Assembly: GCA_038998335.1 (NCBI GenBank)
Contig: JAVZHQ010000001.1
Location: 416,001 to 480,000, forward strand
Direction of reading: 5' to 3'
DNA: 64,000 nucleotides
DNA from: Candidatus Aenigmatarchaeota archaeon
GTDB taxonomy: Archaea; Aenigmatarchaeota; Aenigmatarchaeia; CG10238-14; SCSR01
Below the pieces are notes generated by a model. The model searched no databases. It was not told where the DNA came from and saw only the letters and a program-made list of their open reading frames with translations. Shown piece after piece: positions 1-64,000 of the stretch. A program made the translations under genes and the position numbers. Each line of letters begins with the position of its first letter. Within the stretch, counting starts at the first letter, position 1.

Positions 1-30
1 CCTTGTGTTTACTCAAATCAAAATCTTTAC

Positions 31-267
31 TTGGAAACTCTAAACCTTTCTATTGATTTACCTCCTGTTATAGTTTACAAAAAAGTAAGAGAAATTCCGG
101 AAAAAGATAGAAAGGCCTTAGAAGTAGCTAGAAAACTCGCAGTCGATGGAGAGTTAAAGATTTATGATGTTTGTAGCTTAAGGGGGAAAATTTTAGCGAA
201 AATAAAAAGGGTAAAAGATTTTCCTGCAGTTTTTGTTGATGGTAAAAGGGTAGAGTTAGAGGAGTGA
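31..267 (+). CDS. Hypothetical protein (start uncertain, window edge)
   Basis: ORF with genome-typical composition, stop 4 nt before the next gene; no recognisable family. Confidence 0.5.
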   Translation: METLNLSIDLPPVIVYKKVREIPEKDRKALEVARKLAVDGELKIYDVCSLRGKILAKIKRVKDFPAVFVDGKRVELEE

Positions 268-271
268 TTCG

Positions 272-637
272 TTGAGAGAAGTTTTGTTAAAGTTTGGTGG
301 AAAAAGAATTAAAACAAAAATTAGAAAAAATTTTTTGGAAAAGACTATCGGGTTAATGTTTAAGAAAAAATTAAAGAAAAACGAAGGTATGCTATTTGTT
401 TTTGAAAAAGAATGCTTTCCTAGTTTTTGGACTTTTGGAATGCTTTTTCCAATAGATATAATTTGGTTTGATAAAGAAATGAAAGTTGTAGATTTGAGTG
501 AGAATCTTAAGCCTTTTAGGTTTTGGAAATTTTATACACCAAAAAAGGCTTCAAAGTTTGTTTTAGAGGTTAATTCTGGCTTTATTAAAGAAAATAGAAT
601 TAAAGTTGGAGATAAGTTTGTTTTAGAGCAAAAGTAA
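272..637 (+). CDS. DUF192 family protein
   Basis: GLMF..., GMLFVF, FWTFGMLFPIDIIW and VLEVNSG motifs. Confidence 0.9.
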   Translation: MREVLLKFGGKRIKTKIRKNFLEKTIGLMFKKKLKKNEGMLFVFEKECFPSFWTFGMLFPIDIIWFDKEMKVVDLSENLKPFRFWKFYTPKKASKFVLEVNSGFIKENRIKVGDKFVLEQK

Positions 638-991
638 GGATTTGATCTCTTTAATCGCTTTCTCCATTTTCACTATTACCATTCCTAAATTCACATCTTT
701 GTAAAGAAGGGAAGAAAAAACTAATTCGCTACCTATACTGAAACAAACATAATTACCATCACTTGATTTTACTATCGTATACTCTAACTCGCCTATTCCC
801 AATTCTTTTGTCGTAAATTGTGAACTTTTGATTATAGCAGCAGAAAGAGCAGCAACCATTTTAGAGTTAATTTCCATAGGTAAAGTGGAAGCAACAAGCA
901 AACCATCATACTTAGCTATAACAGAACCTTTTACTCCATCTATTTCTTTTAATTTCTTTAAAATTTTTTCGAGCTCGGCTTTTAGCTCCAT
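623..991 (-). CDS. Roadblock/LC7 (MglB-like) protein, copy 1
   Basis: GSVIAKYDGLLVAS...VAALSAAI...ELGIGELE pattern, 122 aa. Confidence 0.9.
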   Translation of the reverse strand: MELKAELEKILKKLKEIDGVKGSVIAKYDGLLVASTLPMEINSKMVAALSAAIIKSSQFTTKELGIGELEYTIVKSSDGNYVCFSIGSELVFSSLLYKDVNLGMVIVKMEKAIKEIKSLLLL

Positions 992-1314
992 CAGCCTTCC
1001 CTCGTTATTCTTTCTAAGGTTTTAAGGAAGTAAATAAAACCAAAAAGATAAATAACTGTAGCGATCCAGGAAATCCAAGGCTCTGTTATAAACAAAAACT
1101 GAATTAAATCTAGGCAAAGAAAAATTAAAAGAGAGTATAAAATGACTTTAAAAGCTTTTGGAGATTGTGAATGGGTAAACAGCATAAGCAAAGCAAAGTT
1201 TAAGTTTTTCTTGAAATTTTTAAGAAGGTTAAAAGAGTAATAAACAGAAACTACTAACTCTACAACTACAATGAAAGTAAAAATGAATAGAGGAATAACC
1301 ATAAAGCTAAGCAT
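991..1314 (-). CDS. Small 3-TM membrane protein (paralog of 6972..7298)
   Basis: Hydrophobic helices; shares LKN.KKN, H..x.KA.KV and GF.YF.KTL..IT motifs with 6972..7298. Confidence 0.75.
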   Translation of the reverse strand: MLSFMVIPLFIFTFIVVVELVVSVYYSFNLLKNFKKNLNFALLMLFTHSQSPKAFKVILYSLLIFLCLDLIQFLFITEPWISWIATVIYLFGFIYFLKTLERITREG

Positions 1315-1711
1315 ACTTTTTAAACCTCCTTAGCCATCTAAAAACTATAAAAGCCATTGTTATAGCATAAAGCGTTGCCGAAATCATAACAGTTGTTCCA
1401 CATATTAAAGAAATTAATAGAAGAAAAGGTTCTGTTGTTGTAAACTCGTAAAAATGACTTGGAAATGCAAATATACTACCTACAAAGAAGATGAGAGTTG
1501 AGTAAAACAACAATTTAATCTCGTAAAAAGTTTTTTGAGGTTCAAGAAGAAAAGAAACCATAGAAACTTCTTCTTTTTTTGTCAAGTATCTTAAAAGTCT
1601 TAAAGTTATAATGATGGCAAAGATTGAGAGACAAAGCCATATTATTCCAAAGAAAGCATTAACCATATTTTCAAACTCATCAGAAAGTAGAAAGGAAATC
1701 ATATCTTCCAT
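1307..1711 (-). CDS. Small multi-TM membrane protein (paralog of 6497..6979)
   Basis: KEEVSMVSFLL...KLLFY and RWLRRFKKYA match the paralog. Confidence 0.75.
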   Translation of the reverse strand: MEDMISFLLSDEFENMVNAFFGIIWLCLSIFAIIITLRLLRYLTKKEEVSMVSFLLEPQKTFYEIKLLFYSTLIFFVGSIFAFPSHFYEFTTTEPFLLLISLICGTTVMISATLYAITMAFIVFRWLRRFKKYA

Positions 1712-1767
1712 AAGTAAAATTTCTCTTTTTAAAAATATCTTTATCGCTTAAGAAATAGAAAATAAAA

Positions 1768-3201
1768 TTGATGGTAAAGCTAACTTTTTTTGGTGGAATA
1801 AACGAAATAGGAGGAAACAAAATTTTTTTGGAAGATAAGGATACTAAGCTATTTTTTGATTTTGGTTTTAGCTTTTCTTCTGCAAGAAAATATTTTGCAG
1901 AATTTTTAAGACCAAGAGTTTGCTCTGGTTTAGAAGATTACTTTGAGTTTGACTTATTACCAAGAGTGAAAGGAATTTATAGAGATGATTTGCTCACTCA
2001 ATCGGGAAGAGAAATTACTGAAAAGCTAGAAATTCAAGGAGTTTTTATTTCTCACGCTCATGCAGACCATTCTTGGGATATCGCTTTTTTACATAAGGAT
2101 ATGCCGATTTATTGTGGTGAAACTTGTAAGCTTTTTCTTCAAGCTATACAAGAAACTGGAAAGGGAAGTTTTGAAACAGATTTCTTCACTTACAGGCAAT
2201 GCTTTGTTTCAAGGGGAGAAAAACCAGAATTTGAAAGAAATTTTAGAACTTTCAGAACTGCAGATAAAATTAAAATTGACTCGGTAGAAATTTTACCAGT
2301 ACATGTAGACCATTCTATTCCAGGGGCTTATGGCTTTATAATTTTTTGCTCTGACTCAACTTTAGTTTATACAGGCGATTTAAGAATGCACGGCCCAAAA
2401 AAACAAATGACACTAGATTTTGTTGAAAAAGCAAGAGAAGCTAAACCTGATTTGCTCATAATTGAAGGGACTAGGATGGATAAGAGTAAAAGCTTAAGTG
2501 AAAAAGAAGTTAAGGAAAGAGTTAGCAAATTTATTTCTAAAACAAAAAAGCTTGTAGTAGCAAACTTTTCATGGAAAGATATAGACAGGCTAAATTCATT
2601 CTTTCAAGCTTGTAAAGAAAATGGAAGAAAGCTTGCGATAAACACAAGAATTGCTTACTTGCTCGAAGTATTAAAACAGGATAAAAGACTAGAAATACCA
2701 GATATAAAAGATGAAGATTTGTTAATTTACTTTCATAGAGCTAAATGGGGCCTAATAGATAAAAACGTTAGCGTAGAGGAAAAGAAAAAAGATTACTTAA
2801 AATGGGAAAAAGATTACTTGGATTATTCAAACGTTGTTTGCTATAAGGATGCGAGGGAAAGAGAGGAAAAAATTGTTTTGTTTTTGGATTACTTTGATTT
2901 AAAGGAATTGATAGACTTAAAACCAAGTTTGGGAAGCACTTACATATATTCAACTTCTGAACCTCATGACGAGGAACAAGAAATAGATTTTGAAAGAATG
3001 TTGAATTGGGTTAGGCATTTTAAGCTTGATTTTAAGCAAGCTCACGCTTCTGGACATGCTTCAAGAGAGGAAATAGTAAAAATAGCAAGAAGTATTAATG
3101 CTAAAAAAATAGTTCCCATTCACACACAAAACGCAAAAGAATTCAGAAAATTCTTTAAAAATGTTTTAATAGTGAAGAAAGGGAAAGAAATACTTATTTG
3201 A
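1768..3201 (+). CDS. Metallo-beta-lactamase/beta-CASP nuclease, RNase J-like
   Basis: GGINEIGGN, SHAHADH, VDHSIPGA, YTGDLR, HASGHAS and VPIH motifs. Confidence 0.85.
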   Translation: MMVKLTFFGGINEIGGNKIFLEDKDTKLFFDFGFSFSSARKYFAEFLRPRVCSGLEDYFEFDLLPRVKGIYRDDLLTQSGREITEKLEIQGVFISHAHADHSWDIAFLHKDMPIYCGETCKLFLQAIQETGKGSFETDFFTYRQCFVSRGEKPEFERNFRTFRTADKIKIDSVEILPVHVDHSIPGAYGFIIFCSDSTLVYTGDLRMHGPKKQMTLDFVEKAREAKPDLLIIEGTRMDKSKSLSEKEVKERVSKFISKTKKLVVANFSWKDIDRLNSFFQACKENGRKLAINTRIAYLLEVLKQDKRLEIPDIKDEDLLIYFHRAKWGLIDKNVSVEEKKKDYLKWEKDYLDYSNVVCYKDAREREEKIVLFLDYFDLKELIDLKPSLGSTYIYSTSEPHDEEQEIDFERMLNWVRHFKLDFKQAHASGHASREEIVKIARSINAKKIVPIHTQNAKEFRKFFKNVLIVKKGKEILI

Positions 3202-3272
3202 TTTAGCTTTTCCAATTTTTAAAGCCTATTTTTCTAAGTATAATTTAAAAATATTCGAGATTAATTTCAATC

Positions 3273-3893
3273 ATGCTCAAACTAATAATTTTTGATGGTG
3301 AAGGAGTTTTGTACACAGGAAAAAAGGCAATCAAAATTTTTGAAAGGGAATACAATAAGTTTTTGAAAAATTTTGGAGTAAAGTTTGAAAATCAACATAA
3401 AATTTGGATAAAGCTTTATCCTAAAATTTCCTCTGGAAAAGTTTCATTGAGAGAAGCTAACAAGATTGTCTACAAGAAACTTGGAATTCCGACTTCAAAA
3501 GTTGATGAATGGCTGAGAAAAGATAAAAAAATAAACTTAAAGTTTATCAAACTTTACAAAAATAGAAAAGAATTTCTAGAAAAAATTAAGTCAAAAGGAA
3601 TAAAAGTTGCAATTCTTTCAGATAGTGTTCATCCTCTAAAATGGAGGTTAGAGCTTTTCAAAAAGTTTGGTCTGAAAAAAGGAAAACATTATGATAAACT
3701 TTTTCTCTCTCGCTTAATTGGTTATGAAAAACCTCATCCAAAAGCTTACTTAAAAGTTTTAGAGTATTTTAAAGTTAAACCAGAGGAAGCAATCTTTGTT
3801 GGACATGATGAAGAAGAAATGAAAGGTGCAGAAAGAGTTGGGATAAAAGCAGTTTGTTGGGAAGAATTAAAGAAAATCTCAAAAAATATTTAA
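3273..3893 (+). CDS. HAD-superfamily hydrolase
   Basis: IIFDGEGVL motif I, ILSD, EKPHPKAY and FVGHD. Confidence 0.85.
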   Translation: MLKLIIFDGEGVLYTGKKAIKIFEREYNKFLKNFGVKFENQHKIWIKLYPKISSGKVSLREANKIVYKKLGIPTSKVDEWLRKDKKINLKFIKLYKNRKEFLEKIKSKGIKVAILSDSVHPLKWRLELFKKFGLKKGKHYDKLFLSRLIGYEKPHPKAYLKVLEYFKVKPEEAIFVGHDEEEMKGAERVGIKAVCWEELKKISKNI

Positions 3894-3910
3894 AAAACAG
3901 AATTAAAATT

Positions 3911-4234
3911 ATGAGAAAAATAGTTTTAATAGTTCCATTGATTATTGTAGTTGTTGGAATAGTAGGATACTATTACTACTTAAGTCTAAAGGAAACAGAA
4001 GCTGCAAAAGAAGCTTGTATTCAAGCTTGTATGGAAGCTAAAGCCCAAGAAATGAATTTAAACGATGGACCTTGCCTTTCTAACAAAATAATAGAGAATT
4101 GGGTTTGTGATGTAGCTCATAGCCCAAGAGAGCCTGTAGACGATATAAAAGAAAACCAATGCCCAGAATATGGAAAAACAGCCTTTCATTTTGTTGAAGT
4201 GGACCCCAACTGCAATTTCATAAGAGCAGTTTAA
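3911..4234 (+). CDS. Small membrane-anchored Cys-rich exported protein
   Basis: ATG at 3911 (MRKIVL) gives an N-terminal TM helix followed by six Cys (GPCLS, WVCDVAH, NQCPEY). Confidence 0.7.
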   Translation: MRKIVLIVPLIIVVVGIVGYYYYLSLKETEAAKEACIQACMEAKAQEMNLNDGPCLSNKIIENWVCDVAHSPREPVDDIKENQCPEYGKTAFHFVEVDPNCNFIRAV

Positions 4235-4236
4235 TT

Positions 4237-4782
4237 TTAAGAGGAACTTTTACCTGAAAGCTCTAAACTTTTTCTTACATAAATTTCTAGTTTTTCGTAT
4301 ACACTTTTTAAAGCATCTAAATCGTCTTCGCAATGCTCTATTATTTCTTTTTTTGCCTTCTCATTTCTCTTTAAAAACTGGAAATAAAGCTCTTGAACGT
4401 TTTTTCCTGTTATACTTAAGTTTTTCTTTATTCCAAAAAATCTAGAAACTTCATCTAACTTATAACTTGCAAGAGCTAAGTTTTCTTTTGCAAACTTACA
4501 CAAATCTAAAATTTTTGTTTCAAACAAGATTGATGCATCGATATTATACTTAATGGCTCTAGTTAAAAGAAAAGGGATATCAAACCCAGAATGCCAAATG
4601 AGTAAGGTTTCGTTCTTATTTTTTCTTATAATTTCTAAAGCCCTTTGTATGGTTTCTTTTTCCTTTTCTGGCTCTTCAGTAAAAATTATTTCTTTTTTTC
4701 CGTTTGGTAGAATAAAGCCAATTGCAATTATAATTCCTATATCTGCGTGAAGCGAGGAAGTTTCCAAGTCTAAAAACATCAT
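4237..4782 (-). CDS. YprB-like RNase H-fold (DEDD) exonuclease
   Basis: FLDLETS, GFDIPFL, YKLDEV and HCEDDL motifs. Confidence 0.85.
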   Translation of the reverse strand: MMFLDLETSSLHADIGIIIAIGFILPNGKKEIIFTEEPEKEKETIQRALEIIRKNKNETLLIWHSGFDIPFLLTRAIKYNIDASILFETKILDLCKFAKENLALASYKLDEVSRFFGIKKNLSITGKNVQELYFQFLKRNEKAKKEIIEHCEDDLDALKSVYEKLEIYVRKSLELSGKSSS

Positions 4783-4824
4783 ACTTTTTCATAAAAACTT
4801 AAACAACTTAAAGGTTTCTCTACC

Positions 4825-5181
4825 TTATTTCCGGTGAAAGTATAACAACTCTTTTGATAAAGAAGAAGAATAATCTACTTCAAAAAAGGCTTTCCTTCCT
4901 ACTCTTCTCTTTTTAAGATAACCCATAACCATAAGCTGATTCAAGTAAGCTGATTCTACTGCCCTTGCTCTTTTTGTTTGTTCAGCAACCTGAGAAGCGG
5001 TTGCCTTTTCAAGTTTATAAACAGCAATAAAAGTTTTAACCAAATGTTCTGGTAATTGAGAAGTCAATTTTATGTAGGGTAAATTTTCTAGTATTTCTAT
5101 TTTTTTACTTAAATCATTGACTAAGCTCTCTAAAGAATTAAGCCTTTCTTCCAATTTCTTTAGTTTTTCTTTTAAACTCAC
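4825..5181 (-). CDS. Coiled-coil + winged-helix DNA-binding protein
   Basis: N-terminal heptads, then ATASQVAEQTKRARAVESAYLNQL..MGYL wHTH. Confidence 0.75.
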   Translation of the reverse strand: MSLKEKLKKLEERLNSLESLVNDLSKKIEILENLPYIKLTSQLPEHLVKTFIAVYKLEKATASQVAEQTKRARAVESAYLNQLMVMGYLKKRRVGRKAFFEVDYSSSLSKELLYFHRK

Positions 5182-5250
5182 AAAATGAAATTAATCTCTA
5201 AGGAATAAATTCTTTTAAAGTTAAAATAGTTGGCGTGAGAATTTAATTAA

Positions 5251-5343
5251 ATGAAGTATTGTAACAAATGCAATAAAACTTATTCGGACAAAATAAAAGT
5301 TTGTCCAGAGTGTGGGAAAAAGCTAGTAAAAGTTAGTTATTAG
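5251..5343 (+). CDS. 30-aa zinc-ribbon microprotein (not in ORF track)
   Basis: Hand translation MKYCNKCNKTYSDKIKVCPECGKKLVKVSY*; CxxC...CPxCG. Confidence 0.65.
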   Translation: MKYCNKCNKTYSDKIKVCPECGKKLVKVSY

Positions 5344-5733
5344 TTACTTTATTTCCTTCAAAGTCTTTATTCCAAGAACTTCAAAGTACTCTGTTTCTTC
5401 TCCAGCTTTAATTTTCTCCTTAACTTCTTCAGGAATATCGAGCTCAAAAACAGAAAAATCTGTCAAATCCATAAGTTGAGCTTTTTCCCCAATTATAGCT
5501 AAAACTTGAGCTTTTTTTCTTTCAACTATCGGAACTTCTACAACTTCGTCTGCAGGTTTAACTATACTATGTCTTCTACCATCAAACAAACCTATAGCTT
5601 CAACTCTTGCTTTAGCAGCACCATGCTTTCCTGATTTGCTTACATCTACTCTTTCAACTCTGCAAGGCTCATTATCTATTAAAACAAAACCGTTTGGTTT
5701 TAAATCTTTTATAACAGCTGTTGTCTTGCTCAA
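5344..5733 (-). CDS. eif5a: Translation factor aIF-5A
   Basis: Hypusine-site motif SKSGKHGAAKAR. Confidence 0.97.
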   Translation of the reverse strand: MSKTTAVIKDLKPNGFVLIDNEPCRVERVDVSKSGKHGAAKARVEAIGLFDGRRHSIVKPADEVVEVPIVERKKAQVLAIIGEKAQLMDLTDFSVFELDIPEEVKEKIKAGEETEYFEVLGIKTLKEIK

Positions 5734-5737
5734 AATC

Positions 5738-5962
5738 TCACTTCCTTGTCACAAGGAGAATATCTTCTCTTTTAACAGTTACTCTTTTTGCATGATGTGC
5801 TACAGTTACCGCATCTATGGCAATTTTGTCTGCAACCTCTAAAAGATAATTCTTTAGCTCTTTCACAGCTTCCAAGGAAACTCTATCTGCTCCAACTTCC
5901 TTTCCTGCTTTTTTTGCTATCTTTTCTATTGCAAGCAACGGAAAATCTTTAACCATATTCAT
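5738..5962 (-). CDS. Archaeal histone
   Basis: Histone fold: PLLAIEKIAK, RVS..AV and HAKRVTVKREDI. Confidence 0.92.
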   Translation of the reverse strand: MNMVKDFPLLAIEKIAKKAGKEVGADRVSLEAVKELKNYLLEVADKIAIDAVTVAHHAKRVTVKREDILLVTRK

Positions 5963-6024
5963 TACCCTTTTTTAATTACCTTAAAATATATATTTTCTTT
6001 GGATTTTTAATTAATTAAGGTTTT

Positions 6025-6495
6025 ATGAGAGTTGTAATAGACACTTCTGGGTTAATTTATCTGAATTATTTCAGAACCTTTGAAGAAATTTTTACTGTTC
6101 CTGAAGTTATAGAAGAAGTAAAAGATAGGCTAACTAGCCTTAAAGTTTCTGGTTTAAACCTTAAGGTAGAAAACCCATCAAGAGAAAGTATAAAAGAAGT
6201 AAAAAAGATTGCTAAAGAAACCGGAGATTTAGAAAAATTATCAAAAACTGACCTTAAACTTCTCGCTTTAGCCAAAGAAAAAGAGCTTGTAATAGTTTCT
6301 GACGATAGAAATGTTCAGAACGTTGCTGAGAAAATCGGAATTAAGTATATTTCAATATTCAGCAAAAAGATTACCAAGTTAATAACATGGAAAAAATATT
6401 GTAAAAACTGTAAAAAATTTTTCCAAGGTAAAGTTTGCCCAATATGCGGAATGAAGCTAATAAAAATACCAAAGAAAACCAAATATATATATTAG
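6025..6495 (+). CDS. nob1: Nob1-like PIN endonuclease with zinc ribbon
   Basis: VIDTSGL, TGDLEKLSKTD, SDDRNVQN and CKNC...CPICG. Confidence 0.9.
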   Translation: MRVVIDTSGLIYLNYFRTFEEIFTVPEVIEEVKDRLTSLKVSGLNLKVENPSRESIKEVKKIAKETGDLEKLSKTDLKLLALAKEKELVIVSDDRNVQNVAEKIGIKYISIFSKKITKLITWKKYCKNCKKFFQGKVCPICGMKLIKIPKKTKYIY

Positions 6496-6496
6496 G

Positions 6497-6979
6497 ATGA
6501 AAGAAAGTACAAAGATGTTTTTAAAAATTTTTATAATTTCTTTAATCATTTTTCTGCCATTTGAATATTTCTACTATTATATTCAGGACAATTATGGAAT
6601 GGAGAAAAGTTATTATTTTTCTATCATTTCCCAAAACTTAACATTTTCCTTTTTTGGTTGTATAGGTTTCTTCGTATCTCTAAACTTATACAGGATTTTA
6701 AAGACAAAAGAAGAAATATCCATGGTTACTTTTCTCTTAAAGTCTAGCGAAATGACAGAAGAGTGTAAAGTTTTATTTTATATTTCTGTGATATGTGTGA
6801 TTTGTTGGTCGGTTTATACCTTATGCCTTCCTATAACACTTGGCATTATTCCACCTTTAGTAAGTAAAAGAATTAGTGAAATGATTGGTGACGGCTTCCT
6901 TTTTTCTTCCATTCTTTTTTCCTTAGCTGCAATTTTTATGTTTAATAGATGGCTTAAAAGAGTGAAGAAATATGTATGA
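6497..6979 (+). CDS. Multi-TM membrane protein (paralog of 1307..1711)
   Basis: KEEISMVTFLL...KVLFY and RWLKRVKKYV. Confidence 0.75.
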   Translation: MKESTKMFLKIFIISLIIFLPFEYFYYYIQDNYGMEKSYYFSIISQNLTFSFFGCIGFFVSLNLYRILKTKEEISMVTFLLKSSEMTEECKVLFYISVICVICWSVYTLCLPITLGIIPPLVSKRISEMIGDGFLFSSILFSLAAIFMFNRWLKRVKKYV

Positions 6980-7298
6980 GATAATCTTAATTGTTGTTCC
7001 CATACCGGTAGTAATTCTTTTTTCATTTCTCTCGTTTTACCTGAACAAATTCTTAAAAAACGTGAAGAAAAATGAAAAGCTTACCTGGACTTTAATCTTT
7101 GTTCATCCCTCTGCTTCTAAAGCACTTAAAGTATTAGTTATAACTTTATTATTTTTCAGCATAGTTTGGATTGTAAGAACCATCATAAATCTTTTTTTAA
7201 TTCTTCCTATACCGCTAGGTCCTATCGGTACCTATGTTCTTCTTTTAGGGTTTGTTTATTTCTTTAAAACCTTAGCTAAAATAACAGAGGGAAAATGA
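6972..7298 (+). CDS. 3-TM membrane protein (paralog of 991..1314)
   Basis: LKNVKKN...HPSASKALKV...GFVYFFKTLAKIT. Confidence 0.75.
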   Translation: MYEIILIVVPIPVVILFSFLSFYLNKFLKNVKKNEKLTWTLIFVHPSASKALKVLVITLLFFSIVWIVRTIINLFLILPIPLGPIGTYVLLLGFVYFFKTLAKITEGK

Positions 7299-7299
7299 A

Positions 7300-7647
7300 A
7301 TGGAAAAAGAAAGAGTTGAAGAAATAGTTGCGAAAATAAAGAAAAGAAAGAAAAATTTGAAATTTATTCTAGCAGGAACTGATGGCTTTTTACTTGCTTC
7401 AGGTTTTCCTTTGGAAATTAATAGCAGAATGTTAGCAGCACTTGCTGCTGCTGTATTCAAAAGTTCGGTTATAAATTCAAGGGAACTTAAAATTGGTAGC
7501 TTTTCTTATGCTTTAATCAAAGCTTCTGATGGTTTTTTCGTTTGTTTTGAAGTTTCTCCAAGTATAATTCTTGGTTGCATTCTTAGTAAAATGGGTTTGA
7601 ATAAGGCTTTAAGTGAAAGTACAAAACTTAGAAAAATATTTATTTAA
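7300..7647 (+). CDS. Roadblock/LC7 (MglB-like) protein, copy 2
   Basis: DGFLLASGFPLEINSRMLAALAAAV...ELKIG. Confidence 0.85.
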   Translation: MEKERVEEIVAKIKKRKKNLKFILAGTDGFLLASGFPLEINSRMLAALAAAVFKSSVINSRELKIGSFSYALIKASDGFFVCFEVSPSIILGCILSKMGLNKALSESTKLRKIFI

Positions 7648-7667
7648 AGAAAAATGAAAAATAATTA

Positions 7668-7970
7668 ATGATAGACTCAGCTTTTTTGCTTCTTTTACTT
7701 ACAGCAATATTCTGTGCTATCGATGATATTCTTATTTACTTTATGGTTAAAAGAATTGGCGGAACTATAGGAGCTGGTTTAAAAGTAGTTGGTTTTTCAC
7801 TTTTTGCTATTTTGGTTTATATGATAATAGACTTAGCAGTTATCTACTTTGGTTGGTTGAATGCTGTCTATTATCTTATAGCTCATTACATAATAGAAAT
7901 GATTGCGTACTTACCGATGATTGTAGGTCTATATTTAATATACAAGGCAATTAGGGGCGAGAAAAAATGA
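7668..7970 (+). CDS. Small 3-TM membrane protein
   Basis: Three hydrophobic helices; KRIGG loop. Confidence 0.7.
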   Translation: MIDSAFLLLLLTAIFCAIDDILIYFMVKRIGGTIGAGLKVVGFSLFAILVYMIIDLAVIYFGWLNAVYYLIAHYIIEMIAYLPMIVGLYLIYKAIRGEKK

Positions 7971-8362
7971 TGGAATTTATAATGGCTTTTATAATGGTTG
8001 AGAGTATAATCACGCCAATAATAACTTTAATCATTCTTTTCTTTGCTCTTTACATGGCAAAAAAGTTTGGTGGAATGTACAAGAAATTCTTTATTGTTTT
8101 TGCTATAGGCTGGATATTCCAAATCCTTCATTCTATAGATGAAACTCTTTTGGTTCAAGCAATGCCAAGCATGATGCCTCTTGAAGCTATGTTCCTAACT
8201 TTTCCAGAAATATTGGCAAGCATGCGTATACCATCGCCTCTCTTTGCAATTCTAGGTTTAAACTTTGATTTTATCCTAGTTAAAATGACTTTCATGGCGG
8301 TTTGTGCAGTAATAATAACCTATGCTTTAACTATTCATTACAAACTAACAAAAGAAAAATAA
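7967..8362 (+). CDS. Small multi-TM membrane protein
   Basis: Hydrophobic helices; KKFGG loop; ATGA overlap with the upstream gene. Confidence 0.7.
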   Translation: MMEFIMAFIMVESIITPIITLIILFFALYMAKKFGGMYKKFFIVFAIGWIFQILHSIDETLLVQAMPSMMPLEAMFLTFPEILASMRIPSPLFAILGLNFDFILVKMTFMAVCAVIITYALTIHYKLTKEK

Positions 8363-8647
8363 CTATTTTAAAACTTCTGGAAGTTTAACTTTCTTTTTTC
8401 CTACTATTGGTTTTATAGCCTTTTTTATTGGTTCATGACAAACGTTGCCAACAATACTTTCAAACTGCTTTAAAAGAATCCCAACAACAATTTCACCTTC
8501 TCCATAAAAAGTTTTTACTTTTCCTTTTTCGTCTAGGAGTAAGGGCGATCTCCTCGCGCAAATTAAAGCAATTTTTTCACCAAGAAGCTCAGTCATAACT
8601 TCTATCATTTTATTCAATATTTTAATATAAGTCTTCTTTTCTTTCAC
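8363..8647 (-). CDS. Small soluble hypothetical protein, last gene of the KaiC/GTPase/roadblock operon
   Basis: GGTGA ribosome-binding site before GTG; co-oriented with the roadblock gene. Confidence 0.7.
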   Translation of the reverse strand: MKEKKTYIKILNKMIEVMTELLGEKIALICARRSPLLLDEKGKVKTFYGEGEIVVGILLKQFESIVGNVCHEPIKKAIKPIVGKKKVKLPEVLK

Positions 8648-8668
8648 TGGGTTTTCACCAAAAAAGTT

Positions 8669-9031
8669 TTAAACGAGCTTCTCGATTTTCTTTGCTGCTT
8701 TTTCCATCTCAAGAAGAATAAGCCCAATATTTGCATTTTTTCTCAGCAAAGCTATAAGTATTGCTTCTTCTCCTGCACCTATTGCTACGTATTGCCCTTC
8801 AGAAGCGTTAACTATTACTTGTTGAAACTCACCTATTTCTAATTCTTTTGTTGAAGTTTCAGAAGTACCAACTATTGCAGCAGCCATAGCAGCAACTGCC
8901 CTTGCGTTTACTTCACTTGGTAAACCACTTGCAATTAATAAACCATCTCTCCTTACTATGGCTGAACCTATTATATCGCCGATCTTTTCTAGTTCTTTCA
9001 AAACATCCTCAAGTTCTTTCTTCTCAACCAT
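8669..9031 (-). CDS. Roadblock/LC7 (MglB-like) protein, copy 3
   Basis: GSAIVRRDGLLIASGLP...VAAMAAAIVGTSE; adjacent to the MglA-like GTPase. Confidence 0.92.
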   Translation of the reverse strand: MVEKKELEDVLKELEKIGDIIGSAIVRRDGLLIASGLPSEVNARAVAAMAAAIVGTSETSTKELEIGEFQQVIVNASEGQYVAIGAGEEAILIALLRKNANIGLILLEMEKAAKKIEKLV

Positions 9032-9046
9032 TCTCTCACTTAAATT

Positions 9047-10210
9047 TTAGATTGTTTTTAATTTAAATATTTTGTCAAACAAGAGCCTTAAACCTTCCTC
9101 CAAACCTTCCTTCTTAACTGCACAAGTTCCTATAACATCTTCAAAACCTAGAGCTTTCTTAATTTCCTCTATGCTTAAAGCTTCTGGCAAATCTTGCTTG
9201 TTTGCAAAAACAACGAAAGGAATCTCATAACCCCTAACTTTATCAAGCATTTCTTTTGCTCTTTCAAAAGTTTCTGGTTTAGTAGAGTCAACAACAAGAA
9301 TTACTCCCCAAACATCTCTTGCTAGGATTTTAAGTATCCAGTCAAACCTTTCTTGGCCAGGAGTTCCAAAAATGTCGCAAACCAAACCTTTTTTCTCTAT
9401 GTAACCATGGTCTAAAGCTATTGTTGTTCCAAGCTTATCTATGGAAACAGCTTTTTCTGAAAGAGAGTGAATAGTGCTAGACTTTCCTGCGCCGAAAGGT
9501 CCGGTTACCAAAATTTTTGGAACGTATATATTTACTCCAGTTTGTGTTATTTGGAATAAAATTTTAGGTGAATCATTGTACTGGAAATAATTCATCCAAA
9601 GTAGTTTTTTCTCTATGGTATCAAGTTTGATAACGCTATCCATGACATTACAAACTTCTTCTATTTCTTCTTTTGAATAACCCCAATCTGTAAACAAGAA
9701 AAAGCAAGTAGTTTTTGTTTCCTCAAAAACATCTTTTAATTTTTTAATTCCTTCTGCTACTTTTTTTGCTCCAACCCCCATAAAAACTTCTAGACAATCA
9801 AAAATTGCAGTTTTTAAACCTGGAGTTTCTCCTAAAGCTTTTTCGAAAAGCTCTAAAGTTTTTTCCCAAGCTTCTTCTGGTCTTGTGACAAGCGCTTTTA
9901 AAACATACTTGGCATCGCTTTCTTGTTTGAGAGTAAAGGAAATGCAATCAACAAAAACTATATCCTTAGATTCCCAACCATGCTCGTACATATTCTTAAG
10001 AATTGCAGCAGGAGCTTTTGATGTTGTCAAATAAATTCCTTTGTCTCCTTCCAGAATTCTTGTTGAAAGTATATGCTGAGAAAAGCTTGATTTATCTATT
10101 AGTGTACCTGTTAAAAGTAAAACAGCCGAATTTGACTCTACGCCTCCACCTAAAATTTCATCAAGCTTTTCTATTCCAGTTGAGATTTTCATACCATCAC
10201 TTTTCCACAA
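9047..10210 (-). CDS. Fusion of a degenerate KaiC/RAD55-like ATPase domain and an MglA-like small GTPase
   Basis: STGIEKLDEILGGG with decayed Walker A (TGTLIDKSS); C-terminal GPFGAGKSS, TTIALDHG, GTPGQERF and NKQD; probable start at the second Met (MKIST). Confidence 0.88.
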   Translation of the reverse strand: MWKSDGMKISTGIEKLDEILGGGVESNSAVLLLTGTLIDKSSFSQHILSTRILEGDKGIYLTTSKAPAAILKNMYEHGWESKDIVFVDCISFTLKQESDAKYVLKALVTRPEEAWEKTLELFEKALGETPGLKTAIFDCLEVFMGVGAKKVAEGIKKLKDVFEETKTTCFFLFTDWGYSKEEIEEVCNVMDSVIKLDTIEKKLLWMNYFQYNDSPKILFQITQTGVNIYVPKILVTGPFGAGKSSTIHSLSEKAVSIDKLGTTIALDHGYIEKKGLVCDIFGTPGQERFDWILKILARDVWGVILVVDSTKPETFERAKEMLDKVRGYEIPFVVFANKQDLPEALSIEEIKKALGFEDVIGTCAVKKEGLEEGLRLLFDKIFKLKTI

Positions 10211-10889
10211 CTATACCCTTTTCTGTTATAGCAAATCTTAAAGCTTCTAATGGAGGTTTGGTATCTTTTAGCCTTCTTATCCACATTAATCTTTGAGTAT
10301 AAGCAGTAGGGTCAAAACCTAACTCTATTGTTCCGTCTGTCAAGGCTTCTAAAGTTACCATATCTTTTTGCTCGATAACATCTTTTTCTATGGTTGAAAT
10401 AGAAGTTATTCTTGAAGATTTTAACTTAGCAAATAAAACTGAGGAAAATTTTGCACAAAGGTCTTTTGGAACATAAAGGTAAAGAGTGGAAATAGCATCT
10501 ATACAACATCTCCTGAGGTTTTTATCCTGCAATTCCTTAATTGCTTGAGAAATTTTAATATTAAACTCGTTTAAGTCAGCAGGGTTGTTTATTATATAAG
10601 TGTCTTTTTCTATTCCTCCTACTTGCCAAGAGTAAACGTCTATAAAAACTATAATCTTTCCTTCTATATGCCAACCGAACCTTTCCATACTTTTTTTAAC
10701 TTCTTCTGGAGGGGCATTAAAAAGTATATAAACAGCTGCTTCGTTTTGGGTCAAACCTTTGTAAATGAATTGATTGCAAAAAGTTGTTTTTCCTGAGCCT
10801 GGAGGGCCAACTAATAGAATAGAAGAAAACTCAGGAAGTCCGCCTTCGATTTTTTCATCTAAATTTTCTATCCCACTCGAAACTCTCAT
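10197..10889 (-). CDS. KaiC/RAD55-family RecA-like ATPase
   Basis: SSGIENLDEKIEGG, GPPGSGKTT, CIDAIST, DGTIEL and IRRLKDT. Confidence 0.9.
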   Translation of the reverse strand: MRVSSGIENLDEKIEGGLPEFSSILLVGPPGSGKTTFCNQFIYKGLTQNEAAVYILFNAPPEEVKKSMERFGWHIEGKIIVFIDVYSWQVGGIEKDTYIINNPADLNEFNIKISQAIKELQDKNLRRCCIDAISTLYLYVPKDLCAKFSSVLFAKLKSSRITSISTIEKDVIEQKDMVTLEALTDGTIELGFDPTAYTQRLMWIRRLKDTKPPLEALRFAITEKGIVVEK

Positions 10890-10927
10890 TTTCTCTTTTA
10901 TTTAATTTGTTTTCTATTTTTAAAAAC

Positions 10928-11398
10928 TTATGACTTTTTTTCTTCGTTAAAAGATTCTATCGAACCTTTAAGCTTAACTTCTATTTCTGTTAGGTCTTTA
11001 AGAATATTCGCATAAACTGCTTTCAAATCTTCCTCGGAAATTTCTTGCTTGAAATATTTCTCCCTTAAAGTGGCTATCATAAGCTTAAGCTCTTCGTATC
11101 TTTTTTTAAGTTGAGAAATTTCGTAAGCATTATAAAGTACTGTTACTGAGCCTATAAGGGTAAATATTACTCCGATAAGAGAGGTAACTATTATAAAAGT
11201 TGGTGCAAAAGGTTCTATCTCAACTCTAAACAGATGAGAAAGAGCTATAAATTCTAAGCCTAAACAAAGAGCAAAAACATTTACCGAAACTTGCCTTTTT
11301 GGGTTTGATAGCCTACCAAAATAAAAGATTAAAAGTGAAGCAAAGCTTAATCCAACAAAAGAAGCAAAGTTAATGAAAGTCATCCACCCAAGTTCCAT
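10928..11398 (-). CDS. 3-TM protein with cytoplasmic coiled-coil/helical tail
   Basis: Three hydrophobic segments, then YFKQEISEEDLK tail. Confidence 0.7.
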   Translation of the reverse strand: MELGWMTFINFASFVGLSFASLLIFYFGRLSNPKRQVSVNVFALCLGLEFIALSHLFRVEIEPFAPTFIIVTSLIGVIFTLIGSVTVLYNAYEISQLKKRYEELKLMIATLREKYFKQEISEEDLKAVYANILKDLTEIEVKLKGSIESFNEEKKS

Positions 11399-11427
11399 AA
11401 TTAAAATTTGTTTTCCTTATTAAAGAA

Positions 11428-11700
11428 TTATCTCTTTCTCTTTGCTTTTTTCATTCCTTGCTTAATTCCTTTTTTTATTTCTTTTAACACGCTTGGTAAT
11501 AACTCTTTTGTTATTTCTGCCATTTCTTTAGTTTTTTCTTTTAAAACTTCTGCTGTTTCTTCAGCAATGCTTTCTGTTTTCCTTACAACTTTTTTAGCTT
11601 TTTTTTCGCTTACTACAGCCATTTCCCCTAAAAGTTCTCCTAACTTTCTTGCTGTTTTAAGCACTGGCTTTACTTTTTTCAAAACTTTTTTCTCTCTCAT
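11428..11700 (-). CDS. Lys/Glu-rich helical hypothetical protein
   Basis: ATG start, coding-like composition, co-oriented with neighbours. Confidence 0.6.
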   Translation of the reverse strand: MREKKVLKKVKPVLKTARKLGELLGEMAVVSEKKAKKVVRKTESIAEETAEVLKEKTKEMAEITKELLPSVLKEIKKGIKQGMKKAKRKR

Positions 11701-11739
11701 AATATTTATTTTGATTAAAAAAATAAAAAGAAAGAAAGC

Positions 11740-11982
11740 TCACTCCCAGTAAAATAGACTAATACTGCTTGCTATTTCATCTTCAACTTGTGTGTTGAAG
11801 GATGCTTGATCTATAGAAATTTTTTCAAGCTCTTCTTCCATCAGTGTGTTTAGTGAGTCGTCTAAGATGTAGGCTTCTTCGACAGAAGGTTGGGGTGCTG
11901 GTCCTGGCTTTGGTTGAATCAAAAAATAAGCTGCTATTGCAATCAACGCAACGATACAAATCAAGATAATTAACTTGCTCAT
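11740..11982 (-). CDS. Small membrane-anchored protein
   Basis: N-terminal TM helix, Pro linker, acidic tail. Confidence 0.65.
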   Translation of the reverse strand: MSKLIILICIVALIAIAAYFLIQPKPGPAPQPSVEEAYILDDSLNTLMEEELEKISIDQASFNTQVEDEIASSISLFYWE

Positions 11983-12614
11983 GCTACCGCCCTAGGGTAT
12001 GCAAAAGCTCCAAACTTGTAGGTTACTCCTTTAAACTCTAGGGTTCCTTTCCAAAGATAATGATTGCCAGGAAGTCCTGTAGGCTCGCCTTTTGTTAGGC
12101 TGATGCTTCCTACTTTTGTTGATTGAAGCTCACATTGCTCAGCAGAAATGTTTTGTTGCTTGCAGTTTTGATAGTTTGGAACTTCTTTTATGTCTGCACT
12201 GAAGCTTGTGTCAGTTTTAACTATGTTGGTTAAAGCGTATGTAGTTCCGTTAATAGAAATTCTTCCTTTTGAGATTACTGTTCCGTTAGCATCTATAGCA
12301 GCTCTTATTCTTTCTCTTACTGCAGACCAATCAACTACTTGAGACTTGTTTCTTTCTTCTCTTATTATTGAAAGCACTTGATTAAAAGGTAAAATTTTTA
12401 CGTTTAGTACATGGAACTTTGCTGTTATGTAAGAATCTCTTTCGCAATCAAAACCTATACCCCAACCATGGATTACTGGTGAAAGATAGTTTCTTACCAT
12501 ATTAGTAAAAGCTAGTCTTTCTGTTTCTCCTATTGGTCCTAATCTTGCAATCGCTAGAGAAGTTGTTACTGATAGAATTGCTAAAAACAAAAGAACTAAA
12601 GCCAAGGTTTTCAT
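11979..12614 (-). CDS. Secreted hypothetical protein
   Basis: Signal peptide MKTLALVLLFLAILSVTTSLA. Confidence 0.7.
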   Translation of the reverse strand: MKTLALVLLFLAILSVTTSLAIARLGPIGETERLAFTNMVRNYLSPVIHGWGIGFDCERDSYITAKFHVLNVKILPFNQVLSIIREERNKSQVVDWSAVRERIRAAIDANGTVISKGRISINGTTYALTNIVKTDTSFSADIKEVPNYQNCKQQNISAEQCELQSTKVGSISLTKGEPTGLPGNHYLWKGTLEFKGVTYKFGAFAYPRAVA

Positions 12615-12742
12615 GCTCTCACTCTCTATTATTTGCCCTTTTTTTATATTTATTAGTTTTTAAAAAAAGGTTTAGGAAAACTTAGGGTAAAAAATGATAT
12701 TCGTTTTTCTAAAAAATGTTTATGTTTTACAAAATAGAAAGC

Positions 12743-12767
12743 TTTAAATACTTTTCGACTTATATTT
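12743..12767 (+). promoter_or_regulatory. TATA-box-containing element upstream of tfb, shared with tbp
   Basis: TTTAAATACTTTT-cga-CTTATATTT; 22/25 identical to 21036..21060. Confidence 0.6.
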
Positions 12768-12810
12768 TATTAAGTTTTCGAAAAATGGATTTTCACTTAA
12801 AAGTGATAAA

Positions 12811-13743
12811 ATGGCAAAAAAAAGAAAATCGATGCCATCATGCCCTGAATGTGGAAGCACAAGTATTGTGGAAGATCCTTCTAGAGGAGAGCTTACTTGC
12901 TTAAAATGTGGATTAGTTATAAAAGAGGAAATGATAGACACAGGACAAGAATGGCGTGCTTTTGATTCTGAGCAAATGAGCAAAAGGGCAAGAGGTGGAG
13001 CTCCTTTAACTTTCACTAAGCATGATAAAGGATTAACTACAGAAATAGGAAAAGGCTTAGGCGAGCTTTACAAAGTTCCTGCTAGAAAAAGAGCCCAGTA
13101 TTATAGGTTAACAAAATGGCATAAAAGATTGATAAAATCAAAAGACAGAAACTTAAGCTTTGCTTTAAGCGAATTACAAAGAATTGTTTCTTTTCTTAAT
13201 TTACCGAGAAGCATTCATGAAAGAATTGCAAGGTATTATGAGGAAGCTGTAAATAAAGGGTTGGTAAGAGGAAGAAGCATAGAAAGCGTAATAGCAGCTT
13301 TAACTTATGCTGTTTCTCGTGAGTTTGGAAGCCCAAGAACTTTGGATGAAATTTCTGAGGCAAGTGGAGTTGAAAAAAGGGAAATAGGAAGAACTTATCG
13401 TTATGTTTCTAGAGAGCTTAACATAAGAATTTTGCCTGCCGACCCTATAACTTTTGTTCCCAGATTTTGCTCAATGTTAGGATTAAGCGATAAAGTTCAG
13501 GCAAAAGCAACAGAAATTTTGAAGAAAGCAAAGAAGCATGATATAACAAGCGGGAAAGGACCTACTGGAGTAGCTGCTGCTGCAATCTATATTGCTTGTG
13601 TTTTAGTAGGAGAAAAAAGAACTCAAAGAGAAGTTGCCGATATTGTTGGTGTGACAGAAGTGACCATTCGTAACAGATATAAGGAATTAATCGAAAAACT
13701 TGGTATAGAAGAAGAAGTGGAGAAAAAGGCTAAAGAAGAATAG
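12811..13743 (+). CDS. tfb: Transcription initiation factor TFB
   Basis: CPECG zinc ribbon, EWRAF B-reader, cyclin repeats, VTEVTIRNRYKEL. Confidence 0.98.
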   Translation: MAKKRKSMPSCPECGSTSIVEDPSRGELTCLKCGLVIKEEMIDTGQEWRAFDSEQMSKRARGGAPLTFTKHDKGLTTEIGKGLGELYKVPARKRAQYYRLTKWHKRLIKSKDRNLSFALSELQRIVSFLNLPRSIHERIARYYEEAVNKGLVRGRSIESVIAALTYAVSREFGSPRTLDEISEASGVEKREIGRTYRYVSRELNIRILPADPITFVPRFCSMLGLSDKVQAKATEILKKAKKHDITSGKGPTGVAAAAIYIACVLVGEKRTQREVADIVGVTEVTIRNRYKELIEKLGIEEEVEKKAKEE

Positions 13744-13752
13744 GAAAGACTT

Positions 13753-13989
13753 ATGAGAGAAAAAAATCTTATAGAAGAACTTTATACTTCTAAACTTCCT
13801 CGTTATCTTTTTCAAAAATATAAAAATTCTAAAAAAAGTTATAAAAAAGCCTGCTATGCATTAGCATCAGTAACCTGTATGAATCCGTTTTACTTAATTT
13901 TAATGAGTAGTGAAATAATTATACGTGATAGTTGTCAGCAAATTAAGCTAGCGTTAAAAGAATTAGAAGAAGAAAAAATCAAAAAGTAA
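13753..13989 (+). CDS. Hypothetical protein
   Basis: ORF directly after tfb; no motif. Confidence 0.4.
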   Translation: MREKNLIEELYTSKLPRYLFQKYKNSKKSYKKACYALASVTCMNPFYLILMSSEIIIRDSCQQIKLALKELEEEKIKK

Positions 13990-14029
13990 TTATGATAACT
14001 TTTTGATCTTCTTTGTTAGACGTCTAACA

Positions 14030-14521
14030 TTAAGAAAAATTTTTAGCTTTTTTATCACAAAAAATCCTTAGTTTCATTTTTTCCTCAACCTCTTTATCTT
14101 TAGGCTTATGCTCTTGAGTTTTTTCTTTATCAAAGATGTGAATCACTTGATGACCTAAGATTGCTAAACGATTTGCTATATATCTTCTATGACAGCGCCA
14201 CCATAGCAACTCAGCACAAAGTATTGCTGTAGTTTTATTATCAGCAATTTCTAAAAGTTTTTTTATAGTTTCTGAAAACTCTTTGCTTTTTGAAAAATTT
14301 TCATAACCCTCTTTCCTATAGCCGCCAAGCTCAGGAAAGTGAAGGTATTGAATTTTTTCTTTTGCTAATTCTTTTTCTAAATTTTCTTTGTTAAACCAAG
14401 GGAATTTTTTGCTGGAAGGAAACTTACGAACATCGATAACCAATTCGATCTGGTAATTCTTTAAAATCTCTAAAAATTCTTCAAAGCTTCTTGTGCTATG
14501 GCCTAAGGTGTAAATTTTCAT
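14030..14521 (-). CDS. DUF488 family protein
   Basis: IYTLGHSTR, IDVRKFPSS, ELGGYR and LCAE..WWRCHR. Confidence 0.92.
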   Translation of the reverse strand: MKIYTLGHSTRSFEEFLEILKNYQIELVIDVRKFPSSKKFPWFNKENLEKELAKEKIQYLHFPELGGYRKEGYENFSKSKEFSETIKKLLEIADNKTTAILCAELLWWRCHRRYIANRLAILGHQVIHIFDKEKTQEHKPKDKEVEEKMKLRIFCDKKAKNFS

Positions 14522-14554
14522 AAGTTATTTTAATTCTTTATTTAATTTGAATTT

Positions 14555-15115
14555 ATGGAACTATCAACTTGTCCAGCATGTAAAAAACAAAGCATGATTT
14601 TCTCTAGCCTTACACAAGAAATTCCATACTTTGGGAAAATTCTAATTTTAAGTTTGAAGTGCGAAAATTGCGGCTTTAAGCATAACGATATTTTTAACGT
14701 TGAAATAAAAGAGCCGATGAGCTATAGAATTAGAGTAGAAAATGAAAAGGATTTGACAGCAAAAGTAGTAAGGGCTTCTTCTGGAACTATAATAGTTCCT
14801 GAACTTGGAGTTAAAATAGAACCAGGGAGCTATGCAGAAGGTTTTATAACTAACGTTGAAGGAATTCTAGAAAGAATAGAGAATGTTTTAAAATATCAGG
14901 AAAAAGTTAAAAAAGGAAAGAAGCTTGAAAAAATTAAAAAATTGATGGAAAAAATCGAAAGAATGAGAGAAGGAAAGGAAAAGTTTACGGTGATAATTAA
15001 AGATCCTTTTGGAAATTCTGCAATAATCTCAGAGAAAGCAAAAAGAAAAAAACTTAGCAAAAAGGAATTAAAAAATTTAAAAAGTGGTATGGTAGTTTTT
15101 GAAATGATCAAGTAA
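14555..15115 (+). CDS. ZPR1-type zinc-finger protein
   Basis: CPAC, IPYFG, CENCG, ITNVEG and DPFGNS. Confidence 0.93.
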   Translation: MELSTCPACKKQSMIFSSLTQEIPYFGKILILSLKCENCGFKHNDIFNVEIKEPMSYRIRVENEKDLTAKVVRASSGTIIVPELGVKIEPGSYAEGFITNVEGILERIENVLKYQEKVKKGKKLEKIKKLMEKIERMREGKEKFTVIIKDPFGNSAIISEKAKRKKLSKKELKNLKSGMVVFEMIK

Positions 15116-15394
15116 TTACTTCTTTAAAGCTTTTTTGAATTCTTCTTTTAATTCTTCTAACTTTGAAATTAATCTATCGCAAGCTTTTTCTAGCGCAGTT
15201 TCTGGAGAACCACGAGAAACTTTGACGAATATTTTTGGCTCTGAAAGGTAAGGATGTTCTTTTATTTGGGCAGACTCTATCACACTTTTATCATTCCAAA
15301 GCTCTTCTCTTAAAAGATTTGTTAAAGTGTAAGTCTCCCCTCTAACTTCAAGCTCCAAGGTTTTTTCATCTTTCTTTATTACTCTAAGCTCCAT
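15116..15394 (-). CDS. rpoL: RNA polymerase subunit Rpo11 (L)
   Basis: GETYTLTNLLREEL...EHPYL. Confidence 0.9.
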   Translation of the reverse strand: MELRVIKKDEKTLELEVRGETYTLTNLLREELWNDKSVIESAQIKEHPYLSEPKIFVKVSRGSPETALEKACDRLISKLEELKEEFKKALKK

Positions 15395-16022
15395 CTTCTC
15401 CCTTCTCTATTATGTACAAATCAACGTCATAACTAATTTTTGGTTTTTCATGAAATTTAAACATATATGGAATTGAAAATTTATATTTTAATACTTGTTC
15501 TATCTTTCCTTTCCTTTCTTCAACAAACTTTTTTATAAAACTTCTAGTCTTTTTTCTTCCATTCTTGTGTAAAGTATAAATTCTTTTTCCACATCTTAAA
15601 GCTGCTTCAAGAAAAATTCTGTCAGCATGTCTGCTTTGAACACCAAAAGGAGGGTTTTGAATTATTGTGTCAGCTTTTGCGAGCCAATTTCTTATATCGC
15701 AAACAACAAAATAAACAGGTAATTTCTTTGAAACATAAGATTCATGTCTTTTCAAATTTTCTTTCGCAGCTCTTATAACATTTTTATCTATATCTATACC
15801 AACAACAAGCTTTGCCCCAAAGATTGCAGCACCTATAGCTAACCTTCCTGAGCCTGTACCAAAATCAAAAACTACTTTATTTTCTATATCGCCATGCAAG
15901 TAGGCAAGGTTTATAATTTCTGCCGCAAGATTTCCAGTAATTGTGTATTGTTCTAGGCTTGGCTTTGGAAGTGAAGGTTCTTTAAGTTGTGATAAAATTA
16001 TTTCAAGTTGCTTTTTGTCCAT
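15384..16022 (-). CDS. METTL5-family SAM-dependent RNA methyltransferase
   Basis: LEQYT, DFGTGSGRL and NPPFG. Confidence 0.9.
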   Translation of the reverse strand: MDKKQLEIILSQLKEPSLPKPSLEQYTITGNLAAEIINLAYLHGDIENKVVFDFGTGSGRLAIGAAIFGAKLVVGIDIDKNVIRAAKENLKRHESYVSKKLPVYFVVCDIRNWLAKADTIIQNPPFGVQSRHADRIFLEAALRCGKRIYTLHKNGRKKTRSFIKKFVEERKGKIEQVLKYKFSIPYMFKFHEKPKISYDVDLYIIEKGEDGA

Positions 16023-16035
16023 AATAATTATTTGA

Positions 16036-16947
16036 TTAAAAAATGTAATTTACGTTTAACACAGGAATTTTATACTTTTCTAAATCATCAATCCCTATTC
16101 TTGGACAAGCTAAGTTTATCAAAAAATCCAAACTTAAACCTTCTATTTTTTCTGGAGTTATTTCATCCATAGCCAAAATATAAATTTCCTTCCCTTCTTT
16201 TTCCAATTTTTTCTTAAGTTCGAAGAAATTTTTATTGAGTTGACCTTTTTTCCAGCTAACAAGAATTCCAACTCTTTTTGCTTCTTTAAATTGAGCCCTA
16301 TTCCAAGTTATTATTTTTTCTATCTTTCTTTTAAATTCCTCCAAACTGTAAATTTCTCCTTTTTCCAAATCCAGGCAAAAGACTGGTTTATTTGTTTTTA
16401 AAACTAAACCTAAACCATAAAACTTCCCTGCTGACACACATAAAAAGCAATCTACTTTTTTCTCTATAGCTTCTGCTGCTCTCAGATCACAACCTAAAAT
16501 TTGAGCAGGATGTTGTAGAATTTTTTGAGTAAAAACTTTTTTTGCTTTTTTTTCTAAAAAATTTTTAACTTTTTTGATAGTTTTAACAAATTGGATACTT
16601 GTAACTATTCCTATTTTCTCAAATTTTTTAATTTTCTCAAACTCTTTTTCCAAAATTGGAATAGGATTAGCATCTATAAAGTATTCCCAGTAAACTACTG
16701 GTAAAGAATTTTTCTTCAAAAATTCCTCATGCCCGATGTGAAGAATCGCATCGCAACCTAACCTTTTTGCTTCCTCATCTCTTATATCACAAGCGCCAAA
16801 ACAAGGTTCTAAACATAATACAACATCAAAACCTTCTTTTTCTAATTTTTTAGATATCTCTTGAATTCTAAGCTTTAGGCCTTCTGGAAATTGAACTAAA
16901 ACCTTTTTTGCTTTTATTTTTTTCAATTTTTTAATAGCCTCTTCCAT
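16036..16947 (-). CDS. dph2: Diphthamide biosynthesis Fe-S enzyme Dph2
   Basis: QFPEGLK, CFGACD, QILGC and ACPRI (three cluster Cys). Confidence 0.95.
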   Translation of the reverse strand: MEEAIKKLKKIKAKKVLVQFPEGLKLRIQEISKKLEKEGFDVVLCLEPCFGACDIRDEEAKRLGCDAILHIGHEEFLKKNSLPVVYWEYFIDANPIPILEKEFEKIKKFEKIGIVTSIQFVKTIKKVKNFLEKKAKKVFTQKILQHPAQILGCDLRAAEAIEKKVDCFLCVSAGKFYGLGLVLKTNKPVFCLDLEKGEIYSLEEFKRKIEKIITWNRAQFKEAKRVGILVSWKKGQLNKNFFELKKKLEKEGKEIYILAMDEITPEKIEGLSLDFLINLACPRIGIDDLEKYKIPVLNVNYIF

Positions 16948-16988
16948 TCTTTCACAAACTTATTTTCATCTTATGCTTTAATATAATT

Positions 16989-17231
16989 ATGGAAAAGGTT
17001 TCAAGAGAGGTAAGAAAAAAAGGTTACTTGCTTTTTAGGAAGAATAAAGTAAAAAAGGAACTGGAAACCGAAAAAAGAATACACTTTAAAGTTGAAGGTG
17101 AAACAGAAATTCATTCTGTAATTTTCGACAAAATAAAGAAAAAATTCTTTTGTGATTGTTCTTATTTCTCGCTTCATGAGAAAAAATGCTCTCATATAAT
17201 TGCTTGCGAACTATTTTTGAAGCAAGCCTAG
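16989..17231 (+). CDS. SWIM zinc-finger protein
   Basis: FCDC...CSHIIA. Confidence 0.8.
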   Translation: MEKVSREVRKKGYLLFRKNKVKKELETEKRIHFKVEGETEIHSVIFDKIKKKFFCDCSYFSLHEKKCSHIIACELFLKQA

Positions 17232-18544
17232 GGTAGCATTCTTGTCACATATCTTGGAAATAAAACTACCTCTTTTATATTTTTCATATCAAGTAACTTC
17301 ATGGTTAACCTTTCTATTCCTAGGCTAAAACCTCCGTGAGGAGGCACGCCATACCTAAAAACTTCTGTAAACCACCTTAAATTCTCTAAGTTTAGACCTT
17401 TCTCTTTTATCTGAGCAATTATTTTTTCATACCTATGCTCTCTTTGACCTCCTGAAGAAAGTTCTAGACCTTTAAAAATCAAATCAACACTTCTTGCCCA
17501 TTCAGGCTCTTCATCAACTCGCATAACATAAAATGGTTTAATAGAAAAAGGAAATCTATTAACAAAGAAGAAATCAGCCTTGTACTTTTCTTTTACGTAA
17601 TCTGTTAAAATTTTTGTAGATTCTTTATCTAAGTCTTGATTTCTGGGTAATTTTCTTCCATATTCTTCTAGTATTTCATAAATTTTTGGAAACCTTAACT
17701 CTGGAAAAGGAAGCTTAGGTACTTCTATTTCTTTATTAAGAATTTTTAGCTCTTTTTCACATTCTTCTACAACTTTTTTTATTCCAGCTACACAAAGTCT
17801 TTCTTCCAATTTTATCATATCGCTTTCGTCTTTCATGAAAGCAAACTCAGGAGCAATTGTTCTGTGCTCAGCTAAATGGGTTGGCTGATCAGAAGGTTCA
17901 GCCCTCCAGCTAGGTCCTAAGTCGTAGATTTTCTCAAAACCAGCAGCTATTAACAATTGCCTATGCAGCTGAGGATCTTGTCTTAAAAAAGCTTCTTTTC
18001 CGAAGAAATCTATCTTAAAAACTTCTGCCCCACCTTCTGAAATTCCGCCTATTATACTTGGTGTCCAAACTCTTAGGAAACCTTCTTTTTTGAGAAATTC
18101 CTCCATTCCCTCTTGCAATTTTGCTTGAATTATAAAAATAGCTTGATTTTCCCTTCTTCTCAAGTCAAGAGAACGCCATTCAAGTCTTGTTTCTAGGGTT
18201 GCTGGAGTAACATTCCTTGGGTCTAAAGGCAAAGGAGCTTGCGCTTTGCTTATAACCTCAATCTCAGAAGGAATTATTTCTATTCCTTCTTTTGCTATCT
18301 TGCTTCTTACAACTTTACCTTTAACACTTAAAACATCTTCTTGATGTAAACTTTTGTAAATCTCAAGAATTTTTTCAGGAACTTTTTTCCTTGGCGCAGT
18401 AACTTGAACTATACCTTCTCTATCTCTTAGTAAAAGAAAGTTTATTCCTCCTATCAGTCTTACATCATGACACCATCCAGAAACAATTACTTCTTTTCCT
18501 ATGTTTTTTTTCAGCTCGCTTGTGTAATGAGTTCTTTTAAGCAT
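17228..18544 (-). CDS. aspS: Aspartyl-tRNA synthetase, archaeal type
   Basis: OB domain RTHY...LRDREG, EGGAEVF, SSGGQREH, motif 3 PPHGGFSLGIERL; start set at MLKRTHY. Confidence 0.92.
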   Translation of the reverse strand: MLKRTHYTSELKKNIGKEVIVSGWCHDVRLIGGINFLLLRDREGIVQVTAPRKKVPEKILEIYKSLHQEDVLSVKGKVVRSKIAKEGIEIIPSEIEVISKAQAPLPLDPRNVTPATLETRLEWRSLDLRRRENQAIFIIQAKLQEGMEEFLKKEGFLRVWTPSIIGGISEGGAEVFKIDFFGKEAFLRQDPQLHRQLLIAAGFEKIYDLGPSWRAEPSDQPTHLAEHRTIAPEFAFMKDESDMIKLEERLCVAGIKKVVEECEKELKILNKEIEVPKLPFPELRFPKIYEILEEYGRKLPRNQDLDKESTKILTDYVKEKYKADFFFVNRFPFSIKPFYVMRVDEEPEWARSVDLIFKGLELSSGGQREHRYEKIIAQIKEKGLNLENLRWFTEVFRYGVPPHGGFSLGIERLTMKLLDMKNIKEVVLFPRYVTRMLP

Positions 18545-18548
18545 TTTC

Positions 18549-18794
18549 TCACAAAGCATAGAGGGTAAACCAACTTAACAACCAAAATAAAATAAACGTA
18601 ACAAAGCTGTTATAAACTAAAACTCTTAATTTAACTTGTTTTTTGAAAAGAGGAAGCAAAACAAAGTAAACTATAAAAGGAAACGTTAAAGAAAAAATAA
18701 TGCTTCCGAAACTTTTAGAGAAATAATCTGAAATTACTCCACAAAAAATACCAGCTACTAAAAAAGCTATTGTGATTTTTTTAATCGGTTTCAT
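18549..18794 (-). CDS. Small 3-TM protein, EMC6-like archaeal family (tentative)
   Basis: Three TM helices ending FILFWLLSWFTLYAL; overlaps the rnhB stop. Confidence 0.55.
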   Translation of the reverse strand: MKPIKKITIAFLVAGIFCGVISDYFSKSFGSIIFSLTFPFIVYFVLLPLFKKQVKLRVLVYNSFVTFILFWLLSWFTLYAL

Positions 18795-19586
18795 CTTCTC
18801 CCTCTTTACAGTTTACTTTTTTGGAAAAGAAATCTTTTATTTTTTTCTGCCAAGATTTCTCGCCCAAAACTTCATCTTTTACCCATGGTTGTAACTTTTT
18901 TCCTTCTTCAAAGAGTTTTGTAGCTACGCTTTCCACAGTGTCCCAATGCCACCTTATAAAATTTGGTTTTTCTTTGTATTCTGTTAAAACTTTTTCTAAA
19001 AACTTTATAGTTCTGTAATCATGGCTATAGCCTACACCAAAATCAAAACCAACTTTTAACTTTAACTCTTCTATAGCTTTATCTCTTTCAACCTTAGCTA
19101 TTATCGAGGCAGCTGAAACTACAGGATATGTTTCATCTGCGTAATTTTCAACTATAAGCTTCAAATCTTTTCTCCTTAGATTTTCAGCAATTAATTTCTC
19201 AAACCTTTTGTTTTTAGAATGGTTAGTATTGCCTAAAGCATCTATGTAGATTACTTTAGCGTCTATCATATTTATTATTTCAGCCATCTTCATAGCTTCT
19301 ATTCTATCTAAATTTATTTTCTTCTTCATGTAACTGTTAATCCTACAGGCTGGAACTCTTAAAACTACCATGCTCTTTGCTATTTTTTCTATAATTTTAG
19401 CTAACTCTTCCCTTCTTTTTGGCGAGAGCTCTTTTGAATCTTTAACCCCTAAACTCTTCAACTTTTTTTCATCTTTCCTTTCTATTACCAAACCACAAAT
19501 TACCATTGGCCCTATAAGAGCTCCGCGGCCTGCTTGACGTTGCAAAAAGCAATTTCGTCTATGCCGCAGATTAGAATTTTCTTCAC
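18781..19586 (-). CDS. rnhB: Ribonuclease HII split by a 20-nt putative intron (exon 1 19586..19554, exon 2 19533..18781; 261 aa when joined)
   Basis: Exon 1 = MKKILICGIDE, exon 2 = AGRGALIGPMV...VKDSK...DA...VSAASIIAKVERD; joining restores GIDEAGRG. Confidence 0.9.
19534..19553 (-). other. Putative bulge-helix-bulge-type mRNA micro-intron in rnhB
   Basis: RNA: UCUGCGGC AUA GACG AA^A UUGC UUUUU GCAA CGUC AA^G CAG GCCGCGGA; 4-bp central helix with 3-nt bulges; canonical cuts remove exactly 20 nt. Confidence 0.8.
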
Positions 19587-19605
19587 CCCCTTTAAATTAA
19601 TTAAT

Positions 19606-19977
19606 TTATTTGTTTCTTTTAATAAACCAATGTTTGATTCCAATTTTTAAAATCATAAAATCTTCGAGCAAATCCCAAGCTTGATGTAAAACTAATGAAA
19701 GAAAAATTAATTTTAAAGGGAAACTAACTAAAATTGTTAAAAAAATGAAAAACAATAAAAATAAAAAGTTATGAAAGAGATATCTTCTTGGTTTGTTAAA
19801 TTTTATTATTTCATTAAAACCCTTTCTTAAAATTGTTGGCAAATGGTCAAAATCGATAATAATAGTTGAGAGAAAAACTAGAAAGGATAGAAACAAATCA
19901 AGCTTAAACAATGCTATTATCATGAACGCTAGAGAAAAATGAACGAACCAATGAAAAATTATATACCTGAAACTCAT
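19606..19977 (-). CDS. Membrane-bound metal-dependent hydrolase-like protein (YdjM-like)
   Basis: HWFVH, IDFDH, FHN and LHQAWD within TM segments. Confidence 0.7.
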   Translation of the reverse strand: MSFRYIIFHWFVHFSLAFMIIALFKLDLFLSFLVFLSTIIIDFDHLPTILRKGFNEIIKFNKPRRYLFHNFLFLLFFIFLTILVSFPLKLIFLSLVLHQAWDLLEDFMILKIGIKHWFIKRNK

Positions 19978-19979
19978 AA

Positions 19980-20447
19980 CTAAACCTTTAAAATAATTAG
20001 CAAGACGAAAATAATGCTTACCAAAAGACTTGGTATATGCGATCTTTTGTGAGTTTTAAGGTAAGAAGGATCTTCTAACAAATAACCAACTGGCAATGAA
20101 CCTTTTATTTTTTTCTTAATTAAGGGAGGTAATATATAAATTCCGTTTTTATCTAAAATGTCTAAAAATAAATGGGCAAACAAAGGAATGAAAATTAACT
20201 CTACAGGTAAAAAGAAAAGGAAAGGTATTGAAACGATTAAAAGGCCTAAAATGCTATGAAACCAGCTTCTTGGCCTGTAAGCTAGATGAAGCAGTGAAGG
20301 AATTTCTATAGGAAGCTTTTTTCTTTTATCATACAAGTAGCCGATAACATGATCTAAATCAAATATACAGCTAAAAAATAAAGGCCAGTAATTCTCGAAT
20401 TTTATACTCAAGTACAAACCGACTATAAAATGAGCAAGTATGTCCAT
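19980..20447 (-). CDS. Membrane-bound metal-dependent hydrolase-like protein (YdjM-like), tandem paralog
   Basis: AH, FDLDH, RSWFHS and AHLFLD; GGTGA site before ATG at 20447. Confidence 0.75.
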   Translation of the reverse strand: MDILAHFIVGLYLSIKFENYWPLFFSCIFDLDHVIGYLYDKRKKLPIEIPSLLHLAYRPRSWFHSILGLLIVSIPFLFFLPVELIFIPLFAHLFLDILDKNGIYILPPLIKKKIKGSLPVGYLLEDPSYLKTHKRSHIPSLLVSIIFVLLIILKV

Positions 20448-20506
20448 TTTCACCCTTAATTTCTTTATTTTAAAAGAAAAAAAACTTATTCCTTTAATAT
20501 TATTTT

Positions 20507-20968
20507 ATGCTAGAAGAAATAAAGACAAAAAATTTGGAAGAAGAGCTTAGATCTTTGGATTGGAGAAATTTTGAGAAAGTAGTACAAGAAATTTTTGAAG
20601 CTAATGGATTTAGAGTTAAAAGAAACTTTAGGTTCAAAACTAAAAAAAGGTATGAAATAGACATAATAGCAATAAAGGATAATTTTAATTTTTGTGTGGA
20701 TTGCAAACGCTTAGGAAAAGGTAGATATAAAAAAAGTGAAATTGTAAAAGCAATAAAGAAACAAGAAGAAAGAAGCAAAGAACTTAAAAAGTTTTTAAAG
20801 ACAAACCTTTTAGCAAAAGATTCTTTAAAAATAATATCTGAAAAGTTTTATCCTATGTTAGTTACTCTTTTTGAGGAAGAAATAGTAAAGGAAAACGAAA
20901 CTTTTGTTGTGCCAATTTGGAAGTTAAACTCTTTTTTAAACGAGGTAGAAAATTACATCTCGATCTAG
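20507..20968 (+). CDS. Mrr-like PD-(D/E)xK nuclease domain protein
   Basis: WRNFEKVV, EIDIIA and VDCK. Confidence 0.8.
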   Translation: MLEEIKTKNLEEELRSLDWRNFEKVVQEIFEANGFRVKRNFRFKTKKRYEIDIIAIKDNFNFCVDCKRLGKGRYKKSEIVKAIKKQEERSKELKKFLKTNLLAKDSLKIISEKFYPMLVTLFEEEIVKENETFVVPIWKLNSFLNEVENYISI

Positions 20969-21035
20969 AAATCAGCTTTATAAAGTCTTTTTTTTCTTTT
21001 CTTATAAACGTTTCGAAAAGTATATAAGGAAGTTA

Positions 21036-21060
21036 TTTAAATACTTTTACTCTTATATTT
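21036..21060 (+). promoter_or_regulatory. TATA-box-containing element upstream of tbp, shared with tfb
   Basis: TTTAAATACTTTT-act-CTTATATTT. Confidence 0.6.
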
Positions 21061-21078
21061 AAGAGTATAGGTGAGAAG

Positions 21079-21636
21079 ATGACTGATTTTAAAATAAGAA
21101 TAGAAAACATAGTTGCTTCTGCTTCACTTGGAGTGAATGTAACTTTGGAAAAAATTGTATCAAAACTAGAAGGAATGGAGTATGAACCTGAGCAGTTTCC
21201 TGGTTTAGTTTACAGGGTAAAAAATCCTAAGGCTGCTGCTTTAATTTTCGGTTCAGGGAAGATTGTTTGCACAGGAGCAAGAAGTGTAGAAGATGTGAAT
21301 ACAGTAATAAAAAAAGTAATAAAAGTAGTAGAGAGTACAGGAGTAAATGTTCCTAAAGGAGTTAAAGTTCAGATTGAAAACATAGTTGCTTCCGCAAAAC
21401 TTAATGCAAACTTAAATTTAGACATAATAGCTTTTAACCTAGAAAATTCTGAGTATGAACCTGAGCAGTTTCCTGGTTTAGTTTACAGGATGGACAACCC
21501 AAAAGTTGCTTTCCTTTTGTTTGGTTCAGGAAAGATTGTTTGCACAGGAGCAAGGAGCATACAAGATGTGAATACAGCAGTAAAAAAAGTGTCAAGAAAG
21601 TTGAAGGAAATTGGCGCACTAGTTAAAAGCAAGTAG
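21079..21636 (+). CDS. tbp: TATA-binding protein
   Basis: Two repeats of IENIVAS...YEPEQFPGLVYR...FGSGKIVCTGA. Confidence 0.98.
   Translation: MTDFKIRIENIVASASLGVNVTLEKIVSKLEGMEYEPEQFPGLVYRVKNPKAAALIFGSGKIVCTGARSVEDVNTVIKKVIKVVESTGVNVPKGVKVQIENIVASAKLNANLNLDIIAFNLENSEYEPEQFPGLVYRMDNPKVAFLLFGSGKIVCTGARSIQDVNTAVKKVSRKLKEIGALVKSK
21178..21489 (+). repeat. Perfect 39-bp direct repeat inside tbp (21178..21216 and 21451..21489)
   Basis: gagtatgaacctgagcagtttcctggtttagtttacagg occurs twice, 273 bp apart. Confidence 0.9.
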
Positions 21637-21696
21637 CTTTCCGAAACATTTCAAAAATTAGAAAAATTTAATAAACTTTGAAAACAATAAAAAAGC

Positions 21697-24600
21697 GTGG
21701 AAAAGGAAAACATAATAGAAAAGTTTGCTGAGTTTCTAAGGGAAGAGTATTATAATGATTTAGTGAACGCTGTAAATGAGGGAAAAAAATCAATCTATAT
21801 CGATTTTTCTCTTTTAGATAAATTTGACCCTGAGTTGGCAGATTATTTACTTGAAAATCCTGAAGAAGTTTTGGAGTTGGCTGAAGAAGCAATAAAACAA
21901 ATTGACTTGCCTGGAGAAGCAAAGTTAAGAGTAAGAATACTAAACCTTCCAGAGAGTAGAGAAATAAGAATAAGAAATATTCGTTCAGAGCATATAGGGA
22001 AACTAATCGCAGTAGATGGAATAGTAAAGAGAGCAAGTGAAATAAGACCAGAAGTTTCAGAAGTTATATTTTCTTGCCCAGAATGCGGAAGAGAAATAAC
22101 TGTTATCCAAACAGAAAGAACTATTAGAGCTCCTGTTGAATGTGAATGTGGGAATAGAAAAGGTTTCAGAATTTTAAAGCAAAAACTTTATGACGCTAGA
22201 TGGATTGTAATAGAAGAGCCTTTTGAAATAGTCTCAGGAGAAAGACCTTCAGAAATAATGGTTTTTCTCAAGGAAGATTTGACCTCTCCAAAAATGCAGA
22301 ATAAAACTGACCCAGGTAACAGGATTAAAATAGTAGGAATACTGAAAGAATTGCCAAAAAGAGTTAAAGGAACAAGGTCAAGACAAGTTGAAATATACAT
22401 AGAAGCAAATTCTGTTGAAAGTATAGAAGTTGAGTGGGAAGAACTTGAAATAACTCCAGAAGATGAGAAAAGAATCTTAGAGCTAGCAAAAGACCCAGAA
22501 ATTTATGATAAACTTGTTAGGTCGATAGGGCCAAGTTTATACGGACTAGAAGAAGTAAAAGAAGCAATAGTTTTGCAACTTTTTGGCGGAGAGCCTCATG
22601 TTCAAAAAGATAAGTCAAGGGTTAGAGGAGATATTCACATACTTTTAATCGGAGATCCTAGTTGCTTGGTTGGGGATGAAAGAGTAGTCTTGGGTAATGG
22701 TGCTATAGCCAAGATTTCTTCCCTGGGAAAAGAACATTTACAAAAAATTGATGTTCCAGTTTATTTAGCCGAAGGATATAAACGTGGTACTGCTAAAACA
22801 TTTCATAAGTATGAATTTCAACCTGTCATAGAAATTGTTACAGAGAGTGGTAAAAGTATTAAAGGAACTTTTAATCAGCCAGTTTTAGTGAAGAAAAAAC
22901 CCGGCAAATTTGGAAAATTTAAGAGCGAGTGGAAACGTTTAGATGAGATAAAAATTGGTGATGAAATAAGGGTTATCAACTGGATTCCATGTAGAATTTA
23001 TAAATATGTAGAAACTGGATGGAGTTTGAAAAGTTCAACCAAAAGGAAAAAAATTAAAGTACCTAAGATTCTGGACGAAAAGTTAGCAAGTGTACTTGGT
23101 TATTTGTTAGCAGACGGTTATGTACAAAAATACAGAGTAGGCTGTGCTTTCAATTATGAAGAATTAGACTTATTACCGAAAATGAAAAAGCTTTTTGAAG
23201 AAATTTTTGGTATAAAACCTAGGTTTGAATATCATAAAGAAAAAAATGGTACTAACGTAGAAATGGTTTTCAATTCTATCGAGCTTGCTGAAATTTTACA
23301 ATTTTTGAAAAATAAAAGGGTTCCCGATATGATACTATCATCAAAAAATAGTGTTGTTGCTGCTTTTCTTTCTTGGCTTTATGATGGTGACGGTTCTGTA
23401 ATTTCGGAAGGAAGAGGTAAAAATGGTATACTCTACAAAGCAAAAGATATAGAATTGCTACGTGACATTCAAATCTTATTGTTAAGATTTGGTATACATT
23501 CCCAAATATACGGAAATAATTTGATAATAAGACAAGCAAATTCTATAATAAAATTTGCCAATTCTATTGGTTTTAATTCCAAAAAAAAGAAAGAAAAACT
23601 ACAAAAACTTGTAGAAAATGTAGAAAAACTTAAAAGAAAAAGACATAATAAAAGATGGGAAAGAATAGTTAAAATTATTTACCATCCTCCAGAGAGTGTG
23701 TATGATATAGAAGTTCCTGTACATCATAAATTTGTGGCAAATGGTATAGTTTGTCATAACACAGCAAAAAGTGCTTTGATGAAGGTAGTTTCAAGTCTGA
23801 TTCCTCGCGGACGATATGTATCGGGAAAAGGAGTATCCATAGATTATGACGATCCTGTAATTTACAAAGAAAACGGATTAATCAAAACAGATATAATAGG
23901 TAGGTTTTGTGACAAGTTCTATAAGCAGGGTGAAGTAGGCTTTGTTAAAGTAAAAGGAATAGAAGTTCCTGTTTTTGATCCAACCACTTTTAAAATTTCG
24001 TGGAAACCTGTAACTTATATTTTTAGGCATCCAGCCGAAGAACCGTTACTTAAGTTAACACTCAGGACAGGTAGAGAGATAAGAGTAACACTAGGTCATT
24101 CAATTTATACTCTTGATAAGGGAGAAATCGTAACTAAGCGGGCTGATGAACTAAAGGTTGGAGATTTTATTCTTATACCTTCTCGAATTCCTCCTAACAA
24201 TAAAATAGTTAAAAAAATTATTGTTGCTGATTTAATTAAAAATCACCCTGAGATAAAGCTAAGAACTCTTAAAAAATTTCCAAAAGAGATAAAAGTTAAC
24301 GGCGAGCTTATGAGGCTGATTGGCTACTACATTGCTGAAGGTTCTTTGAATGAAAGTGGAGAACATTGGAAAGTGAGGTTTGATGTCGGAGAAAAAGATA
24401 ATGAAATTATTGAGGATATAAAACGTATTGTAAAGAAATTGTTCGGGCTTGAAGTGAAAGAATATAAAAAGAAAAATTCTAAGGGTAAAGCTCTAGAGAT
24501 TAACTCCAAGTTACTAGTGTTGATTTTTAAAGAAATCTTACAACTCGGAAAAAGTGCTAAGATGAAAAAAATCCCCCCAATAGTTTTTAACACATCAAGC

Positions 24601-27600
24601 AGGAATCAGCTCGAATTTATCAAAGCCTACCTCAAAGGAGATTATGGTGTTACAACCTCTAAAGAACTTACATCAGACTTACAATACTTATTTTTGCTTA
24701 ATGGGGTTATTTCATCGTTTTTGAAAAAAAGAATTAAAGGAAAGATAAAATTTCCGGACCATCTAAGTTTTGTTGACACAATTGTCTATGAAGTGAAAGC
24801 TCCAAAAGTGAGTAAACTGCTAAGGGGTATTTTTAGTATTTCCCGTATTCATGGTTATCCTCCCTTAAAGTGTTTTAGTTCAGAAAAAATTTTAAACCTA
24901 GCAAAGAGTGGTTATAAAAGGGTTTCGAAATCCGCGATGAAAATTCTATTTTCACCTTACAATCTCTTACTTTTCAGTAGGTTAGAAATGTTAAAAAAAG
25001 GTATAGATACAAAAAAATTATCAAGAATTTGTAAAATAAATAGAAAATCTGCTTTGCAGTATCTTAACTCTCTGGTGAAAAAAGGTATTGCGCTTAAAAT
25101 CGGTAAAAAAGGAGAAATAAAGTATTTTTTAACAGAAAAAGGAAAGCTTTTGCTTAAAGAAATTAAACTAATAAATTCTCTTCTCTTGTCAGATTTAGGA
25201 TTTGTAGAAATAAAAAAGATTGAGAGAGTTAAAGCGTCTAAAAGATTTGTATACGATTTGGGAGTTGAAAACTTTAATAATTTTATTGCTGGCTTCGGTG
25301 GGGTGATTTGTCATAACACTGCTGCCGGATTAACGGCAACTGTAGTAAGAGACGAAGAATTTCTGGGAGGATGGGTTTTAGAGGCTGGAGCTTTGGTTAT
25401 GTGCAATAGAAGTCTTTGCGCTATTGACGAATTCGAGAAAGTTGAGAAGAGCGATCAAATAGCTTTGCATGAAGCGATGGAACAGCAAAGCTATCATCCT
25501 TCTATGGAAATCCTTCTTGCAGACGGAAGAAAAGTAAAAATTGGAGAATTTGTAGATAAATTGTTTAACCTTTTAAAGAACAAAATTGTAAGGGGAATTA
25601 ACTGTGAGATTTTACCGCTTCACGAAATATATATCCCGATTCTTACAACTGATGGGCAAAAATTGTTTGTAACGAAAATTACTCAAGTGAGTAGACATAA
25701 ACCGCCAGAAAAGTTTATAAAAATAACTTACTCAAACGGCAGAGAAATAATAGTTACTCCAGAGCATCCTGTCTTTGTTTTTGAGGATTCGCTTACAACT
25801 AAACCTGCTACAAAAGTTAGGCCTGGAGATTTTGTACCAGGAGTCCGCCAGCTTCCCTTGATTACTTCATCTAAAAATCTAGAATTACCAAGCACATCTG
25901 GAAGAAAAAAAATTAATTTTCCAACAGAAATGTCAACAGATTTTGGGAAGTTTTTGGGGTATTTCATAAGTGAAGGTTACTCTTATTCAGGATCTTCTAA
26001 GGAAATAGGAATATCTAACACTTCCAAAAGTATAATTTCTGAAACACAAAACCTAACAAATACCCTATTTGGTATAAATGCATTAGATTATTCACAAATA
26101 AACAGAACCCAACGAATTATATCTTCATCTCTATTTGATTTTATGTTAAAAAATTTTCCTGAAATCATGCAAAAAGCAAGGAATAAGAGAATTCCTTCTA
26201 GCATCCTAACAGCAGAAAAAGAAATATTAAGAGAATTCCTGAAAGCTGCTTTTGAGGGAGACGGCTCTATTGAAAGTAATGCTATATGTTATAGAACTGC
26301 TTCTTCTAAACTAGCAGAAGATTATCAGGATGCACTTTTAAGGTTTGGTATTTTTTCAAGAATTGCATACGATAAGCATAATAACTCTTATAAAGTATAC
26401 ATAACAAGTGATAGTCTTGAAAATTTTGTAAGGATAATCTTAAGGAAAAAGTGCAAGAAGATCGAAAAATTAATAAAAACTTCTAAGAGAAAACTTAGAA
26501 AGCATGATGTTCTCCCTACTTCTGTAGGCCTAAAGATAAGAAATCTTATGAAGAAGGTAGGACTTGTCTACTCAGGCTATTTTAATCAGCATTTGAGATT
26601 TAATTTTGGAATAACTAGAGAGGTTTTCGATAAATACCTTAAACAGATTAGAGAGAAAATAGAAGAAAGCAAAAAAGCTGTAGAAGAAATCCAAGACTTT
26701 AAAGAACTTAGAAGGAAGTTAAATTACTCTCAAGAGTATGTAGCAAACCTTTTGAAAATAAAGAGAAGTAAGATAAACTATATAGAAAGGGGAGGGTACA
26801 CGAAAGAGATAAGAGAAAAATTGCTCAAGTTATTTAAAGAAAACGTAAAGAAAGAAATTAAGAAAGTTGAAGAAAGCTTAAACCAACTAGAAGATCTCAA
26901 AAAATTTAGATGGCTAAGAGTTAAAAAAGTGGATGTTTTAGAAAATAAAGGAAGCGTAAAAGCAGAATGGGTTTATGATGTAACCGTTAAGCCGACAAAA
27001 TGTTTTATAAGTAATGGGCTAGTTCTTCACAACACAATTTCAATAGCAAAAGCAAACATAGTAGCTACTCTTCCTGCAAGAACTAGCATACTAGCAGGAG
27101 GTAATCCAAAGCTTGGAAGGTTTGACCCTTACTTGCCGATAAAAGAGCAGATAGATGTTCCAGAAACTCTTTTAGCAAGGTTTGATTTAAAGTTTGCCTT
27201 AAGAGATGTGCCAAACCCTGAGCTAGACGCAAAAATCGCAGAACATATTCTTAAAGCAAGGCATTATGAAGAAGAAGAGATTAAACCAGAAATAGAACCT
27301 GATTTTATAAGAAAGTACGTAGCTTATGCTAGGAAGAACTGCCATCCGAAACTTACAAGAGAAGCTGGGGAAACGATAAAAGAATTTTTTGTTAAATTAA
27401 GAGAAAAGGTTGGAGGAGAAGAGGCTCCAATACCTATAACTTTAAGGCAATATGAGGCTCTTATAAGACTTGCTGAAGCTTCAGCTAAAGTTCAGCTTAG
27501 AAATGAGGTTACGAAAGAAGATGCTATAAGGGCAATAAATTTAATGAAAGCCTCTTTGAGACAGTTTGGTTTTGACCCAGAAATAGGAAAAATTGACATA

Positions 27601-27831
27601 GATAGGGCAGAAGGACATATCACAGCCACACAAAGAAGTAAGATTAGAATACTGCTAGAAGTGATAGAAGAATTAACAAATACTATAGGGAAAAACATTC
27701 CAAAAGAAGATATAATTAAGCTAGCAAAAAGCAGAGGGCTAAAAGAATTTGATATAGAGAAAATGTTAAACGAGCTTAAAAGTAATGGAACTTTATTTGA
27801 GCCTAGACCAGGAATATTGCAAAAAATGTGA
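21697..27831 (+). CDS. mcm: Replicative helicase MCM precursor with three inteins (mature protein about 669 aa)
   Basis: N-terminal zinc finger; Walker A GDPS|TAKS, GV|TAAGLTA, IDEFEK, AMEQQ|TISIAKA and RFDL. Confidence 0.97.
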   Translation: MEKENIIEKFAEFLREEYYNDLVNAVNEGKKSIYIDFSLLDKFDPELADYLLENPEEVLELAEEAIKQIDLPGEAKLRVRILNLPESREIRIRNIRSEHIGKLIAVDGIVKRASEIRPEVSEVIFSCPECGREITVIQTERTIRAPVECECGNRKGFRILKQKLYDARWIVIEEPFEIVSGERPSEIMVFLKEDLTSPKMQNKTDPGNRIKIVGILKELPKRVKGTRSRQVEIYIEANSVESIEVEWEELEITPEDEKRILELAKDPEIYDKLVRSIGPSLYGLEEVKEAIVLQLFGGEPHVQKDKSRVRGDIHILLIGDPSCLVGDERVVLGNGAIAKISSLGKEHLQKIDVPVYLAEGYKRGTAKTFHKYEFQPVIEIVTESGKSIKGTFNQPVLVKKKPGKFGKFKSEWKRLDEIKIGDEIRVINWIPCRIYKYVETGWSLKSSTKRKKIKVPKILDEKLASVLGYLLADGYVQKYRVGCAFNYEELDLLPKMKKLFEEIFGIKPRFEYHKEKNGTNVEMVFNSIELAEILQFLKNKRVPDMILSSKNSVVAAFLSWLYDGDGSVISEGRGKNGILYKAKDIELLRDIQILLLRFGIHSQIYGNNLIIRQANSIIKFANSIGFNSKKKKEKLQKLVENVEKLKRKRHNKRWERIVKIIYHPPESVYDIEVPVHHKFVANGIVCHNTAKSALMKVVSSLIPRGRYVSGKGVSIDYDDPVIYKENGLIKTDIIGRFCDKFYKQGEVGFVKVKGIEVPVFDPTTFKISWKPVTYIFRHPAEEPLLKLTLRTGREIRVTLGHSIYTLDKGEIVTKRADELKVGDFILIPSRIPPNNKIVKKIIVADLIKNHPEIKLRTLKKFPKEIKVNGELMRLIGYYIAEGSLNESGEHWKVRFDVGEKDNEIIEDIKRIVKKLFGLEVKEYKKKNSKGKALEINSKLLVLIFKEILQLGKSAKMKKIPPIVFNTSSRNQLEFIKAYLKGDYGVTTSKELTSDLQYLFLLNGVISSFLKKRIKGKIKFPDHLSFVDTIVYEVKAPKVSKLLRGIFSISRIHGYPPLKCFSSEKILNLAKSGYKRVSKSAMKILFSPYNLLLFSRLEMLKKGIDTKKLSRICKINRKSALQYLNSLVKKGIALKIGKKGEIKYFLTEKGKLLLKEIKLINSLLLSDLGFVEIKKIERVKASKRFVYDLGVENFNNFIAGFGGVICHNTAAGLTATVVRDEEFLGGWVLEAGALVMCNRSLCAIDEFEKVEKSDQIALHEAMEQQSYHPSMEILLADGRKVKIGEFVDKLFNLLKNKIVRGINCEILPLHEIYIPILTTDGQKLFVTKITQVSRHKPPEKFIKITYSNGREIIVTPEHPVFVFEDSLTTKPATKVRPGDFVPGVRQLPLITSSKNLELPSTSGRKKINFPTEMSTDFGKFLGYFISEGYSYSGSSKEIGISNTSKSIISETQNLTNTLFGINALDYSQINRTQRIISSSLFDFMLKNFPEIMQKARNKRIPSSILTAEKEILREFLKAAFEGDGSIESNAICYRTASSKLAEDYQDALLRFGIFSRIAYDKHNNSYKVYITSDSLENFVRIILRKKCKKIEKLIKTSKRKLRKHDVLPTSVGLKIRNLMKKVGLVYSGYFNQHLRFNFGITREVFDKYLKQIREKIEESKKAVEEIQDFKELRRKLNYSQEYVANLLKIKRSKINYIERGGYTKEIREKLLKLFKENVKKEIKKVEESLNQLEDLKKFRWLRVKKVDVLENKGSVKAEWVYDVTVKPTKCFISNGLVLHNTISIAKANIVATLPARTSILAGGNPKLGRFDPYLPIKEQIDVPETLLARFDLKFALRDVPNPELDAKIAEHILKARHYEEEEIKPEIEPDFIRKYVAYARKNCHPKLTREAGETIKEFFVKLREKVGGEEAPIPITLRQYEALIRLAEASAKVQLRNEVTKEDAIRAINLMKASLRQFGFDPEIGKIDIDRAEGHITATQRSKIRILLEVIEELTNTIGKNIPKEDIIKLAKSRGLKEFDIEKMLNELKSNGTLFEPRPGILQKM
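22663..23760 (+). mobile_element. Intein 1 in MCM Walker A (366 aa) with LAGLIDADG homing endonuclease
   Basis: Starts CLVGDERV, ends IVCHN|T; LGYLLADG and LSWLYDGDG. Confidence 0.95.
23836..25317 (+). mobile_element. Intein 2 in MCM (494 aa), LAGLIDADG plus winged-helix insertion
   Basis: Starts SIDYDDPV, TLGHS block B, ends VICHN|T; IGYYIAEG. Confidence 0.93.
25489..27033 (+). mobile_element. Intein 3 in MCM (515 aa), LAGLIDADG plus XRE-type HTH insertion
   Basis: Starts SYHPSMEI, VTPEHP block B, ends LVLHN|T; LGYFISEG and AAFEGDG. Confidence 0.95.
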
Positions 27832-27835
27832 TTGC

Positions 27836-28561
27836 ATGGTAAAAAGATTGCCAGCAAAAAAAGTAAGGATCTTTGACTTGGTTTATGGAAAATATTTCCC
27901 AGGAGAAAAGGAAAACATGAAAGAAAGCTATGTTATAACTCCTTTAGGTCAAAAAGTTTCAAGAGTAAATATAGTGGCAAGCGTCATCGATAAGTTTTTA
28001 AGCGAAGATGGGAACTACTCAACTATAACGATAGATGATGGTAGCGAGGCTATAAGAGTTAAAACTTTTAGAGAAAAAACAGAGTTGCTTCAAGACGTAG
28101 AAATTGGCGATCTTGTTTTAGTGGTAGGAAAAATAAAAGAGTTTAATAACGAGATTTATGTAAACGGCGAGCTAATAAGAAAAATTGATCAGCCAAACTT
28201 TGAAATTTTAAGAAAGTTGGAAATTTTAAAAGAACTTTTAGAGCAGAAGAAAGTAATAGATGAATTAAAAAATTTGAAAGAAAGGATGGAAGAAGACGAA
28301 TTCAAACAGTATGCGAAAGAAAAATACGGGCTTGAAGAGGATGCTTTAGAATTTATAATGAAAAAGCCAGAAGTAAAGGAAGATTATAAACCTAAGATAA
28401 TGAAAATAATTGAAGAGTTAGACGAAGGTGAAGGCGTAGAAATAGGGAAGATCCTTGAAATTTCAAACTTACCAGAGAATATAATAGAAAGGGAAGTAGG
28501 AGAATTGTTGGGTTCGGGAGTTATTTTTGAGCCTAGGCCTGGAATATTGAAGAAGGTGTGA
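27836..28561 (+). CDS. RPA32-like OB-fold ssDNA-binding subunit with C-terminal winged helix
   Basis: SRVNIVASV, TIDDGSEAIRVK and VVGKIKEF; start moved to MVKRLPA. Confidence 0.85.
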   Translation: MVKRLPAKKVRIFDLVYGKYFPGEKENMKESYVITPLGQKVSRVNIVASVIDKFLSEDGNYSTITIDDGSEAIRVKTFREKTELLQDVEIGDLVLVVGKIKEFNNEIYVNGELIRKIDQPNFEILRKLEILKELLEQKKVIDELKNLKERMEEDEFKQYAKEKYGLEEDALEFIMKKPEVKEDYKPKIMKIIEELDEGEGVEIGKILEISNLPENIIEREVGELLGSGVIFEPRPGILKKV

Positions 28562-28968
28562 AAATGAATTATGAAGAAATGCTTGAAAAGGCGATAAAAG
28601 AACTGCCGAAAGAAATAATAACAAAGCAAAGGTTTGAGATTCCACAAGCTGTTTGTGAAATTGTAGGGAATAAAACTGTTCTAAGAAATTTTGGAGAAAT
28701 ATTAACAACTTTGAGAAGAGATGCTAACCATTTATCAAAATTTTTGCTCAAGGAATTGGCAACTGCTGGAAGCGTTGAAAACAATACCTTAGTTTTTCAA
28801 GGAAGAATATCAAGAGAAATCATTCAAAGGAAAATAGAAGATTATATTAAAAGATTTGTTATTTGCAAAGAGTGTAAAAACCCTGACACAAAGCTTGTAA
28901 AAGAAGATAGAATAACTATAATGAAATGTGAAGCTTGTGGGGCAAGGTCTGCGGTAGAAAGTATATAA
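28558..28968 (+). CDS. eif2b: Translation initiation factor aIF-2 beta
   Basis: RFEIP, GNKTVLRNF, ELATAG and CKECKNPDT...CEACGA. Confidence 0.96.
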   Translation: MKMNYEEMLEKAIKELPKEIITKQRFEIPQAVCEIVGNKTVLRNFGEILTTLRRDANHLSKFLLKELATAGSVENNTLVFQGRISREIIQRKIEDYIKRFVICKECKNPDTKLVKEDRITIMKCEACGARSAVESI

Positions 28969-28975
28969 AAATTCT

Positions 28976-29293
28976 TTGCTTATTTCAAATATAGATGGGA
29001 AAATGTTTTGGAGTAAAGTTTTTGAAACAAAGTACGATATAGTTGTAGCTATTTGTGATGAAGAGCTTATAGATAAGGAAATAGATAAAAAACTAAAAAT
29101 TAAGGTTAACAAAAATTTTTATGGTGGAGAATTAGTTGATGAAGAAACTGCTCTCAAGCTAATGAGAAAAGCAACAATAGGAAACTTGATGGGGAAAAAA
29201 ATAGTTGAGCTTGCTGAAAAAAATGGATTTATAACAAAAGAAAACATTATCTTAATTAATGGCATTTCTCACGCGCAATTTGTTAAAATCTAG
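28976..29293 (+). CDS. DUF424 family protein
   Basis: VAICDEELI, FYGGE and ATIGNLMG; start uncertain. Confidence 0.88.
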   Translation: MLISNIDGKMFWSKVFETKYDIVVAICDEELIDKEIDKKLKIKVNKNFYGGELVDEETALKLMRKATIGNLMGKKIVELAEKNGFITKENIILINGISHAQFVKI

Positions 29294-29663
29294 AAAAGCG
29301 GAATTTTTTGTAGTCTCTACTGTTGCTATTGTAAGCATAATTTTTGTTTTGAGTAAGCACATGGGACCTCAAACCTTGGTTGATACTTCTTCTGCAGTTT
29401 TGAACGAACCTTTTATTTTTGATAATATCGTGGAAAAAGCAATAGAAACAGTGAAAATAAGTAAGAATTGTGAAGATCTTAGGTATAACCTTGATGAGTA
29501 TAAGAATTTTGTTGAAAGTTTTTATGCTAAAAAAAACATAAAAGTAAGTATAAATTATGTAATTCATTCGCCTTGCGATAATAATATTTTAAGAACAAGT
29601 TTTGATATCCAACTTATTACTTCAAACATAAGAATGAGGAAGGAATTTGAAGCTAGGAAGTAG
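29259..29663 (+). CDS. Membrane-anchored hypothetical protein, possible class III signal peptide
   Basis: RKA|EFFVV followed by a hydrophobic helix; start uncertain. Confidence 0.55.
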   Translation: MAFLTRNLLKSRKAEFFVVSTVAIVSIIFVLSKHMGPQTLVDTSSAVLNEPFIFDNIVEKAIETVKISKNCEDLRYNLDEYKNFVESFYAKKNIKVSINYVIHSPCDNNILRTSFDIQLITSNIRMRKEFEARK

Positions 29664-30810
29664 AGCTTAAAACTTTTTCCAAATTTTTACCAAAAATTAT
29701 TCTCAAATAAGGTAAAAACTCTAGCCTAATTTTTTTTGTTGAGCAATGTAAAACTTGCGAAAGTTTAAACAATAATTCTTTCTCTTCTTTTCTCATCGTT
29801 TTAGTTCCTCCAAGAATTATTAATTTCTGTGGATATTCGTACCTTGTAAATTTTCTGTACATTTCTTTTTTAGATAAAGCTACTCCTGCTGTCATTAGGT
29901 CTATCATATAGCCTCTGAACCTCCAGTTTTGGGTAAGAGTTATTCTTTGTCTAAACAAATCTGCTTTGCTCAAGGCATCAAAAGCTTTTGCTATTTCTTC
30001 TGGTTTTTCGTATTCTTTTGTTATATTGTTTTCAATCCACCAAAAAATTTCTTCAGGATCTTTGTCAACACTTGCTATTGCTAACTTTGCGGAAATGCTA
30101 GATTGAGTTTTAAAAATAATTTTTAAAGCATCAAAAATTGTTGTTTCCCTTTCTCTATAACCTAATGCTTCTAAATCTTCAAGAGTGACTTTTTTTCTCC
30201 CTGCTGCTACAACTTCCAAATCGTTTATCGCAGCTCTTAAATCACCTTCTGCTCTTTTTGCTAAATTTCTTAAAACTTCTTTTTCCACGCTTATTCCTTC
30301 TTTTTTGCATATTTCTTCTAACCTTTTCTCTATATCAAAAACGTGAATTTTTTTAAACTCAACAAGAATGCACTCTTCTCTTAAGCTTCTGAGCTTTGGG
30401 TCGTAAGGATTATTGGCTGTTAGTATACAAGGATAGTTTGATTCTTTTATTATTTTTATGATTGCACTTATTCCACCAATGTCTTCCCTTCCAGCAATAC
30501 CATCTATTTCGTCTATAAGAAAAATTTTTGATTTTTTAAACAAAGGTTTTTGAAGCATACTCCTTCCAAAAACTTCTTCTATTTGGGTTTTGCTTCGAAA
30601 ATCGCTAGCGTTCATCTCCACAAACTCTAAATTTTTTTCTTGAGCATAAGCCTGAACTAAAGCAGTTTTTCCTGTTCCAGGAGGACCATAAAAAAGCATT
30701 GCTTTGCTTCCAGGCTTCCAGTTCTTAACCCAGGCTAAAAATTTTTCCAGAGCTTCTTTTTGATTTACAAATTCCTTTAATGATTTTGGCCTGTACTTTT
30801 CACTCCACAT
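29653..30810 (-). CDS. rfcL: Replication factor C large subunit
   Basis: WSEKYRP, GPPGTGKT, EMNASD, IDEID and GDLRAAINDL. Confidence 0.95.
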   Translation of the reverse strand: MWSEKYRPKSLKEFVNQKEALEKFLAWVKNWKPGSKAMLFYGPPGTGKTALVQAYAQEKNLEFVEMNASDFRSKTQIEEVFGRSMLQKPLFKKSKIFLIDEIDGIAGREDIGGISAIIKIIKESNYPCILTANNPYDPKLRSLREECILVEFKKIHVFDIEKRLEEICKKEGISVEKEVLRNLAKRAEGDLRAAINDLEVVAAGRKKVTLEDLEALGYRERETTIFDALKIIFKTQSSISAKLAIASVDKDPEEIFWWIENNITKEYEKPEEIAKAFDALSKADLFRQRITLTQNWRFRGYMIDLMTAGVALSKKEMYRKFTRYEYPQKLIILGGTKTMRKEEKELLFKLSQVLHCSTKKIRLEFLPYLRIIFGKNLEKVLSSTS

Positions 30811-30821
30811 TTTTTAACCTT

Positions 30822-31787
30822 TTATTGTTTGCTTGCTAAGAGAAATTGAGCTAAAAGACTTTCTAACTGAATTAGCTCGTTCCCGCCCAGGCTCAATCTA
30901 AACTCATATTCTCCACATTTTTCCACTAGCTTGACTTTTAATTCTTCTGGAATATTTAAGGAATAGATTTGTCTATGAATTTCAGAAATTATGTCACCTC
31001 CGCTTAGGCCCTGTCTCAAAATTAAATCTTGCAATTTTTTTCTAGCATCCTCAAACTTTCCTTTTAAGGTTAACTCAAGCATTTCTTTAACATCCATAGG
31101 CTTAGCTCGAGAAGCAACATCATAAATAGTTTCTTCTGTAATCTTTTTGTCTATGGAAGAGGCTGCTTGCAATAAATTAGCAACTTTTCTTAAGTCACCT
31201 TCTGAGATTTCTATTAAAGCCTGAATAGCATCTTCAGTTATCTTTAATTTTTCTCCTACTGCTATTCTTTGAATGAATTTTTTTATGTCAGCATCACTTA
31301 ACAACTTGAACCTAAATACTGCAGTTCTACTTTGGATGGGCTCTATAATCTTGCTCGAATAATTACAAATTAGTATAAAACGAGTTACTGAAGTGTAGCT
31401 TTCCATAGTTCTTCTTAGAGCGTTTTGTGCGTCAGGGGTTAGAGCGTCTGCCTCATCAAGAATTATTAACTTGTAAGGTATTTCACCAATTGGTTTAATT
31501 CTTGCAAAATCTTTTATTTCTCCTCTAATAACATCTATTCCTCTTTCGTCGCTTGCATTTTTTTCTAAGATATTTTGACGCCAGTTTTTGCCGTAAAGCT
31601 CGTAAGCTATACAAAGAGCTACAGTAGTTTTTCCCGTGCCAGGAGGACCAGCAAAAAGCATGTGTGGAATGTTTTTTTCTTCTACAAAAGTCTTTACTCT
31701 TTCAACAACATGCCTTTGATTTATTACTTCACTCAATTTCTTTGGTCTGTATTTTTCAGCCCATATATTTAACTCCATAGTAACCAC
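30822..31787 (-). CDS. rfcS: Replication factor C small subunit
   Basis: WAEKYRP, GPPGTGKT, NASDERG, LDEAD and IQSR. Confidence 0.97.
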   Translation of the reverse strand: MVTMELNIWAEKYRPKKLSEVINQRHVVERVKTFVEEKNIPHMLFAGPPGTGKTTVALCIAYELYGKNWRQNILEKNASDERGIDVIRGEIKDFARIKPIGEIPYKLIILDEADALTPDAQNALRRTMESYTSVTRFILICNYSSKIIEPIQSRTAVFRFKLLSDADIKKFIQRIAVGEKLKITEDAIQALIEISEGDLRKVANLLQAASSIDKKITEETIYDVASRAKPMDVKEMLELTLKGKFEDARKKLQDLILRQGLSGGDIISEIHRQIYSLNIPEELKVKLVEKCGEYEFRLSLGGNELIQLESLLAQFLLASKQ

Positions 31788-31860
31788 TCAAATTATTGTT
31801 TATTTAAGATTTAAATATAAACTTTATAAATAAAGTTTTAAAGAATTAAAAGTAGAGAAA

Positions 31861-32952
31861 ATGAAGCCAGAGTTATTAGGTTTATCCGTTTTAATTTTAT
31901 TTCTTTTGATTCCTGTTGCTCTTTCTGCTGTAGTTGAAATAACAATAGAATACGAAGAAGTTTGTGTGATAAACGGAACTTGCGATCCAGGAGAAACTTG
32001 CTCAAATTGTTTGCAAGATTGTCCCTGTCCAGGCTCGCCAGGATGCTGCGGAAGCTCTTGCGGCTGTGGAGCAGGAGAAGTTTGTGAAAATGATGTTTGT
32101 GTAACTCCAACTCCCCCTCCCTCTGGTGGAGGACCAACACCTTGTGATCCAAGAAGAGATATAAGTTGTTGTATTCAAACATACGGCCAATGTTGCGATT
32201 GTGCAGGTCTAGGTTATTCAAACTGTTATATAGTTCCTTTTAACACTATCTATAAAGATTGTAAAGATCAGTGCATGCATGTTTGCCCTGGAGGTTGTAC
32301 ACAATTTACCGATTCTTCAAAATGTTTAAACGTAGGCTGTAAATGGTATAATAATGCTTGTCATGAAACTTTTACTGGAAGCTGTTCAGAGTTAACTGAT
32401 TATGAAAGCTGCACTAATGTTGGTTGTAAGTGGTGTGAAGGAATTTGCAAGGATGAATGTAAATTAGACTGGAACTTAACTATTTCCAAGTATCTAGAGA
32501 CTTTTGTCAATACTCCTATTAACGCTATTGTTGAGATTAAAAATATAGGAGATAAAAGTGTAACAAACGTAAAAGTAAATATTCTCAATGTTTCTTCTGA
32601 TATAGAATACCAAGTTTCTCCAAGCTCTTATTCAAGAATTTCTCCTGGTGAAACAAAAAGTTTTGTTATAACTCTTAACCCAAAGAAAGTGGGAAATTAT
32701 GAGATTAGAATTAATATAACTTCAAACGAAGTTTTTCATTTTACTGAAATTAATTTGATAGCAAATGAACCACCTTCTTTCCATCCCGAACTTTTAACCA
32801 TGATTATTTTATTATGGATTATTGCTGGCTTAACAATAATGCTTACTTTCGTTTCCTACAAGCTTTATATGAGAAGAAAAATGAAAAAAATAAAAGTTGT
32901 AGAAAAACCTAAGGAAGAACATAGGGAAGAAGAGGCTGAATACTTAGAGTAA
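31861..32952 (+). CDS. Cys-rich, Ig-like-domain, C-terminally anchored surface protein
   Basis: Signal peptide, Cys-rich repeats, KNIGD...ISPGETK Ig-like domain, TM helix and charged tail. Confidence 0.75.
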   Translation: MKPELLGLSVLILFLLIPVALSAVVEITIEYEEVCVINGTCDPGETCSNCLQDCPCPGSPGCCGSSCGCGAGEVCENDVCVTPTPPPSGGGPTPCDPRRDISCCIQTYGQCCDCAGLGYSNCYIVPFNTIYKDCKDQCMHVCPGGCTQFTDSSKCLNVGCKWYNNACHETFTGSCSELTDYESCTNVGCKWCEGICKDECKLDWNLTISKYLETFVNTPINAIVEIKNIGDKSVTNVKVNILNVSSDIEYQVSPSSYSRISPGETKSFVITLNPKKVGNYEIRINITSNEVFHFTEINLIANEPPSFHPELLTMIILLWIIAGLTIMLTFVSYKLYMRRKMKKIKVVEKPKEEHREEEAEYLE

Positions 32953-33008
32953 AGCTTTTCTAATTTTTTATATAAAAGTTAAAAGAATAAACATTAAAAG
33001 TGTTGATT

Positions 33009-34580
33009 ATGGAAAAAGTATCAGTCCCGAAAAAGGAAAATAAGAACATAGAATTTAAGGAAAAGTTAATCTCTTCTGTACACTTGAAAGAAGATAAAAA
33101 ACAACATCTAGCATCGCAAATGAAGTTTAGGCTTGAGGTAGGTGATGGAAAAGCAGTTTATATTCTTGGAGTTGATGATAAAGGAAATGCAAAAGGCTTA
33201 AGCGAGATAGAGTTTGAAGAAAGCTTAAATGTTTTGAAAGTGATAGCAAGAGAAATTAATGCTGAAATCGAGAAAGTTGAAAAATTTTTAGAAAACGGAA
33301 AAATTATCGGAAGAATTCTAATAGTAAAAAAATATGAGAGTAAAGGAAAACAACATATAACTATAGGAGTTTGCGGACATGTAGCACATGGAAAATCAAC
33401 TTTGATAGCTACTTTAATGACTGGTAAGCCAGATAAAAATGGAAAAGCTTGGCTTTACTTGAATGTTTTACCTCACGAAATTGAAAGAGGTTTATCTGCT
33501 GATTTACATTATGCTTTGTATGGTTTTGAAAAAGGAAAACCTTTACATTTGAATAATCCTTTGGACAAGAAAGAGAGAGCAAAAATTGTAGAAAAAGCTG
33601 AAAAAATAATCAGCTTTGTTGATACTGTAGGGCATGAGCCTTGGTTAAGGACTACTATTCGCGGATTAGTAGGACAAAACTTAGATTATGGAATACTCGT
33701 TATAGCTGCAGACGATGGTATAACTCACATAACAAAAGAGCATTTGGGAATAATGTTAGGAATGAATTTGCCTATAATAATTTGCTTGACAAAAGTAGAT
33801 AAAGTAGGGGAAAAAAGGATAAAGGAAGTTGAAGAGCAAATAGAAGAATTATTGAAGTATGTTGGAAGGGTTCCATTTTCGATTAAAGAAGAAAAGGATA
33901 TTGAATTAATAGTGGATAAAGTTGAAACTATAGTGCCTATAATTAAACTATCTTCTAAAACTCTTGAAGGGTTTGAATTGTTAAACAAGCTTTTATACTA
34001 TTTGCCTGAGAGGGAAAAAGAAATTAAAAAGCCTTTTCTCATGTTTATCGATAGAATATATAATGTGAGTGGAGTTGGAACCGTTGTTTCTGGAAGCATA
34101 AAACAAGGAAGGCTCAAAGCTGGTTCAGAATTGTTGCTTGGCCCTGATAGTTCGGGAAACTTTAAAAAAATAAAAGCAAAAAGTATAGAGATGCATTATT
34201 GTCCTTTGGAAGAAGCTAACGCAGGCCTAGTTGTTGGAATTGCTGTTCATGGAGTTAAACATGAAGAAGTTAAAAGAGGAATGATACTTTGTGATAAGGA
34301 AATGCAACCAAAAGCTGTAAGAAGTTTTGAGGCAGAAATCCTAGTTTTAAATCATCCTACTCGCATAGCTTCGGGTTATGAGCCTGTTGTTCATTATTAT
34401 ACTGTAGCAGAAGTAGCAAGGATTGAATGTCTAGATAAAGAATACTTAAAATCAGGAGACTCAGGAAAAGTTAGGTTTACTTTTAAGTACTCTCCCCACT
34501 TCCTTGAAGAAGGGGGAAACTTTGTTTTTAGAGAGGGGAAAACAAAGGGAATAGGTACCATTACCAAAATAATTGGCTAG
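33009..34580 (+). CDS. GTPBP1-like translational GTPase with N-terminal AlbA-like domain
   Basis: NIEFKEK, GHVAHGKST, DTVGHE, TKVD; EF-Tu-like domains II/III ending FREGKTKGIG. Confidence 0.9.
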   Translation: MEKVSVPKKENKNIEFKEKLISSVHLKEDKKQHLASQMKFRLEVGDGKAVYILGVDDKGNAKGLSEIEFEESLNVLKVIAREINAEIEKVEKFLENGKIIGRILIVKKYESKGKQHITIGVCGHVAHGKSTLIATLMTGKPDKNGKAWLYLNVLPHEIERGLSADLHYALYGFEKGKPLHLNNPLDKKERAKIVEKAEKIISFVDTVGHEPWLRTTIRGLVGQNLDYGILVIAADDGITHITKEHLGIMLGMNLPIIICLTKVDKVGEKRIKEVEEQIEELLKYVGRVPFSIKEEKDIELIVDKVETIVPIIKLSSKTLEGFELLNKLLYYLPEREKEIKKPFLMFIDRIYNVSGVGTVVSGSIKQGRLKAGSELLLGPDSSGNFKKIKAKSIEMHYCPLEEANAGLVVGIAVHGVKHEEVKRGMILCDKEMQPKAVRSFEAEILVLNHPTRIASGYEPVVHYYTVAEVARIECLDKEYLKSGDSGKVRFTFKYSPHFLEEGGNFVFREGKTKGIGTITKIIG

Positions 34581-34587
34581 GTGTGAG

Positions 34588-35526
34588 ATGAAGATAACTC
34601 TGGAAAAAGCAGCAGAAAAGCTACTTAAAGAAAATTTAAAATTGAAAAAAGGCGAAAGGGTAGTGGTCGTAACTGACAGAAAAAATTGTCAGATATTTAA
34701 AGCAATTTGTTTTGCTGTTAAGTTAAAAGGAGGTAAACTAAAAAAGATAAGATTGAAAAGAAAAAGACAGCACAGTGAACCTTTACCTTATCTGAAAAAA
34801 GTTTTTAGTGAAAGTGATGTGATAGTTGGTATTACTGACAAAAGCATTTCTCACTGTCCTGAAGTAAGAGTTGCTAGAAAGAAGTTTGGCGCTAGGGTAA
34901 TTTCTATGGTTGAAGTAGATGAAAAATTATTTTTGAAAGGTATAAAAGCGAATCAAAAAAAGATAAAAGCTATTGGAAATAAACTTGCAAGGAAATTAAG
35001 AAAATGTAAAAAAGTTAAGATTCTCACTAAGAAAGGAACTAATTTAGTGGTGAATGTTATTAAAAATGCTATAGGTATAGATGACGGCGATTCCACTAAG
35101 AAAGGAAAACTTAGCAACTTCCCTTATGGAGAAGTAACGATAGCACCAATAAATGTTGCAAAAGGAATTGTTGCTATTGATTTTTCTAGGATTGGGATCG
35201 AACCAAAAGATAATGCTCAAATAATACTTAAAAAAGGAAAAATTGTAGATTATAACGAAAAAGCCAAAAAGTTTGTTGAATTTCTTAAAAGAGTTGATGG
35301 TGAAAAAGCTTTAAGAATAGTTGAGCTGGGTTTTGGTATAAACCCTGGGCATAGAAACTTGATAGGAAAAATAATCCATGATGAAAAAATTATTGGCTCA
35401 GTTCATGTAGCTTTTGGAGGGTTTGGAAATAAAAGGAAATGTAAAATTCATGAGGATGTGATTTTGCTTAAGCCAACAGTATTTTTTGACGATAAAATGG
35501 TAATTAAAAACGGAAAAATAATTTAA
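34588..35526 (+). CDS. M29-like metalloaminopeptidase
   Basis: NFPYGEV, ELGFGINP, DEKIIGSVHVAFG and IHED. Confidence 0.8.
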   Translation: MKITLEKAAEKLLKENLKLKKGERVVVVTDRKNCQIFKAICFAVKLKGGKLKKIRLKRKRQHSEPLPYLKKVFSESDVIVGITDKSISHCPEVRVARKKFGARVISMVEVDEKLFLKGIKANQKKIKAIGNKLARKLRKCKKVKILTKKGTNLVVNVIKNAIGIDDGDSTKKGKLSNFPYGEVTIAPINVAKGIVAIDFSRIGIEPKDNAQIILKKGKIVDYNEKAKKFVEFLKRVDGEKALRIVELGFGINPGHRNLIGKIIHDEKIIGSVHVAFGGFGNKRKCKIHEDVILLKPTVFFDDKMVIKNGKII

Positions 35527-35536
35527 GGCTTTTATC

Positions 35537-36667
35537 TTATTTTTCTTCTTCCTTAACTTCTTTCTCCTTCAAAACTTTTGCTAAATCGCGAATTAGTTTT
35601 CTTACATATTCCCTCATTTCATAAACTTCTTTATCAGGAATTTCAGTTATTTTCTTTTCGTCAGCAAGCTTTTTCATGTTTTCAATTTTCTGCCAAATGT
35701 CCCAGTAATAGTTTTCTATAAGCTTAGCATCGATAAATTCTTTCTTAAAAGTTAAAGGAATTTCTTCTTCCTTTTCAGGCATCTTCTTCAAAGTTTTTAA
35801 AGCAGTTATTGCTGCTTTGTGCATAACTTCATAAGTTCTTTCCAAGATTTTTTCTTTTTTCCTCAGCTCTAAAGCGTTAAGTAAGCCAAACATTTTTTCA
35901 ACAAATTTTTCTGCTTTATTTATCCATTCATCGACAAAAGCTCCGCTTACATCAGTAAGCTCTTTGTGCTCAATCTTCTTCCTTATTTCAATAATTTCTT
36001 TTAACCATTCAGCATACTCTGGCTCTAAAATTCCTGGCTCAACCAAAAATTTTTTCACTTCATCATAAGCTTTACTTGGAACAGGAGGAGCTAGTCCCAT
36101 AAACATCAAAACTGCTTGGGCAGTGTTGAGCATAGCATAATAACAATCTTCGGCAAGCATTAGTAGCTTAACAGTTTTTGCACGCATTATTTTTTTGGGA
36201 GCACCTTCCATGTAACTTTCTATAGCCTCTCTTGTTGCAGGTATTCTTCCCATTTCTAAAAGCTTTTTTATTGGAGCAAAGAAGCCAGTATCGTAAATTG
36301 GTATTCCTTCCTTTATGAAATTATAAATTATAGGGTGACAAACTCTTGCATAATCCCAGAATTCAGTTAAAGTATAACTTGGTTGAACAGAAATTCTTTC
36401 AGAAATCTTTTCTGCAATTTTTTCTAAATCTTCATCTATTTTTTCTTGTTCTTCAGGGGTTATTTGAAAAGAAGTATCGTCCAAAACAACAAAAACATCA
36501 ATATCACTTTTTGGTTTAAACTCTTCTCTTGCAACGCTTCCCATCATAACTATGCATTTTATGTATTTCCCGTATTTTTCCAAAACTTTTTGGGCAAAAT
36601 CTTTAACTTCTTTAAGCCTTTTCTCTTTTGTTTCTTCTTTTTCTTGATTTTTCTTTTTCGACATCAT
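35537..36667 (-). CDS. Pol-beta-type nucleotidyltransferase (MNT) + HEPN-like protein
   Basis: MGSVAR...SDIDVFVVLDD; helical domain with CYYAMLNTAQAVL and RKKIEH. Confidence 0.8.
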   Translation of the reverse strand: MMSKKKNQEKEETKEKRLKEVKDFAQKVLEKYGKYIKCIVMMGSVAREEFKPKSDIDVFVVLDDTSFQITPEEQEKIDEDLEKIAEKISERISVQPSYTLTEFWDYARVCHPIIYNFIKEGIPIYDTGFFAPIKKLLEMGRIPATREAIESYMEGAPKKIMRAKTVKLLMLAEDCYYAMLNTAQAVLMFMGLAPPVPSKAYDEVKKFLVEPGILEPEYAEWLKEIIEIRKKIEHKELTDVSGAFVDEWINKAEKFVEKMFGLLNALELRKKEKILERTYEVMHKAAITALKTLKKMPEKEEEIPLTFKKEFIDAKLIENYYWDIWQKIENMKKLADEKKITEIPDKEVYEMREYVRKLIRDLAKVLKEKEVKEEEK

Positions 36668-37518
36668 TCTTCCTCCTCTGGCAACTCCTCGCCAATTATT
36701 TCTTTTGGTAGTAAACTCTTAAACCTCTCGATTATTTCTTTTGTAAGTCTTAAGGCTTTTTCTAAATGTTCAGTAGTTACTTCTTTTATCACTTTATGGT
36801 CTACATCCTTCCAAAGCTTGTCTAATTCTTTAAATTTCTCTATGTATTCTTTTTCAAGTTTATTCTCTGCAACAAGCTTTTCCAAGTATTCAGGAATAGC
36901 TTTTTGGTCGGGCTGAGCCTTATAGTAATACATAATCACAGCTTGGCATATGTCTGTAGCAGAGTACCTTAACTCAAAAATCATTGACTTTATATCTAGC
37001 TTAATTTTTCTGAACCTTGCTTCGCTTGCTCTTGCTTTTAGACTAACTGTTTCCTCGCTAGGAGGAATCAAACCCATTTGAAGCATTCTTTGCACAGGCT
37101 TGATAAAACCTGTGTCATAAATTACTAAACCGTATCTTAAAAAGTTTACAAGCTCGGGAGAACCCATCTTAACCCAGTTCCAAAACTCTGTTAGAGGAGT
37201 AGTTTGAACATGTAATTCTTTGAGCTGATGGGCAATAAGATAAAGATGAGTTGTTACTTTTTCTAAATCTTCTGAACTTTTAGTAGCTGTATCGTCAAGA
37301 ATAACCCAAACATCTGCATCACTTCCTTTAACCATCGTACCTTTAGCTGCAGAACCAAAAATCAAAACTGACTTTATTAAATCGCCGTACTGCCTTCTTG
37401 CTTCGTTAGTAAAAGCAACAACTTTTGAATAAATTTCTTTTGGAGTTTTGATTTCCTCTTTTTCTTCCTTTTTCACAAGCTTTACTTCTTCTAACTCATC
37501 TTCCAGCTTTTCTATCAT
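36664..37518 (-). CDS. Pol-beta-type nucleotidyltransferase (MNT) + HEPN-like protein, tandem paralog
   Basis: FGSAAKG...SDADVWVILDD; LTEFW and YDTGF shared with the neighbour. Confidence 0.8.
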   Translation of the reverse strand: MIEKLEDELEEVKLVKKEEKEEIKTPKEIYSKVVAFTNEARRQYGDLIKSVLIFGSAAKGTMVKGSDADVWVILDDTATKSSEDLEKVTTHLYLIAHQLKELHVQTTPLTEFWNWVKMGSPELVNFLRYGLVIYDTGFIKPVQRMLQMGLIPPSEETVSLKARASEARFRKIKLDIKSMIFELRYSATDICQAVIMYYYKAQPDQKAIPEYLEKLVAENKLEKEYIEKFKELDKLWKDVDHKVIKEVTTEHLEKALRLTKEIIERFKSLLPKEIIGEELPEEEE

Positions 37519-37581
37519 TTTCTCACATTTAATAGTTATACAGGTTAAATATTACCTTTTGTATTTAAATAATAAAAGTAA

Positions 37582-39369
37582 CTATTTTAACTCTTCCTTC
37601 TTCCACTTTTCTGGTGTCATTCCAGGCTTTTGCAAAGCTGCACCACCTAGAAAAGTATATTCTTCTTCTGGAACAACTATTAATCCTTTTATTGGGTCGA
37701 AAGCATGCTCCCTTATGATAACTCTTTGTCTTTCAGGAGATGCAATTTCTTGAGTTGCAACTCCAAAAAACTCTGGTTTGTTTATAAGCTCTTCTGGAGG
37801 AGTATCTTTTTGCAAGAAGTCAGCCATAATTCTTATCGCAGTAACACTTCTTTTGAAAGGGTCATCACCACCTCCTCTTTCATATATTAGATAAACAGTG
37901 TGATGCTTTCCCAGGCCAGCTTTTCTTAAAGTCCAAAGAAGCTTGTAAACTTCTACATCTCCAGGCTCAACCTCAATATGATGGTGCAAAGGAGAAGGTT
38001 TTGTAACGTGTAAAGTTAAAATGTATTTACCAATATCTGGAACAAGTTTAATTAGCTCTGAATATTCGTAAAGCGGGTCAACGCCTTGAGTCGAAAGATG
38101 TTCGCTATCTATAATCATAAAAATCTTTTCTGCCCAATCTTTTGTTTTAGGGTCTTTTGCTAATTCTTCTCTTAAAACTTTAATCGCAACATAAATTTGC
38201 TTAGGATGCCATAAAGGATATAAACCAGCATAAGTAGGTGATCTAGCATCAGGGTTTTCTATAGCAATCTTAAATTCTTTAATTATTTTCTCAAAATTCT
38301 TTTTTTCTTCTTCTATTTTGCCAGGAGATAAAACTTTAATCTTTTCTTCTATTTCTTTTGGCAATTCGTTGATAATAAACTCGATTAACTTTTTTATATG
38401 CCCACAAAGATACTTTGCACTAACACAAGCGTAGTAAAACTCCTTGAACTTTCTTTCATCAGGACCAGAAGCCTTTTTTGCTATTTCAAACATCTCATCT
38501 ATATAATCTTTCCCTCTTTCTATATCATCTATAACAGGTGAAAAGGCTCTTGATTTGATTTCAGGAGGAAGCTTTTCTTCTAATCTTTTCAAAACATCTT
38601 CGTAAAGTTTTGCCATTTCTTTCCAAATAGGGTCTTGTGTATAGTAAAGATAGTGAAACATTATTTTGTAAATTACGTTCAAATTCCCCACTTCTTCTAT
38701 AAACCATTTTTTTCCTTCAGCCAAATGCTGCTCAACAGCTTCTCTAATTCTTTTTTCTCTAACTTTGCTTACTTCCTCTAGCTTAAACTTTCCTTCTCTA
38801 ACTTCTTCTTCTATCATCGCCAAGATTTGTCCTACTGTATGGGGCCCGATTATTGCGTCATCATACTCTAAAGGATGCCTGCTTATTCTGCAAAACCATT
38901 TTCTTAAGGGTTCACACTCTTTCAACTTAGGACGAGAAATATGTTCTCCCGATTCGTCAACCATTATAACAACCATCCTTGCTTCAGCATAAGTCAAAAG
39001 CTCAACCCAAGGATAAAGGCAAGAATGAAAATCTATATATTTACAACCACCAAAAATCGCTGAAATAGTTGATTTTCTTAAGTGGTCATCAGCTTCTCTC
39101 CAATGCTCAGCGTCGCCCATTTCAATAGGCACGGTTAAGCTACCGTGAAAAGTTAGCTCTAAATTTTGCTTTTCTGCTATGTAGCGCAACTCTTTTCCCA
39201 TAGAATAATCTATTTCATGTGGAACGTCGCCTGCAATTTCGATAACGTTTGCTCCTCTTGTTAAAGCATAGCCTAACTTTCTAATAGCATTCGCTAACTC
39301 AGGAGCCGCTGCTACTGCGTGTAAGCCAGTTGTTACCCCAACTTTAAACTGTTCTTCCAAAAAAATCAC
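37582..39369 (-). CDS. Xylose-isomerase/AP-endonuclease-2-like TIM-barrel protein with large helical insertion
   Basis: FHGS, DFH, IEN, IDSEH, LHV..HHH and IYE metal-ligand pattern. Confidence 0.6.
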   Translation of the reverse strand: MIFLEEQFKVGVTTGLHAVAAAPELANAIRKLGYALTRGANVIEIAGDVPHEIDYSMGKELRYIAEKQNLELTFHGSLTVPIEMGDAEHWREADDHLRKSTISAIFGGCKYIDFHSCLYPWVELLTYAEARMVVIMVDESGEHISRPKLKECEPLRKWFCRISRHPLEYDDAIIGPHTVGQILAMIEEEVREGKFKLEEVSKVREKRIREAVEQHLAEGKKWFIEEVGNLNVIYKIMFHYLYYTQDPIWKEMAKLYEDVLKRLEEKLPPEIKSRAFSPVIDDIERGKDYIDEMFEIAKKASGPDERKFKEFYYACVSAKYLCGHIKKLIEFIINELPKEIEEKIKVLSPGKIEEEKKNFEKIIKEFKIAIENPDARSPTYAGLYPLWHPKQIYVAIKVLREELAKDPKTKDWAEKIFMIIDSEHLSTQGVDPLYEYSELIKLVPDIGKYILTLHVTKPSPLHHHIEVEPGDVEVYKLLWTLRKAGLGKHHTVYLIYERGGGDDPFKRSVTAIRIMADFLQKDTPPEELINKPEFFGVATQEIASPERQRVIIREHAFDPIKGLIVVPEEEYTFLGGAALQKPGMTPEKWKKEELK

Positions 39370-41120
39370 CAGTAAACTTCAAAACCTGGAACTTCAAACT
39401 TTGTTTTGAGAAAGTTTGCAACTAAACCAAAATGTCTTCCTGTAATTGTTTGATAAAATTTTGTTAGTCTGTCATTAGGAATAAACTCATAAGGTCCATA
39501 AGCTCTGAAAAAAGCCATTTCAAAACCTAAGCTTCTAAAGAGATTGCTAATACCTTCCTTAATCTTGTTAAATTGCTCGATAAACTTTTTTCTTTGGAGA
39601 TAAGCTTTATCGCTTGCCGAAATAAAAACTTTTGGCTTTTCTTTTTTCTCTTTTTCTCCGTAGATTTCAGGAAACTCTTCTTCCAGCAATTCTTTTATTG
39701 GTTTACCTTCTACAGCCTCGCCTAGCATTTGACTTATATAATTTTCAAGTTGTTTGTCTCTTGCTATTATTTCAAGACAATGACATATTATCAAATTTTG
39801 GGTTTGGGTGTAAGCTTTTAGTGTATCTACCATAATATTTTCAATTTCAGGTCCTGCTGGTGGTATTCTTACAACAGTTCTTGAAATTGGTATATCAAGG
39901 AAAACATAGTAAGGAGAAAAAACCCAGGCTTCTGTCATGCCTAAACCTTTTGTAGATTTTTCAAATTGATCTATAAGCATCTCTCTTGCTTTCAGAAGGT
40001 CTAAAGGATTGAACTTAACGTTATACTCTTTCTCTATTTCTGGGATCATTTTCCTTACTACACTATCTATCGAAGGCTCAACTGGTAAAGCCTTAACATA
40101 ACCGTCAAAATCTTCACCTTTTTTCTCATATATGAATGTTATTTCCTCTTCTGTGAAACCTGCTTTAGCCAAAGAAATCTTGTCAAAACTTTCTCTTACA
40201 ACTTTATACTTTTCTTCAACAGCAAAAGGTTTCCAAGCATATATTCTCATAAAATCTATCGATAAGGCTTGAGCGTCTGGTCTAAAAAATAGTTTAATCA
40301 TTCCTCTTCCTTCAGGACTTGAAAGCGCATCATTTATCATCTTATACCTTGCTATACTTGGCTTAAGCATTTCTTTGTATTCTTCAACAGATTTTCTTCT
40401 TGCCTCAACCAATTGCCTCAAACTTTTATACCTATTCTTAACAGTTTCGCCAAAAAGTCTGTCTCGCCATTCTAAGTAAAGTTTGTTTTTTGTAGCTAGC
40501 ACAACGCCTTCTGCTTCTGAAACGTTAAGCTTTTTTGCTATTTTTTCTGGCTCTGTATCTTCATCGCTTAACTTCATAAAATCTGCTATAATAGTTGGCC
40601 ATCTTATGGCAATTTCTCTTAAAGCAATTCCTGGGCCTGTATGAGCATCTACCAAATCTATAAAAACTGCTTTTAGAGATTGATCACCTTCTTTTACCAA
40701 CTTTTCCCCTTCTTCTTTTTTTCCTTCTTTAATCAGTTTTTTTCCTTTTTCTATTTTTGTATAGTAATCCAAAAACTCTTTGTATTTTCTTAAGTCGTGC
40801 ATTACTAATTCTAAATCAGAGATTGCAGTTGCTACGCTAGCTAAACCAGCTTTTATCGTAGCCTCTAAAGCCTCTTTTTGTCTTAAAGTTAACTCGTAGT
40901 ATTCTCTAAATACAGGAGAAACAAAAATAGATTCTTCTACTTTATACCTTACGAAACCCCATTTTGGTAGCTGGAACATTAAAGAATAGTAGACTCCTGT
41001 GCATCTTCCCAAAGGTGTAGTAAAATCTAGAAGCTCTTCTGCTTCAAAAGGCTTAGCGTTGATTCCTTGCCCTGGTGGAATTTCTGCCGGAGGAAACGGA
41101 CCTTCTGGATATTTTATCAT
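39366..41120 (-). CDS. Large hypothetical protein (584 aa, helical)
   Basis: Long ORF overlapping the downstream gene start; no recognised motif. Confidence 0.7.
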   Translation of the reverse strand: MIKYPEGPFPPAEIPPGQGINAKPFEAEELLDFTTPLGRCTGVYYSLMFQLPKWGFVRYKVEESIFVSPVFREYYELTLRQKEALEATIKAGLASVATAISDLELVMHDLRKYKEFLDYYTKIEKGKKLIKEGKKEEGEKLVKEGDQSLKAVFIDLVDAHTGPGIALREIAIRWPTIIADFMKLSDEDTEPEKIAKKLNVSEAEGVVLATKNKLYLEWRDRLFGETVKNRYKSLRQLVEARRKSVEEYKEMLKPSIARYKMINDALSSPEGRGMIKLFFRPDAQALSIDFMRIYAWKPFAVEEKYKVVRESFDKISLAKAGFTEEEITFIYEKKGEDFDGYVKALPVEPSIDSVVRKMIPEIEKEYNVKFNPLDLLKAREMLIDQFEKSTKGLGMTEAWVFSPYYVFLDIPISRTVVRIPPAGPEIENIMVDTLKAYTQTQNLIICHCLEIIARDKQLENYISQMLGEAVEGKPIKELLEEEFPEIYGEKEKKEKPKVFISASDKAYLQRKKFIEQFNKIKEGISNLFRSLGFEMAFFRAYGPYEFIPNDRLTKFYQTITGRHFGLVANFLKTKFEVPGFEVYW

Positions 41121-41145
41121 AATTTAATTTTATGTTTTTTTTCGC

Positions 41146-41304
41146 TTAAACTTTCATTAAAATTAGCCCGATTACCATTAGCAGAATCCCTATAAAAATT
41201 CCTGCCTTTGTCATTTCTTCAGGTTGATATTTTTCTATGTAAGGAAAAGAGATAATAATTAATAAGCCAAAAACAAAACAACCTGCGCCTATTATCTGAT
41301 TCAT
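41146..41304 (-). CDS. 52-aa 2-TM microprotein (not in ORF track)
   Basis: MNQIIGAGCFVFGLLIIISFPYIEKYQPEEMTKAGIFIGILLMVIGLILMKV*. Confidence 0.7.
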   Translation of the reverse strand: MNQIIGAGCFVFGLLIIISFPYIEKYQPEEMTKAGIFIGILLMVIGLILMKV

Positions 41305-41308
41305 ACCA

Positions 41309-41455
41309 TCACTTCAATAATTCTAAACCTATATAAATTAAGCTTGGGCCAAATAAAATTTCTGCTAAGAAAATTTCTTTGCTTGAAGTTCCAAACGCAC
41401 CTAAAAAAAATAAAATTCCGAACAAAAGAAAAATTCCACCAATTATTTTTTCCAT
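41309..41455 (-). CDS. 48-aa 2-TM microprotein (not in ORF track)
   Basis: MEKIIGGIFLLFGILFFLGAFGTSSKEIFLAEILFGPSLIYIGLELLK*. Confidence 0.65.
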   Translation of the reverse strand: MEKIIGGIFLLFGILFFLGAFGTSSKEIFLAEILFGPSLIYIGLELLK

Positions 41456-41521
41456 AAATTAAATTTAGAGAAAAGATTAAAATCTTTTTAGTTAGAAGCA
41501 CAAATAATATAAAGTGATAAG

Positions 41522-42076
41522 ATGCCTATATTTGCAAGAACTAAGCTTGTTATACATGACGATTGTTTGTCACCAGCTCCTGGAAGCCCTTATCCAGGAA
41601 TGGCCTATACAAAGCTAGAGTACAAAGGACCTAATCCTCAAAAACTTTATCACAAGATAAAAGAACTTTTTATAAGCATTTGGAAAATTGACCCGCATGA
41701 ACTGCAAGAAAGGGATGTTTCTTGGGACAGGAGCAAGGGGGAAGAAAGGTTTAAAGTTACTTTTGATATGGTAAAAGATTTGGACGTTTTCTCTTTCATT
41801 CAAGTGATAGTTGAGCTTAGCGGCTCAGCAAAACCCAGCAAAGAGTTTGGAAGTGAGGGTTCGGCAACAATAAGAATAGAGGGAAGGCTAAGAACAGAAT
41901 ACCCTCAAGATACTCTATGGCAGAGAAGCTTGCTTTATGAGATGTTTAGAGTTTTTTACCATAGAGTAATCTACGAAGGAACAAGGAAGAAATATTTTGA
42001 ACAATGCAGGACAGATTTGATGAAGTTTATCGAGGAAATAAAATCTTTCCTTAATATTCTTAGCAAGTCAAGCTAG
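41522..42076 (+). CDS. Hypothetical protein, paralog A
   Basis: DDCLSP, ERDVSWD and GRLRTEY shared with the next gene. Confidence 0.75.
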   Translation: MPIFARTKLVIHDDCLSPAPGSPYPGMAYTKLEYKGPNPQKLYHKIKELFISIWKIDPHELQERDVSWDRSKGEERFKVTFDMVKDLDVFSFIQVIVELSGSAKPSKEFGSEGSATIRIEGRLRTEYPQDTLWQRSLLYEMFRVFYHRVIYEGTRKKYFEQCRTDLMKFIEEIKSFLNILSKSS

Positions 42077-42083
42077 TGGTTGA

Positions 42084-42608
42084 ATGGTATCCCTAACTTG
42101 GAGGATTGAAGATGATTGCTTAGCACCACAAGCTAGAATAAGTGTTGAGTATGCTGGGAAAGACCCTTTTAAAGCTTATAAAATTGTGAGGGATACTTTA
42201 AGAAAGGTTTTGGAAGTTGAATCAAAAGATTTGTGGGAAAGAGACTTTAGGTGGGATATAAGCTCTGACCCTAGAGGGTTTTTTGTTAGAGTTTATGTGG
42301 ATAAAGGAATAGACGCTAGGTCAAAAGCTTTGATTGAAGTTATAATGCAGGGTGAAATACCTTCTGATCCAAACAAGGAAGGAAGAATAACAATCCAAAT
42401 TGGTGGAAGATTAAGGACAGAATATAAACTTGAAACAGGATTTCAACAGCTTCCAATCTATAGAGGATTGCTTTGGCTTTATCATAAACTTTTTTATAAT
42501 AGAGTAAGAAGAGGGTATCTCGGAATATGTTATGACTGGATTCAAAAGCTTAACTCTGCTTTTAGAGAAGTTCTTGAAATTTCTGAAGAAGCTTTGGGAA
42601 AAACTTAA
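42084..42608 (+). CDS. Hypothetical protein, paralog B
   Basis: DDCLAP, ERDFRWD and GRLRTEY. Confidence 0.75.
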   Translation: MVSLTWRIEDDCLAPQARISVEYAGKDPFKAYKIVRDTLRKVLEVESKDLWERDFRWDISSDPRGFFVRVYVDKGIDARSKALIEVIMQGEIPSDPNKEGRITIQIGGRLRTEYKLETGFQQLPIYRGLLWLYHKLFYNRVRRGYLGICYDWIQKLNSAFREVLEISEEALGKT

Positions 42609-42639
42609 TTATTTTAACAGAAAAAACCAAAAAAATAGT

Positions 42640-42912
42640 ATGGGGATCTTTTCTTTTTTGAGGAGAAAGAAAGAACCAAGTATACCAACTGAACTCCCTG
42701 AGTTACCTCCTTTACCTCCCTCGCCTTCATTACCAAAACCAGAAGCAAGTGTTGAATCCTCTTCCATAGAAAATTTAAGAGTAAAGATTGACTTGGTTTT
42801 AACACATATAGATAGCTTAAAAACGCAGTACGAAACTTTAAACGAGAGAATAAAAAATATAGAGCAAATGGTTCAAGAGATTAGAAGCTATTATTATGTT
42901 TATAAGAAGTAA
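42640..42912 (+). CDS. Small protein with amphipathic N-terminus, Pro-rich linker and coiled coil
   Basis: MGIFSFLRRKK, PELPPLPPSP, heptad C-terminus; start moved to 42640. Confidence 0.65.
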   Translation: MGIFSFLRRKKEPSIPTELPELPPLPPSPSLPKPEASVESSSIENLRVKIDLVLTHIDSLKTQYETLNERIKNIEQMVQEIRSYYYVYKK

Positions 42913-42950
42913 ACACCTAAGAGTAAAGAAAAAGTATTTTTTATTTTATT

Positions 42951-43436
42951 TCAATCTTCTCTGCAGGATTCGCAGAGCCATGTTCCATTTTTTTTCTTCA
43001 AGTTTTCTGCTACTTGTCCACAAGCCTCACAAATCCCTATTTCGTCTAAATTTTCTTGATCTTCGTTGATAATTACTGGAGAAAGGTTTCGAGTTTTTTC
43101 ATGAACGAAAAAACCTGTGCCAAGAAAGTCAAAGTTGAAAAGGTGAGCAAATTTTTTTGCGAGTTTTATGTCTTTATTGAAAATCCACCAAAAGACTTCA
43201 TTAGTGTAGCAGTAAGGGCATAGAATAGTGTTAGACTTTCTTTTACATTTAACGCAAAACTCTTGCTCATCACTCGAAAAAAAAATTTGTAAGGAAAGAT
43301 GAAAAGCTTGGTATTCAGCTAATAAATTGTTGTTTTCGCTTGAAAGCCATCGAGAAATTGTTTGTCTAAGGCAATCTGTACAAAGGAAATTTATTATGGG
43401 CTCAAGGCAAATCCTGCAGATTATTGTCTCCTCCAT
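42951..43436 (-). CDS. Multi-zinc-finger hypothetical protein
   Basis: Six CxxC pairs (CRIC, CTDC, CVKC, CPYC, CEAC, CESC). Confidence 0.7.
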   Translation of the reverse strand: MEETIICRICLEPIINFLCTDCLRQTISRWLSSENNNLLAEYQAFHLSLQIFFSSDEQEFCVKCKRKSNTILCPYCYTNEVFWWIFNKDIKLAKKFAHLFNFDFLGTGFFVHEKTRNLSPVIINEDQENLDEIGICEACGQVAENLKKKNGTWLCESCRED

Positions 43437-43548
43437 GTTATCCCTTCTTTTCTAGGGATATATTATTGATTTTTTAGAATATTTAAGGTTTTCCCTCAAA
43501 AAGTAAAATTTAAATATTTTAAAATTATAAAAAATTAAGTGATTTTAA

Positions 43549-44097
43549 ATGAAAATTAAAAATATTTTAGATGATAAAAATCAGTACCTCATTTCACAGC
43601 TTCTAAAAGATGGAAGAATTAAATACACTACACTTGCAAAAGAACTTAAAGTTACACCAGCTGCAATAAAGGAAAGGGTTGAAAGACTTATAGAAAAAAA
43701 GATAATAAAAATAAGCGCTTTAGTTAACTTGCAAAAACTTTATCCTTTAACAGCTTGCATAGGAGTAGAAACTGACGCTGACGGAGTAAACATCCTTATA
43801 AGAAAACTGAGGAATTGCCCTCTCGTTTTAAACTTAATTAAAACTTCTGGAAATCATAATCTAATAGTAAATGTTGTAGGTACTGATATTGCTTTAATAG
43901 ACGAGTTTATAAACAAACAAATAAGGTCTGAGCCTGGGATTAAGCATGTGGAAGTTAACTTAGGGAATACTTTAACCTTGCCAGAATTTGCAAACATAAG
44001 GCTTTTTTACCCAAAAAACAACGAAACTGCACCTTGTGGTTTGAGGTATGATGATGAAACTAGATGCTTAAGATGCCCTGCTTTTTTAAAGGAATGA
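43549..44097 (+). CDS. Lrp/AsnC-family regulator with Cys-rich tail
   Basis: DGRIKYTTLAKEL HTH, TSGNHNL RAM domain and PCG...CLRCP. Confidence 0.88.
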   Translation: MKIKNILDDKNQYLISQLLKDGRIKYTTLAKELKVTPAAIKERVERLIEKKIIKISALVNLQKLYPLTACIGVETDADGVNILIRKLRNCPLVLNLIKTSGNHNLIVNVVGTDIALIDEFINKQIRSEPGIKHVEVNLGNTLTLPEFANIRLFYPKNNETAPCGLRYDDETRCLRCPAFLKE

Positions 44098-44101
44098 AAT
44101 T

Positions 44102-44611
44102 ATGGAAGAAAAAATAAAAGAGTTAAAAGAGATTGAAGAAAGAGTTTACAAGAATTTTGACGAAAGAGAAAGGATGAAAATGCTGGGAAATATTGCTGGA
44201 AAAATTATATGCACCATGGCCAAGCACTTAGTTAAGGACACAGGCTATAGCGCAACAAAAAAAATAATAGAAAGGGAGTTGAGGGAAATAGGAAAGAGTG
44301 ATGCAGAAAGTATAGTAAAACTTCTTAACACACAGGAAAAAAACGCTGAAACTGCTTCTAAGGCTTTAAAGATTGCTGCCTTAATATTAGGTTTAAAGCT
44401 TGGTATAGTTAACAACCATACCGTAATTGTAGAATGTCCTTATGGAGCAGAAGTTATGAGGTTAAAAGATCCGTTTTTCTGTGCAATATGCCATGAGTAT
44501 TGCAAAGGAATAGTCGAAAAAATTGCTGGCGAGAATTATACTCTTGTCCAAAATTCAAGCTTAACAAAAGGCGATGAATTTTGTTCTTTTGACGTGAAGA
44601 AAAGATTTTAA
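44102..44611 (+). CDS. V4R-like small-molecule-binding domain protein
   Basis: ECPY...FCAIC..YCKG...KGDEFCSF. Confidence 0.7.
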   Translation: MEEKIKELKEIEERVYKNFDERERMKMLGNIAGKIICTMAKHLVKDTGYSATKKIIERELREIGKSDAESIVKLLNTQEKNAETASKALKIAALILGLKLGIVNNHTVIVECPYGAEVMRLKDPFFCAICHEYCKGIVEKIAGENYTLVQNSSLTKGDEFCSFDVKKRF

Positions 44612-44643
44612 TCTTTAACTGTATCTAATTATTAGGGATAAGC

Positions 44644-45567
44644 TTGGTAGCTCAAAAAAATTTAAAGATTAGTCTTTATAAACTTCCTGACAGCAACTAC
44701 ATTCATAAAACTTTTAAGGAAGTTTGCAGAAAATTAGAGATTAAACCTTCTCAAGAAGATTTGGAAAGGCTAGTGGTTTATGACATGACTGATGGGATGA
44801 GAACAACTACTAAGCTTATAGGAGCTGATTCTTATTTTGACGGTGCAATTTTTGTGCTCAAGCTTGGACATATTTTAAAAGAATTAGGAAGTAAATGCTT
44901 GTACACTAATGTTGCAGAAGAGAAACATGCTCAAAGAAAAAATTGGCCTGACATTCTAGCTGCTCTAAAGCGTTGTCCAAGAATTTATGAGAATTATGCC
45001 ATGGAAAATGATGTTAGACTAATATTCTTGGGAGATTATCGTAAAATGGACCCTTCAGGAGATTTGGGAAGAGAAATAGATATGCTAATGGAAAAAACTG
45101 CTAATAACAAAAGTTTTACTTCTGTCTATCTCTTAGGCTATTCTCCTGAATGGGCAGAATTAAATCGAGAATTATGGGAAGGTTTGCCTGAAATAACAGT
45201 AACAATAAGACACGCGAAGCTAAGGTTTTCTACAGGAATGCAACTTCCTCCTGAAAAGTCAGAAAATACTGAATTTGTTTATGTTCAGCAAGGCTCAGCA
45301 GATTCTACTTGGAAAGATTATCAAAAGATTTGCTTAGCTGGAATTGCTTTAAGGAGCATGCTGATAAACGAGTTGGGAACGCAATATTGGAAGGAATACA
45401 CAAGAAAAGAGGCAGAAATGATAAGAAGGTTAAGAGAGGAAGAGTTGTATTATAGACGCTTTTATCTTTTTGAACCTCATCCTTATTGTGGGTTTACAAA
45501 GTATCCTCCTTTAACTAAAAGAGCTATAATAGGAAGTCCTTTTGGTCCTGAAGAGATTCTTTTTTAA
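44644..45567 (+). CDS. Divergent cis-prenyltransferase-fold (UppS/Rv3378c-like) protein
   Basis: TDGMR (cf. DGNRR), DVRLIFLGD, KTANN, LGYS, LPE...IR, RFS and EFVY in UppS order. Confidence 0.6.
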   Translation: MVAQKNLKISLYKLPDSNYIHKTFKEVCRKLEIKPSQEDLERLVVYDMTDGMRTTTKLIGADSYFDGAIFVLKLGHILKELGSKCLYTNVAEEKHAQRKNWPDILAALKRCPRIYENYAMENDVRLIFLGDYRKMDPSGDLGREIDMLMEKTANNKSFTSVYLLGYSPEWAELNRELWEGLPEITVTIRHAKLRFSTGMQLPPEKSENTEFVYVQQGSADSTWKDYQKICLAGIALRSMLINELGTQYWKEYTRKEAEMIRRLREEELYYRRFYLFEPHPYCGFTKYPPLTKRAIIGSPFGPEEILF

Positions 45568-46619
45568 ATTAAACCAAACCTTTTGAAGAAATTAGCTTTT
45601 TCTTTCTTTGCTTGAGTTTCAATCATTAAAGCCAAGCCCTGATGAGTTCTTGGGTCAAACTTAAGTTTTTTTATTTCTTTCAAAGCTTTTTCCATTTTTT
45701 GCTTGTAAGGCTCATCCATCTTATCAAGAATTTTTGGGTCTTCTTTTATAAGCCTTCTTACTAGTTCTTTGTTTATTTCTTTAGCGTCTTTGAACTTACA
45801 AATTGCAGTTGTTATTATCGGGTTTGTTTCCAAATTTTCTATATCCTTTTCAATTTTCTGAACGTCGTTTACCCATAATTGTAAACGAGTTCCTCCAACA
45901 GTAAAAAATTCACTTTCTAATTCTTCTAAAACTTTGTTTTTTCCTCCGCTTTCTAAATAAGCTATACGAGCTGCGCATCCTCCCATCAATCCTAACTTCT
46001 CAACAAGAAGCTCCATACAAGCTTGATAACTTGGATACTTTTCTCTTAATCTTTCGAAATCGCCTCGAAGGTAGCACAAATGATCCTCTATATCTTTTTG
46101 TTGACCTTCCATAACTTTTTCTTTTTCTGAAAGATAGATTTGGAAAGAAGAAGGATTTAGCTTTCCAAATCTTTCGTTCACAAGGTTATCTAAATTGTTA
46201 ACTATATTCTTGTAAATTTCATGTTTATGAAGTTTTTCTTGTAAAGTTTTTTCGTCAAGTTTTTTGAAAGCAAGAACTCTTGGGTCATATTCATCATTAT
46301 CTGTATCCATTATATCGCCAAGACCAAAAGCAAGCCTTATTGTTGTCACAACCTCTAAAACATGAGGATTTTTTATAGCTTGCTTAAAGCCAAGATTTGC
46401 GCCACATATGGTTAAAGCTTCTACAGTTCCTGCAGCATAAAGCCTTGTTTGGTAGTTTAAAACTTCATGAATTTCTTCCTCTCTTGTTGGTGAATCTACA
46501 TCAAGATAATAGTTGAGAATGGCTTTTTCCATCCTAGGTTTAATTACTTGGGTATCTAGTTGCATATAAGTAAACAATCTTTTGTAGAGCTGTTTTCCTA
46601 ACCATTCTTTAAATTTCAT
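45564..46619 (-). CDS. Class I isoprenoid synthase-fold protein (trans-prenyltransferase/terpene synthase-like)
   Basis: GDIMDTDND, GQQKD, EKLG and QLWVNDVQKIEKD. Confidence 0.6.
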   Translation of the reverse strand: MKFKEWLGKQLYKRLFTYMQLDTQVIKPRMEKAILNYYLDVDSPTREEEIHEVLNYQTRLYAAGTVEALTICGANLGFKQAIKNPHVLEVVTTIRLAFGLGDIMDTDNDEYDPRVLAFKKLDEKTLQEKLHKHEIYKNIVNNLDNLVNERFGKLNPSSFQIYLSEKEKVMEGQQKDIEDHLCYLRGDFERLREKYPSYQACMELLVEKLGLMGGCAARIAYLESGGKNKVLEELESEFFTVGGTRLQLWVNDVQKIEKDIENLETNPIITTAICKFKDAKEINKELVRRLIKEDPKILDKMDEPYKQKMEKALKEIKKLKFDPRTHQGLALMIETQAKKEKANFFKRFGLI

Positions 46620-46660
46620 AAATTAAAAGAAAATTAGTTAAAGATTTAAGCTTTTTGTAG

Positions 46661-47815
46661 CTATGCTGGAACAATTTTCATCTCAGCCAATATTTTTGCC
46701 GTAGTAACAGAATCAAGAGTATTGCCTTTTACTACATAACGCTCCAACACACCGTTAAACCTTCCTCTTTCTTCTTTTCTTAACCTTAAAGCTTCTTCAG
46801 GTACTTTAACCATTACTGTTGGTTCTATTCCAAGTTGTAAGGAATTAACTGGCATTTGCATGTATTCTAGTTTTTTAAGTAAATCGTACCATTTCACGTT
46901 TTCAACAGGATCCTCTAGTTGTTCGTATAAGTACATGACAAAAGAAGTCCATAAGGCAACTTGATGACCATGACGTGCAGGTTTTGGCGCAAGTCTATCG
47001 GTAGCGTGAGATAAATCATGTTCTGATCCAGAAGCTCCCAAGGTTGAGTTATTTATTATCATTCCTTCTCCACATTTTATACAAGCATCAACGACTTCTG
47101 GTATAACTTTTTCTTTATAAAAAAAAGATGTACTTCCAGAAGGTATGTTTTTCTCTTGCATTTCATCTATTAAACTTAAAAGTTTTTTAGCAGGTTGTAG
47201 GAATAAAGACAGGGCAATTTCTTCTTTGTAAGAATCAGGCTCTTGATATTTCCAATCTTTTACAGCTGTAAGTTTTCCTAGAACATCGCCAATAGCAGCG
47301 GTGATAGAAGAGTAAGGAGCTTCTTGAATTATCTTGAAGGGAATTATTAAGCCTATTGGCGGAGAAACATCTAACGATATAAACTCTTTGTTTTTAATAG
47401 AGCATCGAGGTGAAATCAAACCATCATGAGAAACTGTAGTTGCAAAATGGGTAAAATAAACTCTTTTTTCTGGTTTGCTTGCAAGTTGTACTGCATACTT
47501 AGTTACATCTTCTACTGTTCCACCACCAACACTTAAAACTAGGTTGTATTTTTTTCTTTGAATGAGTTGAGCAATTCTGCTCCCTTCTTCACTTGTCGCA
47601 GACTCAACAGCAAAAGGACCTTCAAGCTTATAACTAGAAATATTTTTACACAAATCTTGAGCAATGCCATAAGTTATTCCTTTTTCTCTTCCGCTTATCA
47701 CTCCTATGCTTCCTTTTGGAATCTCAATTTTATCAAAAAGTTTAGCTACGTTTTCGTAGATATCTTGATTGGGTTTAATCTTAACTATCTTCGGTAGTTT
47801 TGGCTCTTGCATCAT
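46661..47815 (-). CDS. Glycerol-1-phosphate dehydrogenase-like (EgsA/AraM family)
   Basis: GGGTVEDVTK, TVSHDGLISP, GD...TAVKDW, ASGSEH.LSH and HGHQV. Confidence 0.8.
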   Translation of the reverse strand: MMQEPKLPKIVKIKPNQDIYENVAKLFDKIEIPKGSIGVISGREKGITYGIAQDLCKNISSYKLEGPFAVESATSEEGSRIAQLIQRKKYNLVLSVGGGTVEDVTKYAVQLASKPEKRVYFTHFATTVSHDGLISPRCSIKNKEFISLDVSPPIGLIIPFKIIQEAPYSSITAAIGDVLGKLTAVKDWKYQEPDSYKEEIALSLFLQPAKKLLSLIDEMQEKNIPSGSTSFFYKEKVIPEVVDACIKCGEGMIINNSTLGASGSEHDLSHATDRLAPKPARHGHQVALWTSFVMYLYEQLEDPVENVKWYDLLKKLEYMQMPVNSLQLGIEPTVMVKVPEEALRLRKEERGRFNGVLERYVVKGNTLDSVTTAKILAEMKIVPA

Positions 47816-47850
47816 ATCAAATACTTTTAGTAAAACTTAAATATTTGTTT

Positions 47851-49629
47851 TTAAACTTTCCAGTATTCACCTTTTTCCTTTTGTTCTAAATCAAGTTGAG
47901 AGTTAAGCTTGTTAGCTCTGGGTCTTCCTGTTTGAGGGTCTTTCCTGAAAGTTATTCCAACGTTTTTTAAAAAAAGGTTAAAAGCTTCTTTAATTCTTTT
48001 AACTTCCTCTACATAACCTTTTATTCCTGGTTCTCCCAAAAAAACCATTGCCCTACTTCCTACTTGACTTAGGAAAAGTAAATCATGGTCTATAACTATA
48101 CAACTTTTTTCTTTTAAATCAACTAGCTTGTTCAAAAGTTTGGCAAGGCTAAGCCTTTGCTCTACATCCAAGAAAGCAGAAGGTTCGTCTAAAAGGTAAA
48201 GGTCAGAATCCTTGGAAAGGCAATAAGCTATAGAAACTCTTTGAAGCTCGCCTCCTGAAAGCTCTTTTATCTTTCTTTCCAAAAGCTTTTCCAGAGCTAA
48301 AGGTTTAGCTATTTCTATTTTGTATTCATCTTTTTCAACATCTGCTACAGAGCTTAAGTATTCCTTGACTGTGCCTTCAAAATTTATTTCAATGTACTGT
48401 GGCTTGTAGGAAATTTTAACCGAAGAGCTAAGTTTTCCTTTATCAGGCTTTAATTCTCCTGCTAGAATTCTTGCAAAAGTTGTTTTTCCTAAGGCATTAG
48501 CTCCGAGAATTGCTAAAACTTCTTTTTTTCTTAAATCGCCTTTTTCTATTTCAAGAGAAAAGCCATTAAGCTTCTTTGAAATGTTTTCAAAAGAAACTAA
48601 AATTTCCTGTGAAATTCCTCTTTCAGAAATGCTTGAGAAAAAGGTTATTGGCTCTTCCCTAAACCTTACGTTATCTTCTTTTATGTAGCCATCAAGAAAA
48701 ACGTTTATTCCTACTCTTGTGCTATAAGGCTTAGAAACTATTCCATAAGCTCCTGGATAACCGTAAAAAATGTGAACTCTATCAGCTAAAAAGTCTAAAG
48801 TTGCTAAGTCATGGTCTACTATTAAAACTGATTTCTCGCTTGAATATTCTTTTATAATTTTTGCCATGCTTAGCCTTTGAAAAACGTCAAGAAAGCTTGT
48901 TGGCTCATCGAAATAAAAAATGTCTGCATCTTTCAAAAGACAAGCAATTATCGCAACCCTTTGAAGCTCGCCCCCTGAAAGCTCGTTAATCTCTTTTTCT
49001 ACTATACTTTCGAGGTTTGTTTTTTTGAGAAGTTCGTTTAAAATTTTTCTTTCGTCTATTTTTTCCAAGAGTTTTGAAACCTTTCCTTTGTAAAATTTTG
49101 GTATTTGGTCAACTCTTTGAGGTTTGTAAGAAACCCTTATTTTCCCTTCTTTCATTTCCTCAAGGTAAGCCTGAAGTTCTGTTCCACGAAAAATTTTAAT
49201 CAAACTTGAAAAATCTGCCTCGCTACCAAAATTCCCAAGGTTTGGCTTTATTTCTCCTGCTAGAATTCTTAGCGCAGTAGTTTTTCCTGTACCGTTTGGC
49301 CCAACTAAACCAACAATCTTACCTTTTACAGGAAAAGGCAACCTAAAAAGTGCAAACTCATTAGGGCCAAACCTGTGAATTGGTGCTTCCTCAAGCTCTT
49401 TTGGTAAGTTAACTATGCTTAAGGCTTTAAAGCCTGCTCTTTCACAAGCTTTAACGCATAAAGCACAGCCAATACAAATGTTTTCGTCTATTCTTGGAAA
49501 GTTAGTTTCTTCTTCAACTACTATACATTCTTCTCCACTTCTATTCTTTGGACAAACTTTTATGCATTGATAATTACATTTTTCTGGCTTGCATAGCTCC
49601 TTATCTACTACTGCTATCCTTTTTGCCAT
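47851..49629 (-). CDS. Ribosome recycling ATPase ABCE1/Rli1
   Basis: N-terminal Fe-S Cys clusters, two ABC domains with LSGGELQR, GRPRANK. Confidence 0.97.
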   Translation of the reverse strand: MAKRIAVVDKELCKPEKCNYQCIKVCPKNRSGEECIVVEEETNFPRIDENICIGCALCVKACERAGFKALSIVNLPKELEEAPIHRFGPNEFALFRLPFPVKGKIVGLVGPNGTGKTTALRILAGEIKPNLGNFGSEADFSSLIKIFRGTELQAYLEEMKEGKIRVSYKPQRVDQIPKFYKGKVSKLLEKIDERKILNELLKKTNLESIVEKEINELSGGELQRVAIIACLLKDADIFYFDEPTSFLDVFQRLSMAKIIKEYSSEKSVLIVDHDLATLDFLADRVHIFYGYPGAYGIVSKPYSTRVGINVFLDGYIKEDNVRFREEPITFFSSISERGISQEILVSFENISKKLNGFSLEIEKGDLRKKEVLAILGANALGKTTFARILAGELKPDKGKLSSSVKISYKPQYIEINFEGTVKEYLSSVADVEKDEYKIEIAKPLALEKLLERKIKELSGGELQRVSIAYCLSKDSDLYLLDEPSAFLDVEQRLSLAKLLNKLVDLKEKSCIVIDHDLLFLSQVGSRAMVFLGEPGIKGYVEEVKRIKEAFNLFLKNVGITFRKDPQTGRPRANKLNSQLDLEQKEKGEYWKV

Positions 49630-49633
49630 AACA

Positions 49634-50476
49634 TTAAGATTGTTTAGAAGAGATAAGTTTTTTTCTTGTAAGGAAAAGGAAGTAATAGGTTTTTGCTGTT
49701 GTTAGGAAAACATAAGAATAAGAAAGGAAAAAGGAAAGAACAGCTAAAGCTACTGTTATTCTTTCGGGATTGTTTGTTATTAAACCGATAATTTGAATTA
49801 AACCAGCCTGCGAAAGCTCGCCATAAGTTGAGAAGATTTGATAAACAAAAACTATTTGAGAGAAAAGAGGTGAAAGTGAAAGAATTACAAGGAAAAATGA
49901 AGAAAAAAGGATGGAAAAATAGATTAGATAGAGAAAAAGCCAAAATAGAAAAGATGTCAAAAGATTTTTAATAACTAGCGAATAACTTCTTTTCATAGCT
50001 TCAAGGAAGTCCTCTCTGTTTATAACTATTGATGGCAAGGAAAGAAGGAAAACAAAGCTTACAAGAAATCTTAGGAGCAAACCAAAACTTCCAAAAAAAT
50101 ATAGAAAAAGGTTGATAAAAGTTAGAAAAAAGAATAAACCCAAGATTTGAGGTAAAAGTTTTTTTGAGAATTTTAATCCAGCGTTTAAACCTTCTTTTCT
50201 CCAGACATCATAAACCAAAGCTCCTGAAAGCCAGCAGTTGAAAACAAAAACGATAAAAGAAATTGCCACAAGGATTGAAGAGTTTATAAGAATTAGATTA
50301 AGGTTTTCTTGAGTTAACTTTAAAATTAAAAAGTTTGGTAAAATGCTTATTAGTGGCAAAAGAAAGAAAAGAGAAATGAAAGAAGAAATGAAGTAGAGCG
50401 TAAAAAAAGGAAAAATTCTTTTAAACTTGAGAGAATCTGCTAAACTTTTTTTATAGATTTCAAGTGTCTTCATCAA
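49634..50476 (-). CDS. Polytopic membrane protein
   Basis: About six hydrophobic helices. Confidence 0.65.
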   Translation of the reverse strand: MMKTLEIYKKSLADSLKFKRIFPFFTLYFISSFISLFFLLPLISILPNFLILKLTQENLNLILINSSILVAISFIVFVFNCWLSGALVYDVWRKEGLNAGLKFSKKLLPQILGLFFFLTFINLFLYFFGSFGLLLRFLVSFVFLLSLPSIVINREDFLEAMKRSYSLVIKNLLTSFLFWLFLYLIYFSILFSSFFLVILSLSPLFSQIVFVYQIFSTYGELSQAGLIQIIGLITNNPERITVALAVLSFFLSYSYVFLTTAKTYYFLFLTRKKLISSKQS

Positions 50477-50518
50477 TAAAAATTAGAAAGTTTGAAATAT
50501 AAGTAGCACAAATGTTAA

Positions 50519-51682
50519 TTGATGCAGATTGGTTTAGTTGGCAAGCCATCTAGCGGAAAATCAACCTTTTTTAAAGCAGCAACTTTGATAGATGTGAAAA
50601 TAACAGGAATACCCTTTTGCACTATAAAGCCTAATGTTGGAATAGGATATGTTATTATTGATTGCGTTTGTAAAGAGTTTGGTGTTAAGTGTAAGCCTAA
50701 AGCTGGTTTTTGCAAGAATGGGAAAAGGTTTGTTCCTGTTAAGCTAATAGACGTTGCAGGCTTAGTTCCAGGGGCTCATGAAGGTAGAGGCCTAGGAAAT
50801 CAATTCTTAGACGACTTAAGGCAGGCTTCGGTTTTGATTCATATAGTTGATTTTTCTGGTTTAAGAGATGAAGAAGGAAGGCCAACTTCTGGCTATGATC
50901 CTTCTCGCGACATAGAATTTTTGGAAGAGGAAATTGACTTATGGTTTGCAAGTGTTATAGAAAAAGCAATTAAAAAGTTTGAAAGAAGTTTAATAGGAAA
51001 GACAAAAGCAGATTTGATTGAAATCTTAACTCAGCAGCTTAGCGGTTTGGAAATTTCAAGAGAGCATGTTGAAAAAGCCTTGGAAAAAGCTTCGCTAGCT
51101 GACATAAAAAATTTTGCTAGAATTTTAAGACAAATTTCTAAACCAATTTTAATAGCTGCAAACAAGATAGATTTGAAAGAAGCGAAAGAAAATTTTGAAA
51201 GGTTGAAAGAGAAATATCCTAATGTAATTCCAACAAGCGCAGAGGCAGAAGTTGCTTTAAAGAAAGCTGCAGAAAAAAACTTGATAGATTACTTACCTGG
51301 GAATGGCTTTGAAATTGTTGATAGAAGTAAGCTTGATGAGAAACAGATAAAAGTTTTGGAGATGATAAAAAAAGAGATAGTAGAAAAGTATGGTTCCACT
51401 GGAGTGCAAACTTGCTTAAACAAAGCTGTTTTTGAGTTGTTGAATTACATAGCAGTTTATCCTGTTGCTGACAGCAAAAAGCTAAGTGATAATGAAGGTA
51501 ATGTCTTGCCGGATGTTTTTCTTGTTCCAAAAGGAATAACTCTTAAAGAGTTTGCTTTCAAAATCCATACAGAAATTGGGGAAAAGTTTATTTGTGGTAT
51601 AGACGCAAGAACAAAGAAAAAGCTTTCTGCTGATTATCAGCTTAAGGATAAGGATGTTGTAGAAATTGCCTTTGCTAAGTAG
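50519..51682 (+). CDS. ychF: Archaeal YchF/Obg-family NTPase with TGS domain
   Basis: GKPSSGKST, DVAGLVPGAHEGRGLGNQFL and ANKID. Confidence 0.93.
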   Translation: MMQIGLVGKPSSGKSTFFKAATLIDVKITGIPFCTIKPNVGIGYVIIDCVCKEFGVKCKPKAGFCKNGKRFVPVKLIDVAGLVPGAHEGRGLGNQFLDDLRQASVLIHIVDFSGLRDEEGRPTSGYDPSRDIEFLEEEIDLWFASVIEKAIKKFERSLIGKTKADLIEILTQQLSGLEISREHVEKALEKASLADIKNFARILRQISKPILIAANKIDLKEAKENFERLKEKYPNVIPTSAEAEVALKKAAEKNLIDYLPGNGFEIVDRSKLDEKQIKVLEMIKKEIVEKYGSTGVQTCLNKAVFELLNYIAVYPVADSKKLSDNEGNVLPDVFLVPKGITLKEFAFKIHTEIGEKFICGIDARTKKKLSADYQLKDKDVVEIAFAK

Positions 51683-53297
51683 TTTGGGTTATGTTCATTA
51701 TTTTTTTCAAAATTTCTGTGAACAAACCTGTAATTGTAACGCGTGGCTCAGAAGTGTAACAATAGGAAGTTTTTTTAACCTTGTTTATTTCTAAATAGAT
51801 TGTGTAATATTCATTTCTCTTTAGAGGAGATGATAAAGTAAAGTTAAGGATTTTAACCTCTCTTTTCCTAGCTCCTTCAAAGGAAGAGCTTGCAGAAATA
51901 CTGGTTGTTTTGTACCCATAGCTATTGTATTCTTCCCAGCCTTGAAAAGTTCCATCTTCAAAATTGTAAATTGTTTTGCTTCCGTCTCTTTCTACCTCAA
52001 TATAATCAATAGCAGCATCCCAGTCATTATTTCCGTCCAAAGCAGAGTAAACTCCTATTCCTATCTTATGAGTGCCATTAAGTTCGAGCGTATATTCGTA
52101 CCATTTTCCTTTTTCAGCCTCGCGGAAATCCAAAACTTTTCTTCTTGTATCGTCTAACCAATAAGAAAGGTATCTAAACCCGTAGCAGCAAGCATCTTCG
52201 TCTACCATCCATCTCCACTTTATTTTTCCTCTGTTACCAAAGTCTATTGTTTGGTATATGTAATTTTCTTCGCCACCCCAATTATCATTCTCTGGGTTAA
52301 CGAAAACAGAATAAGAGCCGTTAAAAGCATAGGAAGAAGTGATGTATATGTCACCACTCGTGCCGTAAGTTGAGTATTTTAACGTTAAATTGGCTGCACC
52401 ACCAGGCATGTTTTTAAGCGCTTCTATTGCAATTTTTACTTCGTTAGAATTGAAGTCGCAGTAGGATTCGATTATCTCGAAGTTTGGAAGCCAGGTTACT
52501 TTTTCTAAGGGAACAGGAAGCTTTATTTGTGTTTCGTCAACATCAAACGCTAAGCTTTTTGCTTCATATTCACCCTTAAGACCTGAGACATAAGAATAAC
52601 TACCATAAGAAGAATTGCTCACCATTTCAAAAGAGTAATATAAAGGAAAGCCTGTTTCTTCGTCATAACAGCAATAAATTGTATAGTTTGCATTCGTGTA
52701 GCTATATAAAAATTCTGGTTGGTATTCTTGTAAAAGCTTGTTTAAATCGATTTTAAACTTGAAATAATCGCATTTTCTATTGATAAACTCTCTTTTTTCA
52801 AGGTAAGAGGCGGTAGCAATTTTTTTCTCCAGCAACTCTTTCAAATTCTTAATTTGATGACCAACATCTAAAGGATATGCTATCATCTTGAGCGGGTCGA
52901 ACTCCTCACAAGAATAGGTTGGGTTTATTATAGAAGTTTTTGTACATGCAATACTACCTTCAGGTATAGAATACATTTCTAGTTCATATTTGCCATAATA
53001 ATTAGCAAGTTCTGAAGAAGAAAAATAAAGGTATGGCGAACTTTCGATCTTTATTAAACTTTTATGGTTTCCGTTAGCGTAAATGAAATCTAAACTTCCG
53101 GAAGTTGTTCTCTCTAAACTTCCAGAGTAATAAGTAAGCGAAAGGGAGTAAGAAATTCCTATCTCATTAACTTTTTCTATTTTTTCAAAAATTTTGGTTA
53201 GCAAATCAGAAGTGTTAACAGGAGTAAAAAGAAAGTAAAACGTTATGCCTGCTAATATCCCCACAACTATTAAAAAAACCAAGAGTACCTTTTCCAT
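51675..53297 (-). CDS. Membrane-anchored extracellular protein
   Basis: N-terminal TM helix; Tyr/Ser-rich beta regions. Confidence 0.65.
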   Translation of the reverse strand: MEKVLLVFLIVVGILAGITFYFLFTPVNTSDLLTKIFEKIEKVNEIGISYSLSLTYYSGSLERTTSGSLDFIYANGNHKSLIKIESSPYLYFSSSELANYYGKYELEMYSIPEGSIACTKTSIINPTYSCEEFDPLKMIAYPLDVGHQIKNLKELLEKKIATASYLEKREFINRKCDYFKFKIDLNKLLQEYQPEFLYSYTNANYTIYCCYDEETGFPLYYSFEMVSNSSYGSYSYVSGLKGEYEAKSLAFDVDETQIKLPVPLEKVTWLPNFEIIESYCDFNSNEVKIAIEALKNMPGGAANLTLKYSTYGTSGDIYITSSYAFNGSYSVFVNPENDNWGGEENYIYQTIDFGNRGKIKWRWMVDEDACCYGFRYLSYWLDDTRRKVLDFREAEKGKWYEYTLELNGTHKIGIGVYSALDGNNDWDAAIDYIEVERDGSKTIYNFEDGTFQGWEEYNSYGYKTTSISASSSFEGARKREVKILNFTLSSPLKRNEYYTIYLEINKVKKTSYCYTSEPRVTITGLFTEILKKIMNITQTT

Positions 53298-53328
53298 AGT
53301 TTATTTTTGATTTTTTATAAATAAAAAA

Positions 53329-53784
53329 TTAAACAACCCTAAAATCTTCTTTAATAGTTGTCAAAACTACATGAGTGTTTGTTCTTTCAACGTTTGGCAT
53401 TGCTAGCAAGCTCTTAACAAAGTCGCTAAGCTCTTGCCTTTTCTTAAACTTGGCTATTATCAAGGCATCTGTCAAACCAGTAATGTCATAGACTGCGCAT
53501 ACATTAGAAAATTTTGCTATTTCCTTTTCAACTTCCAAAAGCTTGCCTTTTGAAACTGTTATTTCTATTATTGCTGTAAGCTCATAACCAATTTTTTCAT
53601 GATCCAAAAGAACTGAATAGCCTTTAATTATCTTCTCGCTTTCTAGAATTTTTACTCGATTTATAATTGTCCCTACGGATAAACCTAAATGCCTTGCTAT
53701 TTCTCTGAAGGAAAGTCTTGAGTTTGAAAGCAAAAGCTTAATTATTTTAACGTCTGTTTTGTCTAGCTCCATTTTTTTATTCAC
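53329..53784 (-). CDS. Lrp/AsnC-family regulator, divergent from glnA
   Basis: LDKTDVKII..NSRLSFREIA and VYDITG. Confidence 0.93.
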   Translation of the reverse strand: MNKKMELDKTDVKIIKLLLSNSRLSFREIARHLGLSVGTIINRVKILESEKIIKGYSVLLDHEKIGYELTAIIEITVSKGKLLEVEKEIAKFSNVCAVYDITGLTDALIIAKFKKRQELSDFVKSLLAMPNVERTNTHVVLTTIKEDFRVV

Positions 53785-53879
53785 CTTTTGAATATTTGTT
53801 AATCAAATATAAAAATTTTTGGATTTTTGTTCAAATTTTTAAGTTAAAACTTATATATTTGTAGTGAGAAAAAAGTAAC

Positions 53880-55250
53880 GTGAAAGAAGAAATTGTAACA
53901 GAAGAGGATATAGTTAAGAAGGTTAAAAGAGAAAAGATCGAAAGAGTTCATTTTCAATTTGTTGATATAGTTGGTAATTTGAAAAGCGTGAGCGTGCCAA
54001 CAAAAACAAAAGAAAACCTGGAAAATTTTAAGGAATATGTAGAAAATGGTTTGGGCTTTGATGGCTCTTCTGTTGAAGGTTTTGTAAGAATTGCAGAAAG
54101 CGATCTAGTTTTAAAGCCGCATATCTCAACTTTCAAAATTTTTCCTTGGAGAATCAACGAAATTAAAGAGGCAAGATTTTTGTGCGAAGTTTTGAGGCCT
54201 GGAGGATTTCCTTTTGAGGGCGACCCGATTTATGTTTTAAAAAATTGTGAGAAAAGACTTGAAGAAAAACTTGGAAAAGGAACAACTCCTAACTTTGCTT
54301 CAGAGATAGAGTTTTTTCTTTTTGAAATGAAAGATGATATTGCAGCCACTCCCCTAAAAACTGACAGGTATGGCTATTTTGATTACGCTCCTCTTCACAA
54401 AACAACTTTAGCGTTAAATAAAGCCATAAACTACATGGAAAACCTAGGCGTGAATGTTGTTAAGGAGCATCATGAAGTTTCTCAAGGACAATATGAAATA
54501 AACTACAAGCATAAACCTGCTTTAGAAGCGGCTATAGATTTTATAAATTACAAGCTTTGCGTCAAGGTTGCAAGTTATGAAAATGAGTTGTTTGCAAGTT
54601 TTATGCCAAAGCCAATTTACGGAATGAACGGCTCAGGAGCCCATACTCATCAAAGCATAATGAGGAATGGAGAAAACCTTTTCTTTGATGAAAAAGATAG
54701 TTATCATCTTTCTGATTTAGCAAGACACTTTCTTGCCGGACAGCTTAAATGTGTAAAAGAAATAGTTGGAATAACTAACCCTACTGTTAATTCTTATAAA
54801 AGACTAGTGGTTGGTTATGAGGCTCCTGTTTATATTTGCTGGGGAAGTAGAAACAGGTCAGCTTTAATAAGAAAACCAGAATATTTTCCTGGAAAGGAGA
54901 AAGAAACTAGACTAGAAGCAAGATGGCCTGACCCTTCGATGAACCCTTTTCTTGGCTATGCGGTAATGCTTGAAGCTGGTTTGTATGGAATAGAAAAAAA
55001 GCTCGAACCTCCTGACCCTGTGGAAGAAGATGTCTATCATTTTGATGATTCTAAACTCAAGAAATTTTATATAGAAACTTTGCCTCAATCCTTAGGAGAG
55101 GCAATGGAGCTAACGAGAAAAAGCAAAATAGTAGAAAAAGCTTTAGGTAGGTTTGTGAAAGAGAAGGTATATGAAATACTTAAAGCTCAGTGGGATAATT
55201 ACAGAAAACAAGTTCATCCTTGGGAATTGGAGAAATACCTAGCTCTTTAA
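53880..55250 (+). CDS. glnA: Glutamine synthetase type I
   Basis: FDGSS, EHHEV, FMPKP..GMNGSGAH, YKRLVVGYEAP and NRSALIR. Confidence 0.97.
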   Translation: MKEEIVTEEDIVKKVKREKIERVHFQFVDIVGNLKSVSVPTKTKENLENFKEYVENGLGFDGSSVEGFVRIAESDLVLKPHISTFKIFPWRINEIKEARFLCEVLRPGGFPFEGDPIYVLKNCEKRLEEKLGKGTTPNFASEIEFFLFEMKDDIAATPLKTDRYGYFDYAPLHKTTLALNKAINYMENLGVNVVKEHHEVSQGQYEINYKHKPALEAAIDFINYKLCVKVASYENELFASFMPKPIYGMNGSGAHTHQSIMRNGENLFFDEKDSYHLSDLARHFLAGQLKCVKEIVGITNPTVNSYKRLVVGYEAPVYICWGSRNRSALIRKPEYFPGKEKETRLEARWPDPSMNPFLGYAVMLEAGLYGIEKKLEPPDPVEEDVYHFDDSKLKKFYIETLPQSLGEAMELTRKSKIVEKALGRFVKEKVYEILKAQWDNYRKQVHPWELEKYLAL

Positions 55251-55302
55251 AAGGCAAAAATTAATAAAAGAGTTTGCAATATTTATTAGGAAAGGTGAAC
55301 GC

Positions 55303-56628
55303 TTGTATTCTAAGGAAATAGAGTCACTACTTAAAAGTAAAAAAATTGAAGTTGGAGATAGAATAGTTGTTTCCAAAAAAGGAAAAAAGTATGAAGGAAT
55401 TCTAATGCCAAGAATAGAGCTTGGCAATACTTCTTGCTTAATTCTCAAGTTGGATAACGGATACAATATTGGAATCAAGCTTGAGAAAGGAATAAAGGTA
55501 AAGAAAGTGAAGAAGGAGTGGAGGCTTGAGGAGCCAAGAGTAGAAAAAGAAAAAGTTTTAATATTTGACAAAAAGCTTCCTTTGATTTCTATTCTTGGAA
55601 CAGGAGGAACTATTGCAAGCAGAGTAGATTATAGAACTGGAGGAGTCTATGCTTCTTTTTCTCCTCGCGATATAGTAGCACAAATTCCTGAGTTAAAAGA
55701 AATTGCAAACATAAAAGTTGAGCAAGTTATGAACATAATGAGCGAAGATATTACTCCAGAAAAATGGGTAGAAATAGCAAAAGCTGTTGCAAAAGAAATT
55801 AACTCTGGCTCAAAAGGAGTAATAGTTACTCACGGCACAGATACTTTGCATTATACTTCTGCTGCTCTAAGCTTTATGCTGAAAGATTTGCCTTGCCCTG
55901 TAGCTTTAGTTGGGTCGCAAAGGTCTAGCGATAGGCCAAGTAGTGATGCTGTAATGAATGTGAGCTGTGCAGCAAACTTTGTAGCAAATTCTGATGTAGC
56001 TGAGGTTTGCATAGTAATGCATGGCAGTATAAATGATGATTATTGCTTTGCCATAAGGGGAACAAGAGCAAGAAAGATGCATGCTAGTAGAAGAGATGCT
56101 TTTAAGGCAATTAACGAATTACCAATAGCAAAAATTTACTGGGAAAACAGAAAAATTGAAATTTTGAACCAAAATTACAGGAAAAGAAGCGAGAAAAAAG
56201 TAAAGGTTGATGAAAAGATTGAGAGAAAAGTTGCTTTGATTAAGTGTTATCCTGGTCTTAACCCTGAAATTTTTGATTTCTACTTAGAAAAAGGCTATAA
56301 GGGTTTTGTTGTAGAAGCAACAGGCTTGGGACATGTCCCTACTTTAGGAGAAAATTCTTTATTACCAAAAATTGAAAAAGCTGTAAGCCTAGGAATTCCT
56401 GTTGTTGTAGCTTCGCAATGCTTGTACGGAAGAACTCATCCAACAATTTACCATAATTTAAGGGAGCTTTTGAAAAGAGGGGCAATTTTTGCAAGCGACA
56501 TGCTTCCTGAAGTTGCTTACGTTAAGCTGATGTTTGTTTTGGGGCATGAAAAGAAAATGGAAAAAATAAAAGAGCTCATGCTTTCTAATTTAGCTGGCGA
56601 AATCTCGGAGAGAATTGAGTATGAGTGA
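55303..56628 (+). CDS. gatD: Glu-tRNA(Gln) amidotransferase subunit D
   Basis: KLDNGYNIG, TGGTIASRVDY, HGTDT and SQRSSDRPSSD. Confidence 0.96.
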   Translation: MYSKEIESLLKSKKIEVGDRIVVSKKGKKYEGILMPRIELGNTSCLILKLDNGYNIGIKLEKGIKVKKVKKEWRLEEPRVEKEKVLIFDKKLPLISILGTGGTIASRVDYRTGGVYASFSPRDIVAQIPELKEIANIKVEQVMNIMSEDITPEKWVEIAKAVAKEINSGSKGVIVTHGTDTLHYTSAALSFMLKDLPCPVALVGSQRSSDRPSSDAVMNVSCAANFVANSDVAEVCIVMHGSINDDYCFAIRGTRARKMHASRRDAFKAINELPIAKIYWENRKIEILNQNYRKRSEKKVKVDEKIERKVALIKCYPGLNPEIFDFYLEKGYKGFVVEATGLGHVPTLGENSLLPKIEKAVSLGIPVVVASQCLYGRTHPTIYHNLRELLKRGAIFASDMLPEVAYVKLMFVLGHEKKMEKIKELMLSNLAGEISERIEYE

Positions 56629-58084
56629 AGGAATAAATTATAAAAAAATTGGTTTGAAGGCTGGTTTGGAAATTCATGTTCAGCTTAACACTAAGCATAA
56701 GCTTTTTTGCAATTGCTCGACTGAGATGAAAGAAAAGGAGCCTGTAGCAATAATTAAAAGAAAGCAGCATCCTGTTCAAAGCGAGCTAGGAGAAGTTGAT
56801 GTAGCTGCTCAGTATGAATACTTGAGAAACAGAACTTTCTATTACCAGGTTTTTAGGAATGAAGTTTGCTTAATCGATTTGGATGAAGAACCGCCTTTAC
56901 CTTTGAACCAAGAAGCCTTAGAAATTGCCTTACAAATTGCTTTACTCTTGAATTGTTCTATTCCAGAAGAAATTCATGTCATGAGGAAAACTGTTATAGA
57001 CGGCTCAACCCCAATGGGCTTTCAGAGAACTGCAATAATTGGAAAAGATGGTTTTCTCAAGTATAAGGGAAAGAAAATTGAGATAAAGCATGTTTGTTTG
57101 GAAGAAGATGCGGCAGCGATAGTTAAGGAAGAAGATGGTAATGTAACCTATAGGCTAAGCAGGCTTGGTATTCCTTTGGTTGAGATAAGTACAGGCTTAT
57201 TAGAAGGTTTTTCTCCTGAGGAAATCCAGGAGATTGCTTATTTTATTGGGTTAACTTGCAAGTCAACAGGAAAAGTCAAGCGTGGAATAGGAACCATAAG
57301 GCAGGATTTGAACGTTAGCATAAAAAAAGGAAAAAGGGTTGAAATAAAAGGAGTGCAGGAGCTTGGTTTAATAGCAAAGGTTATCGAGCTAGAAGTAAAA
57401 AGGCAGCTAGAACTAATAGAAAAAGGACAAAAAATTGAAGAAGAAACAAGAGCTGCTTTGCCAGATGCTACAACAAAATTCTTAAGACCTTTACCAGGAG
57501 CTGCTCGCCTATACCCTGAAACAGACATTGCTCCGATAATAGTTTCGAAAGAGTTAATAGAAAAAATAAAGAAAAGTTTGCCTGAACCTTGGACAAAAAA
57601 ATTAGCAAGATTTAAAACAAAGCTTAAGCTTTCAGAAGATTTGGCAAAGCAAATAATAAGGTCTGATTATCTAGAAATTTTTGAAAAAATTGTTGAAAAG
57701 AAAAGAGTTGAACCTAGCATAGTAGCAAACACTTTTGTTTCCACTCTTAAAGATTTGGAGAAAAGGGAAAAGGTAAACGTTGAGAATTTAACTGAGAAGC
57801 ATTTCCTTGAAGTTTTTGACGCTTTAGCTAGAAAACAACTGATAAAAGAAGCTATTCCTCAAGTTCTAGCTTACTTAGCAAAAAACCCTGATAAAAGCGT
57901 AAGCTTTGCGGTAAAAGAGCTTGACTTAAAACCAATAAAAGTTAGCGAGCTAAAAGAAATAGCTAAAAGCATTGTTACAAAAGACATGCCTTTTGAAAAG
58001 GCTTTGGGCTTAGTGATGAGCAAAGTTAGAGGAAAAATAGAAGCAAAGGAAGTTATGAAAGTAGTAAAGAAGCTTCTAAAGTAA
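56615..58084 (+). CDS. gatE: Glu-tRNA(Gln) amidotransferase subunit E, short form
   Basis: GLEIH, KLFC, RKTVIDGS, LEEDAA, GTIRQDLNVS and PLPGAARLYPETD; follows gatD. Confidence 0.93.
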   Translation: MSMSEGINYKKIGLKAGLEIHVQLNTKHKLFCNCSTEMKEKEPVAIIKRKQHPVQSELGEVDVAAQYEYLRNRTFYYQVFRNEVCLIDLDEEPPLPLNQEALEIALQIALLLNCSIPEEIHVMRKTVIDGSTPMGFQRTAIIGKDGFLKYKGKKIEIKHVCLEEDAAAIVKEEDGNVTYRLSRLGIPLVEISTGLLEGFSPEEIQEIAYFIGLTCKSTGKVKRGIGTIRQDLNVSIKKGKRVEIKGVQELGLIAKVIELEVKRQLELIEKGQKIEEETRAALPDATTKFLRPLPGAARLYPETDIAPIIVSKELIEKIKKSLPEPWTKKLARFKTKLKLSEDLAKQIIRSDYLEIFEKIVEKKRVEPSIVANTFVSTLKDLEKREKVNVENLTEKHFLEVFDALARKQLIKEAIPQVLAYLAKNPDKSVSFAVKELDLKPIKVSELKEIAKSIVTKDMPFEKALGLVMSKVRGKIEAKEVMKVVKKLLK

Positions 58085-60469
58085 CTATTTTTTTCTCATT
58101 TTTTCAAGTCTTTCTTCAAGGTCTTTTATTTTTACCTGAATCTCTATAGTTTTTTTCTCAAAATCTTCCATCATTCTCTTAAAAGCTTCTTCTGGAATTT
58201 TTCTTTGGAAGTATTCTTTTTGAGTTACTTTTTGCATTTCTTCTATGTGCTCAAGCTCTTTCTTGTAATTTTCTATTTCTTTTTTAATTTTTTCTTCTTC
58301 TGAAACTTTTGCTCTCAAAAGTTTGTAGGCAAAGTAAAGCAAGATTGGAATAGGAATAAGAAAGCTCCACCAATAGCTTGAGAACATGTTTAGCTTAGAT
58401 TTTATCGTAAACATTTTTTCTAGCTCTCCTTGATTATTGTTAGAATCTTTTGCTGAGATTCTTGCAATAAACTGACCTTCTTCCTTAACTAGAAATTTGC
58501 AAGTATAATTCCCTTCTTCTGTTTCGCTCAAGGAAACCTGCTGGCCTTGAAAAGTTAAAAATACTGTAGCTCCTTCTACTGGCTTGTTATCAGAATAGAA
58601 AGCTCTAACAAGAAAACTTACAGTTTCGCCTGAAATAAGCTCAGTTTCTCTTGGGGAAAGAAGTTCAAGCATGATATTTGCTGGTTCAACAAGTATTGTA
58701 GCGAAAGATCCTCCTCTGTAGAGTTTACCTTTTTCTTCCTTTACAGCTTCACAAACGATATTCCAGCTTCCTATGGGGTCGCTAAACTTTATTTTATATT
58801 CTCCAGAATAGTTGCCAGAAGTTTGATTTAGTTTGATTGTTATACCATTAGGAAGGTTACAACTCACGACAGCATTAGTTTCTGAGGTATTTCCTCTTTT
58901 CACTTCAACCTCTATCTTAAGAGTATCTCCTCTTTTGTAAATTGAATCTTCTTGCGGAGATAGAAAGTTTAAGGAATAGTAGACTTCTGCCGGAGCTTTT
59001 ACTAAAACGAAAGTTTGGGCTTTTCCTACATTGCCAGAGGCATCGATAACTTCCACTGAAATTTTCCAACTTCCTTCAGGGTCGCCAAAGCTTATCGGAT
59101 ATTCATAATAAAACCTTCCGTAGCTGTCTGTATAGGTTTTAAAGTTTAACTTCCACTTGCCCAATTCTAGTGTTATGTAAACTTCAGCGTTTTGAACAGG
59201 AAGTCTTTCTTGAGTTAAAGCATTCCCGCTTATCAAAATTTTCTCACCTTTTATGTATTCTTTCTTGTCTGTTTGTAGAAAAACTGTAAGTTCTGAGACT
59301 TGCTTAACTTCTATCTCGCAAAAATCAGAGCTATCCTCCAAATCGCAAGAAGACCTTTCAGGTAAAGAAGAAGCGTAGCAGCTTACTTTAATTTTGTATT
59401 TTCCAGGGGTTAAAGGTGCAGAAATCGTCCTTGTTATAGTTTGAAGCGAGCATTGGTTAAAATCTTCGTTAAAATAGCACGCTTCTCTTGTTCCGTTTAT
59501 AAAAATTGCTTGAACGTCATAGCTGCTAGAAGCGTTTATTTGATAAGTTATTTGAAAGTTTGAACCAGCTATTACTTGAAGAGGACATTCTTTTATCTTA
59601 ACATAACATTTTGTACAAGTAGGCTGAATTGTTTCAATTGTTTCAGTTTTGGTAACCTTAACATAATCTTCTAAGAAAGAAGAATAGCCATTCCTATCAG
59701 AAACATTAATTTTTACTGTATAAGAGTTGCTTTCTGTTTCATCATAGTTTGCGGTTAAATCCCAAGTAGCTAAAAGAGCTTCGTCAGGAAGCAATTTTGA
59801 AAGGGTAGAGTTTACCCAGGAAGGGGAAGGAAGCGGAGAAGGTAACCAGTCTGGAAAGACTGACATTAAAGGGTTTAAATCGTAAGAAGTTCCTGAGTGA
59901 GTCGAATCTTTGATATTTTTAATCGTTGCGCTTACGTAAATAATTGCTTTTGGGTTAGTTGAATTGAGGATTACCTCCTTAGGTTGAATTTTTAGCTCGA
60001 CTATGTTGAGATTTGGGGCTAGAACAGAAAAATAAGTAGAGGCACTTCCTTCTATTCCTTGACGTTCTGCATAATAACATAGCCATTCATCTTTTCTGTC
60101 TTGGGGTGGTGTATCTAAAGTTGCGTTGAAGAAGAGAAGAACTGTAAATTGAGGAAAAGAGGTAGTCCATGACAAATTTATAGCTGAGATTTTTCCTTCG
60201 TAAGACTCGGTAGTTATCTGTGCCGAAAAAGAAGAACCAATCGAATTTTCATCAATATCGTAATATGGAGCGCTTGGGCAACCGCTTGGATTACATGGAG
60301 GGACATAAATTTTTATTGATTGGACCTTGGTATCTGGTGTGAAGGAAAAATTAAGTCTAAGGGTTGTGCCTGCATCTCCAGAGCTTGGAGTAACAGAAAA
60401 GGAAGCTGCAAAGGAAGAAGCTGGTAGAAAAATAAGAAAGAATAAAATTGAAAACAGCTTTTTCTTCAT
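58085..60469 (-). CDS. Large surface protein with Ig-like domains, C-terminal TM and coiled-coil tail
   Basis: Signal peptide; TDKKEY..GE and DP.GSW repeats; TM helix then charged tail. Confidence 0.75.
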   Translation of the reverse strand: MKKKLFSILFFLIFLPASSFAASFSVTPSSGDAGTTLRLNFSFTPDTKVQSIKIYVPPCNPSGCPSAPYYDIDENSIGSSFSAQITTESYEGKISAINLSWTTSFPQFTVLLFFNATLDTPPQDRKDEWLCYYAERQGIEGSASTYFSVLAPNLNIVELKIQPKEVILNSTNPKAIIYVSATIKNIKDSTHSGTSYDLNPLMSVFPDWLPSPLPSPSWVNSTLSKLLPDEALLATWDLTANYDETESNSYTVKINVSDRNGYSSFLEDYVKVTKTETIETIQPTCTKCYVKIKECPLQVIAGSNFQITYQINASSSYDVQAIFINGTREACYFNEDFNQCSLQTITRTISAPLTPGKYKIKVSCYASSLPERSSCDLEDSSDFCEIEVKQVSELTVFLQTDKKEYIKGEKILISGNALTQERLPVQNAEVYITLELGKWKLNFKTYTDSYGRFYYEYPISFGDPEGSWKISVEVIDASGNVGKAQTFVLVKAPAEVYYSLNFLSPQEDSIYKRGDTLKIEVEVKRGNTSETNAVVSCNLPNGITIKLNQTSGNYSGEYKIKFSDPIGSWNIVCEAVKEEKGKLYRGGSFATILVEPANIMLELLSPRETELISGETVSFLVRAFYSDNKPVEGATVFLTFQGQQVSLSETEEGNYTCKFLVKEEGQFIARISAKDSNNNQGELEKMFTIKSKLNMFSSYWWSFLIPIPILLYFAYKLLRAKVSEEEKIKKEIENYKKELEHIEEMQKVTQKEYFQRKIPEEAFKRMMEDFEKKTIEIQVKIKDLEERLEKMRKK

Positions 60470-60497
60470 AAATAATAATTTGTTAAAAGAAAAATTT

Positions 60498-60923
60498 CTA
60501 TTTTAGAGCAAATTTTCTCTCTTTCAAAACAATCTTTTTTGCTATTTCTACTTCTTTTGGAAACTCCTTTCCTCTTTTCAAAAAGTTTCTCTCAACTTTT
60601 TTTGCTTCAAAAGCTTCTACCAAATAATTTTCTATTTCTTTTTCGTTAAAAGGCTTACAAGAAAAAACATCTATGCTAGCAAAACCATAGCCAACAAAAG
60701 TGTGAATGCTTATGTGACTTTCAGCTATTAAAACAAAAGCAGAGATTCCTCCTTTATCAAAAGAGTTTGGATTGCCTTTGTGCAAAACAACTTGAGGAGT
60801 AGAAATCTTTCGCATTCCCATCAGTTCTGGAAGCTCGTCTAAGATTTTGTAAATAAAGTTTAGGTCAGAAAGCTTTTCTTCCTTGCAGCCGTATAAGTCT
60901 AAGGTTAAGTGCGGACCAAACAT
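60498..60923 (-). CDS. speD: S-adenosylmethionine decarboxylase proenzyme (or pyruvoyl-dependent paralog)
   Basis: GPHLTLDLYGC, AE|SHISIHT self-cleavage site and IDVFSC; start at MFGPH. Confidence 0.88.
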   Translation of the reverse strand: MFGPHLTLDLYGCKEEKLSDLNFIYKILDELPELMGMRKISTPQVVLHKGNPNSFDKGGISAFVLIAESHISIHTFVGYGFASIDVFSCKPFNEKEIENYLVEAFEAKKVERNFLKRGKEFPKEVEIAKKIVLKERKFALK

Positions 60924-60992
60924 TTCCTTTTGCCTAATGAAATAATTAGTATGCAACTTGTATTTAAACTTTTATGAAATTTTTTTCATATT

Positions 60993-62270
60993 TCAAGAAA
61001 TTATTTCTCCGATTAAGTAATTGCTTTTTGCTTCAATTATTCTAACATTTTTGAATTGGCCGAGCAAATTTTTCTCGCTTTTCACAACTATTGGCTTGTA
61101 AGCAAAGTTTCTTGCTATGAAAGTTTTGCTTTTCGCTCCTTTCTCATCTATTAAGCATAAGCCTTCCCAGTTTAACCATTTCTGATTTTTTTCGAAAGAA
61201 ATCCTTCTAACAAGCTCAAAAGCCTCTTTAGACCTTTTCTTTATAGTAGCTTGAGGAAGCTGCTTCATCTTTGCTGCTTCTGTTCCTGGTCTTGGGCCAA
61301 ACTTTGAAATGTTAACTATGTCTGGCTTAACTTTTTCTATAAATTTTAAAGTTTGTTGGAAGTCTTGCTCTGTTTCTGAGGGAAAGCCAACTATAATATC
61401 GGTAGAAAGAGTTAAGTTAGGGAAAGCTTCGTAGAACTTTTCTATAATTTCTAAGGCATCTTTTGGCTTATATCCTCTTCTCATTTTTTCTAGAACACTC
61501 TCGCTAAAGGATTGTATCGGTAAATGTAAAAACTTGAAGACTTTTTCATTCTTATAAGCTTGAATCAATTCTTCTAAAATTTTTCTTGTGTAGAAAGGGT
61601 TAATCATTCCTACCCTTACAAAAAATTTTCCTTCTATTTCACAAATTTTTTCTAGCAAGTTAGCTAGATTTTTTCCGTTGTAATTGTAAGAAGAGTTGTC
61701 TTGAGAAGTTATCCAAACTTCCTTTTTCCCTTTTTTTATTGCATTTTCAACATCTTTAACTATCAAATCAAAAGGAAAGGAAAACAAATTTCCTTTGTTA
61801 ATTCTTACAATACAATAGCTGCAAGCTAAGTTGCAGCCTGTAGAGATTTGGGTTATATGGATTACTTTACTTCTTTGAACCCTTGGCAAGCAAACCTTAG
61901 GCTCCTTTAAGTTTTCAAGAAAAACTATTTTTTTTCCTTCCATAGTTTCTTTAACAGCTTCAACAATTTTTGAAATAGAATTTGGGCCAAGCAAGCTTGC
62001 TTTTTGGTTAATTTTTTCTATTAGCTCTTTTTGCGTAGAAGGCATGCAGCCAGCAACTATCAAAGGCTTATTCAAGCTTGAAAACTTTTTTATTTCGTTT
62101 ATCATTCTTTTTTCAGTTGGTAGCTTAACGTTACAAGTAACTAAAATATTTAGATCGCTTTTTTCTTCTCTATCAACTATTTCAAAACCTTTTTCTTCTA
62201 GCAAGCCTGCCATTATTTCTGAATCCGAAAAGCTTGCTGAGCAGCCAAAAGCTTTGAGATAAACTTTCAT
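60993..62270 (-). CDS. tRNA t6A37 methylthiotransferase (archaeal MtaB/CDKAL1-like radical SAM)
   Basis: FGC, TC and AGC UPF0004 Cys; GCNLACSYC; LHLPIQS; TRAM domain. Confidence 0.9.
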   Translation of the reverse strand: MKVYLKAFGCSASFSDSEIMAGLLEEKGFEIVDREEKSDLNILVTCNVKLPTEKRMINEIKKFSSLNKPLIVAGCMPSTQKELIEKINQKASLLGPNSISKIVEAVKETMEGKKIVFLENLKEPKVCLPRVQRSKVIHITQISTGCNLACSYCIVRINKGNLFSFPFDLIVKDVENAIKKGKKEVWITSQDNSSYNYNGKNLANLLEKICEIEGKFFVRVGMINPFYTRKILEELIQAYKNEKVFKFLHLPIQSFSESVLEKMRRGYKPKDALEIIEKFYEAFPNLTLSTDIIVGFPSETEQDFQQTLKFIEKVKPDIVNISKFGPRPGTEAAKMKQLPQATIKKRSKEAFELVRRISFEKNQKWLNWEGLCLIDEKGAKSKTFIARNFAYKPIVVKSEKNLLGQFKNVRIIEAKSNYLIGEIIS

Positions 62271-62339
62271 ATTTTAAATTGCAGAAGTTTAAGTTAAATA
62301 AGGTTTATTTTTCAGCTTTTGCTTGAAAACGCAAGCTAG

Positions 62340-63374
62340 CTAAATTTTCTCTAGCACAAAAACATGAGGATATAAACCTCCAGATTCTATAACTCTTTCT
62401 TCCACAATTTTAAACTTTTTTGTCCTTATCACAAAAGTTCGAAAAGAGTCTGCTCTTAAAGTTAAAGCTACAATTTTTCCAGAATCTTTTAAAACTTCGT
62501 AAGATGAAATCAAAAATTTCTCGTAGAGAGATTTTAAGTTTTTTCTTCTAATCCTTATTCCGTAAGGCAAATCTGTAATTATTTTGTCTATTGAATTTTT
62601 GGGAAAAGCCTCTTCAAGCTTTGTTGCGTCCAAAACCTTAAAATTTATGAAATTCTCTAGCTTATTAGCCTTAGCGTTTTTTATCGCTCCTTCAACAAAC
62701 TTTTTGTTTATGTCGCTTCCAAAAATTTTTATTCTATTTTTAAACAAGCTTGCTAACTCTAAAAGAATTGTTCCACCTCCGCACATAGGGTCAAGAACTG
62801 TTTCATTTTCCTTAATTTTTGCCATTCTTATCAAACCATAAGCTATTGTTGACTTTATCGCTGCTGGATGAACAAAAGGTAGCTTAAACCTTTTGTATAA
62901 AGATTCTTTTGTTAGTTGGGAAGAAATCAAAACATCTTTTCCAAAAACATCAACTCTTAAGTTAACATCAAAATTTTTAAGATCAACGCTTAGCTTGTAT
63001 TTTTCTTTTATAACTTGGCCAGCAACCTTTTGGATTTCAACAGAAGTGAAGGAATGCAAGCCTATTCTTTGGGAAGTAACCCTGAAACTTTTCTTATTTT
63101 TAAAAATTTTTGAAAGGTTTATTTTTTCAAGTTTTAGAGCTATTTCTTCTAGAGCATTTCTATCAAGAGTTGAAATTTGGAAAGAAGAGATTAGCTTTGC
63201 TATGTGATGAATTGATCTGAAAGAAAAAAGTTTTCTTGAGGATTTGGTTTCGATTAAAACTTTTCCTGGCAAGTTTTTTATCTTACCTAAGAACTTTGCG
63301 TTTTTTATTTTTTCTTTTAGCTCTAGCTTTACTATATCTTCTAAACCAGGATCGCAAGTAAGAATAAACTTCAT
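62340..63374 (-). CDS. THUMP-domain tRNA guanine-N2 methyltransferase (Trm14-like)
   Basis: PGLED, SFRVTSQRIGLHSFTS, DPMCGGGT and DLPYG. Confidence 0.88.
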   Translation of the reverse strand: MKFILTCDPGLEDIVKLELKEKIKNAKFLGKIKNLPGKVLIETKSSRKLFSFRSIHHIAKLISSFQISTLDRNALEEIALKLEKINLSKIFKNKKSFRVTSQRIGLHSFTSVEIQKVAGQVIKEKYKLSVDLKNFDVNLRVDVFGKDVLISSQLTKESLYKRFKLPFVHPAAIKSTIAYGLIRMAKIKENETVLDPMCGGGTILLELASLFKNRIKIFGSDINKKFVEGAIKNAKANKLENFINFKVLDATKLEEAFPKNSIDKIITDLPYGIRIRRKNLKSLYEKFLISSYEVLKDSGKIVALTLRADSFRTFVIRTKKFKIVEERVIESGGLYPHVFVLEKI

Positions 63375-63492
63375 GTTTATTTATTTTTAAAGTTTTTTTA
63401 TTCAAATTTTTCTTAATGTTTGAGAAAAATGAAGAAGAATTTACTCTGAGAAAATTTTAAAATACTTATTTCTTTAAAGTAATTTCTAATTA

Positions 63493-64000
63493 ATGGCAAT
63501 TAGTGGTAAAAGAGAATCTAAGATTCAAGGAAATTTATTCTATTTATTAAATGAAGTTATAAAAAGGAATCCACGCTTTGACGATGTAGAATTTAAAGAA
63601 GCTGAAATAAATTATCCAGTAAACATAAGTGGCAGAAACTTAGAAGCTGACATAGTGATTTTTGACAAGAATGGTAGATGCTGGCTTGTCATAGAAACTA
63701 AAAGACTAGTTGAAGGAGGATATGATGAAAGATTTGACCCATACAGCCCATATGTTATACAGCAAGCAGCCCAGTACGCCATCGGCCTAGGCGCACCATT
63801 TTTTGCAACCTGTAATGGCGAAGTTTTAGTTCTTTTTGAAACATTTAAAGAGTTTGTACCTCTTCCACAAAGGAAGCAAAAGAGCTACTACCTTAGAAAA
63901 TTTATTCCAGAAGAATTTGCAGAAACATTACTCCAAGACTTAGTTAATCTTAAAAAGGGTATAACTAAATGGCCTCCGTTAGATGAAACTTTTGTAGCTA
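63493..64000 (+). CDS. Restriction endonuclease N-terminal (HsdR_N-like) domain, probable type I/IIG R-M protein; truncated by window end
   Basis: Hand translation MAISGKRES...EADIVIFD...VIETK...QAAQYA...ATCNG; open to the edge. Confidence 0.75.
   Translation, partial: MAISGKRESKIQGNLFYLLNEVIKRNPRFDDVEFKEAEINYPVNISGRNLEADIVIFDKNGRCWLVIETKRLVEGGYDERFDPYSPYVIQQAAQYAIGLGAPFFATCNGEVLVLFETFKEFVPLPQRKQKSYYLRKFIPEEFAETLLQDLVNLKKGITKWPPLDETFVA

Follow-up and report, generated by a model that had tools for sequence, protein, structure and literature searches.

The rnhB locus and its 20-nt insert

The window analysed here is a stretch of 64,000 nt from the genome of a Candidatus Aenigmatarchaeota archaeon (contig JAVZHQ010000001.1, positions 416,001 to 480,000), a tiny organism of hot springs whose assembly is of the metagenome type, in 9 contigs. 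On the minus strand of this window lies rnhB, the gene for RNase HII, as a 254-aa frame (18781..19545) matched by the Pfam RNase_HII profile with an E-value of 8.5e-43, from profile position 6 of 199. A candidate first exon, (V)KKILICGIDE, precedes it at 19554..19586: KKILICGIDE is encoded in frame after a GTG at 19586-19584, and its catalytic residues Asp and Glu are specified by GAC GAA at 19559-19554, of which the GAA is 19556-19554. Twenty extra nt, at 19553-19534, separate this Glu codon from the GCA of AGRG. From 19533 onwards GCA GGC CGC GGA continues the RNase HII frame, so that exon 2 (AGRGALIGPMV... to the stop, 18781..19533) covers Pfam positions 6-199. Counted from the Asp codon, the spliced ORF would be 252 aa long. 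In the absence of splicing, exon 1 terminates after 24 codons; further stops, such as would mark a pseudogene, are absent from exon 2. The splitting of D-E from AGRG by 20 nt had been proposed by a first-pass annotation made from the DNA letters, and every element that it described was present in the sequence, the stop after 24 codons being confirmed on the minus-strand reading.

The same annotation placed the start of rnhB at the GTG. This codon is indeed present and in frame, but it overlaps a Shine-Dalgarno-like GGGGGTG (19584..19590, minus strand), and most relatives have a GGTG-type motif upstream of exon 1. Moreover, the GTG is in frame in 2 of the 5 rnhB-bearing members of the genus (this genome, G000, and G001), and absent or out of frame in 3 of the 4 congeners. 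A conserved ATT at 19577-19575, 6 nt past GGGGGTG, may be the true start instead. Depending on which of the two is used, exon 1 has 8 (ATT) or 11 (GTG) codons.

The minimum-energy fold of the RNA from 19590 to 19510 has a free energy of −23.7 kcal/mol and a z-score of −1.79, with 10 of 200 shuffles equally good. Given this modest z-score, the fold of one sequence is weak evidence, and the weight of the argument rests on the comparison with relatives. In this fold, all coordinates being on the minus strand, an 8-bp exon-exon helix h pairs UCUGCGGC (19563..19570, codons Ile-Cys-Gly) with GCCGCGGA (19522..19529, codons Gly-Arg-Gly), the latter strand being placed by pair counts as well. It is followed by an internal loop of 3 nt and 6 nt, a 4-bp central helix H (GACG/CGUC) and, beyond a 3-nt bulge, the hairpin UUGC-U5-GCAA. 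The 5′ strand of H, GACG (19556..19559), consists of the Asp codon and base 1 of the Glu codon, and H separates the two predicted splice sites as in motifs of the bulge-helix-bulge (BHB) type. The 5′ bulge AAA (19553..19555), placed by the fold and by comparison, is predicted to be cut between 19554 and 19553, that is between its bases 2 and 3, and is bordered by a 4-bp outer helix h′, UUGC/GCAA, again as in BHB motifs. The predicted 20-nt intron (19534..19553, from the fold and from relatives) is composed of an A, the hairpin UUGC-UUUUU-GCAA (19552-19540), CGUC (19539-19536) and AA.

The 3′ side is less regular. The cut predicted in AAG (19533..19535), between 19534 and 19533, is at a fitting position, but AAG is not the clean 3-nt bulge that had been described: it runs into three more unpaired bases, CAG (19532-19530), which face AUA (19562-19560), and the 8-bp exon helix lies 3 nt off. 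In the alignment of relatives, only G001 and G102 have a G-C pair closing the exon side of this bulge. Since the 3′ bulge is part of a 3 × 6 internal loop lacking an exon-side closing pair, the motif is relaxed rather than a strict hBHBh′, and as modelled it is HBh′-like with a distal exon helix. The other parts of the structure first proposed, from the 8-bp helix through GACG/CGUC and the bulge to the UUGC-U5-GCAA hairpin, proved identical to the minimum-energy fold; cutting after base 2 of each bulge does excise exactly 20 nt and gives DEAGRG, and the same rule works in relatives. No Rfam match was obtained between 19300 and 19800 at E-values up to 1, and an insert of 20 nt without such a match does not have the core of a self-splicing group I or group II ribozyme.

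With a metagenome-type assembly, the 20 nt could be an assembly or sequencing artefact, absent from the DNA itself. We consider this to have practically no chance of being correct, as inserts of different sequence are present at the same place in independent assemblies of 4 congeneric species and 34 further species, and contigs from the runs of three studies contain 0.78-0.82 of the words sampled from 18700-19900 of the window.

Inserts in the rnhB genes of related genomes

The species genomes of the same order, 118 in all, were searched, and rnhB was found in 113. The alignment of rnhB across relatives, which the first-pass annotation had proposed as a check, gave an insert of 14-40 nt in 39 of these 113 genes, with helices that covary (see below). 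The inserts occupy one of three positions spanning 8 nt: 20 are at site A, as here, 13 fall within the Arg codon, 8 nt further downstream, 5 are at +7, and 1 is ambiguous. All 4 other rnhB-bearing congeners have an insert at the identical site, and inserts are also found in other genera and in a second family. On a rough neighbour-joining tree without support values, intron states were shared by members of a genus and patchy among genera.

Parsed so that DE(A/S)GRG is restored, 37 of the 39 interrupted genes show a 4-bp central helix with every position paired, between 3-nt bulges, for an expectation of 1.17 with shuffled inserts. As the parse retained was the best among 2-6 equivalent pairs of cuts, the expectation is more fairly put at no more than ~7, still to be compared with 37 observed. 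One gene out of 39, that of G080 (a 56%-complete genome), is without a good central helix. The h′ stem has at least 2 bp in 37 genes, the exceptions being G102 and G080. A cut after bulge base 2 brings back the frame, DE(A/S)G(R/K)G..GP, in 39 of 39, and in-silico splicing yielded ORFs of 217-252 aa in all 38 complete genes, one more gene running off its locus. Inserts at site A are 14, 15, 16, 17, 18, 19, 20, 22 or 23 nt long. Divided by 3, these lengths leave 2 in 11 genes, 1 in 6 and 0 in 3, and stop codons are present inside all three in-frame inserts. The ILICGIDE peptide is kept in relatives, in a frame set by the length of the insert.

Covariation was examined on the 20 site-A sequences, 19 of which are distinct. 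In this alignment 92.3% of the paired cells were indeed paired, compared to 28-46% with slid partners, and changes on both sides were found at 6 pairs, a score reached by none of 500 shuffles. All 4 pairs of the h′ hairpin covary. The central helix is paired in 98.7% of the cells and has one covarying pair: GAC is replaced by GAU in 3 sequences, matched by a G-to-A change in the intron strand. The exon helix is paired at 87.5%, and its pair 6-51 changes from GC to CG in 2 sequences. At the second site, base 3 of the Gly codon pairs with base 1 of the intron strand as G-C, C-G, U-A or U-G.

Codon usage around the insert follows the same lines. The annotation had attributed the GC-rich exon codons next to the insert to selection for pairing, and this explanation gained support from the relatives. 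All 15 site-A genes with the main helix register encode Arg by CGN (CGC, CGT or CGG), compared to 8.2% CGN, and 1.9% CGC, among Arg codons genome-wide, whereas uninterrupted rnhB genes use AGR in 16 cases out of 21. Similarly, Cys is TGC in all 13 Cys-bearing site-A genes versus TGT in each of 4 uninterrupted ones. For site-B genes, where the split codon must be AG|A, Arg is AGA in 18 of 19.

We then have to consider that rnhB might be a pseudogene in decay, in which case the 20 nt would be an insertion that shifts the frame and the fold a matter of chance. The literal frame is broken, with the exon 1 stop after 24 codons, and the z-score of the fold is modest, as this would predict. Had an intact second rnhB been found together with relaxed selection on exon 2, the pseudogene would have been favoured; instead, rnhB is the sole copy in the genome, and dN/dS for exon 2 between this genome and G001, G002, G003 and G005 is 0.061-0.070, at a near-saturated dS of 0.86-1.43. 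Exon 2 is under strong purifying selection. In addition, removal of the insert restored full-length ORFs in 38 of 38 complete interrupted genes, the insert has been maintained, through compensatory changes, in different genera and in two families, and the exon-1 peptide is conserved though its frame differs from that of exon 2. A pseudogene is therefore very improbable, only slightly less so than the artefact discussed above.

Alternatively, the insert could stay in the mRNA and be skipped by the ribosome, either by a programmed bypass like that of phage T4 gene 60 or by frameshifting. Bypass would tolerate any insert length and internal stops just as splicing does, and there is a hairpin inside the gap. 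However, gene 60-type bypass uses matched codons and a stop after take-off, and neither is seen in rnhB: in the 11 site-A genes examined, the take-off and landing codons are unmatched, GAA facing the CAA, TGA or TAA that ends the insert, and the codon after take-off is AUU, not a stop. The flanking codons moreover differ among the three insertion points. Finally, skipping by the ribosome does not need the BHB traits (a 4-bp helix between exon and insert, two 3-nt bulges, cuts at base 2), yet these are conserved. We regard this explanation as highly unlikely, if a shade less so than the pseudogene.

Host enzymes, proposed splicing pathway and known systems

A single EndA-family match was found in the genome, of 188 aa and with both Pfam domains. 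Among solved structures it is closest to chain 1a79, from the homotetramer of M. jannaschii, with which it aligns over its full length, apart from a 6-residue insertion before the conserved His. This single EndA is of the alpha type, and not a hetero-oligomeric (alpha-beta)2 enzyme; it is possible that a very divergent beta subunit is also encoded. There is also one RtcB (E-value 7.9e-165), so that the genome encodes both host enzymes which a BHB or relaxed (BHL) intron needs. Introns were called by ARAGORN in 19 of its 46 tRNAs. According to PMC5829648, alpha4 EndA were long thought to be limited to strict motifs, and the alpha4 EndA of DPANN archaea that have an extra loop accompany many disrupted tRNA genes.

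We consider it highly probable that the 20 nt are a genuine archaeal BHB micro-intron of the rnhB pre-mRNA, cut by EndA and joined by RtcB; that splicing takes place in vivo, and that these two are the enzymes responsible, we infer from sequence. In the transcript, GACG of the Asp and Glu codons would pair with CGUC at the 3′ end of the intron, forming the 4-bp central helix. The intron hairpin would supply the outer helix on one side, and on the other the exons would be kept together by pairing, over 8 bp, of the Ile-Cys-Gly with the Gly-Arg-Gly codons. The alpha-type EndA would cleave after base 2 of each 3-nt bulge, and RtcB would ligate the exons to GAC GAA|GCA GGC, the intron being probably circularised. 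The mature mRNA would then encode a complete RNase HII with its DEAGRG catalytic motif. The gene is thus very probably intact, with RNA splicing required for its expression.

Removal at the RNA level could also be the work of another nuclease and ligase, or the RNA could be cleaved for regulation or decay and not productively ligated. The relaxed 3′ side of the motif, the presence of only an alpha4-like EndA, and the fact that rtcB is itself interrupted (next section) all leave some room for this. Nevertheless, a cut between bulge bases 2 and 3, by which the frame is recovered in 39 of 39 genes, is the EndA rule known from cbf5 (PMC2738675), and many tRNA introns in the same genome depend on the EndA/RtcB pathway. 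Cleavage with no productive outcome is at odds with purifying selection on exon 2, which implies a productive mRNA. We hold this alternative to be unlikely, though it retains more credit than the other three, and cleavage by EndA followed by RtcB ligation remains the reading we prefer.

Archaeal protein genes are generally regarded as uninterrupted. The pre-mRNA intron of crenarchaeal cbf5 was reportedly the subject of work by Watanabe in 2002 and Yoshinari in 2006. Among open-access papers and bioRxiv preprints we found no report of a BHB intron in rnhB or in DPANN protein genes. The sole confirmed mRNA-intron case that we found is cbf5 of some Crenarchaeota, as given in PMC2738675, and for mRNA introns the reference list of a 2025 paper (PMC12397907) has the cbf5 work only. 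According to PMC2738675, the cbf5 intron of Desulfurococcales and Sulfolobales is 16-44 bp long, has no ORF and mostly a relaxed motif; cuts are predicted between bulge bases 2 and 3, splicing was confirmed by cDNA, gains and losses are lineage-specific, and in-frame versions also need removal. The likeness to rnhB extends to the short ORF-less insert in a protein gene, the relaxed BHB, the interruption of the coding of catalytic residues, the base-2/3 cuts, the lineage-specific gain and loss, and the in-frame inserts needing removal. The insert under study differs in that it sits in rnhB, not in cbf5, and in a host from a small-genome, DPANN-like order. The rnhB inserts can be as short as 14-15 nt, and use three alternative points in 8 nt. 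A single alpha-type EndA is found here, whereas cbf5 splicing has been linked to hetero-oligomeric EndA, and splicing is deduced for rnhB where cDNA confirmed it for cbf5.

Non-canonical archaeal tRNA introns with relaxed HBh′ or hBH motifs have the same geometry and presumably the same enzymes, judging from PMC5829648 and PMC6379350. In rnhB, however, the substrate is the coding region of an mRNA and the exon helix is made of codons, so that exon sequence is constrained by protein and pairing both. Like inteins, or group I introns with homing endonucleases, the rnhB insert is patchy among relatives and lies where a housekeeping gene is most conserved, in its catalytic part; in contrast to them, it has neither ORF nor ribozyme, and its removal as RNA by host enzymes is what we propose. 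In the unconventional splicing of eukaryotic HAC1/XBP1, which is stress-regulated, the endonuclease is Ire1 and the intron is bounded by two stem-loops. That system resembles the present one in joining a protein-only endonuclease to an RtcB-type ligation of an mRNA whose reading frame is changed, and differs from it by Ire1 and two stem-loops in place of the EndA and BHB proposed for rnhB.

Other interrupted genes in the same genome

It had been suggested that other housekeeping mRNAs would carry micro-introns. This was borne out at the level of sequence, as candidate BHB or BHL inserts interrupt three further genes of the same genome, rtcB, cbf5 and that for uS10, in a like manner. The rtcB insert is 18 nt long with two TAA stops, the cbf5 insert, of 12 nt, splits the catalytic Asp codon of GTLD|P, and that of the uS10 gene has 29 nt. 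In a homology scan, all ORFs of one relative (G024) were compared with this genome by tblastn, and the reverse; as a single relative was used, the four interrupted protein genes are a minimum. A scan for short first exons, also with one relative, returned rnhB as its sole match. In two metatranscriptome runs, taken from the study that supplied the best-matching DNA run, ~3% of each being read, 0 and 1 reads fell on a 20-kb stretch of this genome around the uS10 gene.

With rtcB itself interrupted, the supply of ligase hangs on the same pathway. There is also a wider reading, which we put forward tentatively and find on the whole doubtful, in which ORF-less BHB micro-introns would form a whole layer of gene structure in this order. 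They would repeatedly enter, or slide within, the codons of those motifs in essential genes that are catalytic or most conserved, and the functions concerned, in DNA repair, the ribosome and RNA modification, would hinge for their expression on EndA and RtcB; rnhB with its three positions, rtcB, cbf5 (at the crenarchaeal codon), uS10 and many tRNAs would be its cases. The mRNA of the ligase would need the ligase in turn, and this loop, which sustains itself, could work as a switch or as a trap resembling addiction. The introns would be retained since nothing but an exact deletion is tolerated at sites of this kind.

If splicing of rnhB is real, about one species in three within an archaeal order requires tRNA-type splicing to make RNase HII, and in the same cells the splicing ligase, Cbf5 and one ribosomal protein would also depend on it. 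Gene callers would label such genes as truncated, frameshifted or pseudogenes, and this mis-annotation would skew what is inferred on the completeness and metabolism of archaea with small genomes. The codon-level co-evolution between exon and intron would offer a clean set of natural data on the requirements of EndA outside tRNA, and the three points in 8 nt would inform on the gain, loss or movement of such introns.

A motif-only scan of the genome (4-bp helix, two 3-nt bulges and hairpin, kept if removal fuses two open frames) showed no enrichment, with 3950 matches compared to 3944-4234 when the cut was shifted by 1-2 nt, because adjacent genes fuse by chance. Several apparent breaks in the homology scan were not introns of protein genes. 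The break near 109.9 kb on contig C2 is an RNA polymerase gene boundary, those near 52.0 and 307.9 kb on C1 are gene boundaries or intergenic, the one near 772.9 kb on C1 is the boundary between two ribosomal protein genes, and those at 34.7 kb on C2 and 371.6 kb on C1 are intron-bearing tRNA genes. No LAGLIDADG gene was detected beside rnhB in 60 loci (30 with ~1.5 kb of flank, 30 with ~0.3 kb), using a home-made profile, hence of limited sensitivity, built from this genome's own domains, which recovered two positive controls, beside rtcB and endA. The genome as a whole has 31 LAGLIDADG domain matches, many of them within very long frames.

The interrupted rnhB locus

The RNase HII gene of the window, rnhB, is on the minus strand. 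Its 254-aa frame (18781..19545) is an RNase HII according to Pfam, with a match from profile position 6 onwards, which means that the first five profile positions, with the catalytic Asp-Glu, are missing from this frame. The first-pass annotation had placed these residues upstream of 20 extra nucleotides, and this layout was borne out: exon 1, encoding KKILICGIDE, ends with GAA at 19556-19554 (minus strand), the 20-nt insert follows (19553-19534, minus strand), and GCA GGC CGC GGA, from 19533, continues the 254-aa frame on the same strand. Left unspliced, exon 1 stops after 24 codons. Judging from this sequence and from the comparisons below, it is very probable that the 20 nt are a bulge-helix-bulge (BHB) micro-intron of the rnhB pre-mRNA, predicted to be removed by EndA, the archaeal tRNA splicing endonuclease, and the ligase RtcB to give GAC GAA|GCA GGC.

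The minimum free energy fold of RNA 19590-19510 (−23.7 kcal/mol) was exactly the structure drawn in the first-pass annotation. An 8-bp exon helix pairs UCUGCGGC with GCCGCGGA; inside it come 3 unpaired bases opposite 6, the GACG/CGUC central helix, a bulge of 3 nt and, last, the hairpin UUGC-U5-GCAA. As folded here, the motif is relaxed on the 3′ side. As 10 of 200 shuffled sequences folded equally well (z −1.79), the fold by itself is no proof.

The start codon is uncertain (window 19575-19590, minus strand). A GTG overlaps the motif GGGGGTG (19590-19584, minus strand); only 2 of the 5 rnhB-bearing members of the genus have it in frame. No in-frame ATG, GTG or TTG precedes the Asp codon in 6 of 39 interrupted relatives, and many of them have an ATT, ATC or ATA codon 4-7 nt after the GGTG motif, a placement which hints at non-canonical AUU/AUA initiation.

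Inserts, helices and codons in relatives

All 118 available species genomes of the same order were searched with the RNase HII profile, and 113 gave a match. The best match started at profile position 6-9 in 34 genomes, and 5 more had internal stop codons; all 39 loci were read directly, and in each of them the stretch coding for DEAGRG was interrupted by an insert. The remaining 74 comprised 73 matches from position 1-2 without stops and one contig-end fragment, and direct reading confirmed an uninterrupted gene in 21 of them. Inserts of different sequence in 38 other independent assemblies exclude that the 20 nt are an artefact of assembly.

The position noticed in the window, right behind the Glu codon, is exactly that of 20 genomes (site A; 14-23 nt). 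Thirteen others had an insert of 28-40 nt placed 8 nt downstream, within the Arg codon as AG|A, and five had one 7 nt downstream; the position was ambiguous in one 56%-complete genome (G080). Site-A lengths were 14, 15, 16, 17 (n = 2), 18 (2), 19 (4), 20 (5), 22 and 23 nt (3). They fall in all three frames, and the three in-frame inserts all contain TGA or TAA, unlike what a frameshift mutation or a tolerated peptide insertion would give. For each of the 39 interrupted genes, a script found the cut pair restoring DE[A/S]G[R/K]G..GP and scored BHB geometry there. In 37 of 39 cases the tetranucleotides preceding the two bulges (5′ and 3′) paired fully with each other; shuffled inserts gave an expectation of 1.17, but each parse is the best among 2-6 equivalent cut pairs, so that about 7 is a fair upper limit for the expectation.

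Intron states were shared within genera and patchy between them, on a rough neighbour-joining tree without support values. One genus has sister pairs with site A and the site at +7, and in another the insert is present in some species and absent from others. This pattern suggests repeated loss, gain or shifting of the inserts. No LAGLIDADG gene adjoined rnhB in 60 loci.

Covariation was counted over the three helices in an alignment of the 20 site-A sequences. Standard pairs occupied 92.3% of cells, as against 28-46% when the 3′ partners were slid by 1-3 columns; both sides had changed in six pairs, and none of 500 shuffles reached the observed covariation score. Covariation extends to each of the four hairpin pairs, the stem being, for example, UUGC/GCAA, CCUU/AAGG, UCCC/GGGA or CCUC/GAGG. 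In the central helix, three species have GAU instead of GAC as the Asp codon, a synonymous change, together with CAUC instead of CGUC in the intron; in the exon helix of two species, ACC replaces UGC in exon 1 where CGG replaces CGC in the Arg codon. At the second site, G-C, C-G, U-A or U-G pairs join the last base of the Gly codon to the intron strand's first base. Presence of the intron and covariation of its helices in relatives are what the BHB reading had predicted.

The flanking codons had been described as unusually GC-rich, and codon counts made this measurable. Long ORFs of the window's genome (G000) encode Arg by AGA or AGG 92% of the time and by CGC 1.9% of the time; all 15 site-A genes sharing its helix register had CGC, CGT or CGG for Arg. 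In that register Cys was TGC in 13 of 13 genes, and it was TGT in all four uninterrupted genes with a Cys there. Five site-A genes of another genus have AGA, and other codons supply their exon helix (GCCGG with CCGGU). AGA was also found in 18 of 19 genes of the downstream class (site B), where the split codon needs it, and AGR in 16 of 21 uninterrupted genes.

We also considered that rnhB is a pseudogene. Removal of the insert in silico gave ORFs of 217-252 aa in 38 of 38 complete genes. Between G000 and four congeners dS was 0.86-1.43 and dN/dS 0.061-0.070, and over the same distance the insert showed few base changes, in the loop and at the third bulge position. No second rnhB copy was found in G000, estimated to be 90% complete. 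The frames restored and the BHB geometry found in relatives, the helix covariation, the full ORFs and the dN/dS values contradict a pseudogene; by these measures, rnhB of G000 is not decaying. Alternatively, ribosomes might bypass an insert kept in the mRNA, but take-off and landing codons do not match in the 11 site-A genes compared, and BHB-specific conservation would be left unexplained.

Splicing enzymes

G000 (1.0 Mb in 9 contigs, ~90% complete by estimate, 33% G+C) has one rnhB, one splicing endonuclease gene and one rtcB, and judged by these the host of the window is an archaeon. The sequencing runs containing the stretch are labelled hot-spring metagenomes. The one EndA of G000 is 188 aa long and has both Pfam domains, N-terminal and catalytic. 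Among solved structures it is closest to that of the homotetrameric M. jannaschii enzyme (1a79, E 1.5e-29, full length), compared to which it has a 6-residue insertion directly before the conserved His. Section 8 of PMC2738675 ties cbf5 pre-mRNA splicing to hetero-oligomeric enzymes, and passages of PMC5829648 report that homotetramer-type EndA with an extra loop accompany many disrupted tRNA genes in DPANN. ARAGORN called 46 tRNAs in G000, 19 with introns, some of which calls may be wrong.

What doubt remains about the predicted BHB intron of rnhB concerns splicing at the RNA level, the relaxed 3′ side of the motif, and an EndA type once thought strict. In the sampled part (~3% of each) of two metatranscriptome runs, 0 and 1 reads fell on a 20-kb stretch of G000 around the uS10 gene.

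Our searches of open-access papers and preprints turned up no report of BHB introns, either in rnhB or in DPANN protein genes. PMC2738675 states that pre-mRNA splicing had been confirmed for no gene besides cbf5, and the reference list of a 2025 structural paper (PMC12397907) still has cbf5 work only. The rnhB intron is notable for its spread, for the covariation of codons with intron, and for the other interrupted genes of the same genome.

Other interrupted genes

All ORFs of G000 were compared both ways with the whole genome of a relative having an uninterrupted rnhB (G024). Three further inserts emerged in G000, in rtcB, cbf5 and the gene for ribosomal protein uS10, candidates of the kind foreseen when micro-introns had been proposed for other housekeeping genes.

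The rtcB insert (18 nt, C1:120826-120843, or 1576-1593 of stretch L003, outside the window) has two TAA stops and splits HFGY|GFPIGG. Its fold has a central helix GGCU/GGCU, bulges AUA and AAG, and a hairpin GCUU-AUA-AAGC, and the gene's two parts align to RtcB profile positions 1-26 and 26-426. With rtcB itself split by a BHB insert, producing the ligase would need pre-existing ligase. Profile matches suggest that rtcB is often interrupted across the order: stop-containing inserts in 9 genomes, splits near profile positions 22-29, 47-49 and 183-187, and many frames of 840-1472 aa. They suggest that rtcB of the order may carry both inteins and several micro-intron sites.

The cbf5 insert (12 nt with a TGA, C1:284133-284122, minus strand, stretch L084, outside the window) splits the Asp codon of GTLD|P. 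Its structure comprises an exon helix of 7 bp, one 3-nt bulge and a helix CCUU/GAGG, with the 5′ site in a loop (bulge-helix-loop type). The crenarchaeal cbf5 intron likewise breaks up the codon for the catalytic residue, the same residue as in G000 (PMC2738675, section 8). One TGA within the cbf5 domain was found in 8 of 62 family genomes, comprising the whole genus (six genomes) and two others.

The uS10 insert (29 nt, C2:127937-127965, or 937-965 of stretch L083, outside the window) forms a near-canonical BHB, in which a CGGG/CCCG helix and the ACA and AAA bulges go with a hairpin of 9-10 perfect base pairs. The gene's two parts align to profile positions 1-52 and 48-98. A split at the same profile position occurs in 10 of 67 family genomes, and two congeners are unsplit. 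Two DNA runs, each of a different study, gave contigs that run across the insert without gaps.

G024 has candidate inserts of its own: a frame break in an undecaprenyl-pyrophosphate synthase-like gene (C1, about 94.5-95.3 kb), 33 in-frame nt with three stops in the gene for a 263-aa protein (C2, about 29.4-30.2 kb), and an extra ~87 nt in an rRNA region (C4, about 66.2-66.5 kb).

G000 contains 31 LAGLIDADG domain matches. A free-standing 279-aa LAGLIDADG endonuclease gene (L003 515-1354) abuts rtcB, ending where rtcB begins, and a 217-aa LAGLIDADG frame (G000:C1:371287-371646) stops 17 nt short of a tRNA-Cys gene in which ARAGORN places a 31-nt intron. Together these two cases show that endonuclease genes sit beside intron-bearing genes. 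In the window, a 2046-aa open frame (about 23077-26439, plus strand; C1:439077-442439) has six LAGLIDADG_3 domain matches and resembles a single gene carrying several inteins; LAGLIDADG domains also occur in other very long frames elsewhere in G000.
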